From Strigamia acuminata (Eukaryota), in assembly GCA_949358305.1 (NCBI GenBank), contig OX442314.1, positions 22,568,001 through 22,632,000 of the forward strand: DNA of 64,000 bases. Direction: 5' to 3'. Below the pieces are notes generated by a model. The model saw only the letters and a program-made list of their open reading frames with translations, did not search any database and was not told the origin of the DNA. Position 1 is the stretch's first letter; the number at the start of each line of letters is the position of its first letter. The position numbers and the translations under genes were made by a program. Shown piece after piece: positions 1 to 64,000 of the stretch.

Positions 1-5004
<5,004 letters not shown>

Positions 5005-5300
5005 GCTAAAGCAAAGGTTACATATCCTGTAAATGTATTTCGAAATAATGAAAAAACATTTTGGCAACAAGTTAAAACCATTTTCTCGACATTATTATGC
5101 AATTAATAATCATTCAAGAATAATAATTTAAAAAAAAATAAAAAACTACAAGGTTTATTAGTTTGAAAATTCATACCAGATGGCAATATGCAATAGGAAG
5201 TTGTTTTAATACTCCTAGAATATTCTGTCGGTGTTTCTAATTGGAAAGAAACCCGATTCTTCACTTGGTCGAAAAAAAATCCGGTCAAATGGAATCCTGG

Positions 5301-5440
5301 CAGTGTTGGATTGGCCGGGCGGGCTACCAGAAATTTCCCGGTGGCCTGTGGCTCGGTGGCCACCGTGGACCGTCCCTGGCCCACCGTGGACCGTCCCTGG
5401 CCCACCATAGCCTGTCCCTGTGGCCCGACCATCCAGATTT
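5301..5440. repeat. GC-rich island with three 21-bp tandem units and imperfect inverted ends; probable MITE relic
   Basis: Unit (g)cccaccgtggaccgtccctg x3 at ~5358-5420. Flanks ggattggccgggc / gcccgaccatcc are imperfect inverted repeats. A hAT-like start (cagggacggatctac) follows. Confidence 0.55.
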
Positions 5441-5961
5441 CCCAGCAGGGACGGATCTACATAAGGGCTAATAGGGCTTGAGCCCAGAGCCTCCAAATTC
5501 TAGGGGGAGTCCGGCTTCGCCAAAAGTCGAAAATATTCCTGGTCGAAAATAATCCTCCCTCCCAAAAAACTGCATGGCATAATCTCATTAGAATATCCAA
5601 TCAAATCCCACAAATCTCTAGAAAAAAAATATAATTTTCTGCGTACTGTCATCTACTGATAAAAATAAATAAAAAATAAAATAAAAAAATATTATCACAA
5701 ATCATATCATGAAATTTCCCAATACAAATTTCAATTTTCTAAAACAAATATAACAAATTAACCTAAGTTCATCTCGAGTTACGTATGAGTAAAAAGTCAC
5801 TCCACGGCCCTGCCATCTAATGTCAGTAATCTTTAACCTTAAAATATACAAAGGCGCTCCTTTATCGTTCGTGATGGCACCATCAGCCAATCACATACTT
5901 CCATTCCGTGGTTGCATGTGCTAGTGTTTCTGCAGAAGGTTCCTGCTATTTACAATCTCAA

Positions 5962-6946
<985 letters not shown>

Positions 6947-7152
6947 CTGGATTAATATTTGTAAATACTTACAAAAAAAATAATAAACATTGTTAATTAT
7001 ATTAAAATTGAATTATCATTTCATTCGAAGCGAGTACTACCGTGGTGTGAGCAATTAAAATTAGTCATGGATTAATTTATCAACATAAATAAAACATTAA
7101 TATTTTAAACAATCATAGAAATTTTCTTTTAAAAAATATAAAGTGTATAATT

Positions 7153-10100
7153 TCAATTATCATCATCGCTGTTATCAGCACTAATATTTGAATTTTTTTC
7201 TCCACTTCGCATACTGTAACTTCTGCGCAATTTACTAACTGTTTCTAATTCGCTCTAAAATTGAATAAGAAAAAAAATAATTTATTTTTATAATATTTTT
7301 TCACAATAATTCGGAATAATTATTTTACTTTGACTGCTTGAGCATGTTGACTTCGTTTTGATTTGATGAACCTCATGGGGAATGGATTAAGCTCGTGGAA
7401 TGCAATCTGCATAAAATAAATAAACAAAAATGAGTGGTCTCGAGTGTTACCATATTTAGATTTGCAGACTTTCAGGTGTAAACACCCCCTCTTTAATTTT
7501 ATTCATTGGCTAGAACCGGTTTGAAAGGTGGAAGGATTTCAGTGATTGGCGGGCGTGATTCGGTCGGTTCAAGAAGAAGAAAGAGTCTCGTTGCTGCATC
7601 TGTCCACTCCCTAACACATTAACTTTAGTTTTTGTATATAAAAATGAAGATTTTACAAAGTCTAGTTTGCTTTGGATTGTGTCTTGTTATTGTATTAGCC
7701 GATCACAAGAAAGAAGTAAGTGAATTTCATCATCTTACTATGCCAATTGTGGGAATTGCGAGCTGCAATTTGGAAATTAATTAAAGCTACAATGAAATTC
7801 CGGAAATGTTAACGGAATTTGTTGAATTTACAACAACAAAATACATATCTGTATTTGATAATTTAACAAAATTTCTAAGATTTAAAACGTAACAAAATTT
7901 TTATATAAATAATTTCGCAGTTATTATTAATTCATCGGTCAATTTGATTTCGAAATTCGAACATCAAGGTTGAAATCTGATGAGTCATTATATTCATATT
8001 TTGGCCTTGCCTCGATTAAAATTTCCATTTCCAAATTTTTATGATTTTATAATCAGTAATTGGAGACTGATGTGTGTATTGTGTTGCCAAGCAACCAGAG
8101 ACCAAGAGAATATTGGAATGTTGCCTAGCAACCGTCTCCTGATTAGTTAACATCTATTTTCTTTTTTTTTAACAGAGTAAATCAATTCACGAATTCAAGA
8201 AACAATACCACCGTGATTCGAAAGCGGCACACCGAGATTTGTTTGCTAAACAAGCTCACTCTAAGCACGAAGCGCATGTAAACTATATAAAAAAAATTAA
8301 AACGCCATTTCAAAACATCCGACACATTTTTTCATTTCTCTCGTGTCATATTTTTTAGGGCGTTAGAAAACATGCGCCGGAGTTCATTTCCTCGCACGAA
8401 GCTCACATGCAAGCGGATTTGGGTTATAACAAAAAACGCGGACATGGAAATGGAATAGCCATAAACGAAAGACAACTTCAAAATCTCGAAATTGATGCGC
8501 CGCACCCGCAAAAGGTGAAAAAATTAATTAATTAATTAATTACAATTTTGGATTTTTTGTTTTTAATAACTTTGTTAGGGAAAATTAATGATAAAACAAT
8601 GGGAGATGTAAAATTTTGTACAAAATGATGGATAAAATAGTTCCGAATTAATGGCAGTATATTTTACGCATCAAGTGGTTGAAATGACGCAACTTCGCTA
8701 AAATTAGACGGCGAAATTGAGATTTCAAATTGCGATGTATAAAATAGACTGAATGGATCGTTTGTATTAAATCTGACAACTAAAAATGAATGACTTTTTG
8801 AATTTTGATCGATTTAGATTCAAGAACACAAAGCTCTTCACAACACCAACAGAAAACACGACATAAGCACCAAAGATCGTTTCCAGGTTCCTAAAGTTAA
8901 CATGCACAACCGAAATGACAAAAAGGACCAAAAGAGAGCCAAAGGTAAAACAGAAAAGGGGCATAAGAAACGAGGCGAAAAGAAAGCACTTTATCCTAAG
9001 AAAAAGATGTTTTTCCACAAACCATCCGCTATTAAACAATAGATTATATGACCTATTCGTTCAAACATTATTTCCTGTAGTAATACTTATGGATAGTTTG
9101 TGTAGTTCTAATTATAAAAATATTTTGGACCAAGAGGGTTAAGAATGATGCTGAATGCTCAAGTTTTTCTTCAATTTGTCTAAAAAAAAAGGTTTTATAA
9201 GAGTTTCTCATTGAATTAACGACAAAAATTATTTGGTTAAATACGGAAAGCAACGGTGTTATTATTATTATTATTGTTCTGAAAAATGTATCTTTCTATA
9301 ATTAGTTTGTAGTGATTTTATTTTTCCTTCTAAAAAAAAGTTATTTGTAAACATTTATTATTGAAATAAATGCTCTAAAAAAAAACCCAAAAACATAAAT
9401 TTTTTTTAATCGTAATTTCTACTTACGTGAGTAAATCGTTTCACTTCCGTCAAATTTTCGGCAGCTGAACGGAAAAAGCGACTGACTTTCATGACATCGT
9501 TGCAAAGAAGAAGCTCCTCTTCGTGCATCTTGAAAAAAGCGAGTGCGAATCGAAATAAAACCTGAAATTAAATTAAATTAAATTAATTTCTCAAAATATT
9601 TATGAAATACGTTATTACTTTAGATCCTTCGTAGAAAAAGACATCCCAGATGCGAAGATACACGTTATGGGGGATGGCGTCGACAAACACGCAAAGAAAC
9701 CAATTGAAAGTGAACAGCGACACGTCTACACGATGCGCGTCGAAATGCATCTGAAGCCGCGGCAACTTTTCCGATACCAAATCCTTAAGTACACGTTGAT
9801 CGACCAAAGCACCCATCAGCGTCTTGCTGTAATAACCCACTGGCATGATACACTCGACGATGGCAACCAGACACCAAAATGCATCTTCCTCATTCAAAAA
9901 CAAGAGCGCGATTGCAGCTAATCGGTTAAGGCCCTGGCAATAACTGACTTCGTTATTGTGCCAACTGTAAGCCAACAGAACTCTACGTAATCGTGGAATT
10001 CCATCGGAATGTTGCGTCGCGTAGTGTTTGTTATTGGGCAACGTTCGAAGCAGATCCAGTTCGATCTAATAGAGACAAAAATGATCAAATAAAATCGTTT

Positions 10101-13031
10101 TAAATCCTTTTAAAGTCGATTTTACTTGTTTGGCAGCAGGATCTAGACGTGAGACGTCATTGTGAGTCGAAAGTAATGAGTTATAATACCCAGGTTTGAA
10201 TTTATCTTTGATTGGTTTAACCCAGACGTTAATACAACTGGCAAAGAAAATAAAAATGTGAGTTTAAAAAGTGGATTTTGGTATTTTTTTCAATTTTAAT
10301 TTACCTCATCCAAATTTTGCTCTTGTGTTCGAGTGGAATTCCTAAACGTACGAGCGATTTGAGTTCTTGATTTCTGTAGAACCCTTTGTCGCCGATGTTC
10401 AAAATAAGTGTCTCCCATTGGCTGTGTAATAGTTTTTCGTCCGCGTCTTCGATTAGATTTGTGAGGTTCTCGCAGCGTCTCTGATAATTCGACGCCATTG
10501 CTTCGATGGTATCTTCGTCGTATTTGACCTTAGCGAAACCGCATTCATCAAAATCGCTTTGGAATTTCTTTAAGTCCGTGTAATTTGATGGCGGTTGAGA
10601 TAATGCGTCTTCTAAAAGTTGTTTCACAACATCCTGCATTCCTCTTTGTTCGTCGTCTTTTCTTGGCACGTGTAGGTCGTTGAGTAGAAGCAAATACTTG
10701 CTCTTAATCTGGTAATATTTTGCTTCCCATTCGCTGCACCGTCTACGTACAACAACGTTAATACACAAATTAATAATTTAATAACAAATTTTGTAATATA
10801 TATGCACCCAATTGTTTTCACACGGTAGGTATGTTCATAAAAAATATACAATGTACCTGGAAGAATAGGTGATTGGTTCCAGATCTTTAAATTTTGTTTT
10901 TTATTATGCTGTTGTAATTATCAATATAAAAAACGTACAATATAAAATTACAACCAAATTGATTGAAACTAAACATAAACGGAAATAGATTTTATCAACA
11001 AACAAGGAGAATTTCCTAATAGTTCCTAGACAACAAACAAGGGGAATTTCCTAAATAATTCCTACACAACAAACAAGAGGAATCCCCTAAATGTTTTGTA
11101 GAAAATTCTTTAAAATTTAAATCAGATTGGGATTTTAAGAAGGCAATTTTTTTTAAACTTACAAGTTGGTTACATTAAAAGAAATAATGCAAAAACAGAA
11201 TTGAATTTATATTTCTAGACCGTGTTAAATCAAAATAGTGTAAAATAAAGACCGTGTAAAAACAGAATTGGGTGTATATTTACATTATAAGTTGTTCTTC
11301 GCGCGATTCCGATTCTTTTCTAAGTTGATTCAGTTCTAGAATTTCTTTGTTCAAAAATTTATTCTGCAGTTGATATGCTTGTAATGAATCCTAAATTTAA
11401 AAAACGAAGTTTTAAATTAATTTTCTTTTGAGTATATTTAATTAAAACAATAAGCAATACTTTCAAATGTGAAATATCATCTTCCATTGCTAGATTTTTT
11501 GTGCTTCCCTTCATGTCTTGTTGCATCAATGGCCCGGCATCGTTCAACTGACTCATCTGATTTGTTAATTGCACAACGAGTTCATCTTTAACTTGGAGGG
11601 TTTGTTGATACATATCTAATTGTTCGTTCATATCACGAATCTCCATCATACTTTGACTAAACTTACAAAAGAAATAAATCAAATAACAATGTAAAAAACA
11701 ATATCAATAAATTGAAATAATTACTCTAATTTATTCTGCAATTCCTGCATTTCCTTTTCTTTTGTTCGTAGCATGTGAGTTAACTCAAATATTTCCGATT
11801 CTTTTTGATTACTCACTTCTTGCTCGCTGTAAGTGTTAACCACGGCTTTAGATCTAGCAAGAAATCGGTATACAAATAAATAAATAAAATTTAAAATTCC
11901 ATCAGTTTTACAATGAATCGTTTTGTCGTGATAAATATTCAACTTGTGACTGCAAAATATGAACTATTTCACGATTAGCAGCAACATCATCATCCATTTT
12001 CGTTTCTATTTCTTTGGGCGGAGTATTTTTCTCAATCGACTACAATAAAAATAAAATTATAATTTACATCACTAAAATCAGTTAATTTATACCTTTGGTC
12101 TTGCAAATTTCAATTGAAATGACCTTTTTCGTCTCGGCGTTGCTGTGTCTAACTCAGGCGACGATGACAGAATACATTCATCATCATTAATTCTGTTTCT
12201 ATTAGTAACTGAGTTAACAACCTGATCTTTTATGCTGTTAAATGACCAAGTTCTAGCATTTCGTTTTGATTCTGCCGACTCTTCGCCCACATTTCCTTTT
12301 GGACAAGTAACCGGCGAGAATATAGCAGACCCAGCAACGTCCACCAAACTCGGTTCAGAACAAACAGGACTAGATTGCAAAAGTCCACTTTCCGGTCTCT
12401 AAAAGAACATCAAAAAATGATAATTATTATATAAGAAAAACATTTTTGTTTCCTGTTTCCTTTTAACTTACTCCAACTGAGTGCGCGCGACTGAATTTAT
12501 CGCTCATCGAATTCGAATTTCGACGCCTGCAAAATTCTTTCCGCCGTAATTGTAATTCCTGCAGCCAAAACAGAGCAGTTTGCCTGTCATTCGCTTCCAA
12601 TTCATGCAGCTTATCGGGAGTACTGAAATTAAATTGGGTTTAATTAAATCCATTTATTATTGGAGCAGGTGTTTTTTGTTCTAACAAAACAAGTGGATCA
12701 TCTGACTGATAACATATTGAAATATAATACGGCGAATATTATGTTTTGTTGTATACCTAATAAAAAAAATGCCGGGTCGTTCCAAATTGGTTACTTCGAA
12801 GCTGAAAGTGGCACTTGAAACATCAATTTCACCCAACGAGTTTGATTCGTGAGGTGCAGAATAATAATAAAGTTTGCACGTATTTTCAGAAAATGCAAAC
12901 CATCGGCGTTTGCTCGTTTTCATCAAACTTTTCGGTGCTAATTTGTATAAGTAGCCGCATAATTTGTCCTTTTTTCCAACGGGCTCATCATCTTTAGCTA
13001 TCAGCTGGGTGGACACGTGTTGTTCCTCCAT
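7153..13031 (-). CDS. TBC1D2: TBC1 domain family member 2/2B-like Rab-GAP (PH, coiled coil, TBC)
   Basis: N-terminal PH domain (LCGYLYKL..KRRWF), coiled-coil exons and TBC domain (LVRLGIP, QIELDLLRT, YCQGLNRLAA, FTFNWF, RIWDVFFYEGSK). Last exons 7329-7406 and 7153-7254 lie beyond a 2.0-kb intron (7407-9426). Confidence 0.9.
7644..9042 (+). CDS. Secreted His/Lys-rich protein of unknown family, 184 aa, nested antisense in TBC1D2 intron
   Basis: Exons 7644-7715, 8176-8277, 8359-8514 and 8818-9042, joined by three phase-0 GT-AG introns, give one open frame. It starts with signal-peptide-like MKILQSLVCFGLCLVIVLA|DH. AATAAA near 9365. Confidence 0.75.
8083..8132. promoter_or_regulatory. Pair of RFX X-box-like motifs
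   Basis: GTTGCCAAGCAAC (8083-8095) and GTTGCCTAGCAAC (8120-8132) match GTNRCC-N0-3-RGYAAC. Confidence 0.55.
10996..11102. repeat. Intronic minisatellite, 3 x 35-36 bp
   Basis: caacaaacaagRRgaattYcctaa... units start at 10996, 11031 and 11067. Confidence 0.8.
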
Positions 13032-13487
13032 CTGACTAAAATGTGTTTTTTACGGTGCCACGCCCCTCACTTTCCACCATTGGCGCGCCTGACCAACTGC
13101 GCTAATTTCTTTACATTTGATCGCAACATTTCTGCGAAGTTGACCCGTAAATTGAATGTCATGTAAAACGCAAGCCCAAAACAGGTGACACGATCATCGT
13201 CACTTGGCGCCCACTTTTGGCTACTACTCGACTAGTGACATCTAGTTTTAAAAACGTTAGACTTATATACAAATTATATGTTTGAGAAGAAATAAAAAAA
13301 TAAAATGTAAATGTTACTTTAGTTTTGGTTTTTTTTTCCAATATAATTTATTTGATCATTTAAAAATAAAACAATTTCAGTTCGTGCGCTAGCGCGATGT
13401 GTTCTTTGCTTGTGGTGTTTGTTTACATCATGGCGGCGGTTTGAGTTGCCCTTCGTTAGTTAGTTTGACCGCATAATATGAAATTTG

Positions 13488-15411
13488 ATGAAGAAGTTAT
13501 TTTTTTGGTTTTGGGGATTGAGTCTGATGAGTGTAGTGTTAATTCAAACAAGTTACGTCCCCGATGAGTACTGGCAGTCGCTAGAAATAGCTCATCACAT
13601 GATTTTTGGGCGAGTAAATATTTTTGATGGCCTAATGAAAATTATTAAGTCTATTAAATATTGATTACAGATATGGCAAAATTACCTGGGAATGGAAAGA
13701 AGGCATACGAAGTTCTGCCTACCCACTATTTATAGCGATATTTTATAAAATACTCGCTGTTTTTGATTTGGACGATGTTCGTTTACTGGTATAGGTATAA
13801 CATAAACACTGCTCAAATGGTTTCACTCATTTGGTCTATTAATTTACAGATCTACACACCCCGACTCATTCAAGCAACAATTTCAGCTGTCGGTTTAGTG
13901 TATGCATGTAAAATTGCATCAATTTTATACGGGGAAGGTGCTGTCAAGTGGACAGCAGCCGCTTTATCCTCATCTTGGTTTCTATTTTACTGTATGAGTC
14001 GTACATTATACAACACGATCGAAACGACTCTGATTCTCATTGCTTTGCGCTATTACTTATGGCAAAATCATCATTCCAAGTCGGTTAATTATAAATTTCA
14101 ATTTAATCGTTCAATCCTACGACGATAAATGTTTTATTTTCAAGTTATTTAATATTTGCCGCTCTTTCTGTTATTGTTCGACCAACCTCGGCCATAGTTT
14201 TCTTACCTTTGAGTGTTTATTACTTGGTTCGAACGTTGTTAACTGCCCATCACTTGTTTAAAAAAGTATTACAGCTTTATTTTGTAACTGCGTAAGTTAT
14301 GTCTGTGAGACAACAAAATTAAATTCAATACTAAATATTTCTTTTGGTTGCAGATTATTCTCGTTGTTTCTTCAAGTTTTGTTGGATTTTGTATATTACG
14401 GACGGTGGTTGGTCACTCCGTTAAATTTTCTAAAGTTTAATTTTTTGTCTAGTCAAAGTGACCATTACGGCACTCATCCTTGCTATTGGTACTTAACTGA
14501 AGGAATACCAATTGTTTTAACCACTCACATCGTGCCCTTTGTATTTGCTTTGGGAAATCGCGGCAATTTATTTCTACCGGCGCTTTGTGCTTGGATTGTA
14601 GGCATATACAGGTTGCAAAAAAAAATTTATCAATACAAAAAGCACAAGAAATAATTAATTAATATTTTTTTTTAGCTTTTCAGGCCATAAAGAATTTCGT
14701 TTTATATTACCGATCGTGCCCATGTGTTTGTGCATTGTCGGGAATTATTTAAAAATTCTCAGGGATCAATTTCAAAGAAATAAAAGTGGTTTTCGGTAAG
14801 TCGAATTCTAACATTTAAAACAAAAATTAATATTTGATGGTGAATTTTATTTTATTTTTTTTCAGTAATCCAAATACGATAGTTTCGTTTTTATTCCTGA
14901 CTAACATTCCTTTGGTTTTGTATTTTGGAATGTATCATCAAAGGGGTACACTGGATGCTATGGAATACCTTGCAAATGACAAAACGCCAGATAACGAGAT
15001 GAATGTGTTATTTCTGATGCCGTGCCATTCGACACCTGCTTACAGGTCGAAGAAATTTATTTTTTTTAAAAATGTGTAAATAATTTAGCGACTTTTTGTT
15101 ACAGTCACATCCATAGAAATATAAATTTGCGATTTTTGTCTTGCGAACCGAATTTGAAGATGGTTGCAAATTATCAAGATGAATCGGATACCTTTTATGC
15201 AAATCCTGTCGATTGGCTTGCAACGGAAGATTTAAAAACAGTAACACACATAGTTTCCTACGACAGTTTGAGTTCTCAATTATCAGATGTTTTACACGTT
15301 CATCACAAATTATGTGCCAAATTTTTCCACACACATTTTGGGGATGAAAGAGTTGGTAAAAACGTTGTAATATATTGCCATGCAAACAACGAGAATAAAA
15401 CTATTTTTTGA
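13488..15411 (+). CDS. PIGB: GPI mannosyltransferase 3
   Basis: QTSYVPDEYWQSLEIAH..YG.ITWEW..GIRS; SRTLYNTIET; NFLKFN..S.HYGTHPCYWY; GHKEFRF; HQRGTLD; FLMPCHSTP; RFLSCEPNL. Confidence 0.93.
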
Positions 15412-15790
15412 AAGCATTAAATGTGACATTTTGTCGTCTGCTGGCTGGCTGCGCACAGTACGGCTCCCCGCGTTACAGCTTTGGGTAACCAGGAGAAATT
15501 GATGCATCAGCAACGTTCAGATTGCAGAAAAATAGATTTTAGCAAATAAACCCGACCACAAATAGTTTGTTAATTTTTTTTACTTTGACAATTAAAGACA
15601 TAATTCTTTTAGCAGTCTATTTCGAATAGATAATGTGAGCCAACAAAAATTCAACATAAGGGAGCCGTATTGCGGTCATCCACGTATTGATGCCATCTAG
15701 TGAGCTGGTTAATCTTATCACCGACCCTAAAGTGTCGGGGAAAGTCGCACCTGGTTATTCTGGAGTGATGAACCAATATAGAAATTAGCT

Positions 15791-17557
15791 ATGGCGAGTT
15801 CGGATTTTAATGCTAAAAAACGGAACATATTTAGTTTGCTGTTTACTGGTTACGCCAACTATGCGTACAATCGGAAGTGTGTCTCGCTCGCTTTCCCTGC
15901 TCTCTTGGAAGATGGATTGAGCGAAGATGACGCAGGTGATATTTCAAAAACAGCGCTTCATCTTAAGCTATTAATAATTATTAACATGATAAACCGCTAT
16001 TAACTTTCAGGCCTGATTGCCAGTTCTCAAAACCTGGCATTCGCAATCAGTAAATTTGTAGGCGGCATTTTATCCGATCGAGTGTCGGCTCGCATTTTAT
16101 TTTCATGCGGCTTATTTTTAAGTGGCGTCGTATCAATTCTATTTGCATCGTCAACATCAATCACGACTTATGTTTTATTATGGTTTTTAAATGGGATTGG
16201 CCAAGGAGCTGGGTGGCCAGCAGCTGCGAAAGTTATACGTCATGTAAAAATAAAAAATAATAACTTTTTAAATTGTTAGATTTGTTTTTCTTATTGTTAT
16301 TTTCTTATCTTTATTTTAGTGGAGTCCACCCGACGAATTTGGAACATGGTGGAGCGTTATTTCGGCTAGCACCAATGTTTCAGGCGCAATTACTCCATTT
16401 CTCGCGGCATACTTAATATCAAATTATGGTTGGAGATCTAGTTTAATTTTCTCCGGTATAAAAAATTTTTAAAAAAAAATACGAATTACTTTATATCTGA
16501 CTTGAAAATCGTTTAAATCAGGCACTTTATCCGTCGCCATTTCCGTGATTTGTTTCTTTTTTGTCATCGATTCACCGACTGATTTAAACTGGCCCAGTTT
16601 CGCAACCGAATCGAAGAAAGACCGAAAATCACCAAGTATTAAAACCAAATACCTAAAAAAAAAATAAAAAAAATACCGTTTTAATAATCTTTCATTCTTT
16701 CTCTCATTCCAGATACTGACACTTGGAGGGATATAATAAAAAGTCCATTTTTATGGCTATTGAGTGTTTGCTACATGGTTGTCTTCTGCGTCAAAACCAG
16801 CGCGGTTGATTGGGGTCAAATGTACTTGCATTCTGACCTGAACCATTCACAGTATGTGGGTAGGAATAAAGTAAAAATTCCCGAAATCGAGAAAATAAAC
16901 TTTTTTTTTCTATTTTCTTCTTCTATCTTTTAAATCTAGGAAGTGCTTTTACCAGTAGTCTCGAAGCTGGTGGTTTCGTTGGTGGCGTAGCGTCGGGGTA
17001 CATCACCGATTGGCTCATGTCACGACCACACAATATAAACAAAAGTCCGAGAATGCCAACTGCATTTGCGTTTACTGTCGGTGTGGCTGTTGGACTTCAC
17101 ATTTTCAGTTTCTGGATCACGGAAACTTCGTCTCAAGTAATTAAACCTCAACAAAACGAAACAATTCCAACATGAAACTCATTTTAGTTAAGCATCTCAT
17201 CTGTCGGCTTCCTTCTCGGTGCCTGTTCTTACGGATCGATCTCCATCTTTGGCTTAGTGGCTGCTGAAACTGCACCGAGTCATCTGAGCGGCACAGCGTA
17301 CGCTATCGTAGCATTAGCTGCAAATAGTAAGCAAAAATATATAAGCAAAAATGCAACTAAAACGAGCGCTAACGTCCTTTTTCGAACCTCTTGCAGTTGG
17401 TGCTGTTATGGCGGGTCTTCCGTTCAGTTTAATCGCCAAATACCAAGACTGGTGCACGGTTTTCATTTTACTAGAAGTTGTTACGATTATAACGGTTTTA
17501 ATCATGGCGGCATGTTGGAACATACATGGCAGAGTTGAGAAATTAAAACAAAACTGA
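15791..17557 (+). CDS. SLC37A4: MFS glucose-6-phosphate exchanger (G6PT-like)
   Basis: LFTGYANYAYNRKCVS; SKFVGGILSDR.SAR.LF; NGIGQGAGWP; EFGTWWS; KTSAVDWGQMYL; AAETAPSHLSGTA; AGLPFSLIAK. Confidence 0.9.
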
Positions 17558-17792
17558 TTGTGTATATAAAGTTTCTCTGTAGGAATGTTTTTAATTGAAT
17601 GTACAAAGCTCAAAATTAAAAAAAAATAAAAATAAAAATAGACAACCAAATAAAAATAAACTACGATAGTGAAATTATTTTACAGTTCAACGTATGGATG
17701 TTTAGGTTTCCATAACCTCAACATGAGGAACACATACACTTTCAATTTACTTTTTTTATTTTGTTTTTTGTTGATGAATTGAGGAGAAAACA

Positions 17793-20071
17793 CTAATTCG
17801 TCACGGAGCAATTGAAGAAACTAACACACTTATTAGTCAAGCACGCCAATTGTTGCTTATCACCGTTACCAACTAAACAAACATCAGCTAGAGACGGTAG
17901 TTGTAACTCGAGTGTTATTTCAGCAGTTTCAACGTTCCAAACGAGTAACTAATGATGGAATAAATAAAAAATTAGAAAAAAAATATAATGCGTGTAATTT
18001 TATTTAAATTTAATATTCTTACTGCATTTTTGCTTTCATCGCCCACACATGCTAATAATCCCGAATCCTTATTCAAATTAGGAATGAGTGCCGAACGACT
18101 CAAGCGCGACATTTTAGTACCACCTTCGAACGTCTGGTTCACGATGCAAGAACGGACATTGTTTATCACCGATGGATTCGAACTTCTGTTTTCAGATTTC
18201 AGTTCACATAGCTGAAAAAAAAATTTAATTAAATAAAAAAAAAAATGTAAATTCAAATGTTTTCGCTCAAACCTTATGCTGTATGCGAGCATTTTGACCC
18301 GAAGGACGGAAAGATGCTAAAATTTGTCGTGTTTTATAATCAAACGTCAAAGCCGACAAGTTTCCTAAATAAAAAAATATTAAAAAATTAGTTTTTTTTA
18401 ATAATTTTAAATCAGTTTACGGTAATTTTTTTTCTCGACCTTTAATTGGAAGAACGTGCTCCTTGCTACCAGTTGGCGTAAATTCGAGAAAATATATTTG
18501 GCTCATTTGACCGACGAGCAAGCCTCCCGAACTAAACGGCAACGCAGGCTGCGGATCGACGTACACTACGGAAATGTTCGGATGATGCGCGCCGTTGGAA
18601 GGCGCAAATTGCTGAATTTGTGATTTTGTGTTGCGAGTGTCAAACATTAAAACTTTTCCATTCTGCAATCCAGCATAAAATTGCGATGCATTCACTCGGC
18701 TCCACGTGCAACTCCACACGGGCGCTTCCACCTGGTACTTTTGAGCGATGTTATTATTATACACATTGCTCAGACACAACGACTTGTCCGTGCTAGCCGT
18801 CAGCAACATGCCATCGGGTCTCAAAGGATTAAACGCTAAATCGCGTATTTGTTTCGAATGACACACGAGTTCGCTTTGGGAACTCCAATTCAAATATCCA
18901 TTCAACTAAAAATGAAAACAATTCGAGTTATTCGACTGATAAAAACGCGATTTACTACTACTAAAACCAACTTTTGTGTATCCATAACTTTGTGCCGAGC
19001 CCTTCATCTGTTTTGAAACGATTAAAAAATTGGAATAACTGGCGTAAGTCATGACCCGACTTTCTCCCGCTTCGCACACATTTATCGCCCTATCAAAAGT
19101 GAACATGGGCTTCGCATTTTCTCTCCGGTTCGATTGCACCTGGGTAGATTCGATGCGTTTCGTCTCGTCCAGCAATTGACGAAGCCGAGTTAATTCCTTT
19201 TCTTGCAACTGTAATTTTAAACGCTGCTGAGCAGTTTCGATTTCCGCTTTCCTTCGTCCTTCTTTTTCCTTCTGTAATTCTTCCAAAGCTCTATCGCGTT
19301 CAGCCGTATCCAAAGCCTAATTTAAAATTTAATAAGAACAATTTTTTAACACACACAAATTATAAAAAAAAAAAAATCGATCTTACGGTTAAAGAACTAG
19401 CAAAAATAACGCGAATATCGTTGCTTTTCGATTTGCTATTGCAAGTTGGACATCGGGCATCTTTCCGCGACAACCACTTTTTGATGCACGAGTAACCAAA
19501 CACGTGGCCACAACTCAACGACGATAGACGATGATTTCCCGAATTTGTCCACGTTTCAAAACAAATGGTACACGTCTGAAACGCACAATTTCCTCAATAA
19601 ATTCGAGCGATTTGTTTTAAAACAAATAAACAGTACTACTTTACCTGTCCGTCACTTTCGGGAGATAAAATAGTTTGATATTGTTTATTATTTTCACTTT
19701 TTGGAGGCGTGCAAGGTTCTGGAATGGGCTCAACATCCACAGCTTCAATTTCTTGTTCTTCGAGGGACACCACAACATTATCAGTTTCAACAGTTTCTTC
19801 ATCTACGTCCACTTCTATCTCTTCCACTTCCTCATCCGTGCTCGTAGAGCTCGACATACTATCGAATTCGTTGACTTCGTCGTCAAACACCTCCTGTGTT
19901 ATTTTTATTCCACAATATTATAAGAATTTCAACAGTTCCCTTTACAAATTAGTTTGATACCTCCATGGCGAACGAACTGTCTGATTCGGACTCATACGTA
20001 TAGTCGTCATCTTCACTTGTATTATCAATATCTTCGTCAGTGTTCAAACTGCCTGTATCTGGTGAGTCCAT
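17793..20071 (-). CDS. RFWD3: E3 ubiquitin ligase RFWD3 (acidic N-terminus, RING, coiled coil, WD40)
   Basis: RING CTICFETWTNSGNHRLSSLSCGHVFGYSCIKKWL...CPTC; ALDTAERDR coiled coil; WD repeats HSKQIRDLAF, PVWSCTW, YAGLQNG.VLMFDTR. Confidence 0.92.
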
Positions 20072-20557
20072 TTGCTTTTTAAGCCGTTTTTCAGTGCGAT
20101 GTAAATAAGATTCAACCTGTCGTTATTATTGGCATTATCAAGTCCGGTTGGTCGAAAACAAGATGATGTTTTGCACTTTTTCTTCTTGTAGAATGATTTT
20201 ACTCGCGGATCGTGTCTTTCGTTACGGTTTAGAAATTGATTCCGTTCTGCCTCTTCTTTTGAAATAAAAAACGATGGCTTTTTCCGAAAAATAAAACAAC
20301 TTAAAATACAACGAATTTCGTACTGGTTTTATTTAAATTTAAATACGAACATTTCAGGTTTTCATCGTACCTCATCCAACCAATACACCAATCGGAGGCT
20401 TCGTTAGCTTCGGATTTATCCGAGTATCTTTTATCGAGAGCGGTCAAAACATACGTCATCAAACATCTAACCTGTAATGACGATTTGACAAATTATTAGT
20501 AAACCACATTTAAAACTCCAGTAAACAAGCGGAGCTACAATAACATTAGTCGGTCAG

Positions 20558-21907
<1,350 letters not shown>

Positions 21908-24216
21908 CGAGCAAACAAGCTGCGAAAACTCGACATTCGTGTTTAATCTATTATTAATTGTTATTATTTTGTTAATCTTTTTGCTTGTTATTTTATTTTT
22001 GTTTTGGTGCAAATATTTAGACAACGTTTGTCAAAAACCGCCAACTTAAATAAACGCGGATAAAATAAATATGCTCTTCTTTATTTAACCCTTTCACATC
22101 TTTCCCTCTTTTCGCAATTACCCATCTGGCACTCATCTGCATCATATTTTGAGAGCTGCAAGGATGAGGTGTCAGGGGGCGCACGAAGGGTCCTAAAATG
22201 TCGTCAGTCGACACCATGGAGTCAACGGTGTCGACTCAGCCATCATGTATGTAATTTTCCCGGCGCAGGAAATAATCGACTGGATCGCTTTACCTTCGAC
22301 CTCCACCCTTCCAGCAATAGCAATGGCTCGCGAATACAACATGCGCCATGTGACGTCATCCAGTTTGAACTCTAATCTTCGAGCACACAGTTCCTCCTCT
22401 TTCCAACTCATCAGAAGTGGTGAGGGGATACATTTTCACTTATAAACACCTAACCTAAACATTATTGGGGCTCGATCCTCCTCCTGTTCTTCCTGATTGG
22501 CCGGAAGTTGCTCATTACTAACAAATCACACCGTTTATCATAGTCCCCTGACAGACTAAATATAGGCGAGTACGTCACTTTTTAGTGCTACCCATGCAAA
22601 TGATATTTATATTTATTTCTTTGTTGTTTTGTTTTGATTTATTTGCATAGAAATTAATGTTTCGGAGAAACGTCGTTTGTCTAAGGATTAATATTAGAAT
22701 CTGTGCAGTCTGCACACTCGGGCCAATTTCCGGCATGTTCTTTTTTTTTGCTCGGTGATTTACTCGGATATGTATTTAGATTAGATTTTGAAGAGAGTTT
22801 AAAGTGATTTACGTTGGTATTTAGTAAATTATAACGTGTAATTTATGTTTGAGGAAGTTAATTATTATATCATTAATTAAAGGCCAAGTACGGTTCTGTG
22901 TCTGTTATTATTAATTTAAATCAAAATCACTATGTTTACAGTACATTCAAAATTATTAGTTTCGAATTTTTCTCCAAATCATTATAGCGTGTGACGTCAC
23001 AAGATCCAAAATCCCTGGTTTTTCGTTCCCCAGAACTTTGATTAAACATGGCGGACTCTTTCAAACGAGTCCTTTGATTGTTGAGAAATTGCAAGTACTT
23101 GGCACACGTTCCCATAATAAATAAATAAAAATAAAAAATACAAAAAAACATTAAATGAAAATGATTATTTTTTTCTTTCTTATGCTTTAATAATTATAAC
23201 TAGAACATTACCCCATGAGGCCATGATGCTTATTTTAAAAATAAAAAAATTGCTGATTTTTAAATAATCTGCGTATCCGTGGCAAAGAAAATCAAATAAG
23301 GTCAGCAAGATTAAAATCTATTTTAAATTAACTGATTCATATTTTCTAGAAAATAGTAAGAAAGAAATATACAGCATATAGCAAATGATGTCATGTGGCA
23401 AAAACTTCAAAAGAAGATGAAAAAAGAAAAGTAAAAAAAAAAAAACAAAAAAAAAAAACAATTATGCATTTCGACGAGCTTCAGGTCCTTTCAATTTCAA
23501 CATTTGCTGAAGTTTCGTTGAAAAAGTTACAATTCTTTACATAAATTCCCTCTCCTGCTGACTCCGAACAAATACGAAACGTTTACCTTTAAATTTATTG
23601 ACATTAAGAGCAACACGTATATTTCAATTTCCCTCAACTTTAATCTACAATAATAACACTTAAAGTCTGCACCATGCAGAGCACAATTGATGCTAATCAA
23701 TACGAATCTTAAAACTTTTTTTTTTAATTTTTTATTTAAAAACAACAATAACAAAAAAAAAAAAAAAAAAACAATCACAACGGATTACACTTTCGCACGG
23801 AACATGTGCAACCATAAAGAAACCATTCATTAAACGCGCAAATAAAACGACAAAAAGGCCAAGCAAAACTCTTTTTATTACACTTTTTTTTCTAATTTGC
23901 AAAAAGCAAAAAAAAATGATTGTTTTTTGACCGTAGTTACTTTGAATGGAAAGAGAAGCATGTAGTGAGGCGTCTCCCTGGTGCTGTACGTGGGCGTGAT
24001 GAGTGTATCAGAAGACACCATGGAATGCTCTTAGAAGCGCGTGCGTCACTAGGGGTAACAGTTTCTGCTTCGGACTATTTTCATCGGCCTGACGTCACAC
24101 GCACACAGAGTAGAGTTGAGTGGCAGCGCACGCGCGCGTCCCATATCCTGAGCTCAGTAGACAAGGCCAAGGTGGGGCTTTCGTAAAACTCCACACAAGT
24201 GCACGTGTAATGACAA

Positions 24217-27200
24217 ATGGCCCGCGAGTTTGGCGTGCGCGACGCCGCCTCCAAGGCCTGCAACGAGCCCCTTAAGACTCAACACACCTTCACTTTCCAC
24301 GTGGTGAAAACAGGTAAGCCCTTCACGTGGCCCTTCAATTTCACAACTTTATTTGAAAATACAATTTTTATTTTTATTTTTTGCAAGAAATTGGAGAAAA
24401 AAAAAATAATGCAAAAAATTGCAAAAATTGCAAACTTTTTTTTTCTGCTTCTTCTCTTTTCCTGTTGCTTGTTCATTTATTTATAGAAATTGTCCCGAGC
24501 TCATTTTGGCCTTTTCTACTGGAAAATATATAACAGACAGTGAGCTCTACTCTGACCCACTTATCGATTTGCACCGGTAAAAGAAAAATACTGTAAAAGC
24601 AGAACTGCAACAAGCCGCTATAAACAAGTCTTATGGAAATGAAAAATCGACTAGATGCATTTTTCATTGCTCCACGCTCTCTCGGTGTGAAACAAACAGG
24701 AAATGCCTGGATAAATTCAATTATTCAACACTGAAACTAAAACCAGCAGCAATTTGTCCATCAACAGCCATTGTGTTTTTCTTTTCTTCTTTTCCCTCGT
24801 AAAATAACTACTGTTCCGCCTTTTCGCTCTACCACTCGGGTCTACAGCCTGTTGCCATAGCGATGAGTTTCATTAGCTCAGGTTATGGTTACAACAAGGC
24901 AAGAATGTAAGCCCTTTTATGTCCCACTTATATAGTACCGTAATGGTTTACCTGTCACTTTGATTCAGTTTATGAGAGACCGACATTTTTAGGTTTTGCT
25001 TCGGCTCTATTTAAAACTAATCGTTATTTACTTGCTGTTGTTTCTATTAGCTCGAGTGCGATAACGATTTTGCTCTTTGTCTCGATTAAAACGCCATTCA
25101 CGTTGGCCACAATCGTCCTTTTATTAATCGCAAATGCCAGAAATGCAAAGATTTGATTCAATTCAAAGATTTAATACTCAAAAATAAAAATCAATAGTTT
25201 TCAGGAGAATTCTACTAACTAAAACCTCAACTTTCTTGAAGTTTCAGAAGATGAAAAAAAAGATACAAATTTTTAAAAGGTTTTTTTCTTCATTTTTTTT
25301 TTCATCTAAAAACTGAATAGAGATAGCACAGGCAAAGCCAAAAAGGGTAATTAAGGCATTCCTTAATAATTTATGGGTCCTCATTTCATTTTTAAAAAAA
25401 TCGATGAAAGACGTTGAATATATAGGCATGAGCCTAGTTTTAATAATGAATACAATTTTTAACAAAAAAAAAAAAAAAAAAAAGATTAAAGTTGAGAGCA
25501 ATTTCCGAATAGTTTGTTTGAAATATCTCAATATAAAAATTTCAGTTAAAAACGACCAACTTTTCAGCTTTTAGCTCGCAGTAAATCGTTTGAAAAAAGC
25601 GTCTATCTTTCAGTATATTCTTCAAGTAATTTATCACAATAAAAAAATAAAAAAACTTTATTTTTTTTCCACCATAAATAATATAAACTTTAAAGATAAT
25701 CCTTTAAAGCTAACAAAACAGTAAAGTATTAAAAAAATTGTCACTTTACCCATTCCTTCGGACATATCTGTACAAAGTAAATAAATAACCTCACAAAAGC
25801 AAACATATTCCGAGCCCTCTCGAACCAAACGGTTAATAATGCAAGAATAAATGGGAAAATAAGAATAAAAATATAAATACAAACGCATCGGTGCGAGCAA
25901 ACATGATAATGGCATTAGACTCGGTGTTTACTATTTATAATCTTCTTAACTGAAGGTAACACAATAGTCTATTTTTCATGCTTGCAAATGAAAAGCAGGT
26001 TCCTGAGGAAAAACCTTGAGGAAAAATACCCCTAAAATAAGTTTACACAAAAAAGCGATCATTTTACCAGTGCACAGCTATCTAAACGGTCTGTTTGTCT
26101 ATAGGCTCGTACCAATTTGGTGCCAAACTCTTGCCAAAATTAAGCACGCTCAATATCTAATGGATGTTCTAAATTGCACAATAAAATTTGCACGATAGGC
26201 ACATCTCTGTCAAAGTCAAAGTAATCCCACAGACTCTCAACTGATCAATTTACTATTTTAAAAAAAAAAATTATATTTTTTTAAACCAGTTTCCTACTTA
26301 TCTGGAGATACGTTAAATCTTTACCAAATTTTATGAAAATGATGATGATCCCAAACTAGGCCTATTTGCTTCAAACATCTCAAATTACGTTTGGTATTTT
26401 TTCAGCCTAGTTGTGACATGATCTCCCTCATTTTGTATCATGTGATATTTACACAGAGAAACATAAGAACTAGAAAATAAGAACAATTTATAAATGTTAA
26501 AGGCTAACTGGGACTCCCAAAGACGTTCCAAATTAATCATCAAGGTCAATCTCTATACACTAGAATTTGTTTTTGAAAAAAAAAAAAAAAAAAATCAACT
26601 CAAATTGGTAAATCTCAGATTTCAAAAACAGCAATTTCCTTTAATATAGTACTATTTTTATTTCATAAATATATTTATAAAATTTTCTAACCAATTGAAT
26701 CTCACAGGTTAGAAAATTTATTGTATTAAAAAAATTAATCTGACAAAAAGATCAGTATCAGGCGTTATTTAGGAGATCAATATACGATATCGGTTGATAT
26801 CGGATAATTGTGGTATCGGTTGGTATTGGGTTTTTGTGGTATCGGTTGGTATTGAGTAATTGTGGTATCGGTCAAACCCTAATTAAAATTGTTTGAAAGA
26901 ATGTCGTTGGTATTCATTTTGTCTTTGATTATTTATTTCCGCAGTTGCTGACTTTGCCCAGCAATTGGCCACAATCCATGAACAACAGGCAGAAGAATTA
27001 CAGCGTCTTGTAGAGACATTCCGCAAACGCAATGCTGAACTCAGGCGTGAGAAACCATTGTACCAAAACAACCTATTTGCAAGCTGGGAGACGTTTCTTC
27101 AAGAAGTGGAAGTCGACTCACAGATCCACAGTGATATTGCAAGCACTTTAGGTCGACAAGTTAGTATACCTCTTCTGGAAAGGACGTTTCACCGGAAAGT

Positions 27201-30200
27201 ACAATCTCGCAAAGTTTTCTCTCATAGAGAAAACTACGAAGCAATACTCAACAAGACAGAAGAACTTCTAAACAAAGTAAGAATAACGACAGTAAATAGA
27301 ATCTTATTAGAAAGCAGTTGCTGAGAAAACAATAGCGGCATTCGAAAAGTCATTTAAACCAACGCTTCTTAAAGTGATGGTCCGCGATGAAGAAGCTGCC
27401 GGTCTGCCACTTTACCGTTGAAACACAAAGATTATAAAGGCTTGGTTACCGGTCCGTAACACACTGGGACAAAAAATACTGGTCCGCTACATTACATAGT
27501 TTGAGAAGCGCGGTATTTGTAAACAACATATTTAAACTGCTTGACTGAGGATTGTCTCAATCTATCTTTAAAAAAAGGGTGGCTGATTTAGTCTGCATGT
27601 AGTCTGCACTAGTAGTCCAACACAAGTGATTACACTGTTCCATTTCTGGCTAAAATATACATTTAAAATTAAATTTTTTGGGATAAATTAAAGTTTTTCA
27701 CTTAAAATTAATTTTCTTGACTAAAAATTAATTTTCTTGGCTCAACAACAGTAGCGCCAAGTGCGACAATTTTTCGCACTACCCTAACAGCACTTAAGCT
27801 AACGGCTTTCCGGATTTAATTATTTTGTCCCAAATTTGGTACATTATGGACACCAAAGTGTCGTCGAGATTGTCCATCTGAGGGTTAACTGCAAGTAATC
27901 TTTGAATTTGCTTAGGTTGCCTACCATTAGAGTTGTTCACGTGTGCGATATATCTTCTTGGAGTTTTTAGGGTTTATTTTCTTGAATTTTGGAGTTTTTA
28001 GAGTTTATTTTCATGAAATTTTTGGTTTTTGCGCGATGCGGTTTATTTTCATGAAATTTTGGGTTTTTGCGGCGATGCGGTATTTTGCAATTATGCAATT
28101 TTTGCGGTTTTATGATATACCGTGTGCATTGCGGTTTTTTACGGAAACCGTGCCGCACTTGCCAAAAAAAATAACCGCACAACCCTACCTACCATATCAC
28201 TATGGTTAGTCTGCCATAGTAAAAGAGGCCCAACTACTACCCGTACATCGTAACTATCTTTAAGCTGAGTAATTTGACAAATGATGACGTAAAAACACAT
28301 ATCTGTGCGCCAAATTACACACAAGGCACAAACGATAAAGAAGACACTCTTGAAAGCACCGATTGAATGCGTAGATTAAACTTGGTTAATGTTGAGGCAG
28401 TGAACTTGTTCACACGCTGAAGTTGCTGAATAATATTGGATATGAAATACACAGAAAATATACTTGGCTATCTACAGTAAGTATGTTTTAGTCGTTCTTC
28501 ATGTGCAATGATGGGCAAACAAGTGCATTGAAATTGGGACTCTTTAATGCCACTGGGAAAGAAAACCACTCACATTTATTTTAAAACCACTCTCAATACA
28601 TTTTTTGTGTGTCTGCATAAAGTTTGACAGCGAAATGTAAAGAAAATGTGAGATTAAAGGAACAAAGATTCATTGCCAGAGAGAAAATGAATGTTGAAAC
28701 ATATTTATTTACTTGATTAAATTCCTGGCTCATTAAAAAAGATAGTTTGGCAAAAGCATTAAAAAGCTGTGTTCAGCTTCCACCTTGAAAGTACAGTCCT
28801 ATTAATGTGAGTTACAACTTGGTCATAATGCTCCTGAAAAGCAACACCACTTTCAATTTGGAATCTCCATTACACCCTAAAAGACTGAACAACAACAACT
28901 ACTAAATACAATTTACCACTTCAACATTTTTTTTCAGACAAATAAAATAAATCTAAATTATCCACACTAGACAACATTATTACAGATTAAATGTAAATTT
29001 ACTCCATTTAAAAAACCTGATTTGACCATATGTGGTACCTATTTAATTGGTAACACAATAATACTTACCTTTAAATCCAAGTTAATTATTAACACAATAA
29101 TGCAGTGCATTCCCTAAAGGGCACAGGCAAAATCCAGTGACCAAAGCACCTTCAGTGTATCTAATACTAAATTCGTCCTCTCTTCCTGCTACCAGGCACT
29201 TTACCAGAAAACCTCAGATCAATTTTGACCCCCTAAAAGGGTTTGTATTTATTTTTGTAAGATAAACAGATTTATCCTAGCAACATTTCAAACAATTAAC
29301 AGAATACATAAAAGTTGTGATTTTTTTTATTTCACCCTTAAGGTTTCGCACATAAGTAATTTTTAATATTTCCCTGGACACATGTTGAGTGGATTTAATG
29401 GCTAATAATTACACCTGAGGAAGAACAAAGGGAAATTCGCATCCTAAATTATTGTCTACTGTAGTATTTAGTGAACCATGCCATAAACACTTGAATTTAC
29501 CATTTCTTTCAATAAAAATGTTCAAAATGTTTAATAATTGTGAATCAAATCTGCGTCATTGTACTATAACCAGGCTAAACCAAAAAAACAAAAACAACAG
29601 ACAAATAATTGCTTCCTTCAGCAGAAAGAATTGAATTTCACAGATATAGAAATGAGTAATTAGAAAGTTGAGCAGCATTAACCCTTGGACTTACTGGGAA
29701 TTCCAATTATTTCTCATCCTACTGTTTCTAGATAAGAATATTGACCAACCTCCAACTGGAGGTTTCAGTAGTATCACAGTTCTCTCTGCACGGTTGGATT
29801 CTTAAGACAAGAAATTTCTAGCCAATCACACCGATTAGAATCACATCAATTTTGTGTCAGTTTATAGTTTAGGTTTACAAACGCATGGCACGACCTTAAT
29901 ACAACCCCTCCAGAAATTGTGCTATTTTTGTCACGCCACGAGGCTCAAAACGAGATGTTACACGAGATTTGCACAACGTTTTGTATTGCGCTCCTACTAA
30001 AATATAAAACTAGTACATAATCCTCAAACTACAGATGCATTCAAACTTAATAAAACGAATTCTCCTCAAATCACGTAAAAAAGTGACGAATAGAAGCGAA
30101 TTCTCGATTGAAAACACTAAAAATTGAACTGAACTAAAAAGATGGTTACCTAAAAATGTCGTATAAACAATACTGTAGCAATTGCCGAAGAGATAAGTCA

Positions 30201-33200
30201 CTTCTATAAGTCAAACAGGTTATTTCAGACAAACACGTCAATTTGTCTTGTGAAGATGCACCTTGTAGAAGACCGGAGCAGGAACCCAACACACAAAAAC
30301 TTCTATCTCAATGCGCACTTCTTTGATAATTAATAGTGTGACATTAATGGCGTAATTTTTACAACTGAAGATGATCGTTTAATCGAAAAACCTACGGTTT
30401 TAGTTAACAGTTTGTAAGTTTAAAAGCACCATTAATGTCATTAAAATTACTTTATGTAACCTAACATTGCTCTACTAAGCCTATATAATCTTTGCGTTTC
30501 AACGGTAAATTGTCGGACCAGCAGCCTCTTGCTCTCACTTTGAGAAACGCCGACCTTGTACATTTAAAATTTAAATCCCGTTTGATTTATTGACACGCCG
30601 AATATTTTTTTTATTTCTTTTCAGTGCTACAGAGATTATTCGGAAGCTGTTCAGAAATTGTTAGCCGATCAATCCACTGGCAATGTAGCGGCCTATTACA
30701 TTAGTCACAACGCATACGTACAGCAGCTGCACGCTTCAAACGCAATGATAGATGAATATCATTGCCACATTTTGCCTCAACTTTTAAACGTTTGTCACTT
30801 TTTCTCTTCTTGCCAACATCAAACAAACTCACGCTACATTCAAATATGTTTTACAGGAACTGGAAGATATTTATTTGGACCTGAGTGCGACAGTTTCCAA
30901 ATCCATCACCGACTGTGCCGATATTATAGCCGCTAAGGCCCACGAACAAACAGACCGATATGAAAATCTAGGACTGTTGGCGAAGAATGTGGTGGCTCGC
31001 GCCGACCTCAGCAACTATATTAAATCTTTGGGAGTCGAAAAGGCACCGCAGGATTACTGCCATCACGATTTCACACCACCTCACTTTGACGCTGATGCTG
31101 TAAATATTCAAGTAAGTTTCATATATAAGTTTACACACTTGCCTATATTCAATGAATATTGGTGCTGGGCATGCTGGCAGATGATTAAATTGTTCATTCC
31201 GCACAAATGGGGTTTTCCAGCCTCTTTAAATAGTTGATCTAAAGTGTTTTGGCATTTTTGCAAACTTTAAATTGTCGTGTTGCTAACAGCAAGTCAAGAT
31301 TAAAATTTAAAGTTAATGGTCACTATTGCGAATTTGCGATCAGGATTTTACGCATGCTCTGCAACTTAGCATCCAGGGCCTTTGAGAGGCGAGATGGGGC
31401 CCAAGTCGGTCACAAATGTGGGGCCTGTCGGAATAAAATCCATAGATTTTGTTTTACAATTTATTATTTACTTTGCAGCGATATGGCATGCCAATTATCC
31501 ACTTGCAGTTTTTTGTTTTAACTCGAGAACCCCTGGAGTTTGTTTTGAAGCCCCCTTAAAGCCGAGGGCCCGAGCCAAGTAGCTCTGCTAGCCCCTCCCC
31601 TCTAACTGGCCCAGCCTAGTGACTAAAACTAATAGCAACATAGCCTCTTGGCATAGATTTAAATAAACATTCTACGGAGTACTATATGGCTGTAGTTGTG
31701 GGTTGCCACCACCAGGGTTTGCCAGTGGGCAGAGCCTGAGACTGAACATGCTACGTAGAAATCGAACTCTGTTTGGCATTTCTCGAGACATTTCCTGAGG
31801 TATAAAAGTTTTTATCTATTTTTGGGACTCGATTTTTATTTTATTTACACATACCATTACAATTACACGGAAAACGTCCAATTTTATGGCACTAAACCTA
31901 ACCTAACGTGCATAAATTGAGCCCTTTAGATTGAATTAATGGAATATTTGTTACTCAATCCACTAATCAAATCCTATAACCAAATAATGAGTTGAGTGTT
32001 TTGCAGGTTTATATGACTAAATTACTCAATAACAACCGCTGATGTTGCCAACACCAGCTGATGCTGTGTAATAACTATAAATATAAAGTAAAACCTGCAA
32101 TATTGAAACCCAACTAAACGTCACAAGAATGATGGATAACAGATAGATAAAAAAGACAATAAAAAAGAAGTAATATCTCAACTTGAATTTTGTTGGCCCT
32201 GAAGTCTCCCTCTTGCGTCCAAATTTTTAAGCAGAAATTTTTTTAGGTAGTCAAGTGGCTGGACATGCTCGTTAGCAATATTACTCCTCCTACTATTACT
32301 ACAAAATTTGCAAAATCACACATCCGTAGTAAACAAACAAGCAAACACTATCATTATCAATAATAATAAAAATAATAATAACAGAGGCGAAACAATTAGG
32401 GTGCAGCGCGTGCTTTTGACACAAGCCCATTAGAAGATGAAGATGAAAATAGCGACTATATAAGCTTATCTCGCCAAGTACAGAAAATCTAAGCTACAGC
32501 TCTGCTAAAGGGCCCATCAACCCAACTACACACAGGCCCATTGACTTTTTGCTACGCCACTGAATAATAATAATAATAATAACAGTTGTTTATTTTCTAT
32601 CTTAAAGAAAGCCTGCCCCTCCCAACAGCCGAAGCCTACGAAGAGAGAGACGGGGCCTTAACGTTTTGACTTGTTTATGTCATTTAGATCGTTTAGATGA
32701 GTGCTTTCGTTAATAGGAGTGCGAATGTCTTGTTTTGCATGTATAACAAGCAATTACATGACTTTGTGCACACACTTAAGACCTTTAAATAAAAGCTATC
32801 AGCACGGAATAAATGTAAACATGGTTAAAAGCAAGTTCAACTGCTCTTCAAAAAAATTAGTACGCATTAAAAGATGACAAATTCAACTTGATTTTGGAAA
32901 CAGAAATTTGTGGTATTATGATATAGCTTCAACTCGACCACTCGTGGCCACAAAATCAAAGGCAGCAAAGAAAGAAATAAACAAACGCCCGATTCCACTG
33001 GGACTCATCCAAAACCTCGTTTAGTTCCACCCAAGCACGAAGTCCTCGGCATCCCGAGAGATAACCGAGATATTAAAGGATACATTTTACTACCAAACTT
33101 CTAATATAAAATTAAAACTGTTGACGAATTCTTCACTATTTCAACCGATTGATCGCACTCGGCCGATGTCCATTATGCCTTTTATATACTGTTCTAAACT

Positions 33201-36200
33201 TGATTTAACTTCCGGCAGACTTTAACAGCCAAATCGAAACTTATTTTCATAAATGACTAGCGAGCTTGCCTAACTTATTTATCACATTGATCTAAGAAAT
33301 TGAAGCAAATTGATACTCGCAGCGCGCCCATCTCGCCTTTAAGGCTTTATTGGCCGCATTGCGTGTTTATAAAAATTTCTATTAACACTTTTAAATTTAA
33401 TTTAGGACTCCGAAATTATCCCATCATTCTCAAACGAGGTGCTAATCGATAAAACTAACATCGCAACAAGTCGTTCTCTCTACGATGCATTGCGTAAAGA
33501 AATGACCGAATTACACGTGACGCTAAGACAATTGCAAGACTCCTTGGACTCAACTTTACGTATTCAACAAAGGTAGAGAAAATGTGGAGATTTGGTTGCA
33601 ACACTGGAAAAGAAAGAAAAAAAAATTGAATTTCTTACAATTTGAGAAAAATCATTAAATTTTGTTATTTTGTATTTTAGAAATTCATTTTTTTTAAAGT
33701 TAAAGTTGACACACAGTGAACAAGTGGATTAAGTATGTAGAGATGACGTCAAATGGATTATTTGTTGCAACCAAAAGCATGCGCAAGCCGTCATCTCGAG
33801 TGCAAAGAAATAACACGTAGGTTTTGCTTGCAGGAGCGTGGAGAGTAATTTATTTAATAAAGCTAATGAGTTGCAAGAGGATATCAGCTTGAAACAATTC
33901 GATTTCCGAGTGAAACAAATCCACCTGGCTGCTGTGCGCGCTCAGGTAAGTTCATAAATATTGCAATAGAAAAATTAATCCTTCTCACTAGTTTTTGAAA
34001 AGCAATTGCAATGTAAATGCTTTCTCTGTGGGCGTCACGTTATCCAGGAAAGCGCTACCAGGCGGGGCTTTTGTTCTTTCTGTCTTTCTGTCTCTCTCTC
34101 TCTCTCCAACTGCATAACCTTTGACATTTCAGCTGCATGTCTTTTAGCAAGATTAAATAATTAATCAACCATAAAAATAAACTATTCTTTTTATGGAATT
34201 ATTTATTTTTTTCCTTTTCAAATTTTAAATAATAATAACAACTCGATTATTGATCTCCAGATTCATTATAAATTAAAAAATTTTTTTTTTTAAAAAGATA
34301 CAGAAAAACAAACTTTTATTCCAATTTATTTAATTTATATAATGAAATTTGCATATGACGTTTCTCGTGATAAAAACGCGAACAAAAAACCTTTTAACTA
34401 AAAATGAACTAAAAATATAGGCAAATCGCGTGTTAAACGCGTTTCTGTACATTTTTTTCATTGAAAAACTTTCACAATTTATTTTTCAAAAATATTTTTC
34501 AAAAAAAATTAAATTAAAAAAAATTTTTTTTTCAAAAAAAATTAAATATCTCGTCCTTAATTCTCAATTGCACTGTGGATTGAAATAAAACTGACAGTTT
34601 GTGAAGATTTTCGACCTCCTATTCACCCTGTGCAGCCCAAACGTTGGAGGGAAGTATGGTTGCATGCGATAGCAAAGTTCCAACCCATATCCCCTCGACT
34701 GCTCTTATGGTGGCTGTCTCCCGATCAATCGTCGGCAGGCGTTGAGAGCGCGCTTCAGTGACGTACATTCTGTATCAGGTGGAGTTGCTCGGAGCTAAAT
34801 TGGACGACAGAAGCGATGCCAGCAATGGCAGAGACAGGAAAATGTCATCGTCCAGCACGGGCAGCATGAAGAGTAAGTGGCTTAAGGCATTTAAGAGTCT
34901 TAAGACTGGCGGTGGAGATGCCAGTGGCAGCAAGTAAGTTGTGAAAACTTCATTTCGTTTATCACCTCCTACAATGTCAACCGGAATTTGGCAGGAAAAA
35001 CGACCGTAAGGAAAGCAGACCTGATGGATCGCCCATTTCACCAGGTGAAAACATGCACCTGTTCGTCGAGTACACGTTCAAGAAGATCTCGGCTTGCGAT
35101 GTCTGCAATGAAATCCTTCGAGGTAAAATCATTTATCGACTCAACAATCACATTCCACCTGTAAATATTGCCACGTTTTCCAGGTCATACTCGTCAAGGC
35201 ATGAGGTGCAAATTGTGTAAATACAATTCGCATGTTGATTGTCAGGCGGGAGCCGGCAAGTGTAATGTAAGTGATCAAACAAGTACAATTTTTACACTTA
35301 GTTTTAACGCGCCAAAAAGGGTTCTGAGCAGTGTTAACACGTGTTACTCGACTCGACTTGTTATTGTAGACTAAATCCATTATTTTGTTACTATTTGTGG
35401 GTTGTCGATTTTAGCGCCGGCAAATGTTTTAACGATTGCCAACATTGGGGATAATGGGATTTTTACATATTGCAACGACTAGATAAAGAGATAGCGAAAT
35501 CTAATTAATAAAAGTGAATTAGAAATTGATTTTTCAAAAGGTTAAGAAACTCGAAATAGTTTGCCCGACCTCTAAAAATAGTTGTAGCATTCCATTAAAA
35601 TAAACTGGCGCGGATCAGCATTTCAAGAATTATTAATATTAAATTTAATACAGTACGTCGCGTTAATATTCAAACTCATTTCCCTGCACAAATTCCCTTC
35701 TTAAGCCTAGTACTCATACGCTTTCAGAGTCTAAATATTTTTACAGTCTTAATTTTTCAACAGCACCATTTCAAGTGGAATGTTTATCCTCTTATTACTC
35801 AGAGTATGATAAATTTGTGGCACTCATGAAATTGTCACCAGAAAGTTTCCGTACTCTTAAACTGTGTGAGTCATTGTTGCTTGTTTTGCAAATGGCTGGT
35901 CTTTTTGCAATTAAAAAAGCATTTATTTTGTCTGAAATGCAGGCAAAAATATAATTCTACTAACCTTCAACAAACAACGTGTTCAATTTTAGTAGTTGGG
36001 TGTCTTTGTTTGCAACCGGCTGTGACCAGTTGCAAATTTTAGATCAAAAACAAGGGAATTCTGGGTAGACAAAACAATTCGTTTCCACTTGCAAGGGTGA
36101 TTCAGAGTCTAAACAATATTTTTATGAGTACCACCCTTGGCAGGAAACTTAAGACTTTGATTCCTGTTACCATTCCAAGGACGGAATGGTGTTATGAGTA

Positions 36201-39200
36201 CTAGGCTTAAAGCAGTTTGAAGGGGAAACTAAAGTTATTCACTTAGTGAACGGATAAATTGCACAAAAAATCAGCAACTGATTAATAAATAAATAAATTG
36301 AAACGCAAAATTGTCAATTGCAGCCCAAATCTCGATTCTTGCGCCGACAGAAGTCTGCATCCGAGATAGAGACCGCACGCGCATCTATTGCCGTCCCACC
36401 AGAGGAGCAGAGTATGTACTTAATGATGGGTCGAAGCCGTGGTCCTTTAACTCGATTACCGAAGACGCCCCCTTAAACCATCCAGTTAAAACAAAATAAT
36501 AATTTAAAAAAATTTCTTTTTTTTTGGAAAAAAAAAATATAATTCCCTTCAATTCAAGGTGTGGTGGGAAAGGTGCAAAAAAAAAAAAAAAAAAAAATTA
36601 ATTAATTAACCATAATTCTAAGAGGGATGCAATATAATTCCTTGAAATCATATTGACAAATCTAACGTGCATGCCACACGGGTCCTCGTTGCAGAGCCAG
36701 AGCGCGTGGATCCCGTGTACCAACTCTTGAAGCAAGCGGGAGATTTGAGTGGCAAACGCGGCCCTAATCCTGCAGACAGCCTAAATTCCTTGTCCCACAA
36801 AAGGAGTTCGACCCGAGCCCCCTCAACTTCCCTGACAGTAACACCGCACGTTCCGCCTTCCTCCATCTCAGGTGCGTGTATAGGGTACATTTTCCATACC
36901 TTGAATTGATTTTCGATCAATTTATCGATCGGTTGTACTATTTTTGTTTGGCTTGTAATATGATGTAAGTTTCTTTCTTTTCATTTACTTTTTTTCCTTC
37001 TTTTTCTTCTTTGACCTTTTCTTTCTTTATTCGTTTCACTGTAGACGTCATTAAATGTTGATTTTTTTTCTTCTTTTCATTTCTTTTCTTTCTCAATTTA
37101 TTTCTTTTTTTGTCTATGCTTGTATCTTTTTTTTTTCTTTCTTCTTTTTCACGTAATTTGTTTATTTTTTTTGTCTCTGAATGCATTCGAAAAGTAAATG
37201 ACAAACCTTCAACATAATGCTGAATTATTGTAATTGAAGAATCAAACAATATTGTTGATCCAATGTCAAGTTTCTACATAAACAAACAACTCGTGAAGAG
37301 CGCTGAAGATCCGGATTGTTTGTCTTTTACTTATTATTGTTTCGCGCTGACGTGTTTTCTCTAAATTTCATCACGTTTGTTATTACAACAAATAATTACA
37401 TCTTCCATGCGAAAATTTATTCCACCTTGTTTGTCGACGTCGAGAACTTTAATATTTAAGTTCCTGATAAGTCGCAAACATCCTGCTAATGTATTAACCA
37501 GAAAATCGTCTCAAACATTAATTTTCAAAAAGATTTTCAAAGAAGAACATCAGCACTACCGTCTTTCCCGAATGTAACACCATAGTGTCGTATTTTCTAA
37601 GAAACGTGCTCCCTCAATCGTTTTTGAATTTTACTTCAAATATTGTATACAAATTCAGTGACCTTTTCGCTGGTTTTTGCATCATAATATTCAACTTATG
37701 GCAGTCTCATCATCCCTTTTGGTGGTCTCTTCATTTAATTTTTGCGTTGTTTCACATTTTCTTGCGGGTTTTTAAATGTTTTTTTTCCCCTTCAATTTTG
37801 TTGCGTTTTTAAAGAAATGTTTTGTCAAATTTGTTGCGTTTTTTGATGTTTTTCCCAATTTTTTTCACCTATTTGACTATTTTTCCTACATTTTTACCTT
37901 TTAAGGTATGGTGTTATATTCGGATGAATACGGTAGTGCAAGGTGAAAATTTAACAGCATTAAAATAACTTGTAAAAATTGTGTAGAAATTTACAACTCG
38001 ATTGCACACGATTCCTGTTAGTGCAAATTTAATGCCACAGGTAATTACACGATTAGTTTCACATGAAACACTACATCCGTGTAACAATTTTATAAGTGCA
38101 TTCAATTTCCAAAACAAACTAATCTTTTTGATACAAAACATTACGTAAGGTTATCTGGCAATTCGCCAGCGAGTGCGAGAGAGAGAGAAAGAGCAAGCAC
38201 TTTACAGAAAAGCAAACTTAGTAATAGAATCAACGTTTACTGATGCTTTTCATATTGGATAGGTACCAAGTATGAATTGATCGATTTCCAATAACTTGAC
38301 CAAAGAGAAAGAAAACGTGAATAAACTCGCAACAAATGTTTACGACACAAATTCCATTTTTCTCATTTTTTCTCAATTTTTCCACATAAAAACAAATTCA
38401 AACATATAAAAATATGCACTATTATCGAATACTTTTCGAATGTAATTTTTCTTCTGTCACGCTGGTGGGAATTCAGTCATCATTTTTGCTATTATCTCAG
38501 ACCCTCATATATGGCGCCTTTCCTACGCCCGTTCTCAAAGTCAATCTGTCGATTCAGCTGATTCCAGTGGATCCAAGAGGAATTCACGTATGAAGTCATT
38601 TTTTTTATACGCTTATTTAATTTTTCATCATCACCATCCCATCTCTCTTCATATTTTTGGGGCTTTTATTCTTCTTGTAATTGCTTTCCGTAATTTCTCA
38701 CCTTTAATTTCATTTATAACGCACGTGCCGCTTACTTAATTTTAAATCTCATTATAAAACTTTTATTTCTTTCTTCCTTAAAATTTTTTTCTTCAAAGAT
38801 TGCAATATAAAAAAAAAAATAGTCTAATAATTTTAAAACGTAACAATATCCCATTTTATACCAGCTCCTCACAGTCCTCAACGACAGAAATTGAATCTCC
38901 GAATGAAGTCGCTCTCGCTCGATAGTCCCGAATCAAACGAATACGTACAGCGCGTCAGGCGCAGTCAACAACCGTCCAGTCTGGGCAGTTCGCATAGTCA
39001 ATGTGAGTCCAACAACATGTCAAAGTGCACCCGTGTTAATCTTGTTGCGTCACAAAATCAACACTCGCGGCACAAGAACTTTAACGGACAAAGCAGAACA
39101 GTTTAAATTTTTTTTTTTTTTTTAAAAAAAAAGCCCCATAAAGATCAGGTAGATAATCATTTCGGTAAAGAAACTCTCATTCAATTTCCAGTCGGCCAGA

Positions 39201-42200
39201 AATCCAATACGTGCAACCATACTAAGAATACAAAAACACGGTTGCGAAAGTGTGTGGGAGCTGTGGACTCTGGCCCCAAGAGTCATTTCCCCATTTTTAA
39301 CCGAGAATACCAATTCTCCTTCTTGCAAAACTTGTAGTGCTCAGCTCGGCCTGTCTAAATGTTGCACCATGCACAGTTCAATCGTCGCATGATTTGATTT
39401 AGACGTGCAGCGACGATGACAATTGAGCACGAATTTGGCAAAAGAGCAATAAAACGAGTATAAGCAACGACAAATTGAATTTGCATTTAATTGGATAAAC
39501 AGAACACGTTTTTTTCTCTCTCTCCTAGTTAAATGACCTGTTTATCAGGATCTTATAAAAGATAAAAAGTAAATTTATTCACTCTTATCATTTACTTCCA
39601 AACACCACTTATTGATGCTTATCACGCAAGTCTATACCGTCATTCAACCTGCATTTTTGAGAGAAAATTACACCGGAAGTTCAGAGGAAATTGGAAACAA
39701 AATTCTCTTTGAATATTTTCAGATAATATCTGGTGTTGATAAAAAAGCAGTATTGACAAAAGACAAAAAAAAATTCATTGGAATTGCATATTAAATATTC
39801 ATTTGAATTATGCTTGCATGATTAAGTCCAGTGACAAGCAAAGTAATTGGTCTCTTCAAGTAATAACAAGAGTAAGATCATGATAACCCAAACATGTAAT
39901 TACGTTTAGTCTTCATGAAACGTGCATGGTAACCACGGCAGCAGTTTGTATTCTTTTACCTAAAGCAATGCTGGAAAGCCCCCAAATTAAGTGGAAACCA
40001 AGAGCAACAAACAGCGGCTGCACCAAGGCCGCCGTGAGACAAAATAGCGTCACAAGCAAACAATTTTTTCAACAAAGTCGTTTGAGAGTATAATTTTCGT
40101 CAAATGTGCATGGGGTGCGTCTCACTCAGACGCCTAACTTTACCTAAAACTCAGCCTAACCCACCAGTTTGGTGTCCCACCCAAGCAACTGCTTGCTCCG
40201 CTTGTGCCTTGCAGCGGCCCTGGGCTGCACTTTGGGGTTATCTAGTTTCCACTGGTTCAATATGTTCATTTATTTTTCCATTTCACACGCGACAGCAAAA
40301 AGGAAAAAGATTTTTTTTGCTGTCAAAAATTTCAAAATTCAATTTTGTCACCGCAGCACCTCAAAGCCCGGTACACAACCGTCGCCTGTTAGCCGCAAAG
40401 ACACTTCGCATGAACTCCGTGGACCTTCCAGACGAAAATGAAAAATCGTTCAGTTCAGCGTCCACCTCCCCATGTCCTTCACCCGTGAGTTTAATAATTG
40501 CACGGCACATTTGGAATGAGAAAAATCAATGAGATCAATATTTTGCAGAAACCTCACCGAATATTGCCAACCAACCTGTACGTTGTTCTTTATCATTTCC
40601 GAGCACGGCAATCGGATGAGTTAGACCTCAAGTGAGTTTTCCAATCAATAAACTATTTCCCTTTCAAACTTTCATTACTCCGTCTTTCAACTCTTTGTTC
40701 GACGAAACAATAGAGCTGGGGAGACAATCACAGTGACTGACACATCAGACCCCGATTGGTGGAAAGGCAAAGGGATAAGAAGAGGCGGATTCTTTCCATC
40801 CAAATACGTTGCAAAATTAAATTCCGGTGAAAGACCTCTTCAAGTCACTCACAATCTTCAAGTGAGCGATGGAGATAATGGACTCAAATTATTACGTGAT
40901 CAGGTACGAACCTAACCTTCCGTAGTTAAGTGTTTGCTAAATTTGCTTTACACTCGGTTGACCATAGTATTGATCGGCCCCCTTAACTAGTGCTAGTACA
41001 GTCTAAACTCTTTATAACGAATCGCGATATTACGAATTATCGATATAACGAATACCTAAAAATGGCTGGTTTGGCTGGCTGGCCATAGAACACCGTGTTA
41101 AAAAATTTCGTTATAACGAATTCTCGTTAATCGATTTTTCGGGTCCCTTGCGATTCGTTATAGAGAGTTTCGACTGTACTGTTTTAGAGACTCGAGTTAT
41201 TAATTAGAGTGCTTAGATGTGGTTTGAGCTGTTAGCAAGTTCAAGCCATACGTAGAATACTCAGAATATGTAGTCGAGAAAAGTTACGCAAAGGTGTGAA
41301 CGCGAAGGCAGTCAGTCCCAGATGACGGCCAGGGAACTGTGATGTTTAAAACATATTTTTCTGGGTTTAAATTTTAAAATTAATTATTGGAGACAAAGAA
41401 ATGGTCCCCCCCGAGTGCCAAATACTGTAGATTCATTCCAGCTAGGTTAGCACCAGCAAGCAAGAAGCAAAAATAACCAATCACAACCAGCAACCACTCT
41501 CAATCAATGAAGTCGCTCCCGGCTGCATAAAGCCTGTTGTTTTTGCAAAATTTTATGATTTAATTATGTTCAAATTGCCAGATTGACACCTGTCTCTGGA
41601 TTTTATTGAATACAATAAAGATTGCAGCATGTTGAAATGTGATAGTTAGCTCGACAAAATTGCACAATTTGATTGGCACATTCTTGCTTCGTATGAATCT
41701 AGCTTAATATTTACTGTAATAATAACAAAACTTTTTTTTATCATTGCATTGGCATGGCATTGTACAGTAGTGTTAGAAATAATTCCTGGTTCACAAATAG
41801 GATTGTGAATTCACTATCTATATACAAGTGAAAAGTCTGTGGTTAGACGTTAGACGAAAATATTATCTGTAGTAGTAACTGTTCCAGTTACATTGGCACC
41901 TAGGCCAATGTGGCCCTGGCTGCAATGTAAATAATAAATAGTAAGACATGGTTGTATTTCCAGCGAAAATGTGAACTGCGCATAACACATGCAATCAAGC
42001 TTGTTTGTCATTCACGCTAACTTAAACAAAATTATATTCTGTACTGTGGCTGGCAGTGAATTTAAATCAATCAGCAATTCTACTCTCGCTTGAAGTAGCG
42101 TTCATTTAATTTGAATTTGAAATGTCACTTGTCAGCATACCATCATTTTCTGCTGGTTAACTGGCAAGATGCGGGAAGCAAGAAAGCGAGCTTTTTTTCC

Positions 42201-45147
42201 ACTTTCGCTTGCTAGTACGAAGTACGAACCAGCAGATTGCTCGTTCTTCTGTGCAGTGTGGTCAGCGGTTATGGAAATTGGAAACCGTCGTTCCTTAACT
42301 ACAATCTACACCAGGTATCTTGATGCTAAAGTCAAACAGACAAATCCCTGTCTGCGCACAGATAAATGCAGCAAATTCATAATTTTTAGAAATAATAACA
42401 GGTAATGGCACTATACATTCGTATGCAATTAACAAGTTTAGAATTTGTGTGCTTTCATATGGCAAAAAAACGGAATCTATACTCTTGTTCGACTCAAAAG
42501 GGTGGCCTTCTCCCATTGGCCGAGCCGTGTCACTGGTGTAGTGATCCAAAAATATAGATCCAACCACCAGGAATGCATTACAATGTACAGACATTGTAAT
42601 CGATTGCCTATGTAACAGCCAAAATTTCAAAACTGTTTGCTTTACAGACAAAGCAACCAATAAACAGAACAAACATGAGTTTTACATTTATATGTGCATA
42701 AAACTTTATTTCCTAAATGGAAATAACATTTTATAATAAAATACAATTAAAATTATATCAATTTAAATGGTCATAATAATCTAAAAAATACATAAAAATA
42801 AAAACTACTTTTCCGAGTGGTAGTAATACAGACTGGAGTTAGGAGTAATGCGGGTCGGCCAATGGGAGAAGGCCACCCTTTTGAGTCGAACAAGAGTATA
42901 ATACCGTATATCCTCGTGTATAATCCGACCCGCGTATAATGCAACCCCCCATTTTAAGGCGCTATTTTTGCTAATAATTGGTGTATGTGCGTATAATGCG
43001 AGTTAATATTAAGTAATTTAGACTAAACGGCATTTTAAACAACAAATTTAAATGGCTTTATAAACTGATTGCCTCGCTCTAACTTCAAAAATGGTGGCCG
43101 GTTTAGTTTGCTTTCGGGCATGTGAGCATGTGCACAACATTTCAACAACATTATGAATACACCTACTGTATCATGTTCACATTAAGGTTTTGGATCTCAT
43201 CCGATGTTGCGAATCTAAATCCATGATTGGTGTGAACATTGATCTCAGTTGACAGATCTAGATCCGTGTGCTCAGCAACTCCATTCGCCAATCGACTTCC
43301 CACAACTCAATTCGACGATTGGATCCGGATTGGATTCGAATACGGATATATACAGACTTGTGCCTGTACAGTCGTGCAGACACAAGTAGTTGTATCTGTA
43401 TCGATCGCTTGTAAGATCACATGGCAAATTTTGTTTAAAATAGCAGCAAGAAATACAAGAGACCAGCAAATTGTTTGGTCTTATTCACATTCATTAAATA
43501 AAGTTTGAAAAATTGATTGTTCACTGTCAAGTTGATTTATTGATTGAATCAACTTGTGTGTGACACAACAGAATCCGGGAGAATATTTGAACTCTGTTCA
43601 GTTGGATCTGATCGAGCGGATTGATAAAGTCATTTAAACTTCTTTAAAGTCTAAATGTAAAATTTAACATGAATGCGCCTAGTAGGCAACAATATACTGG
43701 GTGCAGACTGCGGTTAACGTTAGCGGTTAGTTGTTTTTGCGGCTGCTGCCATGTCAATAAAACATTCCTTCCGAGTCCCGCAGGATAAAATAGAAAACAA
43801 AATTGAAGGCACGCATATTTTTTAGTACGTAAGCAAAGTGGTTTTGCGTGTTGTTCATTACGCATTAATGGATGTAAAGCATCTCACAACTCTGATTGGA
43901 TATGGTCTATCTCAAACGCAAAAATCTAAAATTAGACCTTTCACTTTCCAAACTCCACCCCTTAGGTAAATAATAGTAGCAGAGATTCAACGCTTTTAAT
44001 TTGAATAGAAATGTTTGAGTTTTGTTAACCTTGGCGTTATCATTTAAAACTTCGATTTTCTGTCACCAGTCACACTGAACTCTAAAGTTCATTACATACA
44101 AGTTGTTTAAGAAAAATGAAAAAGATTTACAATTTTTGACATTTTTGACAGTTTTAGCAGCACCTTAAATTAAATATTCAATTGTTTGATAGTACAAGGC
44201 TCAAGGTGCGCAAGAAATCTTTCATAACCTGACATGGCATAAGTAATGCACCAAGAATTTTGAATTAAATTTAAGAAATGTCTTTTTTTTTCGTATAATT
44301 TCATTTCCTTGTTTACCGATCTGCTTTTCTTAAATTGAAAACATTTTTTTTTATTGATTACAATTGTGTGTGCGTGCGTGTGATTTGATAACATGATTGT
44401 GATCTGGGGCGCAGAAATTGTAATTCAGTCAACGAATTCACTTTTTCTGCCCCAAGAACTATTCATTGAAATTCCCTTTTTTACACTCTAATTTCTCCAG
44501 CATTCCACGGATTGAATGAAATTAGTATTTGTCCTCGAGGAACTTCATATCCATTGATAATTTCAATATATTTGACGCTGTCGACGGCATAAATTTACAG
44601 CATTCTGTGTTCATTCCCTGGAAAACCGTCTGTGTATACATGGCCTTAGTTTTGTGTTTGACTAGCAAATAACAATCACGCAAAACAGCAAAAATCAATC
44701 TCGTGCAAATGGAAGTTTGTTCTTAGAATTTGTACGTCTTTAGGCCTAAAAGGACATGTTTACGTGATCAATATTTCCAAGAATACAAAAGTCGGATTTG
44801 CACTTAGTAAATGAAAGATCAAATCACACACGCGTGGGATTTTGCTAATGTAAATAGAAATATTTTAATAATTTTGAAATTTGATGTTTTCCAAGAGAAT
44901 TTGTCTAAAGTTTCACAAATCTGAATTTTTCACCAATTTTCAAAATTCTATCAAAGGGCATTGGGTGTGGCAATACATTTTATGTTCACTTTGACAGTAT
45001 TTGAAATAAATTTACTGATCTAATCAGTTTAATCCATGTTGTTTGCAGATTGTGATTCAAATGGGCGAAGAACATGATGGAATGGTTCTTGTTCGAAGTG
45101 GAGACCGCCAGGGATTTTGTCCACTGAGATATCTTCAAGAAGTGTAA
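24217..45147 (+). CDS. Stac: Stac-like adaptor (F-BAR-like helical region, C1 domain, tandem SH3), similar to Drosophila Dstac
   Basis: Helical BAR-like exons from 26945. C1 domain HLFVEYTFKKISACDVCNEILRGHTRQGMRCKLCKYNSHVDC. VDPVY motif at ~36707. SH3 YVVLYHF..DELDL..DWWKGK..GFFPSKYV. Second SH3 ends ...CPLRYLQEV* (exon 45049-45147). First exon uncertain (24217 or 24885). Confidence 0.85.
26760..26881. mobile_element. Probable hAT-type element end with 26-bp subterminal tandem repeats
   Basis: ttgtggtatcgg.. repeated at 26808, 26834 and 26860, ending in ...gtcaaacccta (reverse complement TAGGG...). Other end not found. Confidence 0.45.
27359..27513. mobile_element. Degenerate hAT(Charlie)-like MITE
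   Basis: caacgcttcttaaag ... tttgagaagcgcgg imperfect TIRs, internal ggtccg repeats; no TSD retained. Confidence 0.4.
27928..28187. mobile_element. Non-autonomous hAT MITE
   Basis: Perfect 8-bp TSD cctaccat (27920-27927, 28188-28195); ends tagagttgt / acaacccta; internal tgcggt repeats. Confidence 0.8.
31374..31614. mobile_element. Degenerate hAT-like MITE
   Basis: cagggcctttgagagg ... cctctaactggcccag imperfect TIRs, GC-rich with gggccc repeats; no TSD. Confidence 0.4.
32382..32562. mobile_element. hAT-like MITE
   Basis: cagaggcgaaac ... gctacgccactg TIRs, flanked by aataataa on both sides (low-complexity 8-bp TSD). Confidence 0.6.
35701..36210. mobile_element. MITE with TTAA/TA-flanked TIRs
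   Basis: Perfect inverted repeat ttaagcctagtactcata (35701-35718) / tatgagtactaggcttaa (36193-36210). Confidence 0.75.
40999..41176. mobile_element. Tc1/mariner-pogo(Tigger)-type MITE
   Basis: TA TSD; 27-bp TIRs (cagtctaaactctttataacgaatcgc) with 2 mismatches; internal ataacgaat repeats. Confidence 0.8.
42478..42900. mobile_element. MITE with perfect 46-bp TIRs (including TA/TATA target)
   Basis: tatactcttgttcgactcaaaagggtggccttctcccattggccga (42478-42523) and its exact reverse complement at 42855-42900. Confidence 0.85.
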
Positions 45148-46275
45148 AAAAAAAAAGAAAAAAAAGAAAGAAAAAAAAAAAAGAAATGGCTGGGCCATAA
45201 ATAGGTTAAAGATTATTATGATTACTTATAAATTAATTAGTCATATACTAAAAAAATATCTATTTATATCTTAAATTATATATTAAATGTAATTTCCATA
45301 TTTTATTCTTTAATGATGGTTATCGTTATATATTTATTATTCTATAAATCGTTCAGAATTAGTGGTGGTTAAATTAAAAATTAAAAATTAAATTTCAAGT
45401 TTAGTTACGGTATATTTTATTTTTTTATATAGAATCTTTAAAAAAAAAAATTGTAATATATTTTGATCTTTAAGAATAATTTTTTTTTAGTGTTATTATA
45501 TGTAGTAAGTTGTGTTTTGTAGTAGTTGATGCCCTTAGCCCTAACAAACATGCAAAGAGCGAGCTGTACCTCCAAAATGGCCTTACTTCTAAATAATAAT
45601 AATAAAGTATAATGATTATCTATGTTTGCATTGCAACAGCCACACACTTTAATAGCTATTAATGTTGATTTAAATCACGAAAATAATTTCATTCAAAATT
45701 ACGCTAATTTATGAATAATAAATAAATAGTTTTAAATAACACCGCTTCGTAAACCGATCTAAATATTAAGTGAATGATTTCTTCTACTTACATTCTGACG
45801 ACCATTCATTAAAGCACAGTACACAATTCCATTTATTTCTAGAGCACGATTTTGGACTTCAAAACCCACGCACTACGCCATCTTCCTAAGGCCATAAATA
45901 TGACGTCATAAGTACGTTTTTAAAAATACGGAAGCCTAATTTGTACCCATTTAAAATTTCAAACATCATACTTTATGAGAAGCAATATAAATTGCCAAAA
46001 AACTGCCATTTTATTCAATTTTTTTTTTTGAAAAGCAACATACATATTACAAAACTAGCAAGACTGCTAGATAGATTGCTCATAATATTATTGTTTTAAT
46101 GTTGTATGCAGCAATTTAACTAATATAAATTATTACAATTGCTCATACCTATGTACATTTTGTTTTGTCATACCGGAAATACTTTTATTTAGGATATATA
46201 TACTTCAAATATTTTATCAATAACAATAAATATTACTACAAAAGCGTCATCTATTGCCAAAAAGGGCTGGACGGC

Positions 46276-49100
46276 TCAGCAGCCGGTAACCTGGATGCTG
46301 GGGAGTATCTGTGATGAACATTCTTCGTTTACTAATTGTGAACTGAGGGTTAAGCGAAGCCCTTGAACAACTCCTTTGCGTGTTCCTTTGCGTTCCAATG
46401 GTCTCAGTAAAGCTGGCAGGAGAAATTTACTGTCTTTACCAGATGATGTGGGTAAACTATAAAATAATAATAAAAACAAAAATAAATTACAAACAAACTG
46501 AGCAGAAAATCCAACCCTCAATTAAAAATCTCACGTTTACTTCAAATTCCTCGTTGTCTCAAACTAACCACAGATGACGTTACAAGCCATTAAGAAAGCA
46601 CAGCTTCTAATAACTACATTCCTAACCATTACACCGAGCCCGCTAGGTTACATTACTTTTAATTTGCTGTGAAAACAACATTCTTCATTGCTAATAAAAT
46701 GTCTCTCCAGAAAAAGCGAGAAAAACTAACATCAACACCAATCACTCATAGACGGAGCAGCAAGAGGGGTCCAGTGGCAGATAACCACACAAGCGTAAAC
46801 GGCGCGCGCCTAGACCCTCTGTCTGTACCGCTAAAGCCTCGACTTCGCCAGGACCCAGTGTCGTACCGGCCCCAACTACCGTATTTCAGCGTTTCCCAAA
46901 CTGTGAGACGCGAGCTGATTTTTGGTGGGGCGCAACGGCACAATTGTAACAATCTAACTACCAGTAACTTGTAAACTTGACGCCCCCGCCCCCTAGAATA
47001 GTGCACGAAAATTATTTTTTGCAAACTTATGTAAAATTTTATGTAAAGTTTTATGCAAAATTTCTTTTTTTCTTTCTTTTTTTCTTTCTAGTAGTTCATT
47101 TTTGAAAAATTGAATGCACCAGTAGATGAAGTGGGGCGCAGAAGATCCCCTTGCTTAAAAATGGGTCGCGATGCTAAAAAGTTTGGGGATCCCTGCCGTA
47201 TTTCTTCGATTGTAAGACGCACCCTGTTTTTAGAGATGCAATATGGGAAAATAAAAGAATAAAAAAAATACGCTAGATGATCCGCCACCGGAGTAGTGAA
47301 TTGAGCTTTCCGACAATAAATATCAACTTTTTGAGTGAATAGACACCTTGGTCGTTGCGTCTGGAGTTTTTCTTTCGATTGGTCGGTACACGACCACGTG
47401 CTCGTTCGAATTCGTCCTGGGGAGCCGACCTTACGACGTGCCCATTCCTGAATGGATTGCGTGAGGCTGGGAATGCGGCCCAGGAGTAAAACGAGGGCTC
47501 CAGCATCCAAGTTCTGTCAATAAGTACATTTAGAAATTAAGATGCGCACTCCAAGAATATTTCAAACTAATTAATCACCTTAAGTGTAGTTCCCACTTCT
47601 TTCTGAGTACTCGTACGAAAACACTGACCATTGATTTCTAATATCTGATCACCTTGAAGAATGCGACCATTGTAATGTGCCACACTTCCGGGTTCCTTGA
47701 CCAAGTTAGAATGCTCCGAATAAGTTTCTTATTATTTTACTGGAAAAGACTACTACAGTTTCAAATTACCACCCAAGTGATGAAAACACCGGATCCATTT
47801 CTAAAAAAATGTAAAAAATGTAAAAAATAAAATAAAATTAAAAAACATATTTAGATAAAAGGCTTTGAAAAATCGTCTCATACTTTTGCCGTTGCATGAG
47901 ACTAAGTCCAAGCTTTTCGTTGACTGCTGATTTACGTAACTCAACCGTGAGAATGCGCTTGGGTGCTGAAACAGTTAAGTAGTTACGAATAACGATAGTG
48001 TTATCTCGGGTCAGCGCCATCCATCCGTAAAAGTATAATTACTTTCATCAAAAGTGAACATCGTGTCGGGATTCTCTCGCAAAACAACCAGACGCACAGG
48101 TGATGCGGCAGCGCGAAGAGCTTCAACGGCATCGTTTCTTGACAACTCCCTCAAAGTTTGATCATTGACCATGAGAATAATGTCGCCTCTTTTCAGCCGT
48201 CCATCTCTAAAAGCTACTCCATCGGGGTGCACTTCGTTCACGCACGTCGTTTCCTGAAATATTAAATTTCATTGTATACACCACACGTCTGGAAAATCCG
48301 AAATTGTGAATGCGTAAAATCAAATTAAATCAAATTATCGTATATTTTTTTTTTCCTTTCTAATTTTTCACCGAAACCAATATTCGTCTGGGTTTAGCAT
48401 AAATGCAATTTGTACGCTATCGATTTCCAATAATTCGGGCATGAATCAGCCGTTGTGTACTTACGAGGTAAGTATCCTGTCCTCCAACAACGCTAACACC
48501 CAGTTCGTTTTTTCGGTCTTTTCTTAAAACTATGGTGGTTTCGATAAACTCTTCTATTTCACTCAAAGGAACTGCAATATTAATAATAAAAATTAATAAT
48601 AGAAACACATAAAAGTACAAGACTTATATACAACAGCATTAACTCATTTGTTTTATCAGTCAACAAAGCTGTAAAGAAAGTCAATATCCGCCCGACTGTA
48701 ACTCGAGATTTTAATTAACATGACTATTAGCAATCAAATGCCACGAAAACGACTTGTAAACATTTGAACGAGGACTGAAATTGTATCCTTAATTAACGAG
48801 ATACTTTTATTACTTTGCATAAAATTTCCTCAAACAAAAGAAATTATTTCATTTTAAAAAAAAAATAGTAATAAAATAAATAAATAAATAAATAAATAAA
48901 TAAATGCAAATCATTCAGTTTGGATTTCAAAATTTCTTTTTCAAAAAAATAAAACAAATAAATAAATTTATATTAATGATATTTTTATTTTCCGCAATAA
49001 TTCGCGGTTAAGAAAATGATCACGTAAAAAGATAAATCTTACCGCTCAAGCAGGATCCTTGTCTCAGCACCGGCGGTTTCGGCTCCTTCGTGCCGTCCAT
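46276..49100 (-). CDS. Tandem-PDZ protein (LNX / MPDZ-PATJ-like PDZ pair)
   Basis: Spliced: MDGTKEPKPP..., PDZ1 ELGVSVVGGQDT..NEVHPDGVAFRDGRLKRGDIILMVN, PDZ2 KLGLSLM..GVFITWV.EPGSVAHYNGRILQGDQILEING..LLLGR, tail ending IQVTGC* at 46276. Start codon tentative. Confidence 0.75.
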
Positions 49101-49805
49101 TTCGTTGCAAAACACTCATCATCTGAAATGAATCTCCAGGGTTATACTTTGATAAGTTTCACATGGATGACCCTTCTCGAGAAACGCAAAATTTGATTCC
49201 TTCCAAATGAAACCTCGAGCATGCATTTGAAATCAGCATATCGTCGCCATGACAACACAGCTTCGCATCCCTGCACACATTCTTTACCTTGAAAAAATGC
49301 ACTTGCTGCTTACCAGTGTTGATTATGCACCGTCAACCGCCAGCCGGGATTTAAACCTTGTGAACCCTTGCCAAGTCGGATGAATGGATGGACGAGATCA
49401 AACTAGCTGAGCACACTGGCTTCACCTAGTGGCCAGTCCTGAAAACGTGCACACGTTTCCAACAAATGAGAATAGGATGATCCGAGTGTGGGAGTTAAAA
49501 CAACATTTCGTGCACAGCAAATAGCAAATTTCGAGCTTGCTACTGTTTCACCTTTGCAAACGACATTTCCAACAACACATTTATCTGCTCCGCAATAAAT
49601 GCACTGCACCTGCAAGCACTAATCAATGCGCTCATTATTTTCCACAATGCTCGCAGCAGTTTCCAAATTATCCTCGTGTTTTTAATTGATTTCTGTGTGA
49701 ATTTTAATCCTTTTTAAAATTTTAAAATTATCACAATTTTAATTTACGCTTATTCTAAAATAAAAATGCTTTATTATAAGTTAAATTTAACTTTAACGTG
49801 GTAGT

Positions 49806-50134
49806 TTTGAAGATTCGCAAAGTCGATTTGTAACTAATTTTGACTAAAACTGTGTAAATTTACTACTTTTCTAACTTTTATGAATTCTCGAAATAAAGCA
49901 TGTCTTTTTTGGGTTAAGAACAAGTTTATTGTAATTTCTGGGGGTCACAAGTACAAATTCAGGGAAACAAAGGGTGAAACAAGATAATTTATGACACTTT
50001 TACAGCACTTCCGGTCACGCGTCATCCAATATCACTCAAAAACACCTCCTGCAGGTTGGCTTCTCTGTGCTGCGCCGTGCTCTTTCCCTCGAACTCGTGC
50101 GACCTTGTTACTTCTAACAACGCCAGTTTTCACA
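49806..50134 (-). repeat. 3' LTR
   Basis: Direct repeat of 55428-55756; no differences seen by eye. Confidence 0.95.
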
Positions 50135-53100
50135 CTGGGGCCGGAGTGGTATCACCACTCAACTCTTCCATGTCGTGAGTTTCCAGAACGCACAATCGCT
50201 GTACTGGTCGACGCAAGTTCTTTCCGACTGGTAACTTTATCTCACATGCGCGAACACGACCGTCTCGTCCACGGAATATCTCAACGACTCTTCCTATTTT
50301 CCAGGTCATCCTGGGCTGGTTTAACTCTTCTACGAGAACTACATCTCCTTGTTTAACTTCTCGTGAATTCTTATCATTTTTACGGTGAACTCTCAGCTCG
50401 GTGAGATATTCCTTTTGCCATCGCGTCCACCAATGTCCTAACTTCAGTTGACGGAGTTTCCAACGCTTCAAAATCGTGACTGATGTCGATGGCAACTGTT
50501 GAATCGTTTTTTGGCTGGGGTCTGGCAAAGTACAGCTTCGTTTTCCGACCAGAAAATGAGCTGGAGTGAGTGGGTGACTGTCTTCGTCTTCAGTGTATAC
50601 GTAGGAGAGTGGTCGCGAATTTATGCACGACTCGACTTCCGAGAGAATGGTTGTCAATTCTTCAAAATCTAGGGATGACTTTCCCAAGACCTTTTTCAAG
50701 CTGGACTTAGTTGACTTCACCATTCGCTCCCAAAAGCCACCCCACCACGGTGCACGTTCGACTATATACTGCCATTTCACGCCTCGTTCGGTCAGAAATC
50801 CTTGTATCTGTTCACCTCTCACTGCATTCAACAAAACACAAAGTTCTTTCTCTGTTCGCTTGAACGTCAGCGCATTGTCGGAGTAGATCGTGCTTGGGAC
50901 TCCTCTGCGCGCAAAAAATCGTTTCAATGCCTGAATGAATCGCTCCGTATTCATGCTTGAAACTAATTCCAAGTGCACGGCTCGAACAACCGCACACGTG
51001 AACACGACGATGTAGCATTTTTCTCCACTACGTTGGTACAATGGGCCCGCGAAGTCGACTCCAACGACTTGAAATGGCTCAGCTTGAGTGACACGATCTG
51101 GTGGCAACGATGATTCTGTCTGGCGCACGAAACGTCCTTGCACTCGCTTGCACACGAAACATTTGTGTAACACGCTTTTTACTGTCCTTCTCAGCTTTGG
51201 CATCCAAAACTTTTGACGAATTTCTGCCAAAGTCTCTCCAAGTCCACCGTGGAAAATTCTTTGATGTGCTTCTGAAACGATAAGAGTGGTTAAAATGTGA
51301 TTTGAGGGCAAAACATAAGGATTTTTCATGTTGCTGTCGATTTTTGCCCATCGCAATCTGGTATTCAATCGCATTAAACCATTTTCGTCTATATAACACG
51401 AGACTTTGTTCAAAAAAGAGTTATGAGCGAACTCCTGACGATGGCTGAGTGCTGCGAGTTCTGTTGCAAAGTTCGATTGTTGCATTACACGAAGCCAATA
51501 AAGCTCTGCTGCCGATAATTCATCCACCGTCAACGGTGCGCCATTTCTAACTTTGTCTCTGGTGTTTTTGACGAATCTTTGCACCCATCCGGTCACTCGT
51601 ACTAATCGTCTCCAGCTGCCGTATTTTGATGGCTCGTCCATCAATGGTGGCTCTGGAATCACGGCTGCTGCTGCCAAATAGTCATCTGAATCGATCTCGT
51701 CGCTATTCTCGTCTATTTTAATGTCTGGCCATTCGTTCTCGTCCTTCACAAGCCACTCGGGGCCATTCCACCACGTATTCGCTTGAATCAACGCCTCTGC
51801 ATCTATCCCTCGTGTTAGAAGGTCTGCTGGATTCTGGACTCCTGGACAGTGTCGCCAACTCGAAAAAGGTACGTGTATCTGGATTTCCTCCACTCTCCTG
51901 GCTACGAATGGAATGGCTTTCCTTTTCTCGTTCAACCAACACAAAACGATTGTCGAATCTGTCCAAGCTGTAACTTTTGCAGTGGTGAATTGTTTCAGTC
52001 TGTGCGCAATTCTGGCCAGCAGCAAAGCTCCCATCAACTCGAGTCTGGGCAACGTAATCGTCTTAATTGGTGCGATCCTGCATTTGGAAAGAATAAAAAA
52101 TACATTACAACTTCCATTTGGGTGACGCACACGATTGTACGCCACCACCCCGTACGCTAAGGGGCTTGCATCACAAAAAAGGTGGATTTCGTGATTGTTC
52201 AGGTCTGCATCCAAGCCAAAATGCCGTGGCACGCGAATATGTTCTAACAATGGCAACTGCACTTTCCATTTCTCCCATTGTTCGATAAGTTCGAGGGGGA
52301 CACGATTGTCCCACCCAATCTGCAACTTCCACAACTGCTGGAAAAACAGCTTTCCTGAAACTGTAAACGGCGAAGCAAATCCTAAAGGATCGAATATCTG
52401 TGCAACCAACTGAATAACCTGACGTTTAGTGTTCGAATCACGTTCTAAAGTTGCCCTCACATCCTCGAGTTCCAGTGATAAATCGTCTCTAACGCCGTTC
52501 CACTTTAACCCCAACACTTTTTGCTCATCCTCGAACGTTGCAGTTGGATGGTCAGCAGCAAATTGCTCTCGTAGCACTGGGGAATTGCTGTACCATTTCA
52601 CCAGCTCCATATTGGCTTCGAGCATGATGGTTGACGTCTTCTTGTAGACATCAATGGCTTCTGTTGTTGTCTTTTCACTGTTCAAAAAGTCATCAACATA
52701 AAATCTCTTTAACAATTTCATAATTAATTCGGGAAAACGATCTGCATATTGTTCGAGATGGTGTTGTATCGTTCCGTTCAAGAGATAGGGACTTGGAGAT
52801 GCTCCAAATAGGACTCTGGTTTGTCGGAGAATCTCCAACACGATTGGTCCTTCAACGTCCCATCCATCCGCGATCCACAGAAACCTCACCGCATCTCGGT
52901 CAGCTAACGCCAGCAAAATTTGATGAAACGCTTGTTTAATGTCTCCAATCAATGCCACAATGAATTGTCTGAAAAATAAAAGGGCATTGATTAATTCTGG
53001 AAGGAGATTCGGCCCTGTAAACAGGCAGTCGTTGAGAGAGCGACTCTTCTGCGCGTGCGACGAGGCGTCGTAGACTATGCGCAATTTTGTGGTGCTTCTC

Positions 53101-55328
53101 CGCTCTCGAATTACTGGTCGATGTGGGAGGTAGTAACACCCAGTCTGGTTGGCTACTTCTGGGGCCGTTTCGATTATTCCAGCGATTTTCTGGTCGTCCA
53201 GAACCTTCTTATAGCGGTGGTACAAGCCCGGATTTTGTTTAAACTTGCGAACAAGATTCCACAGTCTCTTAAGTGCAATTTGATAGTTGCTGTCCAACTC
53301 TGATTTGTCCAGCAACCAAGGCAGTCGCACCTCGTACCGCTCACCCGTCCAGTTGATGGACTCTTTAAATTTTGCTACTGCTTGATCATCTTCGTCCTGG
53401 GCGCTGGTGAGAGTTTCGTGGGGGATGCCTACTGCTTCCAACTCCCAAAAACGTTGAAGAAGGTGGTCGAGTCGGTCTTCGTACTGCACAAGATTCACGT
53501 GGGTTGCTGACTGTCTAACCGTTTCATCTTGGCTTCTGATCGCGCCGTGGATTGTCCAACCGAGAGACGTGTGAAGACACATCAATCCCTCATCTAAACG
53601 TTTTGATTCGCCTGTTACGATACGCCAAAAGTGGTCCGCTCCAATTAAAATTGCCACCTCGTCTTGCTGGGTCGACATCTGGTCGATGTTTAACGCGATC
53701 TTGTGTTTGCGCAACATCTCGCGCACGTTTGGTCCTGACTGCCTCGCGACTGAGTGAGTTATTCTTGGTACTTCAATTAATTCTAGATCAATAAATTTAT
53801 TAGTATCAGTTATATTTCGCAAAGTCACTTTTACGCGACGACGACAAACGCTTTCAGTTTTGGAATCGCCAAAACTAGAAATCTGCATGTTCTGCTTTCC
53901 CACTACTTGGGCATCGAGTTCATTCACTAGTTTCTGGCTAATAAACGATCTGTGGCTTCCGCCATCAAACATGCACTGCACCGCCTTGGTTTTACAGTTG
54001 GATTCCACATTTGTCATTAATACTTGCAAAAATAAGTCAGTGTTCTCTGCTGTAATTGCTGCTGCTGTCAACGTCGACACAAGAACGGTCTCTGGCTTGG
54101 TAGTCGGTGTCTCGCACAACAGGATATGGTGGAACCGCTCGCAGTTCACACACTTCTCTTTCTGGGGACAGCTGCGTGCCATATGTTTGCTGCCCAAACA
54201 TCTAAAACACGTTCGTTTCGTCATGCACCGCTTCAATCGATCTGGAATGTTGAGCGGACAATCTTCTTTCTTGTGCGACGCATCGTCGCAGAATACGCAA
54301 CTGGATGATGAAACGTTGGTAGTCAATGCATTGGCTGAGGCTATTTTGTCGTTACGCGTCGGCTTCTTGTAGTCGACGAACGTCTTGGCGGCTGGTTTCT
54401 CTGTCTGGTCGCTCACGGCTACGTGTTCTTCTCGTAACTCCAGTTCGGCTCTGAAAAACTCCAAAAACAGTTTCATATCGTGAGTGTTTTCTTTATTTTT
54501 GCGTGCAAAATCAAGTGCAATAACGTCAGGCACCGCATTTCGTATCAATGGACACAATACAATTCCAAACGTGGCTGTATCGATTTCTTCAGTCTCGAGA
54601 CTTCGAATATGCAATTCGCACGTGTCGTAGAGTCTACGCAACTCAACGAGGTCGCTAACTCGTTTTACTGGTTTAAGTTTCATCAAAGTCTGAATGTGAG
54701 CGTTCACGATGACTTCTTTTCGCCCAAATCGATTTTGAAGTAAAGTCACTGCAGTTTCATAGTTCTCATCGCTGATTTTGAGACCATGAACAACTGTTGC
54801 TGCAGTACCTTCGAGAACTGAGTTCAAATATACGAATTTGGCTTTTGCTGTAAGTGAACCGTTGCCGTGGACACTCAACTCGAAATTGGACCAAAACTTT
54901 GACCACTCAACAGGATTCCCGCTGAAATTCCGCATTACTAACTTTGGCAGCTTTATTGTCCCTTCGCCTGAGTTGCTCGTGACGCTGCCGCCGATTGGAA
55001 TCGCTGGGGGTATAACTGGTGCTGGTGGCCGTAAAAGTTCTTCCAATTTGACTTCAATATCGGTAAGAGAGTCGATTATCAACTCACGGAAATCTTCGTT
55101 GTCGCTTTCTTCTTTCTCCAAATCCGCACGCGTAACAATCATCGGCGATATCTTATCGTCGAGCGCTGTCAATTGTTCACTCTTTGCTAACAACTGGTTT
55201 TTTAATCGTTTCAACGCGAGGATTTCTGGAGCAACGTTGGCTAATTCGACGAGTACCGCATTACATAACCGCTTGGCTCCTTCTCTGGACGTGGCTTGTT
55301 GAGCGCGCAAACGATCAAGGGCGTCCAT
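50130..55328 (-). CDS. BEL/Pao gag-pol polyprotein (~1730 aa)
   Basis: Gag (KLPKL..FSGNP.EW), three Cys/His knuckles, protease FDGGS, RT (YYLPH, FYVDD), RNase H (HLFCDAS, PRLEL), integrase (HHCC, VDFAGP, YSDNA, WWGGFWERMV). First ATG at 55328. Confidence 0.96.
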   Translation of the reverse strand: MDALDRLRAQQATSREGAKRLCNAVLVELANVAPEILALKRLKNQLLAKSEQLTALDDKISPMIVTRADLEKEESDNEDFRELIIDSLTDIEVKLEELLRPPAPVIPPAIPIGGSVTSNSGEGTIKLPKLVMRNFSGNPVEWSKFWSNFELSVHGNGSLTAKAKFVYLNSVLEGTAATVVHGLKISDENYETAVTLLQNRFGRKEVIVNAHIQTLMKLKPVKRVSDLVELRRLYDTCELHIRSLETEEIDTATFGIVLCPLIRNAVPDVIALDFARKNKENTHDMKLFLEFFRAELELREEHVAVSDQTEKPAAKTFVDYKKPTRNDKIASANALTTNVSSSSCVFCDDASHKKEDCPLNIPDRLKRCMTKRTCFRCLGSKHMARSCPQKEKCVNCERFHHILLCETPTTKPETVLVSTLTAAAITAENTDLFLQVLMTNVESNCKTKAVQCMFDGGSHRSFISQKLVNELDAQVVGKQNMQISSFGDSKTESVCRRRVKVTLRNITDTNKFIDLELIEVPRITHSVARQSGPNVREMLRKHKIALNIDQMSTQQDEVAILIGADHFWRIVTGESKRLDEGLMCLHTSLGWTIHGAIRSQDETVRQSATHVNLVQYEDRLDHLLQRFWELEAVGIPHETLTSAQDEDDQAVAKFKESINWTGERYEVRLPWLLDKSELDSNYQIALKRLWNLVRKFKQNPGLYHRYKKVLDDQKIAGIIETAPEVANQTGCYYLPHRPVIRERRSTTKLRIVYDASSHAQKSRSLNDCLFTGPNLLPELINALLFFRQFIVALIGDIKQAFHQILLALADRDAVRFLWIADGWDVEGPIVLEILRQTRVLFGASPSPYLLNGTIQHHLEQYADRFPELIMKLLKRFYVDDFLNSEKTTTEAIDVYKKTSTIMLEANMELVKWYSNSPVLREQFAADHPTATFEDEQKVLGLKWNGVRDDLSLELEDVRATLERDSNTKRQVIQLVAQIFDPLGFASPFTVSGKLFFQQLWKLQIGWDNRVPLELIEQWEKWKVQLPLLEHIRVPRHFGLDADLNNHEIHLFCDASPLAYGVVAYNRVRHPNGSCNVFFILSKCRIAPIKTITLPRLELMGALLLARIAHRLKQFTTAKVTAWTDSTIVLCWLNEKRKAIPFVARRVEEIQIHVPFSSWRHCPGVQNPADLLTRGIDAEALIQANTWWNGPEWLVKDENEWPDIKIDENSDEIDSDDYLAAAAVIPEPPLMDEPSKYGSWRRLVRVTGWVQRFVKNTRDKVRNGAPLTVDELSAAELYWLRVMQQSNFATELAALSHRQEFAHNSFLNKVSCYIDENGLMRLNTRLRWAKIDSNMKNPYVLPSNHILTTLIVSEAHQRIFHGGLGETLAEIRQKFWMPKLRRTVKSVLHKCFVCKRVQGRFVRQTESSLPPDRVTQAEPFQVVGVDFAGPLYQRSGEKCYIVVFTCAVVRAVHLELVSSMNTERFIQALKRFFARRGVPSTIYSDNALTFKRTEKELCVLLNAVRGEQIQGFLTERGVKWQYIVERAPWWGGFWERMVKSTKSSLKKVLGKSSLDFEELTTILSEVESCINSRPLSYVYTEDEDSHPLTPAHFLVGKRSCTLPDPSQKTIQQLPSTSVTILKRWKLRQLKLGHWWTRWQKEYLTELRVHRKNDKNSREVKQGDVVLVEELNQPRMTWKIGRVVEIFRGRDGRVRACEIKLPVGKNLRRPVQRLCVLETHDMEELSGDTTPAPV

Positions 55329-55409
55329 TTTGAAATTTTCGGTCAAAATTCGGCGTGGTCGGCTTTACGATGCTGTTTTCTACTTATTTCTGTCCGGATT
55401 CACTGATTT

Positions 55410-55427
55410 TCCCGGGTTTCGGCACCA
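55410..55427 (-). other. Primer-binding site complementary to tRNA-Phe 3' end
   Basis: Minus strand TGGTGCCGAAACCCGGGA directly after the 5' LTR; matches the recalled 3' 18 nt of metazoan tRNA-Phe(GAA). Confidence 0.85.
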
Positions 55428-55756
55428 TTTGAAGATTCGCAAAGTCGATTTGTAACTAATTTTGACTAAAACTGTGTAAATTTACTACTTTTCTAACTTT
55501 TATGAATTCTCGAAATAAAGCATGTCTTTTTTGGGTTAAGAACAAGTTTATTGTAATTTCTGGGGGTCACAAGTACAAATTCAGGGAAACAAAGGGTGAA
55601 ACAAGATAATTTATGACACTTTTACAGCACTTCCGGTCACGCGTCATCCAATATCACTCAAAAACACCTCCTGCAGGTTGGCTTCTCTGTGCTGCGCCGT
55701 GCTCTTTCCCTCGAACTCGTGCGACCTTGTTACTTCTAACAACGCCAGTTTTCACA
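55428..55756 (-). repeat. 5' LTR
   Basis: Direct repeat of 49806-50134; begins TGTGAA on the element strand. Confidence 0.95.
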
Positions 55757-57291
55757 GTAGTCTTCAAAAGTCGATATTTATCTAATAATAATAATAATAC
55801 ACAGCTCATAAACACACGCCGCTCCGATTGGTAATGTAATTTTGGTTGAAAAGGTCGCAGTGGCAAGGCGAAATAGAAATATAGAATATGGCTTTTTTAT
55901 TTTTTATTTATCTAGTGGAAAAATATTTTCCAATTTCCAAAATAAAAAAAAATAAAAATAAAAAAATATATATTATTGGTACTGTAATAATAATAATTTG
56001 GCTTGATTTTTTTTTTTTTTTTTTATCCTTTTTTTCTATTTTCTAGTCGCAGTTAGTTGAAGTTCCACAGTTGCAAAATTATATTGGTTTTTGTGGTTTG
56101 AAGAAAAAAATATCTTCAAAAGCAAATAAGTATTATTAAATTTCGTCATTTTTATTCACGACCGAGCGAGTTAAACACCTCAATTTACAATTCAATTGCA
56201 CACTTCCCAAAGACAACACATAATCCAGCCTGAAATCTGCTCAAGAGTTAAAATTTGTTCCAAACTTATAGTTATTTCAAAAATTAAGACCCAAGTTACA
56301 ACTCTCTACATTATGCTGTGTTTAAATTCCATTACCATTCACTTTAAGTGCATCTAAATTGAATATAATTTAGCGCTCCAACTGTACAAGACCACAGCAT
56401 GATAGTTCATCATACAATAATCAACTTAAATGTACCTTCTCATATTCGCAATTGGAAGAGAAATGAAGCGAATCAATATTTCCATCTAAATATAAATAAT
56501 CTCAACCGTTCTATTAAAGCCATTAAAACTAACAGCACAAAAATATCATTAAATATTTACACCCATAAAATTCATAATTCGAAAAACAAACCTTTTTTTT
56601 TTATTTGTTTAAGCTCTTAAATCATTTTGTCCTAAATTTAATTAAATATTAATTTAATTTTCTCTCGAAAAGGTTATCTATTTTGCTAAAAACGTGTGCG
56701 TGCTGTGAAATTAATTAAGTAATCCCATCTAAAGTGTGTTGTACACATTCGTGGAAATAGTTTCCTACTGAGAAGAAAACTGTGGGTGAAAGAGAAAGAT
56801 TATACGTTTTTCGAGGTAAGTGGAAAACTTACCTGTTAGTACGTATTGCTAAGAGAGAAAGTCACCTCTTTTTTTATTACATCAGGCCATTTCCACGTGT
56901 AATCAAGAAGAGGTGTCTCCTAAAAACAAAAATCTCCAATTACAATTGATTTCAAAAAGATTAAAATTAAATTTTTTTAAAATAAAAATAATCAGAATTT
57001 TATACAAAAAAAAAATATTTAAAAAAAATACAAAAATCGTTTCATAGCTCACAAGAAAGTGTTAATTTATTCACTGAAACCTCTTTAAATTAATGAAAGC
57101 GGTGTTTCAAAGCTTTCCATTCCAAGAACGCCTTAATCCATATTATTGTGTTTAATTTAGATGTTTATTGTCAAACTGCAAAAAGAATTTGTTGAATGGA
57201 GTGGAAAAAAGAAAAAAAAATCTCATTCAAATATAGCTCTTAAAAAACAAATCAATTATTGATCAGGTTTTATCTCTAATAAATTCAACTA

Positions 57292-57359
57292 GGGCGGAGG
57301 CGTCGGTTGCTAAGCAACTTGGATGAAGTTGTTCGCCCGTTCAAGGTAGCCATAGCAAC
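57292..57359. promoter_or_regulatory. GC box plus two X-box-like motifs
   Basis: gggcgg at ~57292, GTTGCTAAGCAAC (57306-57318) and GTAGCCATAGCAAC (57346-57359) in a GC-richer patch. Confidence 0.45.
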
Positions 57360-59295
57360 CACTTGATGGGCAAAAGTAAAGAGTAGTTGGAAGTAATGCC
57401 CTGAGACTTCCTTCCCAACTCCCTAAACTAATTAAATAGAAGTAAAAAATCACGAGCAATTTCAATTTGCTTTTTCAATAATCATTTATTTACTTATTTT
57501 CAAAAATTGTTTAATTGACTAGAAATTTAAAGTTCGTGTTGAAAATTGCGCGATTAATTTCTCGATTCACTTTAGCAAATTGTGTAGAAAACAAATAATA
57601 CGAGACATTTACAAAGTATATAAATAACTTTTATCGGTGGAAAGAAAAAGCAATTGCTCGAGGAAAACATCACGAGTTTATGCGAAGAATACAAATATTT
57701 GTATTCACCGCATGAACTTTCGATTCACTCTGCTTTGAGCCATGCGTGGCACAAACATTGAACTGTTAAGCAACAAAACTATTTGAATGATAAACAAATG
57801 AAATAAACGATTTCAATATAAATTCAAGCATTTTTTTCGCATTTTTTTGTATTTTCCAATTCGAATTTCGATAGTTTAGGCTGATTGATTAAACAAAAAT
57901 GTGTTTTTGGTCCTAGTAAACAAGTATTAATCATTCGACAAAGCCAGCAGAACGACCAACGAAGTCAAAGTCAGGAAACCTGGACATTTTTCAGCATACT
58001 TTATCATTTGCCCCCTTGAGCTTTGCGGCGTTACACCAACAAATTGAAGGAAACGTGGCGCAAAAAATAAAACGACAATTTGAAAGTGTATTTATTGGAA
58101 TAGTTTTCTTCGCTGGATTGGTCCACGGCGCCCCAATACAAATAAAAAGATATAAAAAAAAATTGAAATTGATCGACATCTCAAGTTTGTTGACAATAAT
58201 TTAGTAAATTTCATTTCGATGAGAATAAAAAAAAATTGTTTACAAAAATTTATCTGGAACCTTGAAATGATGACGAACCAATCTCTAACAAATTATTTCC
58301 TGTCTAAGTAAGTAATCAAAAATAAAAATAAAAAATAATAATAAAAAAAAACTTTAAAAAAAAAAAAAACTTAAAAAAATTGCTTACAATATTCGGTTCT
58401 AGACATCTAATCGAAATGCACGTATTTTTCGTTAACCCGCGGAAAAAATTTCAAGTTCTAAATTTTCGCAGTGAATTCTTACCACGTGTGTCACACATTC
58501 CAAACTGTTTTATGGCAGAATAAAAATGCACTGCAAAAATAGTGTAACGCTTCTCCCTAGTGTTAAATTACACCACAAAGGTGTAATAGACATGACACTT
58601 TCATCCTTTTGCACTTTATGGTGCAAACTCTTCGGTGTAAACGTACTCCTTCGTGCAAATGAATTCCACTGCAAAGTAGCATTACTCCTTCATTGGTGTT
58701 ACCGTACATTCCACCATAGCATCATTTTTCACCATTTTTACTACATTTAAGCTCACATCCTCAACGTAAACCTTTTAACACCTATTTCGCACCACTTAAA
58801 ACCCCACAAAATTCTCACGTAATGTAACACAATGCGTTTACACCTTTTTACATCACTTATTTAAAAAAAAAATAAAACTTCCGCTTAACTAAACCTAAAC
58901 AAAGTCAACCCAACTCTTTGCTTTAACCGTCAATTGATTTTTAAGATGCACAAACACACCGCCCATTAGATCCAAATTTTAACATTTATTTTTACTAGAA
59001 CTCCACTAGAGATAACATAATCACATAACAAACTATAAACTTGGGAACTGTACACTTGAAAAAATAAAAATAGGCCTGAATGTTTCTATTTATTTTTTAT
59101 TTATTTTTTCTAAATTTATTTTTTAAATAACCACCATCACGAATACACTATCTATAAGACATGTGGTCAGTGTGAAGGCGGGATTCACAAGTTCGCCTCG
59201 CCTTTATTGGTTCTATTCCATTCAAGTGTTGCTTCAAGTATTTCTCAAGCAGAGCCTTTGATCCCATCCACTAGAAAATTCATTCACCAAACACC

Positions 59296-59385
59296 ATGTT
59301 AGTAGACAAGGAAGCACAAAGCATCTTAGTCAATTACCTCATTCTCATCGTGCTGCTTGCAATTCTTTGGATTCTATTCTTTGGT
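59296..59385 (+). CDS. Sarcolamban-like transmembrane micropeptide, coding exon A
   Basis: cacc-ATG; MLVDKEAQSILVNYLILIVLLAILWILFFG, then phase-0 donor GTAAGT. Completed by M* (60914) or V* (61996). Confidence 0.75.
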
Positions 59386-60716
59386 GTAAGTACTCTTCAC
59401 GCATGACCTTCTTTCAGCCCCTTTTTATTTCACTTTAAATAATTAAATACGAATTGATTATTAAAAGTGACAAGTGCATTTATCTTGGTCACTTTTTTCC
59501 ACTCTGTGTCGACATTAATTTCCATTTAATACATCAAATTGGCCTTATTCTGATAAAACTGGCGCCTAGAGTGCCAAACGAACTCACTAGGGCCGAGAAT
59601 TATATTAAATACAAGAGTGGAACCATAATTAACTGTTATTTTATTTTGTTTTTCAATTTTCTATAAATTATAAATGATCTGGAAAAATACCTGGAACCGA
59701 ATCCAATCATTTTATGACGATGATCGCATCACTGAACCCATTTATTCAATCATAAAAATAGCTTAACTATCAGAAAACACTCATGTTGAGCTTCAATAAC
59801 CTTTCTTATTAAAAAAATAAATGATTTTACCATCTGCTGCACAGATATAATCTTTTACTCCTAAATTTAACATGTAAAATTGCTCCAATGTTATCCCAAC
59901 AAATATTTCCAAAATCCTAACAATTTTCATTAGAATTTTTTTTTAGCACTATGATTCAAATTCTAGAAATCCTTAAAATCCCACGATTTCCACGAATGAC
60001 ATCAGTATCCACCATTTTAATTATAGAAAGTGCACCTCTAAACACTAACTGCAAACAAAGAAATTAATTCCATTAAAATCTAAATTTAAAATTAAAAAAA
60101 AAAAACCGACAACATCAACAACAACAAAGGAATGATGTAATTTGCTAAATATACGTCTCCATCACCTTGGCTTTAAATTTATAAGATCAAAGCCCAGTAA
60201 AAGTGCTTTGAACAACAAGTATTCAATTCAATTTGCTTCATCCCTTTGTCCTTGTCAAATGTCAAGTTCCTTTCGGGCTTTCAGGTGGTTAGTTATCACC
60301 TGGAAGATTGCCATTGGCCATAACCTGTCTAAAATTAGAATATTCCAACTTGGTAAAGCGCCTTTAAACGATCACACTGGCCCAAATAAACCCCCCAAGG
60401 CCCCAACAAGCAATTGTCCTCTAACGTCCAATCTCTAACCTCCAATTCTTCATTCAACTATTCACCCAAGTGCCCAAACTCAATGCCAAGTTCAATCAAG
60501 TCCAAAACAAAGACTAAAAATAGTGTTTTGGTCCAATTGGTCCCATTGGTCGTGAAAGAGTTCAGTGAATGTGCCTCCTCTGTGATTGGGCATCTAAAAA
60601 AAATTTTTTTTTTCGACCAAGAATAAATATGTGGTGTGAGATATAAATAGTTGACTTTAGTTACCATCATAAGAGATTAAAAACTCAGTGGTAGATCTCT
60701 AAAAACTTGCATCAAA

Positions 60717-60919
60717 ATGGATCAAACTGCTCAACTGATGATGGTCAATTATGCCATCTTGATCATTCTGCTGCTAATCCTCTGGGCACTCTACTTGGGG
60801 GTGAGTTCATTTAACCTTAATTTAACCTTAACTTATTTCTCTAACTATTTTGGAGGGAGGGAAAGGTATGTAATTTAATCAACATCATATGACTTTTCAT
60901 TTTGCTTCTTTAGATGTAA
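60717..60919 (+). CDS. Sarcolamban-like transmembrane micropeptide, coding exon B plus M-stop exon
   Basis: caaa-ATG; MDQTAQLMMVNYAILIILLLILWALYLG (60717-60800), donor GTGAGT, acceptor ttag|ATG TAA (60914-60919). Confidence 0.75.
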
Positions 60920-61995
60920 ACTCAACAGCCCAATTTCATTGTTTCTTTTAAAAAAAAAGCAAAACACTTGAGAATATCAGTAAGTATTTAATCTTCAACT
61001 GCCCCTCTTGTGTGCCCCCCACCTGCCACCAAAAAAGTCCTATTCCTCGATCAGGAACACAAAGACTTTTCCTGATTTATTTTTTTATTTATTTTTCAGT
61101 CATGTGACTAATTGTTCAAATGCATGACCTGTGTTACTTCGTTTTACTAAATAATAAAAAAAAATATTTTATTTAAAAATTTCAAAAAAAATCGAAAAAT
61201 TCAAATTTTTCAATTTATTTTAGCGAAAAAGTGATTCTTTAAGATGTTATTTTTTTTTATCATAATGGCAGACGAAGAACCGTTGGCTATATTTGGCTTT
61301 CATTCCAGTACAAATCTGAATCTATTTTAAACGACCCACTCTGCATTTTTTTTTATCGATCAAAACTTCGCTTTTCTGTATTGCGATATAATAATTACAC
61401 TTTGTTGGTGCTGTCTTGCCGATAGATAATTTATTTAAGAGCATCTTTTTCCAATCGAATCCACATAAATTTTAAAACGTCCTATAAATAGCAAATTTAA
61501 TAATCCTGACATTTAAACTCAAATTCTTCCATACCAAGTTCAGCTTGTACTTCCTCCATTTCATCCCTCCCCGCTGAATAATTCAGCAGAAACGTGTCAT
61601 TTTTAAATTGCAAAACCAAGTTGCTTTGTAAGATGCAAAAATCTAATTAGCTGCAAGTTGCAAGCACAACACAGCTTTAAATGGCAAAATTTATTCCACC
61701 AAATTGACTTATTAATAAATCCGAAATAATCAATTCAAAACATCTGAACCAAATAGTTTTTCCACAAACTTGATTTCTCTGTGTAATTAAGCAATAATTA
61801 CCCCAAGAAACATTTGTCTTTTCCTTTCTAATTAAGTTTTCATGGGTTAATTACAAACAAAAATAAAAATAATAAGTTCTTCTAATAATTCCTGCCAGTA
61901 CCAGTTGGTGAATGGATAATCCTTTGTTTTCCACTTCATCCGCTCCAATGTAATCAGAAAAGAAAAATACTAATCTCAACCTTCAACTTTTGCAG

Positions 61996-62440
61996 GTGTA
62001 AATCACATCATTGCATCATCAACCACCACAATGGAGAAGCCTAAAAATTATAGATTTACACGACTAGAAAAATAATTAACTTCGTTTCCAAGCAGGTAAA
62101 TTGTCAATTAAAAGTTTAAAACCTCATTTACATTTGGCCAAAATTAACAAACAAATCAAATGGTATTTTAAATTAAATTTTCTGTCTTATTTTTAAAACA
62201 GATTCAAATATCACGTGATTCAACCATGCAGTCTTCCAACAACACCAGGCTATTTTAGGTCTCTGATAATAATTTCATGTCTTACAAAGCAAGAATCGAT
62301 GTAGAAAAGAAGAAAAAAACCTCCAAACAAAATTATACTTAATTATTTAGAATTATTTAATGTAAATATGTCTCATAGTTCCTTCTCTTATGTGATGTAC
62401 AAGTCATTGCAAAACATTCACATTACTATTTAAATAAATA
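61996..62440 (+). other. Shared terminal / 3' UTR exons of the micropeptide locus
   Basis: ttttgcag|GTG TAA at 61996, donor cag|gtaaat at 62096, acceptor at 62201, AATAAA at ~62433. Confidence 0.55.
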
Positions 62441-64000
62441 TGAAATATTTTTACCTCTGGCCTTATTTTTCGTCCGCAGGTTGAATAACATCGACAAAAC
62501 TCCCCCTTCTTTATCGATTTTTAAAAAAATTTGTAGCAACAAATGGTGTTATCGAACTTGGGTTTAATTTTTTTTATTGGAATATTTCCAGCATTTCTGT
62601 CAATAACAAGTAAGGTAAATAAAGAGCTCGATGTATGTCTCCATAGATTCTCACTTGGCCATTCAATAGCCAATCAAAATGTCAGTTAAATTAAACTTTT
62701 CCTTCTGCGCAAGTGCGCAAACATGTGTACGGTGCATCGATGTTTTCAAGTTGGCTGCAATACGTTTTGAATGTAAAAGTGTGGTCGAGAAAAGAAAAGA
62801 AAGGCACAGCCAAAAGAATCACATGCTGCAGCTCCCGGATGATTTATAAAAATGAAACTCATGGTTACACATCGCTGGGCGCCAACAGAATTTTTCCACA
62901 ACAAGATTGTTTTCTCCCTTTTATTTGATTTTTTTTGGCTTACTCGTCGTCTCATTTTAATGGTTTGTCAACAGGTATAAAGCTGAGCCCCACACGAAAT
63001 ATACGTCAAATTTCTGCATAAAAATGAGCGAGGTAAGATGGAAATAAAGCCTGTGCTATTTGCGCTACTTTTATGTCAGATAGTAAAAACAAAATGGGAG
63101 AATACGAATAATTCTATTGTGCGAATTTGTAACGATACGCATCGTTGCGTGTTATTTATGTTAGAACACGCAATTTGCAGTGCAAAACTGCACATTCTAC
63201 GTACAATGACCACAACGAATAATATAACCTCTAGCCAAGGTCGAGTGGCAAACTCCAAGCTTATTTTGTAAGGTTTAGTCATCAGTTTGCGGTCTGGCTT
63301 TAGCACCGTTAGGAGATGGTCTGACGTCACAATGTGCTTGTAGTAGTAAATTCATGTCGTCGTGCACAGTATTTAACTGTAGAAATGCTTATAAAATTCA
63401 AAAAAATCAAAAATTATCATTTTTTACTTTTCCAAAAATTTCAATTATTAAGAGAAATGGTTAACAGCTCGTAATCTACACTTGCCCCACCAATAATTGA
63501 CCCTTGCTCCTTTGAACAATTTTTCCACACTGAACTCCTATGCTGGACAAAAGAATAAGTTCTCGGAACGAAACCGGACTCGTTCGTAAGTGGAGAACTT
63601 GTTGTTTTATCTGTGACTTCTCGCAACCCCATCTGTCGTCGTCCAACGAAAACTGGCCACCTTTGATGGGATTGTAACAAAGCACAAGAAAACTAAATAA
63701 ATGAGCTCACCGAAAACAAATAATATCAGTCCTCATATCTCATTTCGCTCTCGTTCGTTTATCATGATTTCCCGTTCGCTATTATCCTGATTTATGGTCA
63801 CACTCACACCGCCTCTGTGTTGCCCGCCATCTTTTGCAGGGAATGTCTATTGTTTTTATTATTCAATTTTTATTCATTTTTATTTTTATTCATTTTTATT
63901 AATTCTATAAATGACATTTGGATTTTCATTGCATCATTTGTAACATTTCAGAGGAAAAACAACAAGCCAAAAATACTTGCCGGAAATTAAAAACGAGCCT

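Follow-up and report, generated by a model that had tools for sequence, protein, structure and literature searches.

Sarcolambans and other regulins are peptides of about 28 to 52 residues with one C-terminal transmembrane helix that act on SERCA. In the literature consulted (PMC13240139, PMC11475943, PMC4612599, PMC13434451, PMC4807881, PMC11674832, 10.1101/667022), the fly sarcolamban peptides are given as 28 to 29 residues long and the fly gene is described as bicistronic. According to 10.1101/2020.07.19.211243, SERCA was inhibited, with lowered calcium affinity, by three sarcolambans from crustaceans and insects, and the water flea sarcolamban raised Vmax. That text places Lys9 of bumble bee sarcolamban at the position of phospholamban Gln29 and sarcolipin Arg6, Trp26 at that of sarcolipin Trp23, and Tyr29 at that of phospholamban Val49 and sarcolipin Val26. 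It describes a luminal-end motif in the tested sarcolambans, Trp-Leu-Leu and then Tyr or Cys, the Tyr being tied to strong inhibition.

Regulins vary widely in effect, as described in PMC8396278, where the contact of phospholamban Asn34 or sarcolipin Asn11 with Thr805 is given as required for inhibition; loss of this Asn in phospholamban abolishes inhibition, the activator DWORF has a helix-breaking Pro at this place, and sarcolipin needs its luminal five-residue tail. The fly peptides are controlled via neprilysin cleavage of the luminal end, as stated in PMC9338278. Our literature searches found no report of a myriapod sarcolamban; the taxon lists of Magny et al. 2013 (Science) and of the review by Baena-Angulo et al. 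2025 may include myriapod or chelicerate members. Here we describe two short exons, A and B, in a stretch of 64,000 nucleotides from the centipede Strigamia acuminata, referred to below as the window.

Results

The exon pair

Exons A and B lie on the same strand with their ATGs 1,421 bp apart (Table 1). The residues that we use below as landmarks are Gln8, Asn13, Tyr14, Trp25, Phe28 and Gly30 in exon A, and Gln6, Asn11, Tyr12, Trp23, Tyr26 and Gly28 in exon B. The maximum hydropathy over 19 residues is 2.97 for A and 2.66 for B, and both exons have the size and single C-terminal helix of sarcolambans and regulins. The original prediction described the two exons as paralogues about 1.4 kb apart, and their frames, places and translations proved to be as it stated. 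In an ungapped comparison, 16 of 28 residues are identical. The local alignment score of 86 is higher than any obtained with 20,000 shuffles of B (maximum, 55) or with 20,000 shuffles restricted to the helix (maximum, 73). The prediction had also pointed to synonymous differences between the copies, and indeed 10 of the 16 identical residues are encoded by synonymous codons. The nucleotide differences are in excess at third codon positions (10, 6 and 19 at positions 1, 2 and 3), and pS is 0.67 and pN 0.32 over the last 26 codons. No third copy was present among the 3,428 six-frame fragments of the window, the next best having an E value of 0.21.

A good start context and a phase-0 donor after the same Gly, two further claims of the prediction, were likewise found. 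An adenine is present at -3 for both ATGs, and exon B alone also has a guanine at +4. The donors directly following the Gly codon are GTAAGT at 59386 in exon A and GTGAGT at 60801 in exon B, with a total of 41 GTRAGT sequences on the + strand of the window. Two sequencing runs contain no mismatching letter within either exon; they cover the introns and behave like DNA, and neither contains splice joints at the predicted sites. Judging from the sequence, we consider exons A and B to be real, conserved micropeptide exons.

Table 1 Features of the exon pair and its neighbourhood (positions in the window)
Feature	Position	Strand	Description
Stac-like F-BAR/C1/SH3 gene	24217-45141	+	Nearest upstream host gene found; Strigamia maritima protein maps exon by exon
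BEL/Pao LTR retrotransposon	49806-55727	-	Open 1744-codon frame with Pao peptidase, RT and integrase domains
Coding exon A	59296-59385	+	30 codons, ATG start; one hydrophobic helix
Candidate last exon of A (start)	59845-59850	+	Ile then stop; acceptor ends 59844; intron 459 nt
MEF2-consensus cluster, six sites	59861, 60017, 60080, 60086, 60329, 60514 (span 59861-60523)	unstranded	Between exons A and B
TATA-like hexamer, candidate promoter	60642-60647	+	Read from sequence; 75 nt before ATG of B
Coding exon B	60717-60800	+	28 codons, ATG start; one hydrophobic helix
Likely next exon of B	60914-60979	+	Met, stop, 3' UTR; strong acceptor 60913, donor 60980; intron 113 nt
Additional strict MEF2-consensus site	61482-61491	unstranded	Consensus match
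Third candidate exon	61996-62095	+	Val then stop; acceptor 61995, donor 62096

Relatives and selection

A profile built from A and B retrieved 28 proteins at E <= 0.001 among 1.84 billion, and an alignment of 18 sequences gave 35 matches among 7,990 candidates scored, many of them already in the 28. The named relatives are hypothetical proteins from spiders (Stegodyphus, Trichonephila, Caerostris), the tardigrade Hypsibius and the crab Portunus, and none is labelled sarcolamban by its source. In the 43 distinct cores, positions 20 and 21 are always Leu; 42 cores have Tyr14 and 40 have Trp25, whereas position 13 is split between Asn (31 cores) and Thr (12 cores). The Asn-Tyr pair is therefore not peculiar to this centipede.

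Related exons were also present at three genomic loci. The first (L001) harbors two tandem copies 883 bp apart next to an OLA1 gene whose best named match is that of the eriophyoid mite Aceria (81% identity), with other mites and insects reaching at most 78%; L001 is for this reason probably a mite locus. A tandem copy is thus found in one of the three loci, with none in 20 kb of L002 and with L003 judged over only 5.3 kb. Comparison of dN/dS among relatives, proposed as a check in the original prediction, gave a lower pN than pS for each of 15 exon pairs, as is typical of purifying selection; A and the L003 exon have 23 of 26 residues in common, with a pN of 0.08 and a pS of 0.68. In a tree of 43 rows and 26 columns, for which bootstrap was unsettled, B groups with the downstream mite-type copies (97/87), and A is left apart from the upstream mite copy, which is weak evidence. 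Both A and B fall outside the clade of 12 Thr-Tyr sequences.

Several relatives have features of their own. P0011, P0015, P0018 and P0027 carry an N-terminal extension with Arg-Arg-x-Ser and have a phospholamban-like length, and three of these four also display a weak Pfam Phospholamban match. In P0019 (Hypsibius exemplaris OQV23198.1), the C-terminal 32 residues correspond to an Asn-Tyr-type regulin (E 1e-5) without a Pfam Sarcolamban match, and this protein is likely a mis-extended gene model.

Family assignment

The single Pfam match of exon A is Sarcolamban (PF21898), with an E value of 0.038 and 14.2 bits against a gathering cut-off, the threshold of the model, of 27 bits. Exon B has no Sarcolamban match, and neither exon matches Sarcolipin. 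The original prediction had named a search with Scl, SLN and PLN models as a check; here Sarcolamban is the only match of A, at a score below the cut-off, B is not matched, and two relatives pass the cut-off. The cut-off is also failed by 42 of the 44 relatives and locus exons scanned. Pfam matches among the 28 relatives were to Sarcolamban (17), Phospholamban (4) and Sarcolipin (2), and 10 of 16 further sequences matched Sarcolamban. As controls we took the 30 stretches of highest hydrophobicity elsewhere in the window, equal to the exons in this respect, and none of them matched any of the three models.

The two sequences above the cut-off are P0016 (27.7 bits), which is retrieved by the A and B profile at E 5e-6, and P0170 (28.5 bits), one of the 16 further sequences. 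When a profile was made solely from the 12 Thr-Tyr relatives, among them both of these sequences, it detected the exons at E 2e-9 and 1e-8, and A and B were the only hits up to E 1 among the 3,428 window fragments. Profiles from which exon B had been left out still recovered it, at E 1e-8 and 2e-11. P0016, P0170 and the Thr-Tyr profile together link the pair by transitive homology to sarcolambans that pass the cut-off. Against PDB, the two-sequence profile gave no match. The family profile gave only 4 matches up to E 10 among 177,635 sequences, all to phospholamban (E 0.4 to 8); none is significant by E value, and the alignment, with a one-residue gap, places the Asn of the peptides on Asn34. 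With the Sarcolamban matches and the Thr-Tyr profile, these matches support, at the level of the family, the earlier reading of the exons as encoding SERCA-regulator-type micropeptides.

Last exons and gene structure

Exons A and B likely encode incomplete peptides, with a further exon supplying the last codon and the stop. Most relatives without tails resembling intron read-through stop one to a few residues past the same Gly. In 29 of 50 relatives, the GT of a donor appears to be read through, giving Val-Ser, Val-Lys, Val-Ile or Val-Arg past the Gly30 position; these all belong to the 38 Asn-type relatives, many of which are near-duplicates, and none to the 12 Thr-type relatives. Among the matches listed, GT directly follows the exon in 4 of 4 exons of the three related loci.

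The sequence RTR-TAA follows a pyrimidine-rich yAG at 3 of 281 sites on the + strand, all closely behind the exons (59844, 60913 and 61995), a post hoc count of a pattern picked after it had been noticed. Acceptors followed by any codon and then any stop number 3 of 17 in the region versus 33 of 540 window-wide (p approximately 0.08, not significant alone). Behind the downstream copy in L001, an acceptor with a branch-like CTAAC precedes Met-stop 144 nt behind the donor, and this is the only yAG-ATG-stop among 932 yAG sites of that locus. In L002, an acceptor followed by Ile-stop lies 447 nt behind the donor. No one-codon last exon was found for L003 or for the upstream copy of L001 in the stretch scanned. 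The products would likely be 31 residues (A) and 29 residues (B) in length. The Val-stop exon at 61996 is a candidate alternative or shared last coding exon; as no third coding exon was found in the window, it would lack a coding exon to itself. The pair could represent two separate genes or alternative exons of a single gene.

Unspliced translations of A and B have no entry in the protein collection searched. At L001:6014-6025 and L002:10085-10096, the GT behind the Gly reads Val-Ile-Val-stop in both loci, with synonymous differences between them. This raises the possibility that an unspliced form in these loci may be kept under selection alongside the spliced one. Separately, the 214 nt at 60807-61020, comprising the B intron, the Met-stop exon and its donor, have a second genomic copy with different flanks in both runs. 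A 5-nt insertion and a few substitutions distinguish it, read depth over the shared core is approximately doubled, and the copy is absent from the window. It could be a divergent haplotype, a short repeat or the duplicated last exon of another gene.

Residue register

The spacing of Gln, Asn, Trp and the aromatic residue in A (8, 13, 25, 28) and in B (6, 11, 23, 26) matches the numbering of known regulins. The polar residue at the position of phospholamban Asn34 and sarcolipin Asn11 is present as Asn13 in A and Asn11 in B. The Trp-Leu-Leu region reads Trp-Ile-Leu in A and Trp-Ala-Leu in B, so that Trp and the second Leu are kept in both. Three residues after Trp, B has Tyr, as do 40 of the 43 cores, and A has Phe. 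No PKA-type motif is present in exons A and B or in the + strand frames upstream (55400-59295). An N-terminal extension with a PKA site, provided by an upstream exon, was sought and none was found, although an in-frame acceptor at 59274 would permit one.

Regulatory signals and neighbourhood

Matches to YTAWWWWTAR, the MEF2 consensus as given in 10.1101/2023.06.28.546941, are concentrated between the two exons. The kilobase before B (59717-60717) harbors six, with 0.37 expected, and none of 2,000 dinucleotide shuffles reached this number. Of the 78 bins of the window, its bin has the highest density, and no other bin contains two strict sites. Three of the 9 strict sites in the window lie at 60329-61491. 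No MEF2 site was found in the kilobase before A or before the four exons of L001 to L003. The cluster is likely a muscle enhancer and offers indirect support for muscle expression. It begins 565 bp behind the ATG of A and could serve both exons.

One exon of the Stac-like gene upstream displays 97% identity to the Strigamia maritima protein, 81% to a millipede protein, and at most 75% to those of named spiders, horseshoe crab and insects, pointing to a geophilomorph centipede as the likely host. Stac proteins have a role in muscle excitation-contraction coupling. The neighbours of L001 and L002 are different, and adjacency of the Stac-like gene may therefore be a matter of chance. The possibility that A and B are alternative tails of this gene was rejected, as its protein is complete by 45141, a retrotransposon lies in between, and most relatives have a Met of their own as start, at a similar position. 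This BEL/Pao element is located 3.6 kb upstream of exon A. Its 300-nt LTRs are identical, and the insertion is accordingly very recent. Positions 1-22500 of the window are densely occupied by ordinary genes with short introns, including those for an ABC transporter, a methyltransferase (PF02390), a PH and TBC domain protein, a mannosyltransferase (PF03901) and RFWD3. No Rfam family was detected in 55500-64000.

Discussion

Our results indicate that exons A and B are very probably new members of the sarcolamban family and encode SERCA-inhibiting centipede sarcolambans, the SERCA function being deduced from membership in the family. In the mechanism we propose, MEF2 would drive transcription in muscle and heart, and exons A and B would be spliced to a last exon adding Ile, Met or Val and a stop, so that the peptides would reach 31 and 29 residues. 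These would insert tail first, with a cytosolic N-terminus and a single helix in the muscle sarcoplasmic reticulum. The helix would occupy the SERCA M2/M6/M9 groove with Asn13 or Asn11 set against Thr805 in place of phospholamban Asn34, and the Trp and the aromatic residue three places on would pack at the luminal base, resulting in a lower apparent calcium affinity and slower relaxation. As neither exon has a PKA-type motif, control would be exerted through amount, splicing and turnover rather than through phospholamban-like phosphorylation. Since neprilysin acts on the luminal end of the fly peptides, we speculate that the choice of last codon is potentially relevant.

The peptides could be true regulins of which one or both act otherwise: as SERCA subunits that activate the pump or do not inhibit it, in tissues other than muscle, or on a different pump. 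The wide variation in effect among regulins and the increase in Vmax by water flea sarcolamban, as given in PMC8396278 and 10.1101/2020.07.19.211243, would agree with this, as would the position of A and B outside the clade with both cut-off passers and, for A, the absence of an upstream MEF2 site and of the Tyr tied to strong inhibition. Both peptides nevertheless retain the inhibitory Asn and, unlike DWORF, have no helix-breaking Pro there, and the MEF2 cluster behind the ATG of A could serve both, so that we consider a different action unlikely.

Still less probable is a separate panarthropod family of single-pass peptides whose likeness to sarcolamban and phospholamban reflects a convergent hydrophobic bias. 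Every match of A and B to a named family is weak, and helices of 30 residues yield spurious matches, with other membrane families appearing at E 0.01 to 1 among the relatives. Yet the relatives form a graded series that reaches sequences above the Sarcolamban cut-off, three regulin models recur among them while none of the 30 controls matches any, and the polar anchors are in register. To the idea that the exons are decayed or never-expressed relics we give next to no credence in view of the intact starts and donors, the excess of pS over pN between A and L003, the agreement of two runs across both exons, and the MEF2 cluster. Inhibitory centipede sarcolambans are thus the reading we prefer.

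The one-codon last exons that are likely present at 59845, 60914 and 61996, the MEF2-type cluster and the tandem pair in a probable mite are new in this analysis. The myriapod pair, together with unlabelled spider, crab and tardigrade proteins and the probable mite locus, fills a gap in the range of sarcolambans. Asn-type sequences are intermediate between Pfam-type sarcolambans and vertebrate phospholamban and sarcolipin, and so support one ancient family. Gene callers miss such genes because the last codon is on another exon. The Asn-type sequences are naturally occurring variants useful for studying how SERCA structure relates to function, and they yield an improved profile with which to search for such genes. 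The accepted view of how the sarcolamban system works is unchanged.

A wider reading is that the pair retains the arrangement of the ancestral arthropod, in which two Asn-type regulins, common to chelicerates as well, stand in tandem. Their roles would be split, as in vertebrate regulins, between B, a muscle peptide driven by MEF2, and A, which evolves more slowly under other control. The Ile, Met and Val last exons would then set the luminal end for anchoring and neprilysin turnover, and Thr at the Asn position would be one later change. Its basis is a single locus, probably of a mite, together with a tree of weak support and the one-sided MEF2 cluster, and this reading seems doubtful to us.

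In comparison with sarcolamban, exons A and B are below the Pfam cut-off, have Gln where bumble bee sarcolamban has Lys9, have Asn-Tyr in contrast to the Thr-Tyr of relatives that pass the cut-off, and have their last codon split off by a phase-0 intron. Whereas the fly gene is described as bicistronic, A and B each seem, by prediction, to have their own last exon. They resemble sarcolamban in size class, in having two paralogous small frames at one locus, in their single hydrophobic helix, and in the Trp with an aromatic residue three places later; to this are added the weak Pfam match and the relatives that grade up to sequences passing the cut-off. Phospholamban (PF04272; PDB 4Y3U, 4KYT, 1ZLL, 2KYV) differs in having a cytosolic regulatory helix and a PKA-type motif, neither of which A and B have, and is alike in that the alignment sets their Gln opposite Gln29 and their Asn opposite Asn34. 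Unlike sarcolipin (PF05366), the peptides do not have a five-residue luminal tail, their predicted tail ending two or three residues past the helix. They share its length class, and in B the polar residue, the Asn, the Trp and the residue three places after it stand at 6, 11, 23 and 26, exactly as in sarcolipin.
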